From Escherichia phage AidaStucki_Bas93, in the sequence record PQ850593.1: a stretch of DNA of 64,000 nt; one strand, 5' to 3'. Position numbers and translations under genes: made by a program. The notes under the pieces are model-generated. The model saw only the letters and a program-made list of their open reading frames with translations. It was not told where the DNA came from and made no database searches. Below are positions 1-64,000 of this stretch, piece after piece. Positions within the stretch are counted from its first letter, which is position 1, and every line of letters starts with the position of its first letter.

Positions 1-1542
1 ATGTCATTAGATAAACAAATTTATGAAGCTCTAACTGGTAACAACCTTAGTGTAGACGAAAAGAAAGCACTATTGAATATGTTGAAAGAGCGTGACCAAT
101 GGAGGAAGTATAATAAGATTTTGTCTTTCAAGGCGTATGACTTCCAAAAGAAATTTTATGCAGCAGGATTGAATCATCGCTTCAGATTCTTGTGTGCAGC
201 GAACCGTGTTGGTAAATCTTATAGCGAGGCATACGAGTTTGCTTGTCATGTCACAGGTCGCTACCCAACTTGGTGGACAGGGTATAAATTTAAAAGACCT
301 ATCTTAGCATGGGCAGTTGGTATTACAGGGGATTCAACAAGGAAGGTATTGCAAAAGGAGTTGTTTGGTACACCTATCGGAAAGGATACAAATTTATTAG
401 GGACAGGTGTCATTCCTCGTGATGCTATCGTCATTGATACGATAGAACGAGATGGTAACAAACTTCAAATCGTACAAATCAAACATCAAAATGAGAGAGG
501 AGAATTTGACGGTTTAAGTACATTAGAATTCCGTTCAACCCAACAGGGTGAACACACATTGATGGGTGCAACAGTTGACTACATTTGGTTAGACGAGGAA
601 GATCCATACGAGTCTATGGCTATATTCGCACAGTGCGTCACACGTACACTCACAACTAAAGGTCTAGTTACAATTACAGCTACACCAGAGAATGGTTTAA
701 CTGAACTGGTAGATAAATTTATGAAAGGTGAAGGAGATGAGAACACAGGTTCTCTATATTTCCAGAATGCTTCTTGGTGGGATGCTCATGTAGACCTAGG
801 TGGACACATCACTGACCAAGATATAAAAGATATGACTGAAGGTATTCCAGCGTGGCAGTTAGAGATGCGTTCAAAAGGTATGCCATTGTTAGGAAGTGGT
901 TTGATTTATGATATATCGGATGACATAATTAAATGTGAACCATTCGAAATTCCTGATACGTGGAAACGTGTCTGTGCAATTGATATTGGTATTGATCACC
1001 CAACTGCTGCTGTTTGGACAGCTTACGACGCAAACACGGATACTATCTATGTCTACGACTCATATAAAGAAGGTGGCTTTACTCCAGTGTATCATGCTCC
1101 AGCTATTAATGGTCGTGGTCAGTGGATTCCTGTCATCCTGCCGCATGATGCGGACAATATTGAGAAAGGTAGTGGTTCATCTGTTGCTCAATTCTATAAG
1201 AATGCAGGGGTTAATGTACAGAGTGAGACCTTCTACAACAAAATTGGAATGGATGGTAAAAAGAACTTCTTTGTAGAACCGGGAATCACAGATATCCGAG
1301 AAAGAATGATGAGTGGACGCTTTAAAATCTTTAACACAGCCGCTAACGCTAAGCTATTCGAAGAGAAAGCTAGATATCACCGTAAGGTTGGTAAGATTAT
1401 TAAAGAACACGATGACTTAATGGATGCAATGCGCTATTCAGCGTGTTCCGTTACACATCGTGGTCGCTCTAAGCATGATGCTAGCTACGGAAGCGCTTCT
1501 TTGTATGAGGCAAACGTAAGCAGATGGAATCAGAGCTACTAA
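1..1542 (+). CDS. terL: Terminase large subunit (ATPase + RNaseH-like nuclease). The ORF starts exactly at the window edge, so the N-terminus may be truncated.
   Basis: Walker A-like CAANRVGKSY and Walker B IWLDEED motifs. C-terminal acidic nuclease motif IDIGIDHPTAAVW. First gene of the structural arm, followed by the portal. Confidence 0.8.
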   Translation: MSLDKQIYEALTGNNLSVDEKKALLNMLKERDQWRKYNKILSFKAYDFQKKFYAAGLNHRFRFLCAANRVGKSYSEAYEFACHVTGRYPTWWTGYKFKRPILAWAVGITGDSTRKVLQKELFGTPIGKDTNLLGTGVIPRDAIVIDTIERDGNKLQIVQIKHQNERGEFDGLSTLEFRSTQQGEHTLMGATVDYIWLDEEDPYESMAIFAQCVTRTLTTKGLVTITATPENGLTELVDKFMKGEGDENTGSLYFQNASWWDAHVDLGGHITDQDIKDMTEGIPAWQLEMRSKGMPLLGSGLIYDISDDIIKCEPFEIPDTWKRVCAIDIGIDHPTAAVWTAYDANTDTIYVYDSYKEGGFTPVYHAPAINGRGQWIPVILPHDADNIEKGSGSSVAQFYKNAGVNVQSETFYNKIGMDGKKNFFVEPGITDIRERMMSGRFKIFNTAANAKLFEEKARYHRKVGKIIKEHDDLMDAMRYSACSVTHRGRSKHDASYGSASLYEANVSRWNQSY

Positions 1543-1548
1543 AGTAAG

Positions 1549-1580
1549 GGGAGGTTTGTCCTCCCTTCTTTTATTTAAGC
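1549..1580 (+). terminator. Rho-independent terminator or attenuator between terL and the portal gene
   Basis: GGGAGG ... CCTCCC stem with a 5-nt loop, followed by TTCTTTTATTT. Confidence 0.4.
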
Positions 1581-1602
1581 TATCAACCGAGGGAGAGAAT
1601 AG

Positions 1603-3846
1603 ATGGCTAAGCAAAAATATAGTGAAGAGGTGTTGGACGAGTTACGTGTTGACCTTCAACGTCGTTTTAATTACGCTCAAGGTTACGTTGACATGGCTGT
1701 TAAGGGCTATGCTCGTGAAGCTTGGGAATATTTCTATGGTAACTTACCTGCACCAGTAACTGCTGGCAGCTCTAGTTGGGTAGATCGTACTGTTTGGGAG
1801 TCTGTTAACGGTACGCTGCAAGATATTATTAACGTATTCTGTTCTGGTGATGAAGCAGTTATTTTCGTAGCTGATAACCAACAGGATTCTGATGCTGCTG
1901 ACGTAGCAACTAAATTAGTTAATCAAATTCTTCTGCGTGATAATCCGGGATACAACATTATCTCTTCTGCTGCACAAGAATGTCTGGTTACTCGTAACTC
2001 TTTTATCAAATATTATTGGGATGAGCACACTTCTACCCAAACCGAAGAAGCTGAAGGTGTACCACCGGAGGCATTGGCTGCATATGTTCAGGGATTAGAA
2101 GCTGGTGGACTCAAGAATCTGGAAATCTTCACTGAAGAAAACGAAGATGGTACAGTAGATGTTAAAGTTACTTATGAACAAACTGTTAAACGTGTGAAAG
2201 TTGAATATGTTCCTTCAGAGCAAATCTTTGTTGACGAACATGCTACCTCTTTTGCAGATGCACAATATTTCTGTCATCGTGTACGTCGTTCTAAAGAAGA
2301 TCTGGTTGCTATGGGCTTCCCTAAAGACGAGATTGAAGCATTCAACGACTGGACAGATACGATGGATACCACTCAATCTACAGTTGCTTGGTCTCGTACT
2401 GACTGGCGTCAGGACATTGATGCTGACATTGGTACAGATACCGAAGATATCGCTTCTATGGTTTGGGTTTATGAGCACTACATCCGTACTGGTGTTCTAG
2501 ATAAGAATAAAGAGTCTAAACTCTATCAGGTTATTCAAGCTGGTGAGCATATCCTTCACACTGAAGAAGTAACTCATATTCCGTTTGTAACCTTCTGCCC
2601 ATATCCGATTCCGGGTTCCTTCTATGGTCAGTCAGTCTATGACATTACGAAAGATATTCAGGATTTACGTACCGCGTTAGTTCGTGGTTATATTGATAAC
2701 GTCAACAATGCTAACTATGGTCGATACAAAGCACTCGTTGGTGCATACGATCGTCGCTCTCTGCTTGATAATCGTCCCGGTGGAGTGGTTGAAATGGAAC
2801 GTCAGGACGCTATTGACCTGTTCCCATACCATAACCTACCTCAAGGTATTGACGGCCTATTAGGTATGTCTGAGGAGCTTAAAGAGACACGTACTGGTGT
2901 AACTAAACTTGGCATGGGTATCAACCCTGACGTGTTTAAGAATGATAACGCTTATGCAACTGTAGGCTTGATGATGAATGCTGCACAGAACCGTCTCCGT
3001 ATGGTATGTCGTAATATTGCTCACAACGGCATGGTTGAATTGATGCGTGGTATTTACAACCTTGTCAGAGAAAACGGTGAAGTTCCTATTGAGGTACAAA
3101 CCCCTCGTGGTATGGTTCAGGTAAATCCGAAACAATTACCAGCTCGTCACAATCTTCAAGTTGTGGTAGCTATTTCTCCTAATGAGAAAGCAGAACGTGC
3201 ACAGAAATTAATTAGCTTGAAACAGCTGATTGCAGCAGATGCACAGTTAGCACCTCTCTTTGGTTTGGAGCAAGACCGTTACATGACTGCACAGATCTTT
3301 GAGTTGATGGGTATTAAGGACACTCATAAGTACTTACTGCCTCTGGAACAGTATCAGCCTCCTGAGCCGTCTCCGATGGAAATCCTCCAGCTCGAGATGA
3401 CTAAAGCACAGGTTGAGAACGTACAGGCTTCCTCTCAGAAAATGATTGCTGATGCATTCGACCAACGTGAACGTACTACATTCGAACAGCAGAAAGCTGC
3501 GGATGAGTTAAGTCTGCGTCAGGAAGAGTTGCAGTTCAAGCAAGAAAATGCAGCAGATGCTATGACTCTGGAAAACCGTAAAGAAGATAACAATGCAACT
3601 CTGGAACAAGCAAAGCACAAGTTAGCTCTTATGCAACAGCAGGTCCGTCAGTATGAGTCTGTACTGAAAGAATTGCAGATGGTTATGGAGCATCAGGTAG
3701 ACCAAGAGAAGATTGTTCAGCAATTTCGTGTTCAGGATAAAACTTTGGAACTCCAAAAGAAAGAAGCTAATGTAACTAAGAAAGAGCAACAAGCCTCTCT
3801 CAAAGATTCACGGATTCCAGGCAAACGTCTTGGAAGTAAAAAGTAA
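1603..3846 (+). CDS. Portal protein (747 aa) with a C-terminal coiled-coil tail
   Basis: Large ORF directly after terL and upstream of scaffold and capsid. RBS GAGGGAGAGAATAG before the ATG. Q/E/K-rich helical C-terminus as in podovirus portals. Confidence 0.6.
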   Translation: MAKQKYSEEVLDELRVDLQRRFNYAQGYVDMAVKGYAREAWEYFYGNLPAPVTAGSSSWVDRTVWESVNGTLQDIINVFCSGDEAVIFVADNQQDSDAADVATKLVNQILLRDNPGYNIISSAAQECLVTRNSFIKYYWDEHTSTQTEEAEGVPPEALAAYVQGLEAGGLKNLEIFTEENEDGTVDVKVTYEQTVKRVKVEYVPSEQIFVDEHATSFADAQYFCHRVRRSKEDLVAMGFPKDEIEAFNDWTDTMDTTQSTVAWSRTDWRQDIDADIGTDTEDIASMVWVYEHYIRTGVLDKNKESKLYQVIQAGEHILHTEEVTHIPFVTFCPYPIPGSFYGQSVYDITKDIQDLRTALVRGYIDNVNNANYGRYKALVGAYDRRSLLDNRPGGVVEMERQDAIDLFPYHNLPQGIDGLLGMSEELKETRTGVTKLGMGINPDVFKNDNAYATVGLMMNAAQNRLRMVCRNIAHNGMVELMRGIYNLVRENGEVPIEVQTPRGMVQVNPKQLPARHNLQVVVAISPNEKAERAQKLISLKQLIAADAQLAPLFGLEQDRYMTAQIFELMGIKDTHKYLLPLEQYQPPEPSPMEILQLEMTKAQVENVQASSQKMIADAFDQRERTTFEQQKAADELSLRQEELQFKQENAADAMTLENRKEDNNATLEQAKHKLALMQQQVRQYESVLKELQMVMEHQVDQEKIVQQFRVQDKTLELQKKEANVTKKEQQASLKDSRIPGKRLGSKK

Positions 3847-3855
3847 GGACGTCGA

Positions 3856-4092
3856 ATGAACATTAGGCATCAATTCAATAAAGAGCACGCCGCCGCTTTG
3901 GCGGCTCTCAACCTTAACGGCAGTCTTGACGCAGCATTAGAGGCATTGAAAGAGAGACTCATGACAGAAATAGTTCAAACTGAACCTCATGAGAATAAGA
4001 AACGCGAAGATTGTTATCAAAAGTATAAAATGGTGGGTAGCTTAAAAGAGGTCATAAAAGCTGCTATCAATAGTGCAGGAGATGTTTCATAA
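3856..4092 (+). CDS. Hypothetical 78-aa protein between portal and scaffold
   Basis: ORF with RBS GGACGTCGA. Stop overlaps the next start (ATAATG). Confidence 0.3.
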   Translation: MNIRHQFNKEHAAALAALNLNGSLDAALEALKERLMTEIVQTEPHENKKREDCYQKYKMVGSLKEVIKAAINSAGDVS

Positions 4093-5177
4093 TGCCACAA
4101 GATAATTATATTGACCCGAACGATTTTAAATCTTTCCTCCAACTGGATGACCTGAAGGGTTCTTTCAAAGAAGAACTTGGTCGATTAGAATCTGAACAAG
4201 AACCAGAAGTGGACATTGACGATGAGTTCCCGGAAAAAGATGGTGACGATTTCGACTTTGATACCGACCTTCTCGGTGAAAGCGATGAGCTTAAGTTCGA
4301 AGATGAAGATGGTTGGGAAGATCGTGATGAGGAAGGCGAAGTCGAAGAAGATGGGGACAACTCTGACGAAGGTGATGAAAACGCTGAAGTAGAAGAGGAA
4401 GACTCAAGCGATGCAGGATATGGAGATGATTCTGCTGACGGTGAAGGTGAAGTCTTTGATGTAGACTATGAAACCGTTATCACCCTTCCTGATGGACGTG
4501 AGATGACTATTGAAGAACTCTCCAATGGCTATCTTACTGGTGCTGATATGGCTGAACGTGAGACTACTCTTCAGCGTCACATGGAAGCATTTGAGGAACG
4601 TGTAGTAGGTTTGAAGGATGTATTAGAATTAGCGTCTTTAGAAGCAGACCGAGTAATTGAGGATTACAACGGTTTTGATTGGGACAAGCTTGCAGTAGAA
4701 GATCCTCAAGCATATGTTGAAAACAAACGTTTCCTAGAGAAGTATACAGCTCGTCGTAACCAGCTTGAACAGGCTCAGATCCGTATTAAGCAGGAAGCAG
4801 CAGCTAAAGAGCAGGAAGCTTTCCAAGCCAAGAGCATTGAATGTGTTAATATTCTGAAACGTGAGATTCCAAATTGGGATGAAAACTTATATCAAAACTT
4901 AATGCAATACGCAATTGACTTAGGTGCTACTGAAGAAGAAGTATTGAAGGAAAACCGTCCGTCTATTTTCCTAGCCCTTCACAAAGCATACCAATTTGAT
5001 AAAGGTAAGCAGCAGGTGATGGCTAAGATTAAACGTCCCGGTGCTCCACGCAAGGTTGTGAAGTCTGATGCTGCAAAGTCTCGCACTTCCAATAAGCCAG
5101 ACAACGCTAAGGTTGCCAAGGCATTCGCAGAGGGTCGCGTTAGTCACGAAGACGCATTCAAATTCCTCGTAGATTAA
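4092..5177 (+). CDS. Putative scaffolding protein (highly acidic N-terminal half, helical C-terminal half)
   Basis: Position between portal and capsid. Very long D/E-rich run (EDEDGWEDRDEEGEVEEDGDNSDEGDENAEVEEEDSSD). Coiled-coil-prone remainder. Confidence 0.5.
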   Translation: MPQDNYIDPNDFKSFLQLDDLKGSFKEELGRLESEQEPEVDIDDEFPEKDGDDFDFDTDLLGESDELKFEDEDGWEDRDEEGEVEEDGDNSDEGDENAEVEEEDSSDAGYGDDSADGEGEVFDVDYETVITLPDGREMTIEELSNGYLTGADMAERETTLQRHMEAFEERVVGLKDVLELASLEADRVIEDYNGFDWDKLAVEDPQAYVENKRFLEKYTARRNQLEQAQIRIKQEAAAKEQEAFQAKSIECVNILKREIPNWDENLYQNLMQYAIDLGATEEEVLKENRPSIFLALHKAYQFDKGKQQVMAKIKRPGAPRKVVKSDAAKSRTSNKPDNAKVAKAFAEGRVSHEDAFKFLVD

Positions 5178-5218
5178 TCGACAAATTAATTATTTAATAG
5201 TATAGGAGCTAACATAAC

Positions 5219-6280
5219 ATGGCTAATCCAACTTTATTTGTATCGTATGACCAGAATGGTAAAAAACTTTCTTTTGCTAACTGGATTTCTGTTCTGTCCC
5301 CTCAGGATACCCCGTTCGTATCTATGACCGGTAAAGAGTCTATCAACCAGACTATCTTTAGCTGGCAGACCGATGCACTGGCAAGCGTTGACGGTAATAA
5401 CGCACACGTCGAAGGCTCTCGTGCTGAAGACGGCGAAATGAAACCGACTGTTATCAAATCTAACGTTACTCAGATTCTGCGTAAGGTTGTTCGTGTTTCT
5501 GATACTGCTAACACCACCGCTAACTACGGTCGTGGTCGTGAACTGATGTATCAGCTGGAGAAGAAAGGTAAAGAGATCAAGCGTGACCTCGAGAAAATCC
5601 TTCTGTCCGGTCAGGCTCGTACCGATGTTCTGGCTGACCAATACCTGACTAACTCCGCAACTGATCCTGCAGCTGTTGGTCTGAACGACACCCACGCAGC
5701 TCGTAAGACTGGTGCTTTCCAGTTCCTGTGTGCACACAACGGTGTTTCTGCTGGTGTTGTTAAGAAAGAAAATGGCCCTGCTGATCCGGATACTGGTGCA
5801 GTAACTGTTAAAGTTGCACAGAATGCTTCTAACCCGACCACTAACGTTGGTTTTGATGAAGCTGATATCTTTGATATGACTCTGCAACTGTACACTGCTG
5901 GTTCTGAAGCAGATATCATCATGATCAACCCTGCTCATGCTAAGATCTTCGCTGGTCTGCAAGAAAACACTCAGGGTTCACGTAAGCGTATCTTTGAGAA
6001 CACCAAGCAGTTCATCTACGAAGTTAACAGCATCACTGACCCGCTGGGCCAGAACTACAAAATCATCGTTAACCGTTGGATGCCTACCGATGCAGTTTAC
6101 TTCTTCCGTAGCGCTGACTGGACTCAGATGGTCCTGCGTGCTCCGAAACGTACTGAACTGGCAAAAGATGGTTCTTATGAGAAGTGGATGATTGAAATGG
6201 AAGTTGGTCTGCGTCACCGCAACCCTTATGCTTCCGGAGTTCTGTTCACTGCTGCGGGAAAGTTGGATCCGCAACAGTAG
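5219..6280 (+). CDS. Major capsid protein (353 aa)
   Basis: Strong RBS TAGGAGCTAACATAAC upstream of the ATG. Highly biased codon usage typical of abundant structural proteins. Directly precedes the Ig-like extension ORF. Confidence 0.7.
   Translation: MANPTLFVSYDQNGKKLSFANWISVLSPQDTPFVSMTGKESINQTIFSWQTDALASVDGNNAHVEGSRAEDGEMKPTVIKSNVTQILRKVVRVSDTANTTANYGRGRELMYQLEKKGKEIKRDLEKILLSGQARTDVLADQYLTNSATDPAAVGLNDTHAARKTGAFQFLCAHNGVSAGVVKKENGPADPDTGAVTVKVAQNASNPTTNVGFDEADIFDMTLQLYTAGSEADIIMINPAHAKIFAGLQENTQGSRKRIFENTKQFIYEVNSITDPLGQNYKIIVNRWMPTDAVYFFRSADWTQMVLRAPKRTELAKDGSYEKWMIEMEVGLRHRNPYASGVLFTAAGKLDPQQ
6255..6261 (+). other. Candidate -1 programmed ribosomal frameshift site G_GGA_AAG, 7 codons before the capsid stop codon
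   Basis: X_XXY_YYZ heptamer in the capsid reading frame. The -1 frame is open from 6196 through the Ig-like ORF. Confidence 0.5.
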
Positions 6281-6285
6281 ACAGT

Positions 6286-6798
6286 GTGACTGTTAGCCCT
6301 GCGTCTGTAGAAAGTCTAGAGACAGGGGCTACTCAGCAGTTTACTGCAAGCGCTGAGAAGAGTGACGGCTCTACCGAAACAACTGGCTTTACTTGGTCAG
6401 TAACAGGAGGCGGTTCTATCACTCAGTCTGGTTTGTATACTGCTCCGAGTGCGGCTCAATCCACTGATGTATCCATTACTGCGACTTTAGAGGGTGTTTC
6501 TGGTACAGCAACCATTTCTGAAATTGTTGATCCTGCCCCTACTATTGTAGCTAAGGGTCCAATTACAGGTAAAACTGGTGGTTCTTCCACTAACTTCACT
6601 ACCATGTTTACTGTAACTAATTCTACTGCTGCGGATTACACGTTTGTTGTAACCCCTGCAGAAGCTGGTACAGTAAGCGCTGCTGGTGCGTTAACCTTAG
6701 ATGATGCTGCAAGTGGCGAAGTTACTGTTCAAGCAAGTTTGACAGCTGACCCGTCCATCAATGCAACATGCACTTTTACTGGTGTAACACCTGCTTAA
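6286..6798 (+). CDS. Ig-like (Big_2) domain protein. It is most likely the C-terminal extension of a frameshifted capsid-Ig fusion rather than an independent gene.
   Basis: The annotated start is a GTG with no Shine-Dalgarno sequence. The Big_2-like segment TVDSVTVSPASVESLETGATQQFTA begins upstream of that GTG, in the -1 frame of the capsid gene. Confidence 0.6.
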   Translation: MTVSPASVESLETGATQQFTASAEKSDGSTETTGFTWSVTGGGSITQSGLYTAPSAAQSTDVSITATLEGVSGTATISEIVDPAPTIVAKGPITGKTGGSSTNFTTMFTVTNSTAADYTFVVTPAEAGTVSAAGALTLDDAASGEVTVQASLTADPSINATCTFTGVTPA

Positions 6799-6805
6799 AA
6801 CTAGA

Positions 6806-6830
6806 CCCTGCCTTCGGGCGGGGTTTTTTC
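6806..6830 (+). terminator. Rho-independent terminator after the capsid/Ig unit
   Basis: CCCTGCC TTCG GGCGGGG stem followed by TTTTTTCGTTTT. Confidence 0.75.
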
Positions 6831-6857
6831 GTTTTAAGACCTATACAAGCCAGCGTG

Positions 6858-6866
6858 TAATGTATA
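6858..6866 (+). promoter_or_regulatory. Phage late promoter element TAATGTATA (candidate -10 for the phage-encoded sigma factor)
   Basis: Exact 9-mer TAATGTATA about 35 nt upstream of the ORF at 6900. The same 9-mer recurs upstream of other late genes (23943; 33392) and in reverse orientation at 33320. Confidence 0.5.
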
Positions 6867-6899
6867 TTCTTTGTCTACATATAACAAGGAGGACAACCT

Positions 6900-7652
6900 A
6901 TGGCAATGCCAGATGTTCAATACCCCATCAATACCTATGGGTGGCTAAAGAAGGCCGTGGCCCTCTGGGCAGATAGGGACGATGACGAATTTGTTAATCA
7001 AATTCCAAACTTTATTAACTTTGCAGAGAAAGAGATTTATCGTAACTTACGTATCCCTCCTCTGGAAAAAGAAGTGTACTTAGATATTAAAGATGGAGTA
7101 GCTTACATTCCTCCTGATTACTTAGAAGCTCAATGGATGATGAGAGCCAAAGATGGTACAATCTTCCAAGTAACATCTCCTGAAGAGATTAGCTATCGTA
7201 GACAGCATGGAACAATTAACCCATCTCATTGGAATAACCAACCTGTTAACTTTGCTCGTTTCGGTAGTCGTTTCATTTTCTACCCTAGCATCGAAGCAGA
7301 CACTCCGTACTATCCTGATGATGGAAGTCCTTTGATTCCAGCAGAAAACTCAGTAATTCTTAGTTATTATGCAGACCCACCGGAATTTCATGAAGATACA
7401 GATACCAGTGCTATCCTTACTATTGCACCAGAACTTCTTCTGTATTTCACTCTACGTCATGCTTGCTTGTTTGTTCAAGATGATAATGGAGTTCAGAAAT
7501 GGTCAGCATTAGGGAAAGCTATCCTTGATGAAATGGTAGAACAGAATAAGAAACAAGAGTACTCAGGTTCACCTATCGCAATTCCGAATAACATGACTCG
7601 ACTTCAGAGCAGCTTGCCTGATATTTATGGTATTCGTACTTCTCGTGTATAA
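6900..7652 (+). CDS. Hypothetical virion protein (250 aa)
   Basis: RBS AAGGAGGACAACCT upstream. Lies within the structural operon. Confidence 0.4.
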   Translation: MAMPDVQYPINTYGWLKKAVALWADRDDDEFVNQIPNFINFAEKEIYRNLRIPPLEKEVYLDIKDGVAYIPPDYLEAQWMMRAKDGTIFQVTSPEEISYRRQHGTINPSHWNNQPVNFARFGSRFIFYPSIEADTPYYPDDGSPLIPAENSVILSYYADPPEFHEDTDTSAILTIAPELLLYFTLRHACLFVQDDNGVQKWSALGKAILDEMVEQNKKQEYSGSPIAIPNNMTRLQSSLPDIYGIRTSRV

Positions 7653-7661
7653 GGAGATAAT

Positions 7662-10220
7662 ATGATCGTTTATAATAACCAAGCACCTGATGCAGTGAAT
7701 AACGTTGGGCAGTTTGGTGCTACTGAAGGCTCTATCGGAGCTTACAAGCAAGCGGCAGAATATGCAGCTGATTCTAAGTATTGGTCACTGTTGGCAGAGG
7801 CTAAGTTTGGTACAGTTGATGACTTGATTGCTCAGGTTGAGATTCTATACAAACAAGGTGTTCTATTAAGAGAAGATATTGAAGACTTAAAACAAGACTT
7901 CATTGCACAAGATGCTCGTTTGATGAACCTCATTGCTCAAACTAACGCAGCTGTAGCTGATGCAAATAATGCAGTTGCTCTGATTAATCAGAAACTTGTA
8001 GAAGTTCAGAATCAACTCGACGTTCTGTTGGGAATGTCTGTTGACGTAACTACACTTCCTCCGGGAACTCCGGCTACTGGCTCTTTTAATCCGAACACTG
8101 GTGTAATCTCTCTGGGTATCCCAGAAGGTGATCCCGGAAAGGATGGTTCTGTTACTGACCTATCTGCTGCTCCTACCGGTACACCGGAGCTGGGGGACAT
8201 CGGTTTCTATGTTGACAAAGATGATAACATTGTTCACAAAACAACTCTCGAAGATATTGCAAACCTGATCCCATCTGTTCGTTCTGTTTCAGTTAACGAT
8301 GGCCCTGCGCTTGATGGTGAAGTTGCTCTTACACTCAACAAAGAGACGGTAGGTCTTGGGAACGTTTTGAACGTGGCTCAGTACAGCCGCCAAGAGATTA
8401 ATGATAAGTTTGACAAAACAACTAAAACCTACCAATCGAAAGCCGAAGCTGATGCGGATGCTCAATACCGACAGGTAGGAGAAAAGGTTTTGGTGTGGGA
8501 CTCAACGAAGTATGAATTCTATACTGTTGCAGCGAATAAAACCCTTACTCCGGTTAAAACAGAAGGTCGTATCCTAACTGTTAACTCCCGTGCTCCTGAT
8601 TCAACTGGTAACATCGATATCGTAATCCCAACAGGAAACCCATCTTTGTATTTAGGGGAGATGGTAATGTTCCCTTATGACCCAGCTAAAGCTGTCTCCT
8701 ATCCGGGCATTCTTCCTGCGGACGGTCGTTTGGTGTCAAAAGAATCTGCTTTGGATTTAGGCCCATCCCTTATCAGTGGACAACTCCCTGTTGTTTCTGA
8801 AACAGAGTGGCAAGCTGGTGCTAAGCAGTATTTCTCTTGGGGTAAATTAGCCGATGGCATCACTGATGCAGATTCTACTAACTATATCAATATCCGTCTT
8901 CCTGATTGGACAGGCGGTGAGGCTATTCGATCCCCTGATTCTGTAAAAGATAGTGCATATAAAGGTAATGTTCAAAGTCAGGTCCCTTATGTAGTCACTG
9001 TAAATAACCAAGCTCCTGATGAGATTACAGGTAACGTCAATATCTCCAGATCTATCTTAGGTGCTGCTGCTGCTGGTGCAAACTCTGATATAACATCTCT
9101 CGCAGGGCTTACAACAGCGCTTTCTGTCACTCAGGGTGGAACAGGTGCAAAGAATTCCAATGATGCTAAGGTAAATTTAGATTTAGACAGAATAGAGCAA
9201 GGTTCTGGAGAGACTAAGATCCTATCTCCAAATAAAGAAACCTACATGTTTGTTGATAATGACGGGTGGGGTTGTTACCGTACCACGGCTGGGTTGGTCG
9301 GTACTGTAGCTTTGTCAGTTGAGAGAGGGGGCACTGGAGCAACAGATGTTGCTAGTGCAAGAGATAATCTAGGACTTAAATCTCTTTCTACATTAGATAT
9401 TGTTCCAGTAACAAAAGGTGGTACAGGTGCTAGTGATGCTGCCGGTGCAAGGTTTAATTTGGGGTTGGGAAATGTTTCTACTCTGGACAACGTACCAATC
9501 GCTAGTGGTGGTACAGGTGCTAGTGATGCTGCCGGTGCCCGAAGCAACCTCGGAGCGCTGAGTAACACTCCAGCAAACACAGGTGCAGGTAATACTGGTG
9601 CGCGAGTCCAACATGCCACCGGAAGAGGTCTGTTTACTTTAGACATGTTTAACTGCTACTGGTATATGCAGCCAGAGGATACTAACTTCTGGGTTGCCCA
9701 CGGTGTGTCATATGCAGGGCCTAATGGCGAAGCCTCAGAGTATGGTCGTATATCTTACGCAATAAAGATTGCAGATGGAACAACAAAATATGTCCATTGT
9801 CTTACAAACAAAAACACCATCATTGATACAGGCGGATTTATCAAAGCGGCATCTCCGGTAGTTAACATTTATGCCAACGGTCGGTATGAAACGAACGATG
9901 AGTCTGAGGGGGTTAGTGTCATCCGGCAGGGTATTGGTGAATATCTGATTACCGGTTGCCTCGGTCTTAACTCTGATGCAAGATGGGGTGGGGTGGATGG
10001 GGGGTTTGAAATCCCAACAGATCGCAACAAGCAACCTAGGATTTGGCTGGACTATGAGGTTAAAGAAGATGGTTCTATTTTAGTTAAAACCTATCACAGA
10101 ACTCACCCAACCTCTCCAGTTTTTGCTAGAAACGAGATAGAAGGTTTTTCTGATGGGGACCCTATTGATATTCCAAGTGATGCTTTTATCTCAGTTCGTG
10201 TAGAGATGCCAGCTGAGTAA
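7662..10220 (+). CDS. Tail fiber protein (852 aa) with a coiled-coil N-terminal region and Gly-rich GGTGA[ST]DAAGAR-x-NLGL repeats
   Basis: RBS AAGGAGATAAT upstream. Fiber-like repeats are encoded twice by a perfect 32-bp DNA repeat. Size and composition are typical of podovirus fibers. Confidence 0.6.
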   Translation: MIVYNNQAPDAVNNVGQFGATEGSIGAYKQAAEYAADSKYWSLLAEAKFGTVDDLIAQVEILYKQGVLLREDIEDLKQDFIAQDARLMNLIAQTNAAVADANNAVALINQKLVEVQNQLDVLLGMSVDVTTLPPGTPATGSFNPNTGVISLGIPEGDPGKDGSVTDLSAAPTGTPELGDIGFYVDKDDNIVHKTTLEDIANLIPSVRSVSVNDGPALDGEVALTLNKETVGLGNVLNVAQYSRQEINDKFDKTTKTYQSKAEADADAQYRQVGEKVLVWDSTKYEFYTVAANKTLTPVKTEGRILTVNSRAPDSTGNIDIVIPTGNPSLYLGEMVMFPYDPAKAVSYPGILPADGRLVSKESALDLGPSLISGQLPVVSETEWQAGAKQYFSWGKLADGITDADSTNYINIRLPDWTGGEAIRSPDSVKDSAYKGNVQSQVPYVVTVNNQAPDEITGNVNISRSILGAAAAGANSDITSLAGLTTALSVTQGGTGAKNSNDAKVNLDLDRIEQGSGETKILSPNKETYMFVDNDGWGCYRTTAGLVGTVALSVERGGTGATDVASARDNLGLKSLSTLDIVPVTKGGTGASDAAGARFNLGLGNVSTLDNVPIASGGTGASDAAGARSNLGALSNTPANTGAGNTGARVQHATGRGLFTLDMFNCYWYMQPEDTNFWVAHGVSYAGPNGEASEYGRISYAIKIADGTTKYVHCLTNKNTIIDTGGFIKAASPVVNIYANGRYETNDESEGVSVIRQGIGEYLITGCLGLNSDARWGGVDGGFEIPTDRNKQPRIWLDYEVKEDGSILVKTYHRTHPTSPVFARNEIEGFSDGDPIDIPSDAFISVRVEMPAE
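9417..9448 (+). repeat. Copy 1 of a perfect 32-bp direct repeat inside the tail fiber gene (copy 2 at 9507-9538)
   Basis: GGTGGTACAGGTGCTAGTGATGCTGCCGGTGC occurs twice, 90 bp apart, encoding GGTGASDAAGA in both copies. Confidence 0.8.
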
Positions 10221-10262
10221 ATAAAACATGCTCCCTTCGGGGAGCTTTATGGAGGATTATAA

Positions 10263-12140
10263 ATGTCTAGAGAATTAATGCCCAAATCTGGGATAATGAT
10301 GCCTCATGTGGTAGTTACTAGAGATGCCGCAGTTGTGGGTGTGTCTACAGTTGATGGCGTGGCAGGTGCTGTTAATTTAACAGATAAATATCTACAAAAG
10401 TCTGATGCTGAAGCAACATATCAAACGAAAGCAGAAGGGGCTACTAAGCAATATGTAACCGATGCTATTAACCCTATTATGACAAATGCTCTGTTTAAAG
10501 ATGACCCTTTTGTCAATAATGATACACCTATCCGCTCTGGTGGCGGTAATGGTGTTGAATCAGTGGATATGATTAAAGTTACCCCCGAGAACTCTATCAA
10601 ACTAGGGAGTTATGCTTCTTCTGTTCAGGGGGTTGAGATTCACTCTGCTGGTCGTGTTCAGGTTGTTGATCAGAATGATGGTGGAGTAGAAACTAAGTAT
10701 CCTATCTATTCTAAAAGGTATCGTCCTGAGATTGAGGATTTGCCTTTCGCTGCAATTGGTTCTTATGTCAAGGATTCTCAAGGTCGTACTGTTGGTGTTA
10801 CTCGTACAGGGATTAACTCTGATATCAAACAGCTTACTCAGAAGGTGACTTTCACTCAACCAGTTACTGTTCCTGATGCAGTTGGAGATTATGATGCAGT
10901 TACTTTGAGACAGCTTCGTAACAGTGGTGGTGGCTCTGGCGGTCCTACCATGAGCGGTATTTCTAACTTTGGTATTGGTGATTTTCATTTACGTGACAGC
11001 CGTGCTTTCATTCCCGCTTTTGAAGTAACCTCTGATGGACAGCTTCTCAGTCGTTCAGAGTATCCAGACCTTTGGGCTTATGCTCAACTGTTGACACCTA
11101 TCTCGGATGCTGATTGGTTGGCTGATCCTCAGAAACGTGGTAAATACTCAACAGGTGATGGTTCTACTACTTTCCGTGTCCCTGACCGAAATGGTGTCCA
11201 ATCAGGTTCAATTAAAGAGTTGTTTGGGAGAGGGGACGGAGGATCTTCCTCTAACAATGGTACAATCTACGAAGCAGCAGCGCCAGACATTGGAGGGGCA
11301 GCAGCTGGCGTATCTCAAGGTACTTATGCGCAAATTTTTGGTACAGCATCAAGAGGTGCGTTTTTCGCAGATAACGGTTTATATCCACAAGGTCAAGGTG
11401 AAACTATTCCGGGCGGAGCTGGTGCTACAGAAGGTCGTCAGAATACTCTGAATTTCCTAGCAAGTAGATCTAATGCTACTTATGGGAGATACGGTGTTTC
11501 AGATAACATCCTCCCTCGTAACTTTATTGGTGTTTGGACTATCCGTGCGCATGGTGGTTTTACGGCAGCTAACACTTCTTGGTCTGTGATTAATAGTGGC
11601 ACTACTGTACCTCCACCTAACGCGGTTGTTTACGGCGGTCAAGTTTCCAGTGAGTACAGAGTCAACGGTGCACTACGTGTAGGCTCAAGCATCATGACGC
11701 GCTATACGGAAAATGGAGAAATTATCCCGATTGTTCGTGTTACTGATAACCGTACAGGTACGTCATCGTCTTATGACAGACCACTCCGTGATGCTTATCA
11801 GGTTACCAATACTGGAACAGGGGGTCGGTCACTTAACATCGTTAAAAACAATACTCGCGGTTGGCAAACTATATCGTGCCGTTTTCCTGTAACATGCCCT
11901 CCTAACTCAGCTACAAACTGGAACTGGAATTTTGTAAGCGAAGGAGCAACACCATTCGTCAACTATCCTGGGATATCGGCTAATGGGGAAAGTAGTAACT
12001 CTGCGGACTGGTTGGTTCAGGTGGAAGGTATTACAGGTAGTCAGTGTGCAGGCTTTATTCACAACAAATCATCAGCAACTTTGGTAGTATGGGTGATGTT
12101 AATCGCACACGGCATAATTGCCTCAACCTGGGAGGGATAA
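10263..12140 (+). CDS. Second tail fiber or tailspike-like protein (625 aa)
   Basis: RBS ATGGAGGATTATAA upstream. Gly/Ser/Thr-rich beta-rich composition (GGGSGGPTMSG). Follows the first fiber. Confidence 0.45.
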   Translation: MSRELMPKSGIMMPHVVVTRDAAVVGVSTVDGVAGAVNLTDKYLQKSDAEATYQTKAEGATKQYVTDAINPIMTNALFKDDPFVNNDTPIRSGGGNGVESVDMIKVTPENSIKLGSYASSVQGVEIHSAGRVQVVDQNDGGVETKYPIYSKRYRPEIEDLPFAAIGSYVKDSQGRTVGVTRTGINSDIKQLTQKVTFTQPVTVPDAVGDYDAVTLRQLRNSGGGSGGPTMSGISNFGIGDFHLRDSRAFIPAFEVTSDGQLLSRSEYPDLWAYAQLLTPISDADWLADPQKRGKYSTGDGSTTFRVPDRNGVQSGSIKELFGRGDGGSSSNNGTIYEAAAPDIGGAAAGVSQGTYAQIFGTASRGAFFADNGLYPQGQGETIPGGAGATEGRQNTLNFLASRSNATYGRYGVSDNILPRNFIGVWTIRAHGGFTAANTSWSVINSGTTVPPPNAVVYGGQVSSEYRVNGALRVGSSIMTRYTENGEIIPIVRVTDNRTGTSSSYDRPLRDAYQVTNTGTGGRSLNIVKNNTRGWQTISCRFPVTCPPNSATNWNWNFVSEGATPFVNYPGISANGESSNSADWLVQVEGITGSQCAGFIHNKSSATLVVWVMLIAHGIIASTWEG

Positions 12141-12141
12141 T

Positions 12142-12351
12142 ATGGTCACTACAAATGTTAATTACGCTAAGACGGCTGAAATGAGACTTGCAACATGTGT
12201 AACTAAAATACAGGAATGCACAGCAATGGCGAGTTTCGTTGATGAATATAAGGACAAACTGGTCGAGTGGCAGAACTACTACATTGCTGCAAAACCTTTG
12301 AGTGATGCAGGAAAGTTTGAAGAGCTTTTCAACATCCCACTTCCCGACTAG
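12142..12351 (+). CDS. Small protein downstream of the fiber gene (possible fiber assembly factor). Its start was trimmed to the ATG preceded by a Shine-Dalgarno sequence.
   Basis: RBS GGGAGGGATAAT 6 nt before the ATG at 12142. The tool ORF began at an upstream in-frame ATG with no Shine-Dalgarno sequence. Confidence 0.35.
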   Translation: MVTTNVNYAKTAEMRLATCVTKIQECTAMASFVDEYKDKLVEWQNYYIAAKPLSDAGKFEELFNIPLPD

Positions 12352-12407
12352 TCTGGCAAGTAATCTACAGTCCTGCTATGATGCTCTGATTAACGGAGGA
12401 TGAAATC

Positions 12408-12569
12408 ATGGCAGGACGTCAAGTTACCTACACAACCCGTAGCTTAGGCGAGATTGTGAATCGCCTTGATCCTAAACGTTTAACGGAACCCAAAATAGTT
12501 TATATTCTGGATAACAGGAAGAGGGTCAAGAAGATTCTAATCTTTCTGATCCACGACTTTCGCTGAACA
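12408..12569 (+). CDS. Unlisted 53-aa ORF (MAGRQVTYTTRSLGEIVNRLDPKRL...)
   Basis: Strong RBS AACGGAGGATGAAATC before the ATG. It is below the 60-aa cutoff of the ORF track. Confidence 0.3.
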
Positions 12570-12704
12570 AAGGACTGGTGACCCCGGTTTAATCACAAAC
12601 TGGAGGTGGTTTTAATAAGGGACTTGAACACTAATGGAGGTGTTAATATTTTTGTTAAAATTGCATCATCTATAGCAGAACTTAAGTCTGATAAATAGTC
12701 TACT

Positions 12705-12722
12705 GCCCCTTCGGGGGCTTTA
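12705..12722 (+). terminator. Rho-independent terminator
   Basis: GCCCC TTCG GGGGC stem followed by TTTAG. Confidence 0.5.
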
Positions 12723-12791
12723 GTAGTAAGTATGTTCAAGAGGTAATGAAACTACTATATCACAAAAGGAATACACATAGGAGATACGAAG

Positions 12792-13010
12792 ATGAAAATG
12801 ATGAAACAAATCAGTTATGGGCTAGCTTGCGTTGCTACCGGTTTTGTTGTGTCAGTGGCTGTTCCTGTTAACGCAGTGCATCCTCTGATAACACAGCCTG
12901 CACCAGTTGAGAAGTTAAGTGCATCTTGTAAGCAGCGTACAATTCAGAATAATCTTGTGGTTATTTGTCCGGACTCTGATTCTAGTGCTCTGAGAAACAT
13001 GCTTCAGTAA
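12792..13010 (+). CDS. Small membrane or secreted protein directly upstream of the endolysin (candidate single-TMD holin or signal-anchored lysis factor)
   Basis: N-terminal hydrophobic segment GLACVATGFVVSVAVPVNA. RBS TAGGAGATACGAAG upstream. Position immediately 5' of the endolysin gene. Confidence 0.3.
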   Translation: MKMMKQISYGLACVATGFVVSVAVPVNAVHPLITQPAPVEKLSASCKQRTIQNNLVVICPDSDSSALRNMLQ

Positions 13011-13039
13011 TTTAGAGCTAACTGGAAGGGAGGTGAAAA

Positions 13040-13531
13040 ATGGATAATGTCGCATTGCCACCGATACAGCTGAGCTTAAGCCCAGACGGGATGGAATTCA
13101 TCATGAAGCATGAAGGTATGAGAACTCGTGCTTACAAAGATTCCGCAGGTATCTGGACGATATGTGTTGGGGCTACGCGCGATATGAATGGGTATCCAGT
13201 TAGACAGGGATTAACGTATTCTATAGAGGATTGTCTAGCTCTGCTAGATAGAGACACACAAGACTCTGTTCGTGCCACTCAGAAAAATATTAGGGTTCCT
13301 TTGTTAACCCACGAGTTTGATGCTCTCACCTCTTTCAACTTCAACGTTGGTGGTGAGGCTTTATCAACTTCTAAACTTAGGAAAGTTATTAACGGAGATG
13401 TGAAGGGTGATGTTTATTCCGAATTTCTTCGTTGGGATAAAATAACGGTAAGGGGAGAGAAGCAGAGAAGTCAGGGTCTTCATAACAGAAGGGTTGCAGA
13501 AGCTGATCTTTACACCGAAGGTAAATATTAA
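13040..13531 (+). CDS. Endolysin, T4 lysozyme family (GH24 muramidase)
   Basis: Catalytic triad context EGMRTRAYKDSAGIWTICVG (Glu ... Asp ... Thr), as in the T4 lysozyme E11/D20/T26 triad. RBS GGAAGGGAGGTGAAAA upstream. Confidence 0.9.
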   Translation: MDNVALPPIQLSLSPDGMEFIMKHEGMRTRAYKDSAGIWTICVGATRDMNGYPVRQGLTYSIEDCLALLDRDTQDSVRATQKNIRVPLLTHEFDALTSFNFNVGGEALSTSKLRKVINGDVKGDVYSEFLRWDKITVRGEKQRSQGLHNRRVAEADLYTEGKY

Positions 13532-13543
13532 TGGAGGTGCCTT

Positions 13544-14347
13544 TTGGCTATCGAAACTAATGCGGTAGTTGTTACCGATTTAAACCCGCTCTATCCTAGA
13601 GACAGGGATTACATCTACGAAGGGGCGGCTCAAATCCGCCTCATTAAACAAACATTACAGAACACATTCCCAAATGTTACAGAGCCAGTTCAGTTGGACT
13701 CAGATTCTCTCAATATTCTGGCTAGCAAAGTTACCTTTACTGGTGACTCTATGGATGTTGGTGGGTTGATGATCAAGAATGCCACTCCGGGTACAGGTGA
13801 TAGCGATGTTGTCACTAAAGGCCAGATGGAAGCTTTCATGCAGAACTGGATGGCTAATAAGCTTTACAGGATTGGCTCTTACTATATCACTGAAGAAGAT
13901 ATTAACCCCGGTGATAGTTCTTCTCTTGGTTTTGGCTCTTGGACTAAAGTGACTGGTGTTATTATGGGTACTGGTGTAGTAAACCCTGATGGCTCTGTTC
14001 CTAATGCTCAGAGGGTTGAATTCCAAGCAGGTGGTACTGGTGGTCGTGTATTCAATACCATTCGTACAGAGAACGTACCTTTGATGACAGTTAATGGCTC
14101 CAGCTTCTCTTTATCCAGCAACACCCACAGTCACAACATGGTATTTGGTCGTGGAGATGCTAGTGGTCATAACAGCTCACCTAACTGGTATAGTCCGGGT
14201 GGTGGTTACAGTCAGAGAACTGATAATGACACTCACACTCATACAATCTCTGGTAGTGTAAGTCTTGGTCGTGATGATATCTCTCGTCAACCTATTAACA
14301 CTTTGCCACCATTCAGAGCGGCTCACATTTGGAGACGTATTAGTTAA
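13544..14347 (+). CDS. Hypothetical tail or virion protein (267 aa)
   Basis: In the structural operon. Gly/Ser/Thr-rich beta composition. Confidence 0.3.
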   Translation: MAIETNAVVVTDLNPLYPRDRDYIYEGAAQIRLIKQTLQNTFPNVTEPVQLDSDSLNILASKVTFTGDSMDVGGLMIKNATPGTGDSDVVTKGQMEAFMQNWMANKLYRIGSYYITEEDINPGDSSSLGFGSWTKVTGVIMGTGVVNPDGSVPNAQRVEFQAGGTGGRVFNTIRTENVPLMTVNGSSFSLSSNTHSHNMVFGRGDASGHNSSPNWYSPGGGYSQRTDNDTHTHTISGSVSLGRDDISRQPINTLPPFRAAHIWRRIS

Positions 14348-14356
14348 GGAGGAATT

Positions 14357-17300
14357 ATGGCGCTGTATCCAATAAAGTCACTAGGTGCTGTAGGCGTTAT
14401 CGCTGATCAGGCTCCGACAGACTTAGCTCCTAATGCTTTCACTAATGCTATAAATGCTCGATTTGTTGAGCAGAGAGTGTTTAAGACGGGGGGCAATGCC
14501 CCTCTTTCTTATGTAGATGAAGATAAGGATTTAACCCCTCTGTCTTTCGTGTCTATGCCTTTCGATTATTATAGCGCAGGTAATAGCTTTCTTGTTGTAG
14601 GTACGAATAAGAAGTTATATAAACTGACAGATGAAAGCTTGACTGACATTAGCCGTAAGGTTGCTACAGTCACTAAGAAGGCTTCTGCCTCAATTAAGAT
14701 CTATCCAGTTGTTTCTCAAATCGTTCCTAAAGAATCAACTATTTCAATGAACTTCAATCAGACTAAGAATCTAGAAGTTTCTCTTCTTCCTGCTGATGCT
14801 AACAATACCGACCTTGTTTGGGAGGTTAGTAATTCAACCTATGGAAGTATTGCAGTAGACCCTAATGATTCTAAACTTGCTACTCTAACATCTTTTGAGA
14901 GAGAGGGGAATCTTGTAGTAACCATCTCTACTGCTGATGATTCTGTAGTGGCTCAGATTGCTGTGAACATTATAGATGGTGATTCGGGAATCTTCTTGAG
15001 TCAGGACACTGTTACTATCCGTAAAGGAGGGACTACCACTCTTACGGCTGTTACTGGTAAAACCCCTGTTACTTGGTCTAGCAGTAATGCTTCTATTGTA
15101 TCCGTAACCCCTAACGCTAATTCTCTAACTTCTGTTATTACTGCTAATGGTGAGGGCAACGTAACAATCACTGCCGATAATGGAACGAAGACTGCTTCTT
15201 GTGAGGTTGTTTCTATACCTCAGATTGATAGCATCTCTTTAAGCCAGTCGGATGTTATTGTAAGCAGAGGTTCTCAGTACATCTTAACTGCTACCCTTTC
15301 TCCTGCTGATGCCCCTAATCAAAACATTACTTGGACCTCTTCTAATCCAAATATTGCAACAGTATCAGGGACTAGTACACAAGGGACGATCAATGCCTTA
15401 CTTGCTGGATTTACTGAGATTACGGCTACCACTGAAGAAGGTAACAGAGTTGCTGTCTGTACTGTACGAGTAGATTTAGCTGGAAGGGCGATGAGAACAA
15501 GTGCTATGGCATTTGCTGCACCTGCATCAGAACCAATTGAATCACAAGAGGAAGAAGTAGTAACTTCTCCTGAAAGTGAAGAGACGGTTTATTTTGCTGA
15601 TCCTGTGTCTGGTATCGATACGTCAGGGATGTATGAAGGTAATAACTTCTACGACTACTCTAACGTGAACGACATTGAAGGTTTTGCAAGAGCTTCTTTA
15701 CTAGAAACCCCTTTGTCATCCGTAACCTTGGATGTTGTCAGTGCTTCTCTTGATGTTGGTGAGGAAATAGTTATTACAGCTACAGCTTCTCCAGAAGGTG
15801 AGTATTCCTATCAGTGGTCTGTCGATAAGACTGGTTATGTTTCTACAACTTCAGTTACTGGTAAATCTATCAAACTGGTTGCTCTTCGTAAAGGAGAGAT
15901 TAACGTAACATGTACTGTCAGTCAGATGACCCAGAAAGATTACGATGCTTTTGATGACTACCCTTGGTATCACGCTGTTATCTCTAACTGTGCAGTTGCT
16001 ACAACTCACTATGAAACTCCTCAGGTAAAAGAGTTCGAATCAGAATACTTTGTAGACCTTCCGGGGTGGGGTGAGCAAACAGTTGTTGATAGTGATGGAA
16101 ACCCTTCAGTCAAAAAGTTTAACTGGAAATGTGAGAGAGTAAGATCTTTTAACAACCGTCTTTTTGCTCTGAATATGAGAGAGGCTAATGCTTCTGGTGT
16201 TACCACTAACTACCCTCTTCGTCTTCGTTGGTCTAATTTTGCCAACGAGAACAAAGCTCCTACTTTATGGGATGACTTTGCCTATGATCGAGTTGTGTCT
16301 TCGGACTTGGCTTCTAACATCGTAGGACAGACTCAGGCTTTAGAAAATGGATATGCTGGTTACATCGACTTAGCTGACTCTAACGGCAGCTTGATTGATA
16401 TCCTACCTCTTAAAGATTACTTGTTCGTTTATACAGAGTTTGAAACGTACATTGGTTCTCCAACTAATAACACGTACCAACCTCTGATGTTCAAGAAACT
16501 CTTTAACGATTCCGGTATCCTTGCTCCTGAGTGTGTAGTAGAAGTTGAAGGTAGTCATTTCGTAGTTACTCAGAACGATGTAATCTTACACAATGGTGCA
16601 ACTAAGAAGTCAATCGCTTCTAACCGTGTTAAGAATATGCTAATTAATGAGATATGTCTGGTTAACCCTTTAGCTACTCGAGTACATTTGCATCAGGATA
16701 AGAAAGAAGTTTGGATTCTGTACGTAGGTCCGGGAGAACCAAAAGAAAGCTTCGCTTGTACTAAAGCTGCTGTATGGAACTACGAGTTTGATACTTGGTC
16801 CTTCCGTACTATTCCTTATGCTCAGTGTATCGGTCTAGTTGACCCTCCTGTTTTAGAGAGAGGTCCAATCTGGTCTGACTTCCAAGAGATCACTTGGGAT
16901 GACCAATCTATCAAAGAACTCGTTTGGAGAAAGGATGCAACAAACTTTAGACAGAGGGTTACGATAGTAGGTTCGTTCTTGAGGGGGTTCTATCAAGTGG
17001 ATGTAGGTGCTCTTGATTATTTCTATGATAGGCTTAATGATAAGATTATAGAAAAACCACTGGAGATGAGGTTAGAGAGAACTGGCATTGATTTTGATAA
17101 CATCACTAATGAGTGGAATCAAAAGCATATCAATAGGTTCAGACCTCAGACGACAGGTTCTGGTACGTATACTTTTGAGGCGGGTGGTAGTCAATTCTCT
17201 AACGAGTATGGTCATCCACATACATCCAAGACGTATACGATTGGTGTTGATAGGCATGTCTCGGTGAGACTGAACCATCCATACCTTTTCTATAATGTTA

Positions 17301-17374
17301 TAGATAATGATGTTAACAGCAATGCTGCTATCAATGGATTAACGATAGAGTTTGCTGTTGGCGGGCGGAGATAA
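14357..17374 (+). CDS. Large virion or tail protein (1005 aa) containing tandem Big_2 Ig-like domains
   Basis: RBS TAAGGAGGAATT upstream. Repeated Big_2-like segments (for example SISLSQSDVIVSRGSQYILTATLSPADAPNQNITWTSSNPNIATVS). Confidence 0.5.
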   Translation: MALYPIKSLGAVGVIADQAPTDLAPNAFTNAINARFVEQRVFKTGGNAPLSYVDEDKDLTPLSFVSMPFDYYSAGNSFLVVGTNKKLYKLTDESLTDISRKVATVTKKASASIKIYPVVSQIVPKESTISMNFNQTKNLEVSLLPADANNTDLVWEVSNSTYGSIAVDPNDSKLATLTSFEREGNLVVTISTADDSVVAQIAVNIIDGDSGIFLSQDTVTIRKGGTTTLTAVTGKTPVTWSSSNASIVSVTPNANSLTSVITANGEGNVTITADNGTKTASCEVVSIPQIDSISLSQSDVIVSRGSQYILTATLSPADAPNQNITWTSSNPNIATVSGTSTQGTINALLAGFTEITATTEEGNRVAVCTVRVDLAGRAMRTSAMAFAAPASEPIESQEEEVVTSPESEETVYFADPVSGIDTSGMYEGNNFYDYSNVNDIEGFARASLLETPLSSVTLDVVSASLDVGEEIVITATASPEGEYSYQWSVDKTGYVSTTSVTGKSIKLVALRKGEINVTCTVSQMTQKDYDAFDDYPWYHAVISNCAVATTHYETPQVKEFESEYFVDLPGWGEQTVVDSDGNPSVKKFNWKCERVRSFNNRLFALNMREANASGVTTNYPLRLRWSNFANENKAPTLWDDFAYDRVVSSDLASNIVGQTQALENGYAGYIDLADSNGSLIDILPLKDYLFVYTEFETYIGSPTNNTYQPLMFKKLFNDSGILAPECVVEVEGSHFVVTQNDVILHNGATKKSIASNRVKNMLINEICLVNPLATRVHLHQDKKEVWILYVGPGEPKESFACTKAAVWNYEFDTWSFRTIPYAQCIGLVDPPVLERGPIWSDFQEITWDDQSIKELVWRKDATNFRQRVTIVGSFLRGFYQVDVGALDYFYDRLNDKIIEKPLEMRLERTGIDFDNITNEWNQKHINRFRPQTTGSGTYTFEAGGSQFSNEYGHPHTSKTYTIGVDRHVSVRLNHPYLFYNVIDNDVNSNAAINGLTIEFAVGGRR

Positions 17375-17378
17375 CAAC

Positions 17379-17410
17379 AAGGGGCTTCGTGCCCCTTTTA
17401 TTGTTTTTGG
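17379..17410 (+). terminator. Rho-independent terminator
   Basis: GGGGC TTCGT GCCCC stem followed by TTTTATTGTTTTT. The tool ORF start at 17389 lies inside this hairpin. Confidence 0.65.
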
Positions 17411-17418
17411 AGGAACTT

Positions 17419-18387
17419 ATGGGTGCAGGTGGTTTTCGTAAGAACACTGGTCGCAATAACACCACACTCCCGTACAACGTTGGGTTTCTCAATAATGTAC
17501 AGGACACAGAAACTTATAACGTAGCCGTTTATGATGAACTACAGAAAGTCAGCACAGCTACTAACCAAATGTTCCAAGCTATAGATGAAATTCACGAAGA
17601 GATTGATGTTCGTATCAAAGCTCTTCATGCGATGAATCTACAATTTGATGAGCTTGAGAATAGAATTACTACAGAGATAGAAACAGCTATTGCAGACATT
17701 CAAACACAGATGGGGAACCTCTCCACTGATGATATTTGGGATAACTCTGTTCAACCTCCGGTAAAGCTAGAAAGCACAGTATCTGGCTTTAAGACAAGTA
17801 TTGAAGGTAACACAACTAAAATACAGACTGTCGAAGGTATTGTTAATGATCAAGGTCAAGAGATTGCTTTAGTTCAGACAGAGATTCAAAACATTAATGG
17901 AAGCCTCTCTCAGTATATGAAGCTCTCTGAGTATGAAGCTACGTGGGGTGTTAACTCTACAGTCAACGGAAGATATGCTGGGGTCAAGTTAACTAACAAC
18001 GGAACAAACAGCCAATTCCAAGTAACAGCTAACAAATTTATTGTTGGTGATGGCAACTCTGGTAACACTCCCTTCGTGTTTGAAGGTGGGCGAGCTAGGA
18101 TGGAATTCGCTGACATAAAGAACGTCAATATCACAACAGCTCAGATTGCTAATGCTAGGATTCAGTGGGCACAGATTGATAACGTATCCATCTCCAACGC
18201 CCAAATTCAGAACTTGTCAGCGGATAAAATCACTGCTGGTTCTATGTGGGGTTCTAACTGGAGACTTACTGTTGGGGGTGACTTTGTTATGGGCGGCACA
18301 GGTGGGGCACAATTGTGGATGAATGGGAACAGGATAGACTTCTATGATGGAAGTGGTGCTCTGAGAATTAGGATAGGGAGTTGGTGA
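17419..18387 (+). CDS. Tail fiber-like or needle-like protein with an N-terminal coiled coil (start trimmed to the ATG after the RBS)
   Basis: RBS TTGGAGGAACTT before the ATG at 17419. Heptad-rich N-terminus. Confidence 0.4.
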   Translation: MGAGGFRKNTGRNNTTLPYNVGFLNNVQDTETYNVAVYDELQKVSTATNQMFQAIDEIHEEIDVRIKALHAMNLQFDELENRITTEIETAIADIQTQMGNLSTDDIWDNSVQPPVKLESTVSGFKTSIEGNTTKIQTVEGIVNDQGQEIALVQTEIQNINGSLSQYMKLSEYEATWGVNSTVNGRYAGVKLTNNGTNSQFQVTANKFIVGDGNSGNTPFVFEGGRARMEFADIKNVNITTAQIANARIQWAQIDNVSISNAQIQNLSADKITAGSMWGSNWRLTVGGDFVMGGTGGAQLWMNGNRIDFYDGSGALRIRIGSW

Positions 18388-18388
18388 T

Positions 18389-19408
18389 ATGGCATATGGA
18401 ATATGGTGTCAACCGGTAGGTCCGGGGCCAGCCGCCCCTGCCTCTCTTTTTATAGATAGTAATTTAACATTTCCACAATATCTAGGAGCATACAATATAT
18501 CTCCTTCGTGGAGTGCTAGAAATGCTTCTTTTAACGTAGGCTCTTTTGATGGTCAAGGTGAGTTATTAATTGTCCCGACTAGTAGACTTATTCAAGATTA
18601 TTATGTAGGGACAGATTTAATGCCCAGTTTTAGTTATGTAACAGGTATAGGGACTTCTGGACAAACAGTAAATATTAACATAGAGCCTGCTGGAGCTAGT
18701 GGTAACAATAACAGAAACTTCCCAATGTCTTTCCAAGCATATAAACTCTGGCCTAGAGGTAATAGAAGCTACGGAATAACTTTCTCAAACTCAGCAGATT
18801 TCTTTTCTATCTCTGATAGTGGGGTTGTTGGTCAGTGTGTTTGGGCGTACAGAGGGGCTGTAGGAGACGGTTTTACTGTCCCTAATGCTGGCCCCAACGC
18901 TCTAGTATTTGCCAACTGGAATCAGGGTGGGGTGTGTGCTTCTTACAACGCAAGCAACGGTCAAATGATCATAACCCACGATAGATCAAACCAGTCTGGC
19001 AGTAACAGAGGTGCAGTAATATATGATATGAGAATTGCTGTTTTTGCTAGTGGTGTGGGTGTACCAGAACATAATGGAGGTCTGAATATATACTCTCCCG
19101 GAACTACAACTTGTGTATTCTCTACTTACAGGACTCCGTTTGCTATCAGCAGGTTCTTCCCATCTAGTGGGGGTTATACAGGTCTAGGCATTCCTATGAT
19201 GTGTATGAATGTCACTAATGGAGCCATAACAGCGCAAGGTGGTGGATGGATGTGGGTTCATGAAAGATCTCATACAATGAGTGGTACGTCAGTAGGAACA
19301 GGCTTTGGCCCACTCGTGGCTAACTGGACTGACCGATACCCAATCAACGTTAACATAAACCTAGGATTCAATTACCCAATGTTGGAAGGTTCTTTAATTT
19401 ATGCATAA
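18389..19408 (+). CDS. Hypothetical virion protein (339 aa)
   Basis: Translationally coupled to the previous gene (TGATATGG). Beta-rich composition. Confidence 0.3.
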   Translation: MAYGIWCQPVGPGPAAPASLFIDSNLTFPQYLGAYNISPSWSARNASFNVGSFDGQGELLIVPTSRLIQDYYVGTDLMPSFSYVTGIGTSGQTVNINIEPAGASGNNNRNFPMSFQAYKLWPRGNRSYGITFSNSADFFSISDSGVVGQCVWAYRGAVGDGFTVPNAGPNALVFANWNQGGVCASYNASNGQMIITHDRSNQSGSNRGAVIYDMRIAVFASGVGVPEHNGGLNIYSPGTTTCVFSTYRTPFAISRFFPSSGGYTGLGIPMMCMNVTNGAITAQGGGWMWVHERSHTMSGTSVGTGFGPLVANWTDRYPINVNINLGFNYPMLEGSLIYA

Positions 19409-19417
19409 GGAGATATT

Positions 19418-20200
19418 ATGGCAATTAGAATGGGTATCGAAGAACTAGACCCAATGGTGCAACAGGCTTCAAAGAAGTATGGAATACCAGCTGCTTTGAT
19501 TCATGCTGTAATCCAAAGGGAGTCTAGTGGTCGTCCTACGGTGGCCTCTGGAACTGGTCCTGTAGGTTTAATGCAGATCAGTAAAGGAGTAGCCAAAGAT
19601 TATGGTTACAAACTAGAAGATAGACTTGACCCGGCAAAGAACATTGATATGGGTGCTCGTTACATCAGAGACAATCTGAAAGCTTTTAATGGTGATGTTA
19701 AGAAAGCGATGGTTGGTTATTCAGAAGGTATTAGTGGTGCTAAGCAGATGTTCGCTGGTAAAAGAGGTTTTACTTCTCAGGCTCTTGACTCAATGAATAA
19801 CAAACACTTTCTCCCTTTCTATGGTGACGCATCTTCTCAGATTGCTAACCCTATTGGAGCTTTACAAGCTGTTCAGCCCGTCAACCAGTTCAGTTCGGGC
19901 TATTTAGATAGAGAGAAGGCTGCACAAGCTCCAACCCAGGCAGAGATTGCTGCTTCTAAGACAGGTGCTTTAGGCGGTAATCCTGTAGGGTTTTACTCTG
20001 ATGAAGTGCAGGAAGGTGAAGACCAGAAGCCCCAACAGAACTTTGGTAATGCAGTATTAGGGTTGGCTGCTATGCTTGCTGGTAAACCTCCTACCTCTCA
20101 AACAGTTCAGAGGGCAAGTGCACCTCATGCAGCAGGTTCTCAGTACAGCCCACAAACACAAGCAGTGCTTAGACGTCTGGCTAGCATTGGTGTTAAGTAA
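19418..20200 (+). CDS. Virion-associated lytic transglycosylase (SLT domain)
   Basis: SLT motifs ESSGRPTVASGTGPVGLMQIS and AKNIDMGARYI. RBS TAAGGAGATATT upstream. Confidence 0.85.
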   Translation: MAIRMGIEELDPMVQQASKKYGIPAALIHAVIQRESSGRPTVASGTGPVGLMQISKGVAKDYGYKLEDRLDPAKNIDMGARYIRDNLKAFNGDVKKAMVGYSEGISGAKQMFAGKRGFTSQALDSMNNKHFLPFYGDASSQIANPIGALQAVQPVNQFSSGYLDREKAAQAPTQAEIAASKTGALGGNPVGFYSDEVQEGEDQKPQQNFGNAVLGLAAMLAGKPPTSQTVQRASAPHAAGSQYSPQTQAVLRRLASIGVK

Positions 20201-20219
20201 TAATCGTTAAGGAGGACTT

Positions 20220-21272
20220 ATGTCTTTATTTGGAAAATCAGCTTCTAGCAAAACCACAGTGGCTCCTTCCTCTCAGGTTGATGCCCTGCTGAAGCAGATT
20301 GTTGCTAATGCTCAGAATATGCAGAACAACGATCAGGGATTCATTTCCCAACAGCTGGCTGGGTTTAATGGCAACCAACAAGGTGCTCTGAACAACTTGG
20401 CAGCTTCTACTACTCAAAAGCAATTGGCTGATATGTACACACCTCGTACACAGCAAGGGCTAGACCAACTGAATTCTCTTGCCCAGCAGTATCAGAATAT
20501 TGTTAATGGTGGTGGCCTGACTGCTGACGGTGTTAATAACTTTAGTAGAGGTTTAAACAACTCAGCTCTTGCTCAAGCTACCAGTAAAGCAGCTTCCAAT
20601 GTATCTCTTGGAAATGGTTCTGACTCAGGATCTCTTCGTAGAGCTGCTGCTCAGGGTGCTGCTCTTAATGGTGCTAATACAAATCTCTCTCGTACCATCA
20701 ATGGTAAGAACATGGGAATTAGTGCTCTTCAACAAGATCAAAACTTCCAGAGAGGTTTGCTTGGTGCTCAGTCTGGTTTAGCTGGACAGAACCTCAATCT
20801 CGGTGCACAAGGTGTTCAGGCAACTCAGCAAGCTATCCAGAATCAACTCATGGCTGGTAATTTACAACAGCAACAAGCTCAAGATCAAGCAGATATCAAT
20901 TGGCAGAATACTATTGGTTCTCGGCAGTATGGGTGGAATCAGCTTAATAATCAGCTTAATGTATTAAACAGTGTAAGCCCGATGGCTGGATATACGATTA
21001 AGAATGCTGCTCCGGGTATCAATACAGGACAACAGCTCCTAGGTGCTGGTATTACTGGTTTAGGTATTGCAGGTCGTTTGGGTGCTTTCTCTCCTGACCA
21101 ACAGACTCAGAATGCTTGGAGTTCCTATAACAATTCAGGCGGGCAATCTGGAATGGCTGGTCCTATGATTGGGGGTTCTAATCTTTCTCAACAGAAAGGT
21201 CAGTCTAACTGGTTATCCACAATGGGTAATAATATCTTAGGTGGTGTCTTAGGGGCATTCGGAGCAAACTAA
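20220..21272 (+). CDS. Q/N/G-rich internal virion (ejection) protein, paralog A
   Basis: Low-complexity Gln/Asn/Gly-rich 350-aa protein. Its N-terminus MSLFGKSASSKTT resembles that of the next ORF. Confidence 0.4.
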   Translation: MSLFGKSASSKTTVAPSSQVDALLKQIVANAQNMQNNDQGFISQQLAGFNGNQQGALNNLAASTTQKQLADMYTPRTQQGLDQLNSLAQQYQNIVNGGGLTADGVNNFSRGLNNSALAQATSKAASNVSLGNGSDSGSLRRAAAQGAALNGANTNLSRTINGKNMGISALQQDQNFQRGLLGAQSGLAGQNLNLGAQGVQATQQAIQNQLMAGNLQQQQAQDQADINWQNTIGSRQYGWNQLNNQLNVLNSVSPMAGYTIKNAAPGINTGQQLLGAGITGLGIAGRLGAFSPDQQTQNAWSSYNNSGGQSGMAGPMIGGSNLSQQKGQSNWLSTMGNNILGGVLGAFGAN

Positions 21273-21284
21273 AGGAGATTTGAT

Positions 21285-22253
21285 ATGGCTTTATTTGGAG
21301 GAGGGAATAGTAAAACTACTTCCCAAATGATTCGCCCTGAATACATTCAACAGTATATTGACCAGCTTAACCAACTGATTGGTAATACTAGTTCAGGGGA
21401 TTATGTTTATCGTGACAATGTAGGGTTTAATAATAACCAGACAGAAGCTCTTAACAACTTAGCACAATCTGGTGCTCTAGGGACTCTCTCGCAGCAATAT
21501 ATGGATGCAGCAGGTCAAGGGTTAGGTTATCTGGATAATGCCTATAAAGGTTATCAGAGCCTTTCTGGACAAGGCGGAGTTACTGGAGAACAGATTGGTG
21601 CTCTTGCTGGTCAACTATATGATGACGATGCTGTGCAAGCAGCTATTACAGCTAATAATGAACAAGTTCAACAAAACCTAGCACGTAATGCTCTTCCTCA
21701 GCTAGCTCAACAATATGCTGGTCAGCAGGGTTCAGGTGCTCGTATGGCTAAATCTTTTGCTCAAGGCGATGCTCTGAATCAGATGCAAGGACAAGCAACA
21801 GATATTACCAACAGTGCCTATAATTCGGCTATCAGTCAAGCTGAAAGCATTCTCTCTGGTAATAGACAGAATCAGGCAGCTGCTCTCTCAGGTCTTTCCA
21901 ATATTGGTTCTAACCTTTCTAACTTAGGTCAGCAAGGTGCTAATTTGTCTCAACAGCAAATGTTGAATCAATGGAATGCAGGGTTGCAGCAACAACAGCA
22001 ACAACAGAATGAATATGATAATGCCTACCAGAATGCCCAGAATGCAGCTAACTGGGGATGGCAGGATATCAATAACCAACTCGGTGCAGCAGGTGTACTT
22101 AACGGTGCTCTTGGACAAACTACAACTACCAAAACATCTGGTGGTGGCGGTGGCTTCTTAGGTGGAGCTATGAGTGGTGCAGCGGCAGGTTCTTCCTTTG
22201 GACCTTGGGGTGCATTGGCAGGGGGCGTAATCGGTGGGTTGGCTAGTAATTAA
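21285..22253 (+). CDS. Q/N/G-rich internal virion (ejection) protein, paralog B
   Basis: N-terminus MALFGGGNSKTT. Similar composition to the preceding gene. Poly-Q stretch QQQQQQ. Confidence 0.4.
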   Translation: MALFGGGNSKTTSQMIRPEYIQQYIDQLNQLIGNTSSGDYVYRDNVGFNNNQTEALNNLAQSGALGTLSQQYMDAAGQGLGYLDNAYKGYQSLSGQGGVTGEQIGALAGQLYDDDAVQAAITANNEQVQQNLARNALPQLAQQYAGQQGSGARMAKSFAQGDALNQMQGQATDITNSAYNSAISQAESILSGNRQNQAAALSGLSNIGSNLSNLGQQGANLSQQQMLNQWNAGLQQQQQQQNEYDNAYQNAQNAANWGWQDINNQLGAAGVLNGALGQTTTTKTSGGGGGFLGGAMSGAAAGSSFGPWGALAGGVIGGLASN

Positions 22254-22266
22254 TTAGGAGACAAAT

Positions 22267-23922
22267 ATGCAACAGACAACTTACGCTCAGGTCAGAAGTC
22301 GTGACCCGAGAAATACTTTCTATGGTGTTAATCCGGGAGCGGCTTCGGCCTCTCCTTATATGGCTAGACCTATTCAGACAGCAGATGTTTCTATGTACCG
22401 ACGTCCTTCTGTACCTCCATCTCTCGCAGGTCTTATCTCTCAGGCAGAAGAAGATCAGAATGCTATGGTGAATCCGGGATTCCAGCAACGTCTTATGGAA
22501 CAACAGAATCGAGGAACCCCAACAAGTCTTCAGGGTATTGATATTGGAGCACCAGCCCCTGTAGCAGCTAATCCTAATTTATCCACTGATCAGGGTTTAC
22601 AAGATGCTGGACTTATGCCTAGCGACCCTCTTCCGGTAACGCCTCCTACTAAACCGCTAGAAGATGGCCCTATGGAGTTTACTCCTTCTCAAGTGGAACA
22701 GGCACAAGGTGTTGTTACTACTCTTGCTCAAGGTCAGGACACTGGAGACGGAATGGCTGGGGCTACTCGTATTAAAGATCAGGAACGTGTTAATAATGAT
22801 ATCATGCAAATTGCTAAAGCTAAAGACCCTTCCGAAGCTTGGAATAAACTACAGAAAGAACCTTTCTATCAGAATTCCAGTTTCTATACAGGTTTGATGG
22901 GTGTAGGTCTTTCTATCATGTCAGGTAAATCTCCTATCGAAGCATTCCAAATTGGTCAGGGAATGGCTAATCAAGATGAGACTAAGAAGCAACTAGAAGC
23001 TAACCGTGATGCTCTGATTGAACAAGGTTTCTCTCAAGATTCAATTGCAGCTGCTATTGCTAACGGAGATCCATCTCTTCTGAAGATGAAAGCTGTAGAC
23101 CCTGCTCAGAAAGAAGCGTTGTATGCTGCTCGTGAAGAACGACAGAATGCTGAATGGGACAGACGTCAACAGATTCAAGAGCAGACTATGCGTGAGCGTG
23201 CTGAGGAAACTCGTCGTGCCGCTGAAGAAAGGGCTAATATGAACTTTGAACGTCAGAAAGAGTTGATTGGATATCGTGATCAAGTTAAGGCTGAACGTGC
23301 CGAACAAGCTGCTCAGAGTTTTAACTTTAACCCGAAAGAAGTTCGTCTTGCTCAGAATACAGCTGAAGGTACGGTTGCTAAGCAGTGGGCAGAGAAAGGT
23401 GGCCTGTTTAACCAGTCTAACAAAGACTTGGATTTGGCTGACAAAGCAGTTAAAGATAAAGATTATCAGACAGCTCGTTCTGCTTACATGCAGGCTATTA
23501 TGAACTCCGCAAGGGCTGAAATCGGTGCTACTCGTTCTCTTACCGAAGAAGACTTGGGGCACTTTGCAGAAGACCCATCAATCTTCATTCGTGTTGGCAA
23601 CAAGTTTGCACTGAAATCTGGATGGCGTCCTACTGATTCTGCTCTTGCTTATGCTCGTAAGCAAGCTAACGTTGGTCACACCTCTGCAATGAAAGGTGTT
23701 GCTGATGCTAAGAGAGCTACGATTGAAGCTTACATCGGTTCTGGTATGGATAAGAAGAGAGCTACTGCATTGGTTAACCGTGCAATCCCTTCTGGCGGTT
23801 TCTATGATCCTCTCGGTGTTTTCTCTGAGGAAGCAGAAGAGGCAGTTGGTGGTGCAGCAACCAATCCTAAACTGAATGGTGCTTTATCAGCTGTTGAAGA
23901 CACTAGCTGGTTCACTGAGTAA
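22267..23922 (+). CDS. Internal virion protein (551 aa)
   Basis: RBS TTAGGAGACAAAT upstream. Helical, charged C-terminal half. Lies between the ejection-protein paralogs and the giant internal protein. Confidence 0.35.
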   Translation: MQQTTYAQVRSRDPRNTFYGVNPGAASASPYMARPIQTADVSMYRRPSVPPSLAGLISQAEEDQNAMVNPGFQQRLMEQQNRGTPTSLQGIDIGAPAPVAANPNLSTDQGLQDAGLMPSDPLPVTPPTKPLEDGPMEFTPSQVEQAQGVVTTLAQGQDTGDGMAGATRIKDQERVNNDIMQIAKAKDPSEAWNKLQKEPFYQNSSFYTGLMGVGLSIMSGKSPIEAFQIGQGMANQDETKKQLEANRDALIEQGFSQDSIAAAIANGDPSLLKMKAVDPAQKEALYAAREERQNAEWDRRQQIQEQTMRERAEETRRAAEERANMNFERQKELIGYRDQVKAERAEQAAQSFNFNPKEVRLAQNTAEGTVAKQWAEKGGLFNQSNKDLDLADKAVKDKDYQTARSAYMQAIMNSARAEIGATRSLTEEDLGHFAEDPSIFIRVGNKFALKSGWRPTDSALAYARKQANVGHTSAMKGVADAKRATIEAYIGSGMDKKRATALVNRAIPSGGFYDPLGVFSEEAEEAVGGAATNPKLNGALSAVEDTSWFTE

Positions 23923-23942
23923 GACCTAAGTCCTGCCTTCCA

Positions 23943-23951
23943 TAATGTATA
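23943..23951 (+). promoter_or_regulatory. Phage late promoter element TAATGTATA
   Basis: Exact 9-mer about 40 nt upstream of the ATG at 23990. Confidence 0.5.
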
Positions 23952-23989
23952 TAGGAGGTAGGACATTTTTATTTATAAAAGGAGACGTT

Positions 23990-26900
23990 ATGGCTAACAT
24001 TAAACCGTGGGAAGAAGCTTCCAAAGCTCCTGCGTATCTGAATGCCTCTCCGGAGCAACAGGCTCAAATGAGAGAACAATATAAGGCAGCAGGTGGCTTT
24101 ATTCCTGAGGAACAACCAGTAGCACAACCACAACAAGAAGAACGTGGTGTTATAGGTGAGTTTGCTCAAGGTGTGTCAAATGCTCTTCAATCTGGTGGTG
24201 CAAACATTGCAGCTAGTGCTGCTAAAGGTATTGGTGGTTTAGTTGAGATTGGTGAAGACCTAATTGGAGCACAAACTAGTTATGGTAAGCGTATCCAAGA
24301 GAACTCTCAGAACCTTCTGAAAGAACGTATGGATAAGATTGAGGATGGGATTGGTAAAACTGCTGGGCAATATGCTGGGGTTGTTGGTGATATTGGTTTG
24401 ACAGTTACTAATCCGTTAGCTGCCGCTGCTATCATCGCAGGTCGTGAGACAGGTCGTGCATATGCGGATCAAACCCCTGAAGAGGGAGAAGACAAGTCTG
24501 TTCTGGATGCAGCCTTAGTTGGTGGTGCTAACTATGCAGCTCAGAGAATTCTTCCGGGTGCTGTTGGTACAGCTGAATCTACACTTGGTCGTATCGGTCA
24601 GAACGTTGTTACTAACGCAGTGGCTGGTGCTAAAGGCGGTGCTCTTGTAGGTGCTGCTGAAGCTCAGAACAAATATGGTGATGACACAACCTTTGCTAAT
24701 GTCTTAGAAGGCGCTATTGAAGAAGGTGCTATTGGTGCTGCATTCGGTGGTGCAGTGGGTGGTGTTCACGGTTTGATCAGCCGTCCAGATTCTGCTGTCT
24801 TCAAGAATACTCCAGAATATGCAAAGACTGACATTGCTGCTGACGATGAGCTGATTCGTAGTGCTAAGACTGTTGATGAACTGAAAGAAGCCTACTCTAA
24901 AGCTGAAACTGCTAACGCCGCTTCCGCTCTTAATCTTCTGGATGAGAATGGATTCCGTATTACTGATGCTGTTGCTGTAGATTCTCCTGCTGCTCAGCGT
25001 ATTCTTAATACAGACCAAGCTCGTGCTGAGAAAGCTGCTTCTGTTCAGAAAGAACATTCTAATATTCCGGGCCTTAATCCTTTGGCTTCTCCTGCTAAGA
25101 CTCGTGGTAAAGCATTCGCTGATAATGAGCACAACCAGAAGCAAGCTGTTGCTATGAAAGATGCAATGGCTGACTACACCAAGGATAACACGAAAGCTCT
25201 TACAGATGTTCTAGATAACCTAGACCGTGAATTAACTGCTTACCGAGCTGCTGATGATTTTACTGGCAATCCACTTGATGTCAAGAATCGCACACAAGCT
25301 GACCGTGACTTCGTTGATGCTTATAAGACTTTCTATAATGAAGCAAATCGATTCAAAGCTCGTGATGGTGAAGACTTTAACAACTTTGTAGAGAAAGCTA
25401 CTGAGCTACGGAAGATGGCTGATAACGTTTCTCCAGAGATGAAGAAAGCTATTAGTGGGTTGAAGAAACTGAAAGGTATGCCTGAAGGTTTTAACCCTAT
25501 TCAAGATGCTTATACTCTGAACAATGCAGCTAAGTTCATGAGCAACCAAGACCGTGGTTGGACTTCCCTGACCGATGATGGATTCCGTGAGGCTTCTTCT
25601 CCTAGTCTGGTTATGAACACACTCGGTGCTGCTAAGTATGCTCTGAATCGCTTCTCTTCTCAGCGTGCTCGCTCTCAACGTGTTAAGCAACAAGAAGCTA
25701 ACAGCGAAGCTATCCGCTCTCTGGCTCGTGGTGATTTGGAAGTTGCTCGTGCTAAATCTACTGCTGATGAAGCTCGTGCTAAAATGGAAGAAGAACCAGT
25801 TGTTGATGACATTAAATTTAAGACGCAAAATGACGTGGAAACCGAACCGGTTCGGGAGCCTTCTTCTAGTACTGTGACGGAAGAAAATCTTCCTTCTTCC
25901 ACTCCTCAAGAAGCCCCTCTTACAGCTCGCGATTTAGTTGCTCAAAGACGTGCAGTTAAGCAGGCAGAACAGCGTCGTGCTCAAGAAGAGGCCGCACAGG
26001 CTCCAGAACCCACTGTAGAGGAACCAACAGTCAAAGCCGAGCCATTACCTGCCCGTGCTCCTAAAGCTCCTAAGGAGTCTATACAGGACGTTAAACCGGC
26101 AAGTGGTGTAGAACGTTTAGCTGCCATGTCTAGTGCTGCTCGTCAGGCTACTATAGATCGTGCAGAACGTTTTGCTCGTTCTCTGTACTCTCAGACTGCT
26201 AAGGCTAAGGCCACTGCTGAAAACTTCTTGGCTTACAAGGGAAGTTATAGGGAGTTGATGCGTCGGATTCGTCAGGAAGATAATGCTATCAACACTGAGC
26301 GTCATGAAGAGATGGCTCGTAATCAGCTAGCTTCTCAGCAAGGTATTGCTACTGCTAAGAACAACACTGTACGAACTAACTTTGCTGAATGGGTTAAGGA
26401 ACGTGGTCTGCCAGAAGACATTGCTACTAAGGCATTACGTGCTGAAGAGAAGGGTTTAGGTGGGAACGTGACTAACTTAGATAGTCTGAAACGTCGTGCT
26501 GAAAGGTTGTATCAGAAGCAGCGTGAGGATGAGTTTGATAGACTGTATCAACAGGCTCTGGAAGAGAATAAAGCTTTTGATAAGAAGAATGCTCCTAAAC
26601 TGGCTGACCAGAAGAAAGAGCTTCAATCTGAGATTGACACTTTGATTGATTCAGAACCTTTACGTCCTGCTCAGAAAGATGCTGTGCGTAAACTGATGAA
26701 TGACTTTGTAGATGAGAAGTTTAAATCTTCAGAGAAGGCTGGTAGGGAAGAAGCTTTGGAAGTAGGTCAGATGAAGGATATTTGGGATGGGTTTATTAAC
26801 ACCTATAACAGAGAAGTGAATGCCTTCAACAAAGCTAACAAGAACTCTCAGTATGAGGCTGCTGCTAAACACTTGCAGGCTCGTGAGGAGCGTCTTATCT

Positions 26901-28297
26901 CTTTACGTAACAGAGCAGAAGCTCGTGCTCAAGCGAAAGCTACAGCAGAAGCTGAACGTCAGTTACTCGAAGCTATTGCTGGTCAGAAGACTGAGATAGA
27001 GAAGATGTTTGATGAGTTACCTAAACCTGTCCGCGAGGCTCAGGAAAGCCGTACTCTGAAACAGCTTGCAGCTCACCATGATAAGAACTCCCCTGTTCCT
27101 CCAGAACGTTTCCGTAGTATTATCGAACGTATCCACAACGCCGAGTCAGATTACCTTGATCGTCAGCGTCGTTTAACTGATGCAGAAGAAGATGCTCGTC
27201 AGGCTAAGTGGAACAAAATGTATGAGCAAGCGGAAGAGATGGACCGTAAGTTTGAGATAGACAAAAGGGTTAAGCGCAGTGAAGAGCTTAAAGCGGCTCA
27301 GAAGCGTGAGAATGACCTTATGGCGGTACAACGTCAACGTGACGACATCCATCGTCGCCTGATGCATACTTTGGAGGATAGGGGCATATCTAAAGAGGAT
27401 GCTGAAGCATTTGCTGGTTCCTACATGGATAACCGTTATGCACTTCTTGATAAGCCTATGACTCCTACTGAACATCAGAATGCTCGTTCTCGTATTGAGG
27501 CTGATGTTGAGAAGTTTGCTAAGAAGTACGAATCAATGACTCCTATTGAGAAAGAGATTGTTAAGGTTACTGGAGATACTGAAGGTAAGCTTGATAACTT
27601 GGATGCGGATACTAGGAAGGCTATTGAGGAGGCTCAGAAGGTGGACTCTGATATTAAGAAACTGCAAGAGGAAGAGATGGAGATGGAGAAGATTCGTTCT
27701 GCTCTGCCTGATGATGAAAGATCTCAAGCAAATTCTGATATCTTGGAAAGCATTAAACAGCAGGAAGAAGCCTTTGCTGATAAAGCAGAGAAAGCTTTCT
27801 TGAATGGGAAGAGCTTGGATGAGTTGGCTAGTGTGGCTGAAGTTTTAGACAGGGTTCATGGTGCAGACAAGGCTGGTAACAACCGTCGCTTTGTACGTGC
27901 ATTGCAGACTGCTGCTGAAAACAAGAAGAAGTATGGTGATAATCCGGTAGCTTGGTTTAGTGCTGATGATTATTCTGCTATTGCTAAACTTGGTGCTTCT
28001 TCCGCAGGTGGTAACAAATCTAGAGCACTGGAGAAAATCTTTGGTTCTACAGCTGAACAAGCTAAGAGTAAGTTGCTTGGCAGGGATGATGTAGCGAAGA
28101 TGAGACGTGTAATTGAAGAGAACCCTGATATTAAGATTCCTTCTTACAAGACAACGAATCGTACTGAGTACTTGCAGTTCTTGGAGAAGTTTAATGACGA
28201 AGGGAAGCCGAAGATTAAACGTGGCTCATTGTCAGAGAAGCTTGAACGCAGTAAGCGTCAATCGAGACTCCGTGTAAGAGTTCGATCTAAGGAGTGA
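23990..28297 (+). CDS. Giant internal virion or DNA-ejection protein (about 1435 aa; start trimmed to MANIKPWEE)
   Basis: RBS AAAGGAGACGTT 6 nt before the ATG at 23990. N-terminal Gly/Ala-rich segment, then a very long charged alpha-helical region. Last gene of the plus-strand arm. Confidence 0.5.
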   Translation: MANIKPWEEASKAPAYLNASPEQQAQMREQYKAAGGFIPEEQPVAQPQQEERGVIGEFAQGVSNALQSGGANIAASAAKGIGGLVEIGEDLIGAQTSYGKRIQENSQNLLKERMDKIEDGIGKTAGQYAGVVGDIGLTVTNPLAAAAIIAGRETGRAYADQTPEEGEDKSVLDAALVGGANYAAQRILPGAVGTAESTLGRIGQNVVTNAVAGAKGGALVGAAEAQNKYGDDTTFANVLEGAIEEGAIGAAFGGAVGGVHGLISRPDSAVFKNTPEYAKTDIAADDELIRSAKTVDELKEAYSKAETANAASALNLLDENGFRITDAVAVDSPAAQRILNTDQARAEKAASVQKEHSNIPGLNPLASPAKTRGKAFADNEHNQKQAVAMKDAMADYTKDNTKALTDVLDNLDRELTAYRAADDFTGNPLDVKNRTQADRDFVDAYKTFYNEANRFKARDGEDFNNFVEKATELRKMADNVSPEMKKAISGLKKLKGMPEGFNPIQDAYTLNNAAKFMSNQDRGWTSLTDDGFREASSPSLVMNTLGAAKYALNRFSSQRARSQRVKQQEANSEAIRSLARGDLEVARAKSTADEARAKMEEEPVVDDIKFKTQNDVETEPVREPSSSTVTEENLPSSTPQEAPLTARDLVAQRRAVKQAEQRRAQEEAAQAPEPTVEEPTVKAEPLPARAPKAPKESIQDVKPASGVERLAAMSSAARQATIDRAERFARSLYSQTAKAKATAENFLAYKGSYRELMRRIRQEDNAINTERHEEMARNQLASQQGIATAKNNTVRTNFAEWVKERGLPEDIATKALRAEEKGLGGNVTNLDSLKRRAERLYQKQREDEFDRLYQQALEENKAFDKKNAPKLADQKKELQSEIDTLIDSEPLRPAQKDAVRKLMNDFVDEKFKSSEKAGREEALEVGQMKDIWDGFINTYNREVNAFNKANKNSQYEAAAKHLQAREERLISLRNRAEARAQAKATAEAERQLLEAIAGQKTEIEKMFDELPKPVREAQESRTLKQLAAHHDKNSPVPPERFRSIIERIHNAESDYLDRQRRLTDAEEDARQAKWNKMYEQAEEMDRKFEIDKRVKRSEELKAAQKRENDLMAVQRQRDDIHRRLMHTLEDRGISKEDAEAFAGSYMDNRYALLDKPMTPTEHQNARSRIEADVEKFAKKYESMTPIEKEIVKVTGDTEGKLDNLDADTRKAIEEAQKVDSDIKKLQEEEMEMEKIRSALPDDERSQANSDILESIKQQEEAFADKAEKAFLNGKSLDELASVAEVLDRVHGADKAGNNRRFVRALQTAAENKKKYGDNPVAWFSADDYSAIAKLGASSAGGNKSRALEKIFGSTAEQAKSKLLGRDDVAKMRRVIEENPDIKIPSYKTTNRTEYLQFLEKFNDEGKPKIKRGSLSEKLERSKRQSRLRVRVRSKE

Positions 28298-28302
28298 TAA
28301 AA

Positions 28303-28345
28303 GAAAAGCCCTCAAGGAGAAAATCTCTTTGAGGGCTTTATTTGT
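28303..28345. terminator. Bidirectional rho-independent terminator where the two transcription arms converge
   Basis: AAGCCCTCAAGGAGAAAATCTCTTTGAGGGCTT hairpin flanked by an A-run and a T-run (TTATTTGTTTTT). Confidence 0.65.
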
Positions 28346-28567
28346 TTTTAGATTAAATCATAATACTGAATAATGTCAGAGAGTTTGAACTCTCGAATCT
28401 CATCTTTCTCTATATCTATCGCTGTCATAATCCAACAAGGTTTGCCACCGTTATGAAAACGGGAGCTAGCAACGGAGGTTCGGAGTGGAATAACGGACCG
28501 GTCAGCAACCTCGCCTCTCCAATTGCGATAGCGAAAGCGAAGCACTTGTTGCGTAGATTTTTGATCA

Positions 28568-28969
28568 TCATTCATTTCCTTTCTTGAATTGTTTTCTTGC
28601 ATCGTTTTCCATCTTTGTTTTTAGTTTATGACAAGGGTCTTTACACAGAACCTGAAAACCTTCTTTCTCACACAGAGCACGAGAGATGATTTCATCCCAA
28701 GTTGCTTCATGGTCAAGAGGTACTATAGGCTCTATGTGGTCAATAGCCATATCCTTTACAGGGTGGTCAGAACCACACATGGCACACCTAAAGTGCATTG
28801 CCAGTCTACCTGTCTTTGGATTAATCTTCTGCTCTGTCTTGGCTTCTGCTAGTGCATCGAACATGGGCTTCCACTTTCTAGTCAGAGAACGAATCCCTGA
28901 CTTAATGAAAGAGTTGTAACGAGCTTCAGTCCAAGTTCCACTACAGCGTGTCTTCTCAGACTTCGCCAT
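28568..28969 (-). CDS. HNH endonuclease
   Basis: CxxC ... DHIEPI ... CKDPCHKLK HNH-type zinc and catalytic motifs. Confidence 0.6.
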   Translation of the reverse strand: MAKSEKTRCSGTWTEARYNSFIKSGIRSLTRKWKPMFDALAEAKTEQKINPKTGRLAMHFRCAMCGSDHPVKDMAIDHIEPIVPLDHEATWDEIISRALCEKEGFQVLCKDPCHKLKTKMENDARKQFKKGNE

Positions 28970-29148
28970 AATCAGCTTCTTCCCAAACTCGTTTGTTTAC
29001 ACGATGACTCACTTTGCCCTCACGAGGAATACGACCTGTCCTCTGATCAAACAGTTGATGTTTAATCTTTTGATCTTTACGAGATTCACGATTGGAGGAG
29101 TTTTCATCATATGAACGATAATCAAATTTACCCATTATAATATCCTTA

Positions 29149-30018
29149 TTACCAAGATTTATCTAACCATGTCCAGTCGAACAGGTCTTCCGGAGCCTGA
29201 CCAACAAAGAGAAGCCGAGCATTCTCAAGCATTTTCTCTTCATCTTCAGTATCGAACTTCTTATAATATTCCATTCGTACTATATGATACATGGTCCACT
29301 TATCTGTAACCCCAGCCAACAACTTAGCTGCTGCTTTCTTCCCTATCCCTTGACGTCGAAGCTGGAGCTTACCGCCCCACATCACTTCTTTACGTTCACC
29401 ACATCCGGGAATATTATCTGTTCCATCTCCAATCAGCATCTGATAGAAGAAATTTTGCCATGAAACTAAATCAGATACGTAGTGAGGAGGAACCTCTTTT
29501 TGTCTTTCTCCACAAGCCCAACGGTAATGCCATCCGGGAGTTATTAACAAATCTTTGTCTCTAGTACAGATGATAGTGTTCTTATCTCTACGTTGCCTTT
29601 CAGCTAGTGCATCATCAGCCTCTCTCCCAAATACATCTATGTATTCATACTTACCTTTAATATAATCACCGACATTTTGCCAGTGAAAAGGTCTTTCTCC
29701 GGGAGGTCTGTTTGCTTTGTAGTCTTGCTGCTTAGCAACATCGAAACGGAAGTTACCGCCTTCGCTGAAGTAGAACACAACCTTACTGCAACCTGAGCGA
29801 GCAATGATAGTATCTATCTTGTACTGAAGTCGTTCAATCATGAAATTATAATCAACTGGAACACGTCCTGTGTCAAGAAAGGGATGCTCCTGAGTAAGGG
29901 CACCCACTTCATATCGAAGAACATCTCCGTCCACAATCGCTACTTCTGGATAAGATATATCACTCATGATTTCCTCCATGGTGTCGGATAAGGTGACAAT
30001 TAGCACAGAGCATGACAC
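29149..30018 (-). CDS. 5'-3' exonuclease / flap endonuclease (T5 D15, T7 gp6, Pol I 5'-nuclease family)
   Basis: FGREADDALAE metal-binding motif. H3TH-like GDGTDNIPGCGERKEVM ... KAAAKLL. Confidence 0.75.
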   Translation of the reverse strand: MSCSVLIVTLSDTMEEIMSDISYPEVAIVDGDVLRYEVGALTQEHPFLDTGRVPVDYNFMIERLQYKIDTIIARSGCSKVVFYFSEGGNFRFDVAKQQDYKANRPPGERPFHWQNVGDYIKGKYEYIDVFGREADDALAERQRRDKNTIICTRDKDLLITPGWHYRWACGERQKEVPPHYVSDLVSWQNFFYQMLIGDGTDNIPGCGERKEVMWGGKLQLRRQGIGKKAAAKLLAGVTDKWTMYHIVRMEYYKKFDTEDEEKMLENARLLFVGQAPEDLFDWTWLDKSW

Positions 30019-30403
30019 ATTTATCTAACTCTGCCTTAAGTTTAGGCCAGTACCGATAGTATGAAGGGTTTTCGTCTTTTGTTTGTTCATCCAGATGATG
30101 GAACTGCATAACACAAGGTGGGTATTCTTTTTTACAATCTAAGCAAACACCTCCCATGTATTCTATTGCTTTTATCTTAAGATCTCTATTTGCCTTATTA
30201 GCAACCTCTTGCCGTCTTTTTCTATTGGCAGCATACCAAGCTCTTTTCTTTTCTGCGGTACAAATCCTACAAGTTCCAGTAACACCCTTAGTACACATCT
30301 TATTGGGGTGATATTCTGTTATGGCTTTTTCAACCCCACAAACGTTACACACCTTAGTATCAGCATCCACTATAGCTACTTCAGGGAGCTTAACGTCTTC
30401 CAT
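29960..30403 (-). CDS. HNH endonuclease (Zn-finger type)
   Basis: Multiple CxxC pairs and C-terminal CANCHLIRHHGGNH. Confidence 0.6.
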   Translation of the reverse strand: MEDVKLPEVAIVDADTKVCNVCGVEKAITEYHPNKMCTKGVTGTCRICTAEKKRAWYAANRKRRQEVANKANRDLKIKAIEYMGGVCLDCKKEYPPCVMQFHHLDEQTKDENPSYYRYWPKLKAELDKCVMLCANCHLIRHHGGNHE

Positions 30404-30404
30404 A

Positions 30405-30928
30405 TTATTCTCCTAATAACTTACGAATTTCAATACGGAAATTATCATACTCTTCAGGGTATTCAAACCCACATTCAAGAAGAGCATAGTGAACAACCTT
30501 CAGCAAATCCTGAACCTTATTCTTATCTTTGTGTCGATAAGCATATTTGATCATGTTGGTTTGTTGAAAGTTCAACTGAGGGTTTGCATGATAAAACTCG
30601 ATAGGTTGAATCTTCTTGCTATCAGGGTTATAGTGGGAACCTCCCACCATAGAAACTAATGCTGGGTTACCTTGAGATGCCATTTCTAACTTCTCCGTGT
30701 GGTCATGTGAGTAGTCTACTGGAGAGGTTTTGTTACCAGTAATTTTAGGTAAAATCGCTCTAACTGTTTCTATGTACTTACCGCCATCAACATTAATTTG
30801 AAACTCCACAAGTTCATCCTGTAGTTCATACCCTGATAAGCTTGATAGTTCCTCTAGCTCGTCTCTGAGGAAGTTTGTGTGCTTTCTTTGGGTTGCAAGC
30901 GCTTTCTTTAAAAGAACTATTTCTTCAC

Positions 30929-30938
<10 letters not shown>
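30405..30938 (-). CDS. Hypothetical protein (177 aa)
   Basis: ORF in the operon. No recognisable motif. Confidence 0.3.
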
Positions 30939-32222
<1,284 letters not shown>

Positions 32223-32468
32223 AATGCATCTCTTTATAAATAGTTTCCGTGTTCTTCTTCCAGTTAGATAAACCGGTAAGAACCCTCTGAGCAACTTCAT
32301 CAGCTGCCTTACTTCTTTCAATCTCTAACTCTTGTTGATGCTTTTCTTTATCCAGATTGTTACTATCTGTTCTGTACTCATTAAACTTCATTCCGCCAAA
32401 GAACACCAGAGCAGAGAAGATAACAAATCCTAGATTATCACTTAAAGTGCTTTGCATATTGACCCCAA

Positions 32469-32495
32469 CGAAAAAAGCCACCCGAAGGTGGCTAA
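32469..32495 (-). terminator. Rho-independent terminator after the SSB gene
   Basis: AGCCACCTTCGGGTGGCT stem followed by TTTTTCG on the minus strand. Confidence 0.65.
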
Positions 32496-32514
32496 GCTAT
32501 AACAAGGAGAGTTA

Positions 32515-33261
32515 TCAGAAAGGCGAATCGTTATCGTCTTCATAAGTAGAAGCAGGTTCTTTATCAATCGTAGGGATCGAAGGGGTAGCTTCTTTCTGTT
32601 CTGTTTCAGAAGCACGAGTAATTTCACGACCAGCCAGAGGTATGTTCTTAGCGTCATTAGCTTGAGTAAGCAGGTTGCGCTGGAACGGGAACATCAGTTG
32701 ATAAGATGCTACGTTCTCATCGGTTTCAGCATACGGTTCGAAGAATACCAGAGGACTACGAGCTTCACCAACTGCTGCACGATATTTGGTTGGGATTGGA
32801 GAAATGGTTTTGATGGAGTTTTTAACTTCACCAGCTTTGTTAGTGTAGGAGTTAACCAGAATGTTAACAGGCTGACCTAACAGCACATCCTTAAACCAAG
32901 ACAGATCACCTTTCAGTGCTTGAATGCTTGGGTCAATCATCTTGCAAAGATCAAGGATACCAGAGTTCTTAGCTCGTGGGTTTACATCATAACTCTTGAA
33001 CTGGCAAGCAGGACGTGGTTCTAATGCCTTACCATCGGAATCTTTACCCGTAGCATCAACACCAATCAGCTCGAAAGCCAAATCCATACGGAAAGCTGGA
33101 TTCTTAGGAGTTACTGCTTTGGTCTTCGGGTCAATCCAAGGGTCGCGATTGTGAACACCCAAACCTACTACACGAACAATACGTGCTTCGTATTCACCAT
33201 CAGGGATTACATCGTAGTTAGATTTACGGGAAGAAGTTGCGATAGTTGGAATCATGCTCAT
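32515..33261 (-). CDS. Single-stranded DNA-binding protein
   Basis: Acidic C-terminal tail ending in DDNDSPF, as in the bacterial SSB ...DDDIPF tip. Sits in the replication operon, downstream of promoter elements. Confidence 0.65.
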   Translation of the reverse strand: MSMIPTIATSSRKSNYDVIPDGEYEARIVRVVGLGVHNRDPWIDPKTKAVTPKNPAFRMDLAFELIGVDATGKDSDGKALEPRPACQFKSYDVNPRAKNSGILDLCKMIDPSIQALKGDLSWFKDVLLGQPVNILVNSYTNKAGEVKNSIKTISPIPTKYRAAVGEARSPLVFFEPYAETDENVASYQLMFPFQRNLLTQANDAKNIPLAGREITRASETEQKEATPSIPTIDKEPASTYEDDNDSPF

Positions 33262-33319
33262 TGTTAATTTCCTTATTTAATTTGAAAGATTGTTGCTCTC
33301 TTTGAGCGGTTATGTATAA

Positions 33320-33328
33320 TATACATTA
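33320..33328 (-). promoter_or_regulatory. TAATGTATA element in minus orientation, about 60 nt upstream of the SSB gene
   Basis: Reverse complement TATACATTA on the plus strand. It overlaps a plus-strand extended -10 TGTATAAT. Confidence 0.45.
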
Positions 33329-33391
33329 CGCTTATACCGATAAGAGTACTATATAATATAAGTATCTTTGGTAGTAGATATAACACACTAG

Positions 33392-33400
33392 TAATGTATA
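33392..33400 (+). promoter_or_regulatory. TAATGTATA element (plus orientation) in the intergenic hub
   Basis: Exact 9-mer. There is no obvious plus-strand gene downstream. Confidence 0.35.
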
Positions 33401-34167
33401 TATTGTATAGCTGATAAAGTTATTGCAGGCTTGTACATTGGGCAATTCATAGAATCCCTTGCAAGTACCGAAGGGCAGGAGCCACCTGCGAGATAAAAAT
33501 AGAGAATTAAGGAATCCTTGATTTAGGTTGTAGGGACTCCTAGGGACTTTGATTCTCTATTTAAAAGAATAAATAATTACTATATCTAATACTAAACAGA
33601 CTGAAACAAAGATAAGAAACTTCTTATAAATACTCATTACTTATCATCTAAATAGTTAACTAATCTCTGATATAAAGAAGTTTAAATCAAGCATCCATCA
33701 CAAACATAGTCTCCACTAAGAGACTCTTGTAACAAACGATTTTGTTCCTCTGAATATAGAGAATTTACTAATTCTTTTAACTCTGAAAGAGTGATGAAAT
33801 CAATAGTATTTCCATTATCTAAAATAGAAGAGTTAAGTAAATATTCATTGTCTTTAATTTTATTAATCATTCTTCATTTCCTTTTACTTCAGCGTAGACT
33901 TTGATAATGCCCTTAAGAACTTCCTTAGAAGCAATAGCACTTTCTTCAGAGGTGTGAATAGTAGAAAACTCTTTCTTTCCAATCTTGTAAGTGTGAACCC
34001 AAATCATACTTATTCCTCGTATTCCCAATTTCTTTCATAATATCCAGAGTTATAATTTAGAGCGCATCTCTCAGCCTCCTCTATGTCATCAGTGTTTAGG
34101 ATATTTACCCACCCACCAACTTCATCAAAACCTTCTTCTACTTCATTAAACCATACGCTATACTTTT

Positions 34168-34560
34168 TCATCGAATCACCAAAGGCTCTTCAGAGTACAC
34201 AGGAGCGGCTATTTCTACAGGAGGTGCTGCCCTAAGGTCATTAAGTCTTACGCCCTTCAGCATTCCATCTAGGTGGTCCTTTTTGGGTATTCCAACAGGG
34301 AAGTCGTCAATCCAGATATCTACAAAGAAACCTAACTGGCGACATACGTCATCTTTCTGAACACCATTGCAAAAGATGATAGGAATCTGCAAACGCTCTG
34401 CATCAATCTTAATGTCGTGATTATCATACCCATTAGGCTCTGCAAAGCGGTAAGTTACAAAACGTACATCATAACCTTTGGCTTGCATTAATGCCACCAC
34501 AGATCGCCACAGCTCTTTATCTGAGGTGTAAGTATCATCGTAATCTAAACCAATATTCAT
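34168..34560 (-). CDS. HAD-superfamily phosphatase (candidate 5'(3')-deoxyribonucleotidase)
   Basis: Motif I DxDxT at the N-terminus (MNIGLDYDDTY). Confidence 0.45.
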   Translation of the reverse strand: MNIGLDYDDTYTSDKELWRSVVALMQAKGYDVRFVTYRFAEPNGYDNHDIKIDAERLQIPIIFCNGVQKDDVCRQLGFFVDIWIDDFPVGIPKKDHLDGMLKGVRLNDLRAAPPVEIAAPVYSEEPLVIR

Positions 34561-35160
34561 GTTGAATCCTTTTAGACAAGAAAAGCCGCCCTAAGGCAGC
34601 TTCTTATTTAACTATTCACTTTAGCTTCAAGTGTTTCATTTTCAATACTCAAGTCAATCACTACGCCAGTAAGCTCAACGACTGCTTGGCGAAGGGCGTC
34701 TTTACCCATAGAATGTACTTGAGATAAGAAGAAAGCTTTACCTTCTTCCGTGGATAGGGTTTCTTTTAATTCAGAAGCAGTCATTGATATTCCTTATTTT
34801 ACATTGTATAAATTCGCATGATTGTACCACCATCAGCTTCAATAGTAGAAACAACTTCATCTCGTTCTTCATCCGTGTACACTAGTACACTTTTAAACGA
34901 GCCAGTCACATCTGTGTACAAAATGTTGTACTTGGGAGGTGGTTTACGGTAAATACCTTCCATCATTCTTTCTCCTCTCGTTCTTTCCACAGTTCAGCAA
35001 GCTCTAGGTAGAACTCAGCTTCATCAGGACGTCCTTGTTCATTACAGATGGCGCTTTGACGATAACACCAATCCGATGGCATCTCTTCCACTTCAATCTC
35101 CTTGTTATGAACTAATCAATAAGACTAGTTCATTTGTATTTCAATCTTTCAGTTCTGAAT

Positions 35161-35656
35161 TTAGTGTGTATGCATCCAATTTAACCCAATCTGACAATCA
35201 GAAGCCAGAGGACATTCCATGTTCAAGTACTCACCAGCCTTCTTAACACAAAGCTCGGTGTACTCTTTGAGTTTCTGTACATCATTACGGTTCACTGAGA
35301 ACTGGCCCTCATCGTGCATATCAATTACCTTAGCACAACGAACTCCATCTTTCTCAATCCACTTGTTAAGGAACATCATAGCATATTTCATAACAACAGC
35401 ACCAGCACATTGCAGGAGTGTGTTAAGGGCTTTATGAACCATAACCTTACCAGTGGCATCCCGTCTCATTGTAATCTTACGACCATCAACGCCAATCAAA
35501 TACCCTTGAGCAGCTTTCTCTGTCATACGATCAATGAGGATTGCAATACATGGGTTCTCTGCCAAGAAGCGTGCTCGCATCACTGAACCTTCGTCAGCTC
35601 CACCACCTACGATTGAACCAAGTTTAGCATCACCAGCACCATAGTTAAACGCATCT
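35161..35656 (-). CDS. DNA polymerase (family A, T7-like), exon 2: motif B tail ...AFNYGAGDAKLG... and motif C VIDMHDEGQF
   Basis: Reads in frame upstream of the tool-called GTG start: GAGDAKLGSIVGGGADEGS matches the T7 region YGAGDEKIGQIVGAG. Confidence 0.7.
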
Positions 35657-36362
35657 CATATATTCGACAAGAGCCGCAACACTCTCGCCCGTTCTCTTAT
35701 GAACTGCTACATGTCGCCATGTAGGATAGACTATATCATCACCCTCTATCGAGGGGTTGGGCGCTTCCACCGGCATTAGCTTCCGGCGTACTCCTTTCGG
35801 ATAGTCGTTGCACCTTCAAGTATTCTATAGCTGTTTCTAATCGGCTAACATCATCTTTCAATAGCCCTAAAGCTCTGTTGCAGTTGTGACACAACAGACC
35901 GCGTATTACTCCGGATTCATGGCAATGATCAACCACAAGTTTAATTCTGTGATGTGTTGCCATTACAAACCCTTCGCCCTTACAGATAGCACACTTCCCA
36001 TCCTGATCAGCGTACATCTTTTCGTAATCGCTGGCTGTGATTCCATAAATTCGTTTGAAGTAGGAATTTCTCCAGCCCCTATCTTTGCATTCATCAGAGC
36101 AATAATGTTCAGATGGTGCATTTGGTTGAAAATCTTTTGAGCAATTACGACAAGGTTTTGGATTGAACCGACCTTGAGGGTATTTACTTGCCTCAGCAGT
36201 CTGTTCTTCTTTAGTTTTAGTTACAGTTGTATATTCCATAAGCACCTCCATGTTGAGTTGCTATAGAATACTTGCTTGGCTCAGGATTGTCTACTAGAGA
36301 GTTTCCCTGAGTTCACCCAATTTAATCGACGAGATTACTCTCGAAGTATCCATTTACGTCAG
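35657..36362 (-). mobile_element. Putative group I intron (706 nt) interrupting the DNA polymerase gene and carrying an HNH homing endonuclease ORF
   Basis: Exon 1 stops right after ...RDNAKTFI, in the middle of motif B. A P1-like pairing is possible: the exon end UUUAU pairs with intron GUAAA 6 nt into the intron, with a U-G at the splice site. The intron ends in G, and joining restores KTFI-DAFNYGAGD in frame. Confidence 0.55.
35739..36251 (-). CDS. HNH homing endonuclease encoded inside the polymerase intron
   Basis: Cys-rich N-terminus plus DHCHESGVIRGLLCHNCNRALG HNH motif. Own RBS GGAGGTG. Confidence 0.75.
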   Translation of the reverse strand: MEVLMEYTTVTKTKEEQTAEASKYPQGRFNPKPCRNCSKDFQPNAPSEHYCSDECKDRGWRNSYFKRIYGITASDYEKMYADQDGKCAICKGEGFVMATHHRIKLVVDHCHESGVIRGLLCHNCNRALGLLKDDVSRLETAIEYLKVQRLSERSTPEANAGGSAQPLDRG

Positions 36363-37711
36363 ATAAACGTTTTAGCGTTGTCACGAGTAGGAAGACCAGC
36401 AAGTTTCTGGTTGTGGGAGTGGATATCACCTTCAAGAAGGATATCACGATACATAATAGCAGAAGCTAAACCACGTTCTGCCAGAGCTTTCTTAGCTGGA
36501 TTATTCTCTTCGATTGCTTCAGCAAGCATATCCCTACACTCTTTAATGAGGTAGTGAGCGAGCATACGAAGTTCAAGTCCAGAACCATCATACCCTAAGA
36601 ATACTTCTTTACCAGCGGGTATGTAATATTTGTAAGCACCTACAGGCTTATCTTTCTTCCCCGGCTTACCTTTCTCGTAAATTACGTTAGTACCTTTTCG
36701 TATATAACAACCATCAGGAACAACGTTAGTAATAACGAAAGGACGAGAGTGATCACTGTCTGAATTATAGTCAGACTCAAACAAACTGCGACACTCATGA
36801 CCAAACAAACCACGAGAGGGAATATTAACCACGATACGATGTTTGAATCGAAAAGTTGGCGTAGCGCAGCTGTTAGCTTCTGCCGAAAGTTTACCATCTT
36901 CGCGTTCCTTTGCTATGAGTCCACTGATAAGACCTAGCCTGTGAGCCGCTACAACGCGCCTCTTAAGCAAACTTCCAACACTCCCTAGCTCGCCCCCTAA
37001 CCCTTCTTCAAGAGTCTCCTCGAGGTTTGTAGGAGCTGTAGGCCACTTGTTTGAGGTAGCTAGTGCTATCTTAATCTCATCAAACGTGATAGGTCTACGT
37101 CGGTTAGGGTTTAAACCTAAACCAAACACATAAGCCTTCATATAGTTCTTAGTCTTAAACCTAAAATGCTTCTCTAAGAACCTCCTAATATCTGCGTCAA
37201 CCATCTCGGCTGTCTGCTTCTGTTTAGCATTACCTCGCATCCAAGCTGAATACCACGCTTGGTATGTTCCATACTTTCGTATATCTTTCTTGATTTCAAA
37301 AGTATTCCAAGGTTTCTTTGATACGTTAAACTCTGGAGGAAGAAAACCCTCATCCATAAGGGCTTCTTTAACTCGTGCATCTTTCGATGGGTCAAAGTCC
37401 ACGTATTCAACACAGGTGAATGCTCCACCAATGTCTTCTCTCTTAAGGCCAACTCTATCACAATAGGCTTGAGGCCACTTCTGTAAAGCTCCAGACTTCT
37501 TAAATGGCTTCATATAAGTAGAGCCATCTAATCTCATCTTAGGTAAGAGAGGGATCAGTTCTTTGTCGATATTAACAATAATCTCTTTAAGGAGGTGAAC
37601 ATACCACCGAGCATTTCTTCGGTTGAAACTCACTCCGTGCTTCGCTTGCTTAGAGATTATATCAGCGACAGTCATCTCTGTCAAAAATGGGAGAGCGTCC
37701 GGGTTGCTCAC
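36363..37711 (-). CDS. DNA polymerase (family A), exon 1: polymerase palm and fingers with motif A and the start of motif B. It has no 3'-5' exonuclease domain.
   Basis: Motif A GYDGSGLELRMLAHY. Motif B start LPTRDNAKTFI, followed immediately by a stop. Confidence 0.8.
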
Positions 37712-38476
37712 TTTATACTCCTTTAAATTATTGGTAAAGTAAATCTGTAAATGCTTGGTTGTCTTCTACTACATCTAACAAGGTTGCTTCGTTACTATAA
37801 GACCTAACCGTCCCGTTGACAACTGTCCGAGTAGGAGAGGGAGGTGGTGTATGGTTAGCCCTAGCTTCGCGAGGTTGCTCTCGTACTAAATGAGCCATAG
37901 CCATTTGGTTAGCGACTTCTTCTCTTTCTCGAATAGCTCTCTGAATATAAGCTAGCTTCATGCCCCAAGCTTCTTCAAATTCTTGAGGATGTTTGTCACT
38001 GATAACCACATATTGACGTTCAGGGATACCAGAGCGAATCTCTGATAAGAGTTCACAGAACAAATCCAGTTCGTGTTCAGTGAGATTCATTTCGATATCA
38101 TCCCACTTGAGAACTAGGAAACGGTTTTGATATCTAGTCGGTAATGACATAGCTTAACCTTTAGGGAATGGGATGAGGTTTTCTACTGCAACACGGAATT
38201 CTTTCTCTACATCTTTATTCTTATAAGAAATGAATTTCCCATCAGTACCACGGAGGATTACGTTAGTGCGAGCTGTTTTTGGGTTATGACTGATTTGGTT
38301 TGCAATGAGACTAATGTTGAGTTTAGTGTTGTGGTTATTGGTGAATTTCCACTTAGCCAGACGATTAGTCATTACATCAATGATAGTTACAGTTTTTACA
38401 ATAGACATAGTTATTACCTAAGAAGTTTAGTTTGGTTTATATAAAAGAAAAGGCCACCCATTTGGGTAGCCTCATA

Positions 38477-38794
38477 TTACGATGAGCTTAAAGCTCCTTT
38501 GCGTGCTCCAGCTGCCTTCCCAGTTCGATCTCCACTTTTGCCGCCAGCTGAACGATTTCCGCTGACTGTTTCAACACGTAAGTTGCTTGACGCATTAGAG
38601 CCTCCTGACTTGATAGCTCGTTTGTGTCCAACGTCTTTACCTCTGACAGCAGCTTTTCCATCGCGCTTTTCAACGATGCGACGTGCACGGTGGCGCTGAG
38701 CATCTCCGCTCTTGCTACCAATTCCCGTTTCACCCCTTGCGATGGCGGTACGTCTTTCTTGTGCATAATCTCTCTTTCCTACATGGTCTGCCAT
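38477..38794 (-). CDS. Gly/Lys/Arg-rich small protein (KGG-repeat-like)
   Basis: Strong RBS TAAGGAG 7 nt before the ATG. An overlapping alternative-frame ORF (38488-38766) has no Shine-Dalgarno sequence. Confidence 0.3.
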   Translation of the reverse strand: MADHVGKRDYAQERRTAIARGETGIGSKSGDAQRHRARRIVEKRDGKAAVRGKDVGHKRAIKSGGSNASSNLRVETVSGNRSAGGKSGDRTGKAAGARKGALSSS

Positions 38795-39211
38795 TTAGAA
38801 CTCCTTAATATATCAGTGTACACTAAGGAGTATACATTATGAATGATGTTAAAACTCTGCTAAGTATTTAATATCAGAGGCATATACCTCATCAAAGGAA
38901 ATAACTTCTCCATTGTAAAGAAGTTCTATCTTCAATATACCAGAGCATTTGGTGTCTTTAGAATCAACCCTGATAGAGAGCTTATCAACTATCTGAGCTT
39001 TAATCTCTTCTATCATTAACTCTTGAGTGTTATTCACTCCACCCTCCCGGTGGTACAAAATCATCAGGAACGTCAATGATAGTAGGTTCTCCATTATTCA
39101 TGCAGGTGTCTTCATTGAACTCTTCACACTCAAAGCATGCTCGTTCGATATTTTTGTAGAAGTCGATGGTTGCTGAACCATCACCACAATCTCGGATAAC
39201 TAGAGCTACTT

Positions 39212-39955
39212 TCATTTCTCTTGTCCTTTTTCCATTGCTTTAACAATAGCTTTACAGAAACCAGAACGAACAATGTCATCTGATTCACCATCTACAATCT
39301 CAGCGAACTCATACAGATCATGTTCATCAATAAAGTTAGTAGCCCAAGTAAGACCACTCTCACGACCACGCATGTCATGCTGGTTAGTATCACCCATGCA
39401 GAACAGTTGAGAGGTTTCTCCCAATCGAGTCATGATTGAGAAGGCTTCATCTTTAGTGGTGTTCTGGAATTCATCAACAATAACAACAGCATCATTGAAA
39501 GAACGACCACGGAGATATTCCAGAGGTACGAACTCAATATTACTGTTACCAAGCTGGCATTCATAGAACCCCTTACCATATCGCTGAGTAATAACATCGA
39601 TGATAGGCATCAGGTATGGTTCAAACTTCTCACGCATCCCTCCCGGAAGTAACCCAAGAGAGTTGCCCATACCAACTGAAGGACGGCTAAGAATGATCTT
39701 CTGAATCTTACCACTCTTCAGAGCATCGATAACTGTAGAAGTGATTACATAGGTCTTACCACAGCCCGCAGGAGCGTCTGTGAACACCACTTGTTTAGTC
39801 TTGATAGCATTGAGTAGCTCAGATTGAAACTGATTCTGAGGAACCACTGGCTTCGCTAAAACAACCTCTTCATACTCACGCTTACCTTTCTTAGTGACCA
39901 AGGCTTCACGACGTAAATCTTTACGAGATTCTCTACGGGACTGTCTACGGCTCAT
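39212..39955 (-). CDS. phoH: PhoH-like ATPase
   Basis: Walker A TDAPAGCGKTY. Walker B VVIVDEFQN. Confidence 0.85.
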   Translation of the reverse strand: MSRRQSRRESRKDLRREALVTKKGKREYEEVVLAKPVVPQNQFQSELLNAIKTKQVVFTDAPAGCGKTYVITSTVIDALKSGKIQKIILSRPSVGMGNSLGLLPGGMREKFEPYLMPIIDVITQRYGKGFYECQLGNSNIEFVPLEYLRGRSFNDAVVIVDEFQNTTKDEAFSIMTRLGETSQLFCMGDTNQHDMRGRESGLTWATNFIDEHDLYEFAEIVDGESDDIVRSGFCKAIVKAMEKGQEK

Positions 39956-40137
39956 TTGCGCTCTCCTAGCTCTTCGTAATTAAATACAGAGGTTCGACAA
40001 TCTTTACATGTTGTTGTATAGACTCGAACATTAATGTACTTCTTGTTCTTCCCTTTGGTTGGAGAGCCTTTAGCAAGCTCTCTGATAACCTTGTTACTTG
40101 AGTGAAGGTTTGTGCCTTCGCATTTAGAGCACTTCAC
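39952..40137 (-). CDS. Small zinc-ribbon protein
   Basis: CSKCEG ... CKDCRTS Cys pairs. Confidence 0.3.
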   Translation of the reverse strand: MKCSKCEGTNLHSSNKVIRELAKGSPTKGKNKKYINVRVYTTTCKDCRTSVFNYEELGERK

Positions 40138-40717
40138 TCAGGCTCACCAACAGTAACTTCCCATACAACTTGAGAGATGATATTGTTGATCTGTTTGATT
40201 TGCTCGTAAGTCAGTTGCATACCTTTCATCTTCCGAGAGGCATTGCTTCGTGCTCTTCGCTGACGGTAGAAGTTATTCTTTTTAGTAGAGTGTAATCTAC
40301 TCATTTCACAAGCTCCACTTCTTCAATACTGTACCCTTCAAAATACTCACCATCTTGATCATACTGGTTGATTGCTCTTGTTAGTACCCACACTTTCATT
40401 ATTCTTCTCTTTATGAAGTCTATAAACAGCTGTCGCCATGCAAGCAACAGCTTCATTGTGTGGGAGATGCATCCCTGTAGAACCATCCCAATCTTTGAAC
40501 TCATTGTCAAAGACTCCGGTAGGCTCTGGATACAGAGCTTGCAGCTCAACCAAATCATTAGCAACTTGTTGCCATTTATCATCAGACCAGATAGGGTCAT
40601 CCAACCAGTAATACAAATAGGAATGGATGATTAATTGCCTTCTGTGCCGATTAATTACTTCAGCGGGACTTATCTCACTTCCATTTGAAGTCCTAAATGT
40701 ATTACTGTCAATCATGA

Positions 40718-41374
40718 TTAATTATTCCAAGTAGTTGATAAGGCTTTCCAAGAGATAGGATAAAGTTTCTTCATTTCTTCATCAATAGTTTGTGCAAACA
40801 GTCGGACCTCATACTGAGCGTGCTCTGACAGACGTTGACGGCACACATCTGACCAGCCATATAGAGAGCCAGTCCACACCCACTCAGTGATCATCCCCTG
40901 AGGAAGAACAAATCGAGCTTGCTCTGGTGCAACAAATTCAATCAACTTATCATATGCTGCTAGAGAGGATTCATATGCATCGTTAATCAGCATTAATGCT
41001 TCAGCTCGTTCTCCATCGATGAGTTGAATCCCTGAACCTGCATGGAGGTCCGAAGGTCTCGCAAAAATCTCTTTAGGGATGAAGACTTCAACTGCTCCAT
41101 CTTTATACCGACGGGACATTTCGTTCCACGAGAATCCAACCTGATGCTTGCCCAGCTGTCTCGCAATTGCGATAGGTGCTTTGCATCGGAAACTGACTTG
41201 TGGGTGTCGGAATGGAGTAACATGCTTTTCTCTTGCGAGGAAGTTGATGAGACGTTCATCACGTTCATTTAAATCACCTTCACGGGTTACGCCAAAGGAA
41301 ACTCGAGCTGCGTTTACTACGCTACGATCACTTCCCATAGCTTCGATTAATGTTGCTTGTAGTTGTTCATTCAT
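40718..41374 (-). CDS. thyX: Flavin-dependent thymidylate synthase ThyX
   Basis: ThyX core RHPQVSFRCKAPIAIARQLGKHQ plus the overall ThyX pattern. Confidence 0.85.
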   Translation of the reverse strand: MNEQLQATLIEAMGSDRSVVNAARVSFGVTREGDLNERDERLINFLAREKHVTPFRHPQVSFRCKAPIAIARQLGKHQVGFSWNEMSRRYKDGAVEVFIPKEIFARPSDLHAGSGIQLIDGERAEALMLINDAYESSLAAYDKLIEFVAPEQARFVLPQGMITEWVWTGSLYGWSDVCRQRLSEHAQYEVRLFAQTIDEEMKKLYPISWKALSTTWNN

Positions 41375-41389
41375 CCGTGAATATCCTTA

Positions 41390-41665
41390 TTATTTATTGC
41401 TCAGTGCTGTGTCCAAAAATGCTTTCAGGTTTGCTTCAGTCTGCATACCAGAGAGGCTGTAATGTGCGCCACTATTCCGGTCAGGCACAACGAAAGCAGG
41501 AATGCTTCGTACACCATACTTAACAGCTTGTTCACGACCGTCACCCTCAAGGATATTAATCTCTTCCACTTCTACATCGAACTCCTTAACAACCTTCTCA
41601 AAGATAGGAGCCATTGCTTTACATGGAGCACACTGATCACTATAAAACTTAATTACTTTAGACAT
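41390..41665 (-). CDS. Thioredoxin
   Basis: CAPCK active site. SIPAFVV beta-strand. Confidence 0.85.
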   Translation of the reverse strand: MSKVIKFYSDQCAPCKAMAPIFEKVVKEFDVEVEEINILEGDGREQAVKYGVRSIPAFVVPDRNSGAHYSLSGMQTEANLKAFLDTALSNK

Positions 41666-41673
41666 GTAAATCC

Positions 41674-41853
41674 TTATGCAGTCAGGAGGTGAAGCAGGAA
41701 TGGGATAACAACAGCTACGACAACCATGATAGTTGATGCTGTTTGAATCTCACCTTTCTTGTCAGGGGTTTCTTCGATAAGCTTACCAGAAGCCCAATAG
41801 ATACCACCACCAATAAAGATAGCCCAAATACCCCATACGATAGCTGATAACAT
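41674..41853 (-). CDS. Unlisted 59-aa two-TMD membrane protein between the Dps and thioredoxin genes
   Basis: MLSAIVWGIWAIFIGGGIYW ... IMVVVAVVIPFLL. Below the ORF-track cutoff. Confidence 0.3.
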   Translation of the reverse strand: MLSAIVWGIWAIFIGGGIYWASGKLIEETPDKKGEIQTASTIMVVVAVVIPFLLHLLTA

Positions 41854-41867
41854 ATATCTATATCCTT

Positions 41868-41910
41868 ATAAAGAGAAAACCCCGTCTATTCCTAGACAGG
41901 GCTTGAGTTT
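41868..41910. terminator. Hairpin terminator (readable on both strands)
   Basis: CCCCGTCTATTCCTAGACAGGG stem, followed by TTGAGTTTTTT on the plus strand and TTTTCTCTTT on the minus strand. Confidence 0.45.
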
Positions 41911-41911
41911 T

Positions 41912-42475
41912 TTAGTAAGACACATCACCACTTGAGTGGGACATGTTGCTCTTGACAAAGTAGCAATACTTGCCAAGACCTTCATTAATTTCTTGAAGCA
42001 TACTTTGATCGACTGGATAAGTGGCTAAATCGCCATCAAACTCATCCATCTTCTCAATAATACACAACAAGGTCATGCACATATCAGAGAGCATACCGTC
42101 CATGTCTAGATCAGCGTTACCCTCTGAGAACCAAGCATGAGAGAGGTAGTTAGCTGCTGTAGCATCCACTTTAACACAGTGGTAACGCATACGTTCAGCA
42201 ATACGATCTCCTACTTGTCGTGCGTAATCTTCCAGCTCGTCAAACATACCATGAACACCCTGAAATCCTGCACCAGAGACGTTCCAGTGGTAGTTTTTAG
42301 CTTTGATGTGCAAGAGTTCCATATTAGCTTGTAAGCAGCTCAGGATGTGTTCTAGGCTGTTTCCGCTAATCATGCCTTGCATTGTTTCAAGGCGAGAGAT
42401 TGAAAGCTCAGACCGGTCTAACATGCTGTAGCTGTCACGACCAATCTCAGGTAAATCAAAGACATTCTTATGCAT
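41912..42475 (-). CDS. Dps-like ferritin (DNA-binding protein from starved cells family)
   Basis: Dps signature HWNVSGAGFQGVHGMFDELEDYARQVGDRIAERM. The start is placed at MHKNV, after the RBS GGAG. Confidence 0.75.
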   Translation of the reverse strand: MHKNVFDLPEIGRDSYSMLDRSELSISRLETMQGMISGNSLEHILSCLQANMELLHIKAKNYHWNVSGAGFQGVHGMFDELEDYARQVGDRIAERMRYHCVKVDATAANYLSHAWFSEGNADLDMDGMLSDMCMTLLCIIEKMDEFDGDLATYPVDQSMLQEINEGLGKYCYFVKSNMSHSSGDVSY

Positions 42476-43079
42476 TTGGGTTTTCTCCATCAAGTTCAAC
42501 TGAGTTAGCAACGTTACGTGCAATATTGTCCATTACCTGCTGGGTAATTACGATGCAGTTCTGTGGGTCTACTGACTTAGAACGCCCCATTTCTGGGTCA
42601 TACACCTTAACACGCTTAGCAGTTGAACCTGTAACCTGAAGAACCTTCAACAGATATCCCTGATTACCGATAGACCAAGCAACAACATCACGATTCTTGA
42701 TAAAGCGACCAAGCATATCACGATGATAAAACTGTTGCATCACCTTGGATTTTGTAATCTCTTCAGTGGGCGGGGCCACTTTACTCAAATCTAACATAAC
42801 TCTCTCCTGTAAAATACAAACTCTTATTGTACTCTATATACATTTGAGAGTTACCATATCTACTACCAATCAGTAGTGAACTTTTCCGCTAATATAAACA
42901 CGACCAGAGGAATACTCTTTGGCCTTATGGATACTGATACTCTTAGTTAAATCTGTATTGAACATAGACTTTTTAAAATCTCGAGCCTGTTGACGAGTAG
43001 GAAGTGCAGTCATGGTCATACCACCTGATGCCCACTTAATCTTTGCTAACCAAAACTGTCTCATAATGATTGGCCTCAT

Positions 43080-43613
43080 TTACACACCTTTAGATGCAAC
43101 TACACCTTCAGAGTTATTATAACGACCCTTCACTGCATAGGAATGCTCCCCTGCATGAGAGTGCTCAAACATGACCATCTGACCAACACGCATACCAGCA
43201 CGAACTCGTAAGCTGTGGTGCTTTGTTACGTTATGAAATTCAAATGTCAGCTTACTGCTATTAAATCCAGCGTCTGCCCACCCAGCGTGGAGGTGGTTCA
43301 AACCACAACGAGCCATAGATGAACGCAGGACAAACAGGCTTGAAATGTTATCTGGAAGGTTAAACTCCTCCATAGAGTGAGCCAAGAAGAACTGACCCGG
43401 AGTGATAACCAAACCCTCTTCAGGAATTTTTACTTCCTTCCACTGAAGATTCTCTTTCGCATCAATATCAACGATGCCATCAGCCTGTTCTTCAACAAGG
43501 ATAGTATCACCAATACGGATATCCACACTAGCAGCGTTAACATACTTATGCTCCGCATCCAGATAGCCATTGTCAATTACATCATGCAGTTCAATACTTC
43601 CTAGTAAACTCAT
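43080..43613 (-). CDS. dcd: dCTP deaminase
   Basis: Conserved GWADAGFNSSKLTFEFHN and the dUTPase-like fold pattern. Confidence 0.85.
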   Translation of the reverse strand: MSLLGSIELHDVIDNGYLDAEHKYVNAASVDIRIGDTILVEEQADGIVDIDAKENLQWKEVKIPEEGLVITPGQFFLAHSMEEFNLPDNISSLFVLRSSMARCGLNHLHAGWADAGFNSSKLTFEFHNVTKHHSLRVRAGMRVGQMVMFEHSHAGEHSYAVKGRYNNSEGVVASKGV

Positions 43614-43622
43614 TCTTATTCC

Positions 43623-44870
43623 TTAGTTGTTTGTTTCTATGTCAAAAGAGAATCCACGACCCGCTTCATCGGCAAACCGAGCTGTATGGGTTTGAGGCTC
43701 TAATACTTCAGGGTTGTTAGCAATAAAGCGAGCGGCGAGATTATCTTCCACATCTTGACTAGAGGGCTGACGTGCGCTAACAGTTAAACCATTTGGTCGA
43801 CCATTAGAACGTCTAGACAACCACTGCTCAAATGAATCACTAGTAACACCAAGAGCCTCTTCAAAAGATGTTCTACGAGTAGGGCTTACTCTTCGTGACT
43901 CTTGTGCTCGACGCATTGCAGGGGCTACAAACACCCCTTCAATTGCATTATGTCGATTAGGTTCATCTTCCCGACCAAGGAGATCACCTCCTGCATTAGT
44001 TGTTAAGTTTGTCAACCCTTCAGACCAATACGCACGAATCTGGCTAGAGCCATAAATGCTTGACATTAACTGAATCTCTTCATAAGGTATATCAAAGAAT
44101 CGACTCATATCTCGGTTAACACAATACTGAGCACTTGTTGTATCCTCAATAAGAGCAACCTGACCCCGTTCGTTGACCAGATGACTAACCGGCTGAGGTG
44201 TGGGAAGGTGTCGAGTTTGGGCCATGTATTGATATGCAGCTGCTGGAGAGGAAAATCTCAACACTTGCGAGTTAGGCCACTTCTTGTGAACATACCTGAT
44301 TTCACGACTAGAAACAACCACTGGACAAGGGGCGGTCATAGCCAAGTATCCATGAGGGGTCATGAATAAGTTATCAAGAGTCATCGCACCACGGCACATC
44401 ATAGGAAAATTATCCAATACCTCTTCAATAGAAGTAGGATAATTAAACATGAATTGGATACGAACACCATTCCACTGAAACTCAATAATATCAGTGAATG
44501 TTAATTGAGAACCCCCAGCATATGATTCGTTCGTAGCTTCAACAAGAAGAGATGAATACTCAATATCTTGTGATTCAAGCCATTCCTTCACATTACTTTC
44601 AATCTCCCGTCCAAGCATTTGCCACTGCTCGGCTGGGATAAAGGTATTTCGAGTTCTTGGTGTTTGTCCTCTGACAATAAAGATATCAATGTCATGTGGA
44701 GCTATGTTATTAAGAACAGCATCACGAATAGCTCCACCAGTAATGATAGGGCAAATACCATCTGGAATCAAGTTGTTGTTAATCAACTGTTCAATGAAGT
44801 GACGACCAACAGTGATATCAGGTTGTTGAGCAACCTTATCTTCAATTCGGTTAATCGGGATAACAATCAT
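43623..44870 (-). CDS. Pol-beta superfamily nucleotidyltransferase with a CCA-adding or poly(A)-polymerase-type head domain
   Basis: GGAIRD ... HDIDIF catalytic motifs. The start is trimmed to MIVIPINRI, directly after the stop of the upstream gene (ATGTAAAATG). Confidence 0.55.
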   Translation of the reverse strand: MIVIPINRIEDKVAQQPDITVGRHFIEQLINNNLIPDGICPIITGGAIRDAVLNNIAPHDIDIFIVRGQTPRTRNTFIPAEQWQMLGREIESNVKEWLESQDIEYSSLLVEATNESYAGGSQLTFTDIIEFQWNGVRIQFMFNYPTSIEEVLDNFPMMCRGAMTLDNLFMTPHGYLAMTAPCPVVVSSREIRYVHKKWPNSQVLRFSSPAAAYQYMAQTRHLPTPQPVSHLVNERGQVALIEDTTSAQYCVNRDMSRFFDIPYEEIQLMSSIYGSSQIRAYWSEGLTNLTTNAGGDLLGREDEPNRHNAIEGVFVAPAMRRAQESRRVSPTRRTSFEEALGVTSDSFEQWLSRRSNGRPNGLTVSARQPSSQDVEDNLAARFIANNPEVLEPQTHTARFADEAGRGFSFDIETNN

Positions 44871-44871
44871 T

Positions 44872-45426
44872 TTACATTTTCCAATATAATGAAGGTGGGT
44901 CGTAAGGATCAAATCCTGTGAGTTCACACAAGTATTTATAAACCTTAACAGTTAAGTTAACGTCCTGTTCACAGTAAGTAAACATATCTTCAGTGAAAGC
45001 ATCCCATGCTTCCTCTTGCTCACCGTAATCTCCTTTAAGTTCCCCCAAGAACTCACCCCATTGCTTCAAACCGTGACCTCTTGGGCCATGTCTAGGGTCG
45101 CCTTTCGGATACTCAGGACTGTCACCAATACGATCAGGTTTAAGATATCGACTAAGACACAGAGTGTCGAAGACGTTAAAATGATATTTAATCAGATTGG
45201 GATATATTTTCTTCAGAGCACAAAGGTCGAAGTCAATAATGTTATGGCCCACGAGCACATCAGCTTCTGTAAGTTTACGAATCCCATCTTCAATTTGGTG
45301 AGGCCGGTAGCCCCACCTTTCACCAGTTTCAACATCGAAAATGTAAATACACCATACTTTAGTTATATCATCGTACAGTGCGTTACTTTCGATATCAAAT
45401 GCAAACACTTTCTTTTTCTTTACCAC
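44872..45426 (-). CDS. Free-standing DnaQ-like 3'-5' exonuclease (proofreading domain encoded separately from the polymerase)
   Basis: Exo I FAFDIESN. Exo [11 protein letters not shown]. Exo [16 protein letters not shown]. Confidence 0.7.
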
Positions 45427-47210
45427 GGTGAAGCTCCATCTGCTTGGTTAACGAGAGAAGCTGCATCCTCTCCGTTAGTTAAAACGAATGGATTATCTTC
45501 ATCAACTTCAAAGTCTTCCCTTTCTACAAGTCTACCGGTTTCACTGATATACTTAGTATAACAGACACCAGTCTGACCGTAGTTACGTTCTTTCAGTAAT
45601 CGAATGACCGAGAGGTTCTTAGCTAAGCCATCAGCTTGCTTGTCACGTTCAAAGCCAATGATGCACTGACACCAACGCATAAGTGAACGAGAACCAGTGA
45701 ACTGCACTTCACGTACCTGTCCACCTTCTTCGTGAGGAGCACCACCTGCCGGGGCATTAAGGTGAGATAACACGAAAGCTGTAAAGTCTAATTCTTTACA
45801 CATACCAGCAAGCTCGGAAGCAATCTTACTGATTTCAGTGTTAATCTCTGAAGGTGTTAAATGAGATACCAGAGCGGTAATGTTATCAAGGATGATGAAC
45901 TTACACTGGTTTTCAACTACCCAGAAACGTATACACTGTTTAATGTCTTCCCATTCATTCTGTCCGAAGTTGTCATACAAGAAGAATTTATCTGCATAAC
46001 GAAGTGCTTCATTACGCAAATCTTCCTCGTCATATTCAACATCAGGTCGGTGGAAAGGGATTGATGCTGACTTACCAGCAATATTCTTAACAGACATGCC
46101 TACCTTCTCTTCCAAGAAGAAGCCACCCCCATTAAAACCATGCTCTAAGCACAGATGAGCAACCAGTTCGTGAGCAATTAGTGTTTTACCACTGCCTACA
46201 CCACCACCTATTGCTACCACCTCTCCCCATCGAATACCGAAGGTCATCTCATTCAGAGTTTTCCACGGATAGGGAATACCCCACTCCGCTTTCTTCAGAG
46301 CATCATCAAGGCAATCAAAGATTGTTACAGCGCCAGCAGGAGATTCCCGCTTTGCTGAATACTTGAGAATGTTGAATAACTCTTGACCACGACCAGACAG
46401 AAGCATGTCATTCGCATCCTTAATCTCTTTCTCCACACCGTTGTATGGGAAGGTTCCTTTAGGGATACGAGCAAATTTGACATGAGGGAATAAAGAACGA
46501 CCTTTTGTTAAAGCTATCTCACCTGCATCGTCATTGTCCATGCAGAGCACAACCTCCTCAAAACCATTTACGAAGTCCCGATTACGAGACAACACAGAAG
46601 AGATTGAACCTGCACCGAACGGTAAAGAAACACATGCTGGTTTAATGTTTGTTGCATTTGTAAAAGCTGTAAGGACGTGGAAACCAGACATACAAGATAG
46701 CGGGTCTTCAAAAATGAATAGCTTCTTGTTGTACACATCCCCACGTTGAGCTTGTGCCATACCAAAAAGATCTGCTTCTTTTACACTACCTACGTAATAG
46801 AACTTCTTACTATCTAGCAGCTTAACCTCGTAACCAACAATGTTTCCATCACGTTCACGAGGAAAGAAGTAGCTGTCCGGAGTCTGTCCATCAGTCTGAC
46901 TTAGACCGATGCGACACTCAAAACGCTCTGATACAGCTTTAGGGATTAGACGTCGAGTGAGTTCACCCTGAGGAAGTTCTAAGCAATCATCTAAGACTTC
47001 TCTTAACTCTTCAGGGGATAACTCTTTCTTCTCATTTGGAGTAGGTGCAGTGCCCTTTTCGAACACTTCGTAATTCCCACAACGGTTACAACTTCCCCAC
47101 TCCTCACCTGTCTCTTCGTTACGGAAGAGAATCATGTGGTTGTGGGTTTTATCACGACCATGAGAGATACATTCTTTACAACCTGTGTCTCCCAAAATGA
47201 TCTTTGACAT
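45420..47210 (-). CDS. Primase-helicase (T7 gp4-like)
   Basis: N-terminal Zn-ribbon CKEC ... CNRC. TOPRIM EDPLS and DNDDAG. DnaB-like Walker [10 protein letters not shown] and Walker B. Confidence 0.9.
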
Positions 47211-47429
47211 GCTCTTCCTCCTTGGAATCCTTGAGCTTAGTAGAACGAACGAATTTCATCCCACACTTGTTCCTGTTCTTTCCTATAAAAAGAAAGTTGG
47301 GTCTTGAACATCTCCACTGATGATTCAAAGTTTTTAGATTGTGCAGCTTCAACGAAACGTTCATGTCGGTTGATTTTGCACCGTAGCATTAAATACTTGG
47401 CTTCAAGTCTCCGAAGAGCCTGTCTTTTC

Positions 47430-47849
47430 TCAAGATTCACTTTTCAGATACTCTGACCAGTCGCCAGATTCAACCAGAACGTCTTGTTCTTCGTCGATGT
47501 GATAAATCCAAGCGATAACAGTTTCACCTGAGTCCATCTTAACTGGAATCTGAGTGCGTTGATAGAAACTATCTTCAGGGCTACGTTTGTTGTAACCTTC
47601 CAGTCGGTCATATGGACCTTCCAGACCTTCTTTGTCAGTAGCAAACACTTCTACACGAACAGGCTTATTGTTATTGCTGTGTGCGAGAGAGATGCTTGGG
47701 AAGTAGGAACCACCATAACGGAACAGATCAAAGTTGTCTTCAGTCCAACCTTCACCAATTGACTTAGCACCAGCTCGGTCATTAACTAAATAGTTAGCTT
47801 GACCACGACGAAGAGAACCATAAGTTGCTACGTAAATTACTTCTGACAT
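47430..47849 (-). CDS. Gamma-glutamyl cyclotransferase-like (AIG2/GGCT fold) protein
   Basis: N-terminal YVATYGSLRRG motif, characteristic of the AIG2/GGCT family. Confidence 0.55.
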   Translation of the reverse strand: MSEVIYVATYGSLRRGQANYLVNDRAGAKSIGEGWTEDNFDLFRYGGSYFPSISLAHSNNNKPVRVEVFATDKEGLEGPYDRLEGYNKRSPEDSFYQRTQIPVKMDSGETVIAWIYHIDEEQDVLVESGDWSEYLKSES

Positions 47850-48355
47850 TATTTATACCTTTGTTGGTTTGTTTGGTTTATCCGAACTAGCCTCCTCTTT
47901 CGAAGAGGCTAAAGCAGATTACTCTGTAATAAAGATTTTGATTACACCGCAGATTGCCGCACTTTCAAATACTGCAACAGCTTCACTCCCTTGAAAGAAG
48001 GCCACCTTGCCATCAGAGAAGTTAAACATGTCGGCATCTAGGTCCATTGCTCGCATTTCACCAGCTGCATTGGTATCTTTAAACAGAACTTTATACTTAT
48101 TCACAGATATGTTACTCCCTTGTCTTGTTGTGCTTCAGTGATGATACGTTCTACACATTCCATAGAATATTTATCACCACGTTTCAGAAAAGTTACAATT
48201 GCAGAGAACTGGTTGCCAATCATTCGCTGATTAGTGATACCCCATTCTTCACACAATTTACGCAACTCTTTACGAGAGCCTACAATCAGAGGCTCTTTTT
48301 GTTCCATCATTCCATTTTGTACTAGATCTTCCAATGAAAACATATCCATATATCC

Positions 48356-49549
48356 TTAGTAGTTTACAACAGTACCATCATTCAGGGTAATGCTATTAAT
48401 CTGCAACACACGACCAAGCTGACGATTACTGATTGGTGCGTTCCATCCAGAACGGTAGAAGTTACGACCGCAGAAGAACAAGATCACATTACTTGCTACA
48501 ATTGAACCATTCTCAGGGTGCTTAATGTTAGCGATATAATAACCACGACGAAGATTGCGACGGGTGATTGGAGTGATCTCTAACCCTTGCTCTTCAACTT
48601 GCATTGTTTCAGGAACAGGTTCCGAAGACTCTTCAGCAACTGACTCAGCTGTCAATGTAGAGTTCTCATCACCTGATGATTCAGCAGATTCTTCCACTTC
48701 TTCAACAGGCAGTTCGTAAGCAACACGGTAGTTAGGCTCAACTCCAGAGAAGCTCTTAACAAATTCAACGATATTATGAGTGTAAGTTTCCAGAGTTGTA
48801 CCAGTCAGTCCCGGAGCAGTGTTCACTTCCAGAACCCAAGCGTTAGTACCTTTACTGATCAGGTCAACAGCACCGAAGTTTAAACCTAGAGCAGATACAG
48901 CTTTGTGAGCTTGAATCAGAACTTGATCAGGAGGAGCTTCAGTGAATGCGTTAGAGTAAACCCAACCAGTGTGATGGTTACGAATATCTTCACGATAGCT
49001 TTCCAGTTCACGATACCCGTTACGACGGATCTTCTTCTGAACGTAAGTGATAACACCTTCGAACACATGGACACGCCATTCACGACGTGGGCCTTGAATG
49101 CCACGGGTATAGAGAGGGGCGGGAGATATACCTTCACCTGGAAGACGAACAGTGATACCTTCTCCAGAATGACCATTCAAAATAGCACGTTCATAAACAA
49201 TACTATCCAGATTCCATTCTGACGCCTGAGCAGCACGGATTGAGTACTCTACAGTGGATACCCCAGCAGCTTCCAGAGTTTGAAATGCTGTGATTTTGTT
49301 AGCCGCTCGGTTCAAGGCAACCACAGAGTTCAATACAGTTGCCCCACCAAAGAAAGAATCATTGTATCGACGGTTTCCGTAGTTGACAACAATATCACCA
49401 ACACGAGAACGGTAACGAGAACCCTCTGATACCAGAGACATTACGTTAGCATTTAAGCGAAGTTCCTGAACCTTAGTATTGATTGCAGAAGTAAGTTCAC
49501 GAACTGAATCAGAAGGGCCATAAGGAAGAACACGGATACGAGTAGTCAT
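48356..49549 (-). CDS. ATP-grasp ligase (RimK-like), followed by an acidic linker and an extra C-terminal domain
   Basis: NKITAFQTLEAAGVSTVEY. EWRVHVFEGVI. FGAVDLISKGTNAWVLEVNTAPGL. Confidence 0.75.
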   Translation of the reverse strand: MTTRIRVLPYGPSDSVRELTSAINTKVQELRLNANVMSLVSEGSRYRSRVGDIVVNYGNRRYNDSFFGGATVLNSVVALNRAANKITAFQTLEAAGVSTVEYSIRAAQASEWNLDSIVYERAILNGHSGEGITVRLPGEGISPAPLYTRGIQGPRREWRVHVFEGVITYVQKKIRRNGYRELESYREDIRNHHTGWVYSNAFTEAPPDQVLIQAHKAVSALGLNFGAVDLISKGTNAWVLEVNTAPGLTGTTLETYTHNIVEFVKSFSGVEPNYRVAYELPVEEVEESAESSGDENSTLTAESVAEESSEPVPETMQVEEQGLEITPITRRNLRRGYYIANIKHPENGSIVASNVILFFCGRNFYRSGWNAPISNRQLGRVLQINSITLNDGTVVNY

Positions 49550-49994
49550 TGTTAGATACCTTTAAGTTTAAGAATTTCGTTACGAGTTTTTTGAATCTGA
49601 GCTTCAATTTCGAAGTAGTCATTGAACGCATCGTTCTCTACTTCATCGGATGGTGCATCAATCAGACCGAAAGCAAACGGATACAGCTTTCGCTGCTCCG
49701 TTACTAATTCGATATGAACTCCTATGTAATACTGTAGGAGAGTAATCTTCGGTTTCTTAGGAACCAGACTTAACATGAGGTTCTACCTTAATGCCTTTAA
49801 TTTTTACATAATCAGCAAGTACGTTATTGATCACCGTTGGGAATGGAACCTCAACTTGTGTCTCAAGTACTTGACCAATACCAGCTTGCATCCACTTCTG
49901 GATTGCACGAAGGTTATCACATCCTGTGCTCGTCATCGGGATACGTCGAGTAGTTACAACATTATCCAACATCATTTTTCTGATTTCCATAAAC

Positions 49995-52025
49995 TTAACC
50001 TCTATTCAATGAACATTTAGGAGAATTACAATAAACTTGATTCATAGAACCAAGCGTACAACTTTCAGCATCGCGCCACGGAATCTGCTTAAAACACCCT
50101 GAGCAGTAGCCGAGGGTTGACCACATTGCTTTGGTGAAGTCAGTGCTTCGATTTCCGTCGAAGCTGACAACAGTTTTGCGGAGAGCTGTTCGTGATTCAG
50201 GAAACACACCTGCTTTCTCAGCAGGTTCCTCCTTTTTTGGCTTAGTTGAGATTGCAAAAATACTGTTGCTACGTTTCTCAACATAAGCATCAACAACATC
50301 CTCCAGAGTAATGCCTGTCTGTTTCGCTGAGGAAGGTAATACAGTCATACGACCAATCATATCTTCAGTTACACGTAAAGCAAATTCAGGACGACGGGCG
50401 TTTGTTGTATCTGTTGCTTTAATCCAGACATAACCATCTTTGATCGTAGCATTAGATACTTTCTTCTTTATATCTACAGCGCAGACTTTACAGATGTCTT
50501 CACCACGAAGACGACTGAGTTCATCATCAAACTCGTTCTCTGTTTTAACTTCACCACAGATTTCACAAACACCAATAGGAGTTTCCTCCTCTTCTTCATC
50601 TTTAGGCTTAGTCAAACCTTCCAGACATTCAGGGTGCCAGTAGCATTGATATGCGAAGACTGCTTTAGGTGCATCCTTCCAATCAATGTGTTTATCACAA
50701 CCGCCACAATCACCATGAGAATGTGCTTCCCAGAATTTACGAGTGATAGTAACGCCATTCTTGTTGACGAAACTATCATTCATATCAAAAGGGATATCAT
50801 CATCAAAGTCAGCAGTAGTTGACTCAGGCTCCTTTTTCTCCAGAGATGGGTCAACAAAACGACCTGCTGTGATCACTAAACGAACCATAGCATTAACTTC
50901 GGAGATACAGGATACTGTCCCACGGTAAACAATTTTAGGGTCTTTCAGGGCATCCTGATAAGCCTTAATGTCTACGTTATGAACATCACCTTCGATATAC
51001 TCTTGAGATTTCTCATCGTAGATATAACCAATCATCTTACCACGAGAAGGAACAGCACCAGCAGTTGCATAAGGGACAAACTCATGTGGTGTGATCTCCA
51101 CAGTCATGTCGCGGCGAATGTCAATGTTTCGATCGCTTGCGATTTTGTTTTGACTTACCACTGCGTTTCTTCGACGAACGTCTGCCGCTGTCACTCCCGG
51201 CTTCGTGTCGTAAGGATTGCTTGTACTGCTTTTTGAGGAACTTTGATAGTTGCTTTGGCTGTAGTTGTTCGAGTAGTAATTGCCCCAACGATTGATTACC
51301 GTAAAAACCGGAAGCTCGTGGGCGACCTCTTCAACTAGAGTCATGCTGTTGTTTGACACATCAAAGATGTATTCTGTACCAACTTTACATTCAAAGTGCT
51401 CATCAATGCGATTCTTGTGAGACCTAGAACGCTTCAGAATCCACATCAACATATCTTCTTCAGAAGCACCAAACCAATCTCTGTTACAACGTGCAAGATG
51501 GAAAGGACGCTCTTCATTACGGATGATATGAAGACGATTATCAGAAGCATCGTGCCAGATTAAGGTGAAAGCACCATCCAGCTTTTGAATAGTCTCTGCT
51601 GCACCAATAGTGTTAATAGAGTGGCAGATGTTTTCACTGTCTACCTCGAAGTTTTTACTGTCAGGTAACAGGTCTTGGTTCATCAAGGTTCCGTTATGAA
51701 CCAGAGTGATGTTACCGTGTTGGAAAGGATGGGCGTTCTTGGCGTTAACTGCACCTTTCGTTGCATGACGGCTGTGACCAACAATCCATGAAGGTGCTAC
51801 AGTGTAAGCTGTTTCACCAGTGGTGTGCTTCTTGTACTCATCTTTAAGGATGAATGCGAAAGAAGGAAGTGCCTCTTTATAAGTGAAGACCTCTTTAGTG
51901 CTTTTACGCTGACCAAAGATACCAGAGGAGTGCTGTCCTCGGAATACTCCAGCATAAAAGAGTTGGTTAAATATATCTAAATCAGTGCTTGACAGATTAC
52001 CGCCAGCTAATACGATGCCACAAAT
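49995..52025 (-). CDS. Class-II (Ntn) glutamine amidotransferase, about 676 aa, with a Cys-rich C-terminal extension. The start is non-canonical.
   Basis: Catalytic N-terminal segment CGIVLAGGNL ... HSRHATKGAVNAKNAHPF ... HNGTL. Only AAA-ATT separates an in-frame TAG from the Cys codon. SD AGGTGGA lies 7 nt upstream of the ATT. Confidence 0.65.
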   Translation of the reverse strand: MCGIVLAGGNLSSTDLDIFNQLFYAGVFRGQHSSGIFGQRKSTKEVFTYKEALPSFAFILKDEYKKHTTGETAYTVAPSWIVGHSRHATKGAVNAKNAHPFQHGNITLVHNGTLMNQDLLPDSKNFEVDSENICHSINTIGAAETIQKLDGAFTLIWHDASDNRLHIIRNEERPFHLARCNRDWFGASEEDMLMWILKRSRSHKNRIDEHFECKVGTEYIFDVSNNSMTLVEEVAHELPVFTVINRWGNYYSNNYSQSNYQSSSKSSTSNPYDTKPGVTAADVRRRNAVVSQNKIASDRNIDIRRDMTVEITPHEFVPYATAGAVPSRGKMIGYIYDEKSQEYIEGDVHNVDIKAYQDALKDPKIVYRGTVSCISEVNAMVRLVITAGRFVDPSLEKKEPESTTADFDDDIPFDMNDSFVNKNGVTITRKFWEAHSHGDCGGCDKHIDWKDAPKAVFAYQCYWHPECLEGLTKPKDEEEEETPIGVCEICGEVKTENEFDDELSRLRGEDICKVCAVDIKKKVSNATIKDGYVWIKATDTTNARRPEFALRVTEDMIGRMTVLPSSAKQTGITLEDVVDAYVEKRSNSIFAISTKPKKEEPAEKAGVFPESRTALRKTVVSFDGNRSTDFTKAMWSTLGYCSGCFKQIPWRDAESCTLGSMNQVYCNSPKCSLNRG

Positions 52026-52104
52026 TTTCTAATCCACCTGAAGGGTAAACCCTTTCATCTAATTAACCTTTAAATTATGCCCCTTCGTCAGAGGCACCCA
52101 TTGA

Positions 52105-53208
52105 TTACAGCGCTTGCTCTAACTGATTTTCCAGATGATCTGGAATATATCCTGTGATGTTGTTATCACTGTGTCCTGACTCACGTAGCAAGTCAAAAAT
52201 AGCACGGATACGCTGTTCTGATGCAGATCGTACAGTAGATAGGTCAGTTGTACGAAGCATAACCAGAATTTCTTGGTACAAGTTGTTAGCGTTCCCTCGA
52301 ATATACCCAAGGAACCCATAGAAGTCTGGAATAAGACGTAAGTCAACAAGGACTTCTCCGTTGGAGTCGGTTCGACGTAAACGAATACGACCAGACTGCT
52401 CTACTTCATGAGAACGACAATACAAAACATCACGGGCCATACAATACCCTGAATGCAAATCCGATTCGTCCAGATTGTAATCCAGAGGAAGATAAGGAAG
52501 CATTGGGGCAAATCGTACAGTATTTAAATGCTCAATAAACTGGTCATTGCTCATCTCTGCGTTATCTAAAGCCAGCTTCTTCAACATTAAGAAGCGGTTA
52601 ACCAGATTGAGAAGTTGACCACGTTTCCACTTAGGCTCGCTGATACGAAACTCAATTGAGCCGTATTGGGCAAGTGGCAGAAGGTTCAGAGATGTATACT
52701 TATCCCATGAACGAACCAGACGGTTGAAGAACTCTTCACCGTCGTAGTTAAATGCGTCAGAGGCGTTCATTACCTGTGCTTGTACCACTGCGAAAGCAGG
52801 GCAGAAGTTGCTACGGTAACGATGATAGCCTGAACACTTGAACAACATTTTTTCATAGAAGGTCCAAGCGAGGATGGTTTTCTTGAGGATATTACTATCA
52901 GCATCCCTCATATCCATATGAACGTGAGTAGAGCAACGCCAAGTCCCCTCGGCGTGCGATTCAGCTACTGCTTCACTCAGGTTGTTGATAGCGTCTAACA
53001 ACTCCTGTCCATTGTAAGGTCGTGAACATACCATTTCACAACCATTACGCAGGGAACCATCCTCTGTACAATCCCACATATCTGCTTCAATATGGTCGGA
53101 ACCTTCGAGTTCTAGTTCGATACCGATACCGCACTGAAGTGCAATTGAACTATGCGCCTCAGTTAAACGACCTTCTCGGTATCCAAAAGTTTGCGCTACA
53201 GTTGTCAT
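52105..53208 (-). CDS. Amidoligase (GCS2 / glutamine-synthetase-like fold)
   Basis: GIGIELELEG and CSTHVHMDM motifs. Confidence 0.55.
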   Translation of the reverse strand: MTTVAQTFGYREGRLTEAHSSIALQCGIGIELELEGSDHIEADMWDCTEDGSLRNGCEMVCSRPYNGQELLDAINNLSEAVAESHAEGTWRCSTHVHMDMRDADSNILKKTILAWTFYEKMLFKCSGYHRYRSNFCPAFAVVQAQVMNASDAFNYDGEEFFNRLVRSWDKYTSLNLLPLAQYGSIEFRISEPKWKRGQLLNLVNRFLMLKKLALDNAEMSNDQFIEHLNTVRFAPMLPYLPLDYNLDESDLHSGYCMARDVLYCRSHEVEQSGRIRLRRTDSNGEVLVDLRLIPDFYGFLGYIRGNANNLYQEILVMLRTTDLSTVRSASEQRIRAIFDLLRESGHSDNNITGYIPDHLENQLEQAL

Positions 53209-53822
53209 AACGAATCCACCAACGTAATATTATAATTGCTAAGATTTTCAGAGATGTGATGAAAATGTTCCAGAAGTCGCATCGGTTGCTGACCATAAGA
53301 GTCACGAGGTGCTTCTAGATCTACTTGTCCTACCAGTGCACCTTTATAATGCACTTTACCATCTGTAGGATTGATGTAAATGTAACGAGTGACCAATCCA
53401 TCAAACTCTGGATTGAACAAACTGTAAACCATCTCCCCAGAGATAGAACGACCAATCCCAGGAGCATTTCGAATCTTATTACCCATTAAACCCTTTGCTC
53501 TCTGACGAACAGGGTTAATATGAGTCCAGCTCACAGTGTTACCGTTATGGAACAGATAACCAACATCAGGTGATTCAAGAATCAAGGTTGGGTCGAACAC
53601 TGGAATATTCATCACAGTGTTTCGAAGATTCCCATGCTCGTTCTTGTACCACTGCTCTACAACAAAATACAGAGCCTGCTCTGCTTCGTGAGAGAAGTCA
53701 TCGCTGCGGAAGTTACCGCTCTGCTCAACACCAATCACAAAACATGGAAGGTTGATATTACCTGCTCGTTTAGCAATCCATGTACCGTTATAGTAATGAG
53801 AAAAATCAGATACTAAGCTCAC
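53205..53822 (-). CDS. Hypothetical protein in the ligase cluster (205 aa)
   Basis: Translationally coupled within the operon. Confidence 0.3.
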   Translation of the reverse strand: MSLVSDFSHYYNGTWIAKRAGNINLPCFVIGVEQSGNFRSDDFSHEAEQALYFVVEQWYKNEHGNLRNTVMNIPVFDPTLILESPDVGYLFHNGNTVSWTHINPVRQRAKGLMGNKIRNAPGIGRSISGEMVYSLFNPEFDGLVTRYIYINPTDGKVHYKGALVGQVDLEAPRDSYGQQPMRLLEHFHHISENLSNYNITLVDSL

Positions 53823-53831
53823 GATAACCTC

Positions 53832-54638
53832 TTATGCTACCTGAAGGCGTTTAATCTGCTGGTCCGCTTCTTTAACGTTATTACCGTTAATGATTTCATG
53901 AAGCTTCTCAATCGGAAGGCGAGAGTGCAATGCCATCAGAGTGGACATGTCACACTGCTGAACAACCTTGTCAACCTGATCATAAACAAACTTACGGTTT
54001 TCACGATCACTAATCCAGAAGTTAGACAGGGAACGATATTCAATACCATAGTCCTTGTAGCGGATTGCAGATGCTTTACCGTAGAGTTCTTTACGGCGAG
54101 TGTCTTTATCCATAATAACTGCTGGGAGGGATAGGAAGTAGTCACACAGCACACCCAGCATCATCTGAGTTTGCAGGGTGATATCCAAAGCACCAACTAC
54201 GCCAAGATGTACGTGACCACCGGCAGTACGAAGCCCCTTATTTTGAGAAGTCGGGGATGGGTTCTTCTGACCAGTGAAAGCGTTGAAATCAGGAGTACAT
54301 CCAAAGATGAACGCTGATTCATTGAAAGTCTTCATCTCTTCTTCAGTGAAGATGTGAGAGCTAACACCCGGAGCTGTTTCCATGTCCAGTTTGTTCAGGA
54401 CATTATTGGTGAGATCGATACCACGTTGCATGTTGTCATTAAACGCTTCAAAACCACTCTGTGGGTCAATATCAAACTCAGCCAGTACGTTGTCCTCTTG
54501 AAGACGAACATCCTTAGCCAGAGCGATCTTATCGTCCTTAGAACAACCTAACAGACCAGCTACAGAAGTGATGATTCCTTTGCTGGTACGAACGAACATT
54601 TCCGGATCCGATCCTATTAAGAATTTGCGCTTAGTCAT
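53832..54638 (-). CDS. Second amidoligase-like protein (GCS2-like)
   Basis: LIGSDPEMFV and TAGGHVHLGV, analogous to the E-x-E and HVH motifs of the 367-aa amidoligase. Confidence 0.4.
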   Translation of the reverse strand: MTKRKFLIGSDPEMFVRTSKGIITSVAGLLGCSKDDKIALAKDVRLQEDNVLAEFDIDPQSGFEAFNDNMQRGIDLTNNVLNKLDMETAPGVSSHIFTEEEMKTFNESAFIFGCTPDFNAFTGQKNPSPTSQNKGLRTAGGHVHLGVVGALDITLQTQMMLGVLCDYFLSLPAVIMDKDTRRKELYGKASAIRYKDYGIEYRSLSNFWISDRENRKFVYDQVDKVVQQCDMSTLMALHSRLPIEKLHEIINGNNVKEADQQIKRLQVA

Positions 54639-55602
54639 TGTAATACTCCACTAGTTCAGAAAAGAGAGATGAGATTGTGTTACCGATTTCTTCAGGATTA
54701 AGACCAGAATCTATTCCAGTACGCTGAATTATTCGTGCTGTAAAGTTTTGTACTGTAATGTTTTCCAACTTATTATCTATTGCTTCACGTTTGTGACCAT
54801 AACAGTTGGACCAGAGTTTTAACCACTCTGACATTGTTTCATACTCATCTGGATCTTGATCTTTAGCACGAGCAAATCTTCGTAAGACATCTGTGTTGTG
54901 GTTACGAACATAACCATTCTCGTTGTCACCAACACCGAAGGGGTTTTGAACCCATACTTGCTTCGTGTATTCATCAGAGTCAACAACCAAAGGAAGGAAT
55001 GCTGCTGCTGACATATTGTTGTCAATAACAACAGACGTGCTTTCACTACTCCCATTGGAAGCTCCTCGTTGAGACCACCTACCAAAGAAGTCACGACCCA
55101 ACCCAGCTAACAACAGAGCGATGCCAATGCGTTTACGCTTCAGCCACTCTTCCCTGTCTTCAATTCCTTCTGCTAGGAAATCCATTCCACGATACTGCCC
55201 TTCCAAAATGCTACGGAAGAGCATAAGTCCTGTGAAGATTTGATCTGCTGGATGCTCACGGAGGTTGACAGCTACGCTATTCGCTGAAGTGATTGTGAAT
55301 ACATCGCGATAGCAAGACATGGAGTTCATAATATCTGCTGTTTCAACCAAGTTCTTTTCAATATAAGATGCATCATGACCGTGAAAAGAGTGAGTCCAGT
55401 AATTCAGCATCTCCAGTTGCAAGTTGATATCACGGTTGAAGCGTCTATAACGCCCCTCTTCCATGATAACTTCGCCATTAATATCGCTTACACATTGGCC
55501 TTGCATGTAGTTGTGAATACCGAAGCACCCACGACCTAAGAACTTCTGTTCCCCTAAATCTTGTTGAAGATTCAGAGGTACGATCGTTGTGGAGATTGAC
55601 AT
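54631..55602 (-). CDS. Hypothetical protein in the ligase cluster (323 aa)
   Basis: Operon member. No recognisable motif. Confidence 0.3.
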   Translation of the reverse strand: MSISTTIVPLNLQQDLGEQKFLGRGCFGIHNYMQGQCVSDINGEVIMEEGRYRRFNRDINLQLEMLNYWTHSFHGHDASYIEKNLVETADIMNSMSCYRDVFTITSANSVAVNLREHPADQIFTGLMLFRSILEGQYRGMDFLAEGIEDREEWLKRKRIGIALLLAGLGRDFFGRWSQRGASNGSSESTSVVIDNNMSAAAFLPLVVDSDEYTKQVWVQNPFGVGDNENGYVRNHNTDVLRRFARAKDQDPDEYETMSEWLKLWSNCYGHKREAIDNKLENITVQNFTARIIQRTGIDSGLNPEEIGNTISSLFSELVEYYND

Positions 55603-55612
55603 AACTAACCTT

Positions 55613-56809
55613 TTATTTTCCTAAAAATAATCCGCTCATAATACCATCCCACTCAGAGGATGGAATCACTGAATACTCCGAACTTTGGTCCAGAGTTCCA
55701 CTACTAAATCTCTGAACAATGTTATAGATGTTGAACAGGTCTTTAGCCTCAGTACGGATACCGTAGACTAATTTATCAGATGTTCTTTCATCTTTAGATA
55801 CCCGACGAGCAAAATTAACCAGAAGGTTGTCACATTTAAGCGTTTCTGACCCACTCTCTACCAAATCAGGGTGCATCACAGGCAAGAACATCGAGTTATT
55901 GACTCGCAACTCTGCTGTTTCGTCATTCTCATAATGAATCCACTTAAAGTCTTCATCACGGAAGTGACCACAACCGTCTCTGTACGACTGCTGACGCCAA
56001 GGCACTTTAAATGCTTTAGCATACTTATCAGCCATGCCAACTGTAAACAACGACGCTGGGAAGATGCAAGCATCCCAATCATTACCGACCAGAGTTGCTT
56101 TCGTTTCACCCAAGAGGTTAGTATAAGTGCTAATCATTCGGGAATAAATATAAGCCTGAAGGATTGTCCAACCTTCAATCAACCATTTATGAAGGAAGGT
56201 TTCAACTTGACTCTCTTCGTCTTCGCAATAGAAGGTTCGGTCTAGCATTAAATAGAACAGACAACGATCAGCAGGGATGTTCTCAGTTGCTACACCCATA
56301 AAACCTTTCTCGTGCCAGCGTAAACAGGAGGGACGATCTTTGTCCACAAATGCTTCCATAGCTTCCAGTACAGCACGAGGTGAGGTTTGGTATTCAGGGT
56401 TTTTACTATTCCAACGATCAATGTTGTTCTTAGGAGGTGTGTCTTCATCTTCATACGAACACCAACTTAAAGCTTCAGATACGTGCTTTTCATCACACCA
56501 ATGCCTAAAACCTAACATCTTCATGTGAGTTCCGGAGTTCCAGATATGCTTGATTTTACACATATCCATCTCTCGGCTTAACAGGAACTCTTCCCCATCA
56601 GCGCTACGAACGTTAGCTTCTTCATTCCACACTCGAACGTGCATATTCCACCCATAAGTTGCCTCATACGTGTTAGGGTCGAAGTATTCATATTCGTCAT
56701 CATCTTCATCAACGCCACCGTTATAGTTGCGGAGCTGAAGGAATCCATAGCAAGGAGGATAGACCGTTAAAACTCTACCTTCAATATCTTCTAATGTTAC
56801 TGGAAACAT
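55613..56809 (-). CDS. Hypothetical protein in the ligase cluster (398 aa, Trp/Cys-rich)
   Basis: First gene of the block. No recognisable motif. Confidence 0.3.
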   Translation of the reverse strand: MFPVTLEDIEGRVLTVYPPCYGFLQLRNYNGGVDEDDDEYEYFDPNTYEATYGWNMHVRVWNEEANVRSADGEEFLLSREMDMCKIKHIWNSGTHMKMLGFRHWCDEKHVSEALSWCSYEDEDTPPKNNIDRWNSKNPEYQTSPRAVLEAMEAFVDKDRPSCLRWHEKGFMGVATENIPADRCLFYLMLDRTFYCEDEESQVETFLHKWLIEGWTILQAYIYSRMISTYTNLLGETKATLVGNDWDACIFPASLFTVGMADKYAKAFKVPWRQQSYRDGCGHFRDEDFKWIHYENDETAELRVNNSMFLPVMHPDLVESGSETLKCDNLLVNFARRVSKDERTSDKLVYGIRTEAKDLFNIYNIVQRFSSGTLDQSSEYSVIPSSEWDGIMSGLFLGK

Positions 56810-57874
56810 TATACCAACCTCTATTGGTTTTTAATCAACTCAATAGACTTACGGATATAAAGAATATCTCGGAAGTTTCTGTAGTTGTTCATAAATTGAT
56901 GCTTCTGGAACTCAGCTTCTTCCAGAGCTTTCTTTGCGTCTGCATAGCCCTTACGAGCAAGATATACAACACGCTCTGGTAACATGTTTGCACGATGGAT
57001 TAGATACTTGTGAGCTTTCATGTTGCTTTGCTCACGAGCAATCTTACCTTTAGCAACTTTGATACCATTTGCAATCCAAGCAAGTTCTTGCTCAAGCTCA
57101 TCGTTGGACATTCCACCGAGGTTTGATGCAACCTTGTTCAGAGTTTCAATATTAACGTTGCCCTTGATGGGACGTGTATTCATACTTACTCCTGTTGTTT
57201 ACACTCGTCAATAACCCACTGATAAGTGGATTGCCCAGAAAAGAAACACTGAATAAATCCAGACGTTCTCTGCGTTACCAGTGCTAGTGCACAAATCACT
57301 ACCGCTGCTGCTAGCAGTTTTAAATCTAATTTAGACATATTTCCTCTCTTTGAATTTAAAAAAGGACTCTCCGAAAAGAGCCAAGCTTTAAATCCAAAAA
57401 AGATATTACCCAATATCTGTGGATAACCTGCTCTTAAAATATCTATCCGACGGATGTTTGAGGAACACTCCTCGCCCTAGCATCGGCCCCATACGGGAAA
57501 TAAATTAAGATTAGGTTAGTTGAGTCAGAATAACTCACATAGCCTTCTCCGGAAGAAGGCTATAGATGTTACTCGCCTTTCTTAGCACGATCTTTGGCAG
57601 TTTTGCCAGTGCGGATGCGGTGTGAAACGTTAACCAGAGTGCCGCCATCAACTACGGTAACGCTCTTGTTTTTAGCCAGATCAAACACAGCCTTCTCTGT
57701 GCCACCCAAGCGAATTTGCTTAGGCTCACTGAAGGTTTGGGTTGATTTGGATTGGAACTGGAACGGTTGACGGATTGCATCAATTGCACTTACTTTAGAC
57801 ATAGGGGAAATTCCTTAAAAAGTCATGGCTGCGTAGAGGGAATTCCCTACGCAAATTGGGCCGCCTAAAAAGAG

Positions 57875-57892
57875 GCGTCATAGTACTAAAAG
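57875..57892. promoter_or_regulatory. Copy 1 of a conserved 18-nt motif GCGTCATAGTACTAAAAG (copy 2 at 61926-61943). Possible early or middle promoter or operator.
   Basis: Identical 18-mer at both sites. Each copy is preceded by AAAGAG and flanked by a hairpin, and both sit in intergenic stretches of the early region. Confidence 0.25.
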
Positions 57893-58356
57893 GAGGAGAG
57901 AAGAGGGCTTATTTAGCTACCTTTTTCTGACCATTTACGAACCAGATAATTGTGCCATCAGGCTGCCGTTGACCGAAGCCTTTAATAGTTAGCATGTCTT
58001 CCGAAAACTCTTTAAAAGTAATCATTTACTTATCCTTACATTAGAGTTAATATGATCTCTGCTTTGGCAAACTTCTCACCAACTTCGAGAGTATCAGCAA
58101 TCCTACTCCTGAACCACAGACATACGAATCATTTCCACCGGAGTGTCACCCTTCATAACACCCAGCACACCAGACATAAGGTTAACTGTGGTAATCCAGT
58201 CTTTTTCTACAGAGATTTTGCTGGACACATTGGCAACACGCATATAATACTGAGGTGATGCTGAACCTCGCTGGACTACGAAAGGATTTCCGGGGATGAT
58301 AGTATCCAGCGGATGTGTGTTATCTTTAATCTTAGGGATAATTTTCATCTTGATTC

Positions 58357-58668
58357 CTATTTAAGTTTGAGGCTGATATTAAGGTGCATACACGCCCTGT
58401 TCTGTACAGCGGCATAACTTCTGCCGAGCATGTCTGCCATTCTCTGAATAGGCATGAACCCAGCATTACGAATAACAAACTGATCTTCTTCTTCCGTCCA
58501 CTTGACACGAAGAGTAGCTCTGGAAATTTTGAACTTGGTACAGGCTGTGTTAACAGCATTCTCTGTAACATTCATAATCTGAGCAACCTCTTGAACCGAG
58601 TACTCTTTGATCAGTCTCCGAAGATTTTCAATCTGCATCGGAGTCCATATAGTTCTTCGTGCTTTCAT
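58357..58668 (-). CDS. DNA-binding protein with two Myb/SANT-like HTH repeats
   Basis: W ... SVQEVAQIMNVTENAVNTACTKF and WTEEEDQFVIRNAGFMPIQRMADMLGRSYAAVQNRA. Confidence 0.4.
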   Translation of the reverse strand: MKARRTIWTPMQIENLRRLIKEYSVQEVAQIMNVTENAVNTACTKFKISRATLRVKWTEEEDQFVIRNAGFMPIQRMADMLGRSYAAVQNRACMHLNISLKLK

Positions 58669-59162
58669 ATACCCTCCAATTAAACATTTATATAAGACTT
58701 GCTTAGATAAAGATTCAATAAAATAGGGGGAGGGGACGAATCCTCCCTTATCCTATTAATTAGTATTGCATGTAAGATCTAACAATCGGTTTCCTTTGTA
58801 GGAATAAGCGTTATGCTCATCCAGCACTAAACTCCCGCCCCCTTAGTGGGCTGGGTTATTAAAGGGTAACGCCCTTATGGGCTAGTTACGTGAATGTTAG
58901 TTTGATAGGAGATCTGAAGTCCTATCTCAAAGGACTCTCGTAAGAATCCTTCACGATAAGCTCTTAATATACTAATCCGTGTAAGAGAAACACTCTCTTA
59001 GTTAACTCTGCTTTAGCTCTGTAATAAGCCGTAGAACCTAACAGGCGGCTCTTAACAAAGAACTTGATGTCATTGCTTACGTCTTGTATTAAACGCTCCT
59101 GTACAGCTTCTGAGGAGCTATTAATTGAATCAATTAACACCTTTGTAGATGTGTAATTCACA

Positions 59163-59444
59163 TCACCACTCCTTACCGGTTGTAGTTGTAGAGCCACCAC
59201 ACCACTGTGCATTAGATAAGGTTTTAGTCTCCTCATCCATTGCTGCACCATTCATGCATGAGATACCATTGTAACGCATATCAATTTCGCCAGAAGGAAC
59301 CTTCTCACCTTTATGCCAGCGAGATACACAAATACCTTCCACTGCTACTGCACACCATCCATCAGGACGGCTCTGTACACAGCCTGTAAGGGCCACACAG
59401 ACAAGGAAGATACAGATTAAGGATATTACACCACCCCAACTCAT
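59163..59444 (-). CDS. Small Cys-rich lipoprotein (start trimmed to MSWGGVISLI ... LTGC)
   Basis: RBS GGAGGTG before the ATG. Signal peptide plus lipobox LTGC. The longer tool ORF reads through the upstream RNA structure. Confidence 0.5.
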   Translation of the reverse strand: MSWGGVISLICIFLVCVALTGCVQSRPDGWCAVAVEGICVSRWHKGEKVPSGEIDMRYNGISCMNGAAMDEETKTLSNAQWCGGSTTTTGKEW

Positions 59445-59467
59445 AACACACCTCCAAGAGCTTCTAG

Positions 59468-59546
59468 CGAGGATGACAGGGTTCGAACCTGCATACTCCA
59501 ATTACTTCTTTAACGACCGCTTAGAAGGCGGGGAAGATACATCCTC
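59468..59546 (-). ncRNA. tRNA-like element with a perfect 7-bp acceptor stem, a canonical T-arm, a UCU anticodon-like hairpin, no D-arm and a long variable region
   Basis: T-arm GCAGG-TTCGAAC-CCTGT. Acceptor stem GAGGATG/CATCCTC plus discriminator G. Hairpin CCGC-CUUCUAA-GCGG. Embedded in a 15+5 bp inverted repeat. Confidence 0.35.
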
Positions 59547-59557
59547 GCTAGAAGCTC

Positions 59558-60064
59558 TTATTTATTATTGAAACCCTTGCTCCAGTAATACTTACCATTG
59601 CAAGACCTACTACAAAAATGATTTTGGTTTTCTTTGTGGACCTTGTTACTCCTTCTCTCAAAAGATGTGCCACAATTACTGCAAACCAAAGTTATGACCA
59701 CACCCTTAGGTCTGTTCTCTAAGGTCTTCTTTAAGTGATCATTTGTGCTTAGAATCTGAAGGTTAGATATCTCATCATTGGTTGGATTTTGATCAACATG
59801 ATCTACCTCTTCCTCTGTAGTGAGATATCTTCCTATGTGGCAGGACATTAAGTACCTAGCATAAGAAACAGTAGACCTGTCTTTATCAGAGTTGTAAAGA
59901 TCTACAACCCTTCTCCCCTCTCGATTTTGACGAAGATATCCCCACCTCCAGTCATTGCAGTAGGGATAATCTAATTGTATTTTCAAATTACCTCCTGCTC
60001 TATCCATTGAGCTAAGAGCGCTTAATTTATTTAGATCATATCTCGCTTGGTGATAGGACCACAC
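59558..60064 (-). CDS. HNH homing endonuclease
   Basis: DHVDQNPTNDEISNLQILSTNDH HNH core plus a C-terminal CxxC ... CxxC. Confidence 0.65.
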   Translation of the reverse strand: MWSYHQARYDLNKLSALSSMDRAGGNLKIQLDYPYCNDWRWGYLRQNREGRRVVDLYNSDKDRSTVSYARYLMSCHIGRYLTTEEEVDHVDQNPTNDEISNLQILSTNDHLKKTLENRPKGVVITLVCSNCGTSFERRSNKVHKENQNHFCSRSCNGKYYWSKGFNNK

Positions 60065-60835
60065 ACTTTACATTCATACCAACCTTAAGCACATGCAGGG
60101 AGTGTGATGATTTCAGGTTTACCTTCGAACTCTTCAAACAAACCCAAGAATGTAGGGCTATACGTACCAGTACAAACAAACTCATCAAAGAGTTCATTGT
60201 ATGAGGGCTTAATCTTCCAAGCCCACACATAGCCCATCTTATCAATTGCAATGTAACGAGTGTTTAGAGGAACAGTCATCATCACACCATCAACTTCGAC
60301 CACTTTAGTGATTGGTGCAGCTTGGAAGTTTTTCATACTTTACCCTTAATTAAAACAACAAAGGCCACCCGATTGGGCAGCCTTTTTTATTTGTTAACTG
60401 TTATAGATCCAATTACCTTGCTTGTTACGGATAGTGGACATTGCATGAACCCAGAAGCCTTCCAGTTTCAGAGCACCATTAGTTACTGCATCCATACGTT
60501 CAGGGCGGTTCATACGTTTGGTTGATACTTTCATACCTATCTCTCTCTTTGTTAGTGGAGGCATTATTGCCAGTTGATATAGCAGATAACCCTATTAAAA
60601 GGACTACCGACTATCTAAACTGGTGAAGACTCCCTACCCCTAGAGAGTCTCCTGAATCCCAAACCAATATGTACCCCTACATATCGGAAAGTCTACCGAA
60701 AATTAACAGGTTTTAGTCTAACACCGGATGTTCGAGCAAGCTCTCCCTAGCGGTGTGGCATATGCCTGATTTAATAAGTTAATGAGGAACACCCTCACAT
60801 AGCCCTCTGATAAGCACAAGGGCTATAAGTCGGTG

Positions 60836-61132
60836 TTACTTGTCGGCTTCAATCTCTTGATGCTTAGCTATAGCTACTCTCAAGTCCTCATTAGCACGAG
60901 TAAGGCGTAATACTTCATGGTTGAGATTCTGAAGACGCTTGTTTCTATCTTCAACTTGCGTAATAAGATCATTAAGAGTTTCTTTAACTTTCTCACTATA
61001 CATCTCATCCACTCGGACTAGAGATTTGTACATTCTCTCCCAGCTTGCTGCTTTGTTCCTAAGGATAATAAATCCTATAACGCTGATAGTTAAACAGCTT
61101 ACAAAAAGGAATTTATATATCTCTAAAGTCAT
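60836..61132 (-). CDS. Membrane-anchored coiled-coil protein (98 aa)
   Basis: N-terminal TMD FLFVSCLTISVIGFIIL, then a heptad-rich helix. Confidence 0.35.
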   Translation of the reverse strand: MTLEIYKFLFVSCLTISVIGFIILRNKAASWERMYKSLVRVDEMYSEKVKETLNDLITQVEDRNKRLQNLNHEVLRLTRANEDLRVAIAKHQEIEADK

Positions 61133-61331
61133 ATTATTTACCCTTTATCAGAGATTAAAAGTAATATTATTTAAGTAAGTTATATTTAGTAAACTTATTT
61201 TCTAAGAAATTTTCAAAGGGTCTATATACAGAGCATTACCCATAGTCCCAGAACACTACCATCTTTTTCAATAAATTTACTAAGTGGTTGGTTTATAAAG
61301 GAATTTAGTTTGTCAAATCTGGCACTAGAGA

Positions 61332-61721
61332 TTATTCCCTAGAGCTATTATCGAACACTAAATCACCACAATACATAGGATTGGCATACCATTTTGGCAC
61401 CCCTTCGCTCTTACTCTGAAAGTAAGTCCCACTATACAGCGGAACATAATTCTTCTTAAGGGCACGTTTAGCAAGTCGCTCGCTTTCTCCAATGGCTTGC
61501 TTAGTCATCGGATTTTTATCACGAATCAGCTTTACATAACGTTTATAAGGTTTCTCCTGTTTTAATAGTACCGGAATCCACTCAAACTGGTTCTTTTGTC
61601 TTATCACCTGTTCAGCGGTCAGTTTTCGTTGGGCCATTCTATTTATCACGGTATCCGCAACTAAAGCCTTACATGCGGTTGGCTGATTCCCTGCCTCATA
61701 ATAAATAGTCAATGTCAACAT
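61332..61721 (-). CDS. Cell-wall hydrolase, SleB/Hydrolase_2 family
   Basis: IYYEAGNQPTACKALVADTVINRMAQ ... VIRQKNQFEWIP pattern. Confidence 0.55.
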   Translation of the reverse strand: MLTLTIYYEAGNQPTACKALVADTVINRMAQRKLTAEQVIRQKNQFEWIPVLLKQEKPYKRYVKLIRDKNPMTKQAIGESERLAKRALKKNYVPLYSGTYFQSKSEGVPKWYANPMYCGDLVFDNSSRE

Positions 61722-61859
61722 TAGCTGGGCCGTTGTTATCAGAACTTGCTACCTCCTGTTTTACGGGCATAAAAAAGCCCCAGCCGTAGCCGGGGCAAAC
61801 CTGAAAGCAACGCATGACCATTGCTATAAATACACTCGCAAATGCACTTACAGCAACGC

Positions 61860-61885
61860 AAAAAGCCGCTCAAAGGCGGCTATGT
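61860..61885 (-). terminator. Rho-independent terminator (minus strand)
   Basis: AGCCGCC TTTGA GCGGCT followed by TTTTT on the minus strand. Confidence 0.5.
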
Positions 61886-63186
61886 GGAAGCTTCAAATGG
61901 GGAGAGGGCACGACGCGGCAGAAAGAGCGTCATAGTACTAAAAGAGGGGGCTGCATTCCTACTACTTAACCCTTGCTTCTTTGATGGGGTCAATGTATTT
62001 TTCAACTCCCCACTTGCGTTTACTGTCAGCGTAGAAAACATCAGGTGCACACTGGCTTGTCTTAGGAAATGCTTGCGGGTCTTTCGTGCTACCTTTAAAC
62101 TTCTGTTTACCACGGGTGCGACCATTACAGAAGATCTCTAACTTCTTCTCTTCTTCTGTTTTAGCTCCACCGCTCCGTAATAAAGAGCGTTTATGATCGG
62201 CTAACAATAACGCATCAGCACGATGGACACGATGACCTAAACGTTTTGCCACACTGGAAGGAATAGGAGATTCAGCTTCAGCCTTTGCAGCACGACGTTT
62301 TAAACTACGCTTGCTAATGTGATTAGTTGCCTTTGGTTTCTCTTTCTCCAATTCAGAAATAGAAAAACAACGCCCGCCCTTCATGCTGATTTTAGATTTA
62401 GCCATTATCTTATTCCTTTCAGTGATAAGTTATATCGGGCAAGCCCATCAAGGCGATAGGCTTGAACAAATAACTCAACCAAGTAAACCAAATGATTTCC
62501 AACTACGCAGTAAGATCGTACCATCATCCATAGTTACGCATAATTTTAGTAGTCGCTTACTGGTACTGCTCACCGTTGTGATTCGTCCGGTTGTGCATTT
62601 ACCTTTATTGCTATAAAGATATATAACACGATGGCCTAACAAGCGGGAAGGAGCTTTCTTAAATTCTGAGATGTTAGTGATCATTATCCATATACCTTAA
62701 CATGATTGATTCGACGTGAATGATGATAAGAAGACTCAACAGCCATTGCCTTTAATTCTTCTTTTCGTTGGTTAGTGTGTACAATATCCCAATGATTATG
62801 ATCGTGTTGGCGCTGTAATATCTTACTACATTTGCGATGGTTTCCCGTGCTGCGACGTTTCTCACAAATAGGACACTTGCCAAAATTATTACTGAATATC
62901 ATTTTCTCAATCCTAACTTTCTTAAGACACGGCCTAACGTTGTTTCTTGGGTGATAGTATACCTGACCGCTTCACGTTCCAACGTTTCAATCTTCATTGG
63001 CGACGGATACCATTCACCGGTAAGCATACACCTATACTCAACGCCATACTTTTTAGATAGGCGGTAATGTTGACCGTTGACAAGATTCCTATAAATCGTG
63101 GTATGCGTCGTTAACATAATCGTCACCTTTGATTAGATTCTTTGATTAGTACACTGAATCAATGCACTGATAAAAGAAAAGGCGCT

Positions 63187-63222
63187 ACCCGTTAAAGATA
63201 GCGCCTTATGTTTATTTAGATT
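63187..63222 (-). terminator. Hairpin terminator after the terminal 248-aa gene
   Basis: GGCGCTATCTTTAACGGGTAGCGCC followed by TTTTCTTTT on the minus strand. Confidence 0.5.
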
Positions 63223-63229
63223 GTCTTAC

Positions 63230-63976
63230 TTATGCCGCCTGACGTGCCGCCATAATTTCAGCCGCTTTGCGCAATACTTCTTCTTCTTCTGCTTTCGCCG
63301 CTTGTTCGGTACGGGTAGCAACCGTTGAAGAGATACGACCGCGCAGATTATCTAACTTCTCTTGCATAGCTGCGATGGTCTTTTCCATTTCATCAGCGTA
63401 TGAGTCCAGTGATTCTAGTTCCTTGCTCGATGCGTTCATCAGATAATCATCCGAGATCGCTACCGTCGAGGCCGTGACTTTCTTGATCAGTGAGTCAAAG
63501 GATTTTTTAACCTTCCCTACTTCTTCACTTAAGGCAATAGTGTTATCACTGGTAGCGCCGTTGCGCTCGTCAGCCAGCAATTTAGCTTCAATACGGATTG
63601 CATTCAAGCGGTCAACTAAAGCGTAAATATCCTGATTAAAATCTTCCTTGTTTTTCGCCGGGATTTGCAGGTGTGCCGCCACGTTGTCATTGCAACCTTT
63701 ATAGAAGTTAGGATTATCTACTTCAATTGCACGACCTAACGCAAAGTTTTCGAAAGCATTTGACCAGCGAGCGCGGTTTTGTTCCATTTTGGCCTTAATT
63801 TGCGCTTCTTTCGCATCTTCTTTCGCTTTCGCTTCACCTTCCAGATTAATCCATTTTTTACGACCGTTTGCCGCACCAGTATTAAACTTGATTGGAGTTA
63901 AGAAAGTAATTGCAGTGGCAATAACATCCATATCGCGGAAACGTTCAGTTAACAGAAAATCGACCGCCGCTTGCAA
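63230..63976 (-). CDS. Hypothetical coiled-coil protein with host-like codon usage and higher GC
   Basis: Codon choice (CTG, GCG, CGT, GGC) and about 48 percent GC, against about 42 percent for the rest of the window. Confidence 0.4.
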   Translation of the reverse strand: MQAAVDFLLTERFRDMDVIATAITFLTPIKFNTGAANGRKKWINLEGEAKAKEDAKEAQIKAKMEQNRARWSNAFENFALGRAIEVDNPNFYKGCNDNVAAHLQIPAKNKEDFNQDIYALVDRLNAIRIEAKLLADERNGATSDNTIALSEEVGKVKKSFDSLIKKVTASTVAISDDYLMNASSKELESLDSYADEMEKTIAAMQEKLDNLRGRISSTVATRTEQAAKAEEEEVLRKAAEIMAARQAA

Positions 63977-64000
63977 TACATCTAACTTTTTACCGTTGCT

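What the first reader, a model, noticed from the sequence alone, without database searches (positions are those of the whole stretch)
59456..59555. D-arm-less tRNA-like element closed by a 15-bp (+5) stem, adjacent to an HNH endonuclease gene
On the minus strand there is a perfect tRNA acceptor stem (GAGGATG/CATCCTC) and a canonical T-arm (GCAGG-TTCGAAC-CCTGT). There is also a hairpin whose 7-nt loop CUUCUAA has the U33/anticodon UCU/A37 layout of tRNA-Arg(UCU).

Only 7 nt lie where the D-arm should be, and 23 nt where the variable loop should be, so it cannot fold as a standard cloverleaf.

The element is embedded in an extended inverted repeat (59461-59475 / 59540-59555, plus 5 more bp after a one-base bulge). 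It lies between an HNH homing-endonuclease gene (homing endonucleases often insert beside tRNA genes) and a lipoprotein gene.

It could be a degenerate or processed tRNA, a tRNA mimic (an RNase P, EF-Tu or CCA-enzyme decoy, given the nearby CCA-type nucleotidyltransferase) or a processing signal.
Basis: seen in the sequence. Interest (0 to 1): 0.55.

Follow-up and report, generated by a model that had tools for sequence, protein, structure and literature searches.

The report
Non-cloverleaf phage tRNA-Arg(UCU) gene
The odd tRNA-like element belongs to a conserved, phage-specific, apparently undescribed family of arginine tRNA genes whose D-arm is rewired into a new short helix, and here it arrived with a homing-endonuclease cassette that destroyed the phage's ordinary tRNA-Arg gene.

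Summary
On the minus strand, 59468-59546 has a 7-bp acceptor stem, a T-arm and a CUUCUAA anticodon loop (UCU). It has no D-arm. A perfect 20-21-bp leader/trailer helix closes it, with no bulge.

It is not a degenerate one-off. The window is a Kuravirus (phiEco32/SU10-like coliphage). The same 79-nt architecture occurs in 258 phage genome records and many viral metagenome contigs, including Felix O1, phi92-like, rV5-like, T5-like, jumbo and Streptomyces phages. It occurs in essentially no bacterial genomes.

- The anticodon is always Arg: UCU, and CCU once.
- The element usually sits in a phage tRNA array that has no canonical tRNA-Arg(UCU).
- 19 of 33 members encode CCA.
- Covariation supports the three tRNA stems and a new 3-bp helix stacked on the anticodon stem (150/150 cells paired, 25 double changes).
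- A D-loop-like strand (UAAUUGGAGUAU) replaces the variable loop.

In this phage an HNH cassette truncated the resident canonical tRNA-Arg(UCU) gene after nucleotide 27 and supplies this element in its place.

Best reading: a functional, structurally rewired tRNA-Arg(UCU). Aminoacylation, processing and 3D fold are inferred, not shown. I found no published description.

The parts
59995..60021 (-). Remnant of the resident canonical tRNA-Arg(UCU) gene. It covers nucleotides 1-27 (GCGCTCTTAGCTCAATGGATAGAGCAG: acceptor 5' strand, complete D-arm, A26, G27) and is truncated at the cassette junction.
   Evidence: It is identical to the first 27 nt of the intact tRNA-Arg(UCU) of phage LAMP, which occupies the same locus. 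Similarity ends at the anticodon stem.
59558..59996 (-). HNH homing-endonuclease gene: SD AGGAGG at 59996-59991, TTG start at 59986, stop TAA at 59560-59558.
   Evidence: PHROG 14913 'HNH endonuclease', E = 3.3e-54. Pfam HNH_3 E = 1.3e-4, below the cut-off. The gene is absent from LAMP and Bas94 and present in 1-6af and O18-011 at the same locus.
59547..59560 (-). 5' arm (leader) of the helix that extends the acceptor stem. It contains the HNH stop codon.
   Evidence: It is perfectly complementary to 59455-59468. Equivalent 12-15-bp leader/trailer helices with different sequences occur in about 10 other family members, all of which lack CCA.
59468..59546 (-). Non-cloverleaf tRNA-Arg(UCU), 79 nt through discriminator G59468. 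Sub-parts: acceptor 59546-59540/59475-59469; U8A9U10 59539-59537; new helix CUUC 59536-59533 with GAAG 59508-59505; anticodon arm 59532-59516 (anticodon 59525-59523); bulge CGUUAAA 59515-59509; D-loop-like UAAUUGGAGUAU 59504-59493; T-arm 59492-59476.
   Evidence: Rfam tRNA 29.7 bits. Family covariance model 95.5 bits, against 33 bits or less for canonical tRNAs. Covariation counts.
59455..59467 (-). 3' arm (trailer) of the closing helix. CCA is not encoded: the sequence after the discriminator is CTA.
59163..59455 (-). Downstream lipoprotein-like gene: SD GGAGG at 59455-59451, abutting the helix; ATG at 59444. Homology to HNH-free kuraviruses resumes just before the ATG, and this marks the 3' cassette junction.
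   Evidence: PHROG 4281.

Best explanation
The element is a gene for a structurally non-canonical tRNA-Arg(UCU) from a conserved, phage-specific family.

**Fold (secondary structure shown by covariation).**
- A 7-bp acceptor stem.
- A T-arm with the GUUCRA loop.
- A 5-bp anticodon stem with the loop CUUCUAA.
- In place of a D-arm, a 3-4-bp helix between the nucleotides just after U8-A9-U10 and nucleotides 7-8 nt downstream of the anticodon stem. This helix encloses the anticodon stem and is directly adjacent to it, which gives a three-way junction.

**3D model (inferred).**
- The invariant 12-nt strand UAAYUGGAGUAU, which joins the new helix to the T-stem, plays the part of the D-loop. A-A would stand for A14/R15. 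G-G would stand for G18/G19, which dock on the T-loop. The next A would stand for A20, the main ArgRS determinant.
- On this model the L-shape, the elbow and arginine identity (A20, C35, U36, R73) are kept although the strand connectivity differs.

**In this phage (inferred unless marked).**
- The gene is co-transcribed with the upstream HNH gene and the downstream lipoprotein gene.
- It would be excised from the mRNA at the 20-21-bp leader/trailer helix by RNase P at G59546 and a 3' endonuclease after G59468, possibly with RNase III.
- The host enzyme would add CCA, because CCA is not encoded.
- Host ArgRS would charge it, and it would read AGA, which the phage uses at 10 per 1000 codons.
- It reached this locus as the cargo of an HNH homing-endonuclease cassette. 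That cassette cut and truncated the resident canonical tRNA-Arg(UCU) gene, so the element compensates for the gene the cassette destroyed. The truncation and the replacement are shown by comparison with related phages.
For: **1. It is a family, not an accident.**
- blastn with the phi92 copy finds 258 phage records, 253 of them covering at least 80% of the query. They include phi92-like, Felix O1-like, rV5-like, T5-like Klebsiella, PBECO4-like jumbo, some kuraviruses and Streptomyces phages.
- Motif scans of IMG/VR gave 33, then 51, distinct members.
- A scan of 185,579 bacterial and archaeal species genomes found only 2 MAG contigs.
- The family model scores members at 78-104 bits and canonical tRNAs at 33 bits or less.

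**2. Covariation on 50 distinct sequences.**
- All 7 acceptor pairs, all 5 anticodon-stem pairs and 3 of 5 T-stem pairs show double changes.
- 94.8% of cells are paired, against 65.6% when shuffled and 33-46% when partners are slid.
- In the new helix, columns 11-42 are CG in 50. Columns 12-41 are UA 35, AU 8, GC 7. Columns 13-40 are CG 40, UA 6, GC 4. None is unpaired.
- The helix variants were retrieved with patterns that constrained only the 5' strand.

**3. tRNA-Arg signature.**
- The anticodon is UCU in all members but one, which has CCU.
- U33, C35, U36, A37, GG-A, G53-UUC-A58-C61 and U8-A9 are invariant.
- The discriminator is G or A in 29 of 33 members.
- These match the bacterial arginine identity set A20, C35, U/G36, A/G73 (PMC9976931).

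**4. Genomic role.**
- The element lies inside phage tRNA arrays of up to 28 tRNAs. These carry Arg(ACG) but no canonical Arg(UCU). Examples are L055, L085, L016, phi92 and Felix O1.
- 19 of 33 members encode NCCA at exactly the right place.

**5. Allelic replacement in Kuravirus.**
- LAMP has an intact canonical tRNA-Arg(UCU) at this locus.
- Bas92 and O18-011 have the native gene split by HNH cassettes that carry a canonical replacement tRNA-Arg.
- The window and 1-6af have the same HNH family as O18-011 but carry this element.
- Bas94 and TH42 have the element alone.
- The window has no other tRNA.

**6. Purifying selection.**
- The element is 79/79 identical between the window and 1-6af. 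The HNH gene is 87.4% identical and the lipoprotein gene 90.8% (P about 2e-5).

**7. Demand and feasibility.**
- AGA is 18% of Arg codons in the window.
- E. coli HisRS, EF-Tu and the ribosome accept an engineered D-arm-less tRNA (PMC11551756).
Against: - There are no expression, end-mapping or aminoacylation data. Every step after 'conserved structured RNA of tRNA ancestry' is inferred.
- ARAGORN does not call it, and the Rfam score is marginal.
- In this copy the top anticodon-stem pair is C.U, as in 11 of 50 members. CCA is missing. The 5' leader is fully paired with the trailer, which on general knowledge disfavours RNase P.
- The single-sequence MFE of this copy prefers CUUCU/AGAAG pairing, which would destroy the anticodon hairpin, by 1.6 kcal/mol.
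- In most members nearest-neighbour energies favour a small CCGA-GUAA-UUGG hairpin over the new helix by 3.6-5 kcal/mol. Covariation contradicts that hairpin.
- One locus (L108) has a canonical tRNA-Arg(UCU) right next to the element. The two are therefore not strictly exclusive, and the element could have a separate role.
Confidence: 0.7

Rival explanations
1. A non-decoding tRNA-Arg mimic or decoy. The RNA keeps the anticodon arm, elbow and acceptor of tRNA-Arg(UCU) so that it binds or soaks up something that targets that tRNA. Candidates are an anticodon nuclease or toxin such as a colicin-D-like enzyme, a defence effector, or a modification enzyme. It is not itself used in translation.
For: - The rewired core and the invariant 7-nt bulge CRUUAAY have no counterpart in working bacterial tRNAs.
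- L108 carries a canonical tRNA-Arg(UCU) beside it.
- About a third of members lack CCA and are locked in a long leader/trailer helix.
- Phage tRNAs are known counter-measures to tRNA-targeting defences (PMC11464382 and PMC11555353, listed).
Against: - A decoy does not explain why most members encode NCCA at the exact 3' end and keep an R73 discriminator and the GG-A (A20-like) ArgRS determinant.
- It does not explain why large arrays that include Arg(ACG) lack a canonical Arg(UCU) wherever the element is present.
- It does not explain why the element is interchangeable with canonical replacement tRNA-Arg genes in otherwise homologous HNH cassettes.
Confidence: 0.15
2. Chiefly an RNA processing or insulation element. 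On this view the 20-21-bp helix is what matters, for example as an RNase III site or an mRNA-end stabiliser between the HNH and lipoprotein cistrons, and the tRNA-like interior is incidental.
For: - The helix is two turns long. It contains the HNH stop codon and abuts the next gene's Shine-Dalgarno sequence.
- The leader/trailer extension is kept by compensatory changes in about 10 members.
- No sigma-70-like promoter lies in 59000-60600, so the element is inside a polycistronic transcript.
Against: - 19 of 33 members have no such helix yet conserve the interior almost perfectly.
- The interior, not the extension, is what is invariant across phage families.
- The terminator scan finds nothing at this site, and no U-tract follows the helix here.
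Confidence: 0.06
3. A decaying tRNA pseudogene: debris from homing-endonuclease insertion and repair at the tRNA-Arg locus, with no function.
For: - The locus holds tRNA fragments: the native nucleotides 1-27 here and a 3' remnant in TH42.
- tRNA finders reject the element or mark it undetermined ('tRNA-OTHER' labels).
Against: - 79/79 identity against 87-91% in the flanks.
- 258 genomes across unrelated phage families.
- Compensatory changes in every helix.
- Presence without any HNH gene, in arrays with their own promoters, for example phi92's TTGACA...TATAGT.
Confidence: 0.02
4. A 'why' rival that is compatible with a functional tRNA. On this view the rewired gene is selected mainly at the DNA level, as an allele that homing endonucleases aimed at canonical tRNA-Arg genes cannot cut. 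It is not selected for any RNA-level property such as escape from host tRNA-directed nucleases.
For: - In four kuraviruses the cassette junctions all fall between positions 19 and 30 of the canonical gene, which run from the D-loop to the anticodon stem. The element has no contiguous sequence of that kind.
- HNH genes of at least 3 families flank the element in 9 loci.
- Felix O1 has an HNH gene immediately downstream.
Against: - Phage tRNA arrays are rich in homing endonucleases generally, so adjacency is not specific (T4 SegB, PMC2330249).
- Many members have no nearby HNH gene.
- No cleavage-site data exist.
Confidence: 0.25

Closest known systems
Canonical phage-encoded tRNA-Arg(UCU), for example the gene at the same locus in Escherichia phage LAMP, or the replacement copies in Bas92 and O18-011
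   Same: - Same genomic slot.
- Same anticodon loop, CUUCUAA.
- A 7-bp acceptor stem, a 5-bp T-stem with the GUUCRA loop, and a purine discriminator.
- The same presumed job of reading AGA, which is rare in the host.
   Different: - There is no D-arm hairpin and no 5-nt variable loop.
- Instead a 3-4-bp helix encloses the anticodon arm, with a 7-nt bulge and a 12-nt D-loop-like strand that runs into the T-stem.
- ARAGORN does not detect it, and Rfam detects it only marginally.
D-arm-lacking mitochondrial tRNA-Ser(AGY/UCU) of metazoans (bovine, Ascaris suum; reviewed in PMC7609411)
   Same: - A three-way-junction tRNA without a D-arm hairpin.
- The element's anticodon stem is lengthened by extra pairs formed between the 5' connector and the region 3' of the stem. 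To my recollection these mitochondrial tRNAs are lengthened in a similar way; I did not check this in PMC7609411.
- Those tRNAs are functional adaptors.
   Different: - Those are organellar, AT-rich and poorly conserved. They lose the D-loop/T-loop elbow contacts and need specialised partners.
- This family keeps an invariant GG-containing D-loop surrogate and a canonical T-loop.
- It is sequence-invariant over 31 of its 79 positions across 33 members.
- It must work with ordinary bacterial machinery.
Engineered D-arm-less 'mini HisT' tRNA that functions in E. coli (Edelmann et al. 2024, PMC11551756)
   Same: It shows that a bacterial aaRS, EF-Tu and the ribosome tolerate a tRNA without a D-arm.
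   Different: That tRNA is synthetic, for histidine, and limited by PNPase degradation. That paper states that all known bacterial tRNAs are cloverleaves. The present family would be a natural counter-example, encoded by phages.
Free-standing homing endonucleases in phage tRNA gene clusters (T4 SegB, PMC2330249; PMC13096335)
   Same: - An endonuclease gene is embedded among tRNA genes.
- Close relatives show a presence/absence polymorphism.
- Flanking tRNA sequence is co-converted.
   Different: - Here the cassette truncates the target tRNA gene and brings a substitute tRNA.
- The substitute is canonical in Bas92 and O18-011, and non-cloverleaf in this window.
- The endonuclease is of the HNH type, not GIY-YIG.
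tRNA-like domains of tmRNA and tRNA-like structures of plant RNA viruses
   Same: An acceptor/T-arm mimic embedded in a larger RNA.
   Different: Those lack a decoding anticodon arm, or use pseudoknotted acceptors. ARAGORN finds no tmRNA here. This element has a covarying anticodon arm with an invariant Arg anticodon.

Membership tests
tRNA (Rfam RF00005 / canonical cloverleaf) | 7-bp acceptor stem closed by an unpaired discriminator | tested here: met
   GAGGATG/CATCCTC. All 7 pairs covary in the family. In this copy the discriminator G is paired with C-1 in the precursor helix.
tRNA (Rfam RF00005 / canonical cloverleaf) | D-arm hairpin (3-4-bp stem, 7-11-nt loop with G18G19) between positions 10 and 25 | tested here: not met
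   Only TATCTTC lies between the acceptor and anticodon stems. The Rfam alignment deletes the D-arm. A GG-containing D-loop-like strand lies 3' of the anticodon arm instead.
tRNA (Rfam RF00005 / canonical cloverleaf) | 5-bp anticodon stem and 7-nt loop with U33 and a purine at 37 | tested here: met
   CCCGC-CUUCUAA-GCGGU. U33, C35, U36 and A37 are invariant, and all 5 pairs covary. The top pair is C.U in this copy.
tRNA (Rfam RF00005 / canonical cloverleaf) | T-arm with G53, T54, Psi55, C56, A58 and C61 | tested here: met
   GCAGG-UUCGAAC-CCUGU. G59, T60, T61, C62, A64 and C67 of the alignment are invariant.
tRNA (Rfam RF00005 / canonical cloverleaf) | Variable region of 4-5 nt, or a long hairpin arm | tested here: not met
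   The region is 23 nt. The only candidate hairpin (CCGA-GUAA-UUGG) is contradicted by covariation, with 23/50 and 13/50 cells unpaired in two of its four pairs.
tRNA (Rfam RF00005 / canonical cloverleaf) | Reaches the curated score or is called by tRNA finders | tested here: inconclusive
   Rfam 29.7 bits against a gathering score of 29. ARAGORN makes no call. Some GenBank records label the homologue 'tRNA-OTHER', 'tRNA-Undet' or 'tRNA'.
tRNA (Rfam RF00005 / canonical cloverleaf) | 3'-CCA end, aminoacylation and use on the ribosome | not testable with these tools
   CCA is encoded in 19 of 33 family members but not in this copy. There are no biochemical data.
Bacterial tRNA-Arg identity set | A20, C35, U/G36 and A/G73 (PMC9976931) | tested here: met
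   C35 and U36 are invariant. The discriminator is G or A in 29 of 33 members, and G here. An invariant A directly follows the invariant GG, as A20 follows G18G19. Treating that A as equivalent to A20 is an inference.
D-arm-lacking (mitochondrial-type) tRNA | No D-arm hairpin, and a three-way junction with the anticodon stem extended by connector/variable-region pairs | tested here: met
   The new helix (columns 11-13 with 40-42) is directly adjacent to the anticodon stem: 150/150 cells paired, 25 double changes.
D-arm-lacking (mitochondrial-type) tRNA | Organellar origin, with relaxed or lost D-loop/T-loop elbow nucleotides | tested here: not met
   The family is phage-encoded. The GG and the T-loop are invariant.
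Free-standing HNH homing-endonuclease cassette | HNH nuclease ORF | tested here: met
   PHROG 14913, E = 3.3e-54. Pfam HNH_3 E = 1.3e-4, below the cut-off.
Free-standing HNH homing-endonuclease cassette | Presence/absence polymorphism at one locus among close relatives, interrupting a conserved target | tested here: met
   LAMP has an intact tRNA and no HNH gene. In the window, 1-6af and O18-011 the native tRNA is truncated at nucleotides 27, 19 and 30 respectively. Bas92 has a different HNH gene at the same site.
Free-standing HNH homing-endonuclease cassette | Site-specific cleavage of the HNH-free allele and preferential inheritance | not testable with these tools
   Needs enzyme assays or co-infection experiments.
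Intrinsic terminator | GC-rich hairpin directly followed by a U-tract | tested here: not met
   The scan finds none at 59455-59560. The trailer continues CUCUUGGAGG.
tmRNA tRNA-like domain | Acceptor and T-arm with a tag-peptide ORF and no anticodon arm | tested here: not met
   ARAGORN finds no tmRNA. A covarying anticodon arm is present.

The most novel reading that the evidence does not exclude
Phages have evolved, and spread across unrelated lineages, a topologically rewired tRNA-Arg. It would keep the L-shape and be charged and used by the ordinary bacterial translation apparatus, yet differ from every cellular tRNA in strand connectivity.

In this rewiring the D-stem encloses the anticodon arm, and the D-loop is moved into the variable-loop position.

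One possible pay-off is invisibility to host tRNA-Arg-directed nucleases or toxins. Another is invisibility to homing endonucleases that cut canonical tRNA-Arg genes.

If true, this would be the first natural non-cloverleaf elongator tRNA operating in bacterial cells.
Probability: 0.5. Interest if true: 0.9.

Novelty: new variant of a known kind. Interest (0 to 1): 0.8.

Why it matters
[quoted passage not shown] This family would be a natural exception working in E. coli, Salmonella, Klebsiella and Streptomyces cells. It is encoded by long-studied phages such as Felix O1 and phi92, where it is unannotated or labelled 'undetermined'.
- **Phage tRNA inventories may be incomplete.** Phage tRNA complements, and codon-usage arguments about AGA, would be systematically under-counted.
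- **It offers a natural scaffold.** A ready-made, evolution-tested, possibly orthogonal tRNA scaffold would interest synthetic biology.
- **It opens a structural question.** How do ArgRS, EF-Tu, RNase P and the ribosome read a tRNA with a different core?
- **It shows a compensation strategy.** Besides introns and inteins, homing-endonuclease cassettes can compensate for the gene they destroy by carrying a substitute.
- **Everything is directly testable.** Available phages can be used, for example Bas94, Felix O1 and phi92.

Tried and rejected
- **ARAGORN** on the window and on 35 or more related loci never calls the element.
- **Other Rfam families.** Only chance-level hits appear nearby: SBRMV1_UPD-PKd and L17DE, with E > 1.
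- **A variable-arm hairpin** (CCGA-GUAA-UUGG) as the fold of the 23-nt region. Nearest-neighbour energy favours it in most members. I rejected it because it has almost no double changes, it is broken in 13-23 of 50 sequences, and it cannot form in the window, L033 or the Streptomyces-phage copies.
- **RNAalifold** alone predicts only the three classic stems. The new helix emerged only from targeted variant retrieval.
- **Intrinsic terminator or promoter** at the site: none.
- **'CCA-type nucleotidyltransferase'.** No Pfam family and only a generic PHROG label. It is 15 kb away and is annotated in both kuraviruses checked, one with a canonical tRNA-Arg (Bas92) and one with the element (Bas94).
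- **Same scaffold with other anticodons.** A scan that left the anticodon free found only UCU and one CCU.
- **Cellular homologues.** Essentially none: 2 MAG contigs.
- **Literature.** Seven full-text searches found no description of this family. The corpus is open-access only, so an earlier report cannot be excluded.
- **Permuted, split or intron-containing tRNA gene.** I considered and dropped these. The acceptor strands are at the termini, and the native 5' fragment upstream of the HNH gene is not complementary to the element's 3' acceptor strand.
Full report
**1. The observation**

On the minus strand the region reads:

...TAAGAGCTTCTAGC-GAGGATG-TAT-CTTC-CCCGC-CTTCTAA-GCGGT-CGTTAAA-GAAG-TAATTGGAGTAT-GCAGG-TTCGAAC-CCTGT-CATCCTC-G-CTAGAAGCTCTTGGAGG....

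- One correction: the closing inverted repeat is one uninterrupted 20-bp helix plus a T.G pair, not a stem with a bulge.
- The 116-nt region folds 6.2 standard deviations better than shuffles.
- Rfam's tRNA model matches 59468-59546(-) at 29.7 bits against a gathering score of 29. It does so by deleting the D-arm and inserting 20 nt in the variable region.
- ARAGORN finds no tRNA in the whole 64-kb window.

**2. Where we are**

The window is a Kuravirus (phiEco32/SU10-like podophage of E. coli). Over the 24 kb compared (window 40000-64000) it is 99.3% identical to phage Bas92, at 98% coverage.

- The upstream ORF is an HNH endonuclease: PHROG 14913, E = 3e-54. Its likely start is TTG 59986, behind AGGAGG.
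- The downstream ORF is a small lipoprotein-like gene with ATG at 59444.
- No sigma-70-like promoter or terminator lies between them. The element is therefore inside a polycistronic transcript.

**3. The locus is a tRNA-Arg(UCU) locus under homing-endonuclease attack**

| Phage | State of the locus |
|---|---|
| LAMP | No HNH gene. Intact, canonical tRNA-Arg(UCU) with CCA directly upstream of the lipoprotein gene |
| Window | First 27 nt of that native tRNA survive (60021-59995). Then come the HNH gene, the element and a new Shine-Dalgarno sequence. Homology to LAMP resumes at the lipoprotein ATG |
| 1-6af | Same cassette as the window, with the native gene cut after G19 |
| O18-011 | Same HNH family, inserted after native nucleotide 30, but followed by a canonical replacement tRNA-Arg(UCU) |
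| Bas92 | A different HNH gene on the opposite strand, a canonical replacement tRNA, and both halves of the native gene |
| Bas94 | The element with no HNH gene |
| TH42 | The element with no HNH gene, followed by the 3' remnant of an O18-011-type tRNA |

The element is therefore one of several interchangeable alleles at a tRNA-Arg(UCU) slot. It is the only tRNA-like gene in the window.

**4. The element is a member of a large, phage-specific family**

- blastn of the 131-nt region, and then of the phi92 homologue, finds 145 and 258 phage records respectively.
- The hits include phi92-like Justusliebigvirus, Felix O1 and relatives, Vequintavirinae (SSBI34, A73), T5-like Klebsiella phages (Sugarland), PBECO4-like jumbo phages and eight Streptomyces phages.
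- Motif scans of IMG/VR yielded 33 and finally 51 distinct members.
- A scan of one genome for each of 185,579 prokaryotic species found two MAG contigs only.
- A covariance model built from 33 members scores members at 78-104 bits, one divergent relative (L226 13348-13426) at 51.5 bits, and canonical tRNAs at 33 bits or less.
- In GenBank the homologues are unannotated (phi92, Felix O1) or labelled 'tRNA-OTHER' or 'tRNA-Undet'.

**5. Structure**

The family aligns without gaps over 79 nt. On 50 distinct sequences:

- All 7 acceptor pairs and all 5 anticodon-stem pairs show double compensatory changes. So do 3 of 5 T-stem pairs.
- 94.8% of cells pair, against 65.6% in shuffles and 33-46% when partners are slid.

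I compared two candidate pairings for these regions.

- **A: a helix between columns 11-14 and 39-42 that encloses the anticodon arm.** I tested it without bias. I scanned IMG/VR for members whose 5' strand departs from the consensus CTC and left the 3' strand free.
  - The retrieved variants were CAC/GTG, CAG/CTG, CAT/ATG, CGC/GCG, CGG/CCG, CGT/ACG and CTT/AAG. All are complementary.
  - The counts were CG 50; UA 35, AU 8, GC 7; and CG 40, UA 6, GC 4. None was unpaired.
  - The fourth pair is usually A.C. It is C-G in the window.
- **B: a local hairpin CCGA-GUAA-UUGG.** Nearest-neighbour energies favour it in most members. It has almost no double changes, and 13-23 of 50 sequences are unpaired in two of its four pairs.

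A is therefore established. The RNA is a three-way junction. The anticodon stem is lengthened by a 3-4-bp helix, with a 7-nt 3' bulge. A 12-nt strand runs from that helix to the T-stem.

**6. Inference on the 3D fold (not tested)**

- The 12-nt strand UAAYUGGAGUAU resembles a tRNA-Arg D-loop (A14 R15 Y16 Y17 G18 G19 A20 ... A21).
- It leaves the distal end of the new helix exactly as the D-loop leaves the D-stem.
- The new helix is directly adjacent to the anticodon stem and presumably stacks on it, as the D-stem does.
- U8-A9 are retained.

The strand path differs, but all the nucleotides that build the tRNA core and elbow are available: U8, A14, R15, G18, G19, T54, Psi55, C56 and A58. So is the main ArgRS determinant A20. 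Together with invariant C35 and U36 and a purine discriminator in 29 of 33 members, this is the bacterial arginine identity set (PMC9976931).

**7. Evidence that it acts as a tRNA**

- The anticodon is UCU in all members but one. That one has CCU, which is also arginine.
- The gene sits inside phage tRNA arrays of up to 28 genes. These arrays have Arg(ACG) but no canonical Arg(UCU), as in L055, L085, phi92 and Felix O1.
- The exception is L108, where a canonical Arg(UCU) is adjacent.
- 19 of 33 members encode NCCA exactly after the acceptor stem.
- The phi92 copy has its own TTGACA-N17-TATAGT promoter.
- The window's ORFs use AGA for 18% of arginine codons, or 10 per 1000.
- The element is 79/79 identical between the window and 1-6af, while the flanking HNH and lipoprotein genes are 87.4% and 90.8% identical.
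- Independent work shows that E. coli HisRS, EF-Tu and the ribosome accept a D-arm-less tRNA (PMC11551756).

**8. The closing helix**

Family members fall into two classes.

- One class has CCA and no leader/trailer pairing.
- The other lacks CCA and extends the acceptor stem by 12-15 bp of leader/trailer pairing. The sequence differs between members, so the extension is itself maintained by compensatory change.

The window belongs to the second class. There the helix holds the HNH stop codon and ends one base from the next Shine-Dalgarno sequence.

I infer a precursor-processing or insulation role. RNase P would cut at +1 and a 3' endonuclease after the discriminator, RNase III possibly acts on the two-turn duplex, and CCA would then be added. 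None of this is shown. It is also the weakest point of the tRNA reading, because leader/trailer pairing is expected to hinder RNase P.

**9. Homing endonucleases**

- HNH genes of at least three families lie next to the element in nine loci, including Felix O1.
- In Kuravirus the cassette junctions with the native gene fall at positions 19-30, from the D-loop to the anticodon stem. That stretch has no contiguous counterpart in the rewired gene.
- The element may therefore be an endonuclease-resistant allele. This is a hypothesis only.
- What is shown: the cassette destroyed the resident tRNA gene and carries a substitute.

**10. What is not supported**

- The 'CCA-type nucleotidyltransferase' link.
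- A terminator.
- A pseudogene.
- tmRNA or plant-virus-type tRNA-like structures.

**11. Comparison with the known, and verdict**

By function and ancestry this is a tRNA-Arg(UCU). By structure it fails two defining features of the cloverleaf: the D-arm hairpin and the variable region. It should not be filed as a canonical tRNA.

Its closest structural analogues are the D-arm-lacking mitochondrial tRNA-Ser species. It differs from them in three ways:

- it keeps a D-loop surrogate and a canonical T-loop;
- it is highly conserved;
- it operates in bacteria.

I found no description of it in seven full-text searches.

I rate it a new variant of a known kind. My confidence that it is a conserved functional RNA gene of tRNA ancestry is about 0.95. 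My confidence that it is a charged, decoding tRNA-Arg is 0.7.

Noticed in passing
L226 13348-13426 (IMG/VR contig, 28-tRNA array) and L226 12999-13077: The same array holds the only CCU-anticodon member of the family. 270 nt downstream is a much more divergent relative (51.5 bits), whose D-loop-like motif (CTAATTGGATAGAA) also lies 3' of the anticodon arm. ARAGORN calls that one a 98-nt tRNA-Arg(tct). The rewired architecture may be broader than the core family.
   Followed up: partly
L006 2590-2616 (phage TH42), downstream of its copy of the element: A remnant, GGTTCGAATCCTTCCGTCCCGACCA, is the 3' end of an O18-011-type canonical replacement tRNA-Arg. This indicates successive, nested replacements at this locus.
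   Followed up: partly
L001 2030-2660 (phage Bas92, otherwise 99% identical to the window): At the same locus Bas92 carries a different HNH gene on the opposite strand, plus an intact canonical tRNA-Arg(UCU). Both are inserted between the two halves of the native tRNA gene. The tRNA-Arg locus is the main difference I saw between Bas92 and the window within the 24 kb compared (40000-64000).
   Followed up: yes
window 29981-30187 (minus strand): tblastn finds a second HNH-type ORF fragment, 51% identical to the Bas92 cassette HNH. This suggests another homing-endonuclease gene elsewhere in the genome.
   Followed up: no
L003 3133-3208 (phi92), L016 928-997 and 2598-2672, L031 262-337: ARAGORN reports several phage tRNAs with two-base 'anticodons' (tt, gt, ga), which means non-standard anticodon loops. 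The phi92 one is annotated as tRNA-Lys(TTT). These may be further unusual phage tRNAs, possibly relevant to evasion of anticodon nucleases.
   Followed up: no
window 60360-60385 (minus strand): A strong intrinsic-terminator-like hairpin (11 pairs, followed by GTTGTTTT) lies upstream of the gene that precedes the native tRNA remnant. It may mark the start of the transcription unit that contains the HNH gene, the element and the lipoprotein gene.
   Followed up: no
Phage database records MG065639, MG065645, MG065656, MG065689 and MG065664: Records named 'Campylobacter phage' carry copies of the element, and those checked are 100% identical to the phi92 copy. The genomes are about 146 kb, like phi92-like coliphages. 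The host labels look doubtful.
   Followed up: no
L127 640-810 (phage Bas94): The Bas94 copy has the native-type T-loop (TTCAAAT) and an A discriminator. Its 5' leader is unrelated, so the closing helix is largely lost. It looks like a recombinant between the cassette allele and other alleles.
   Followed up: partly
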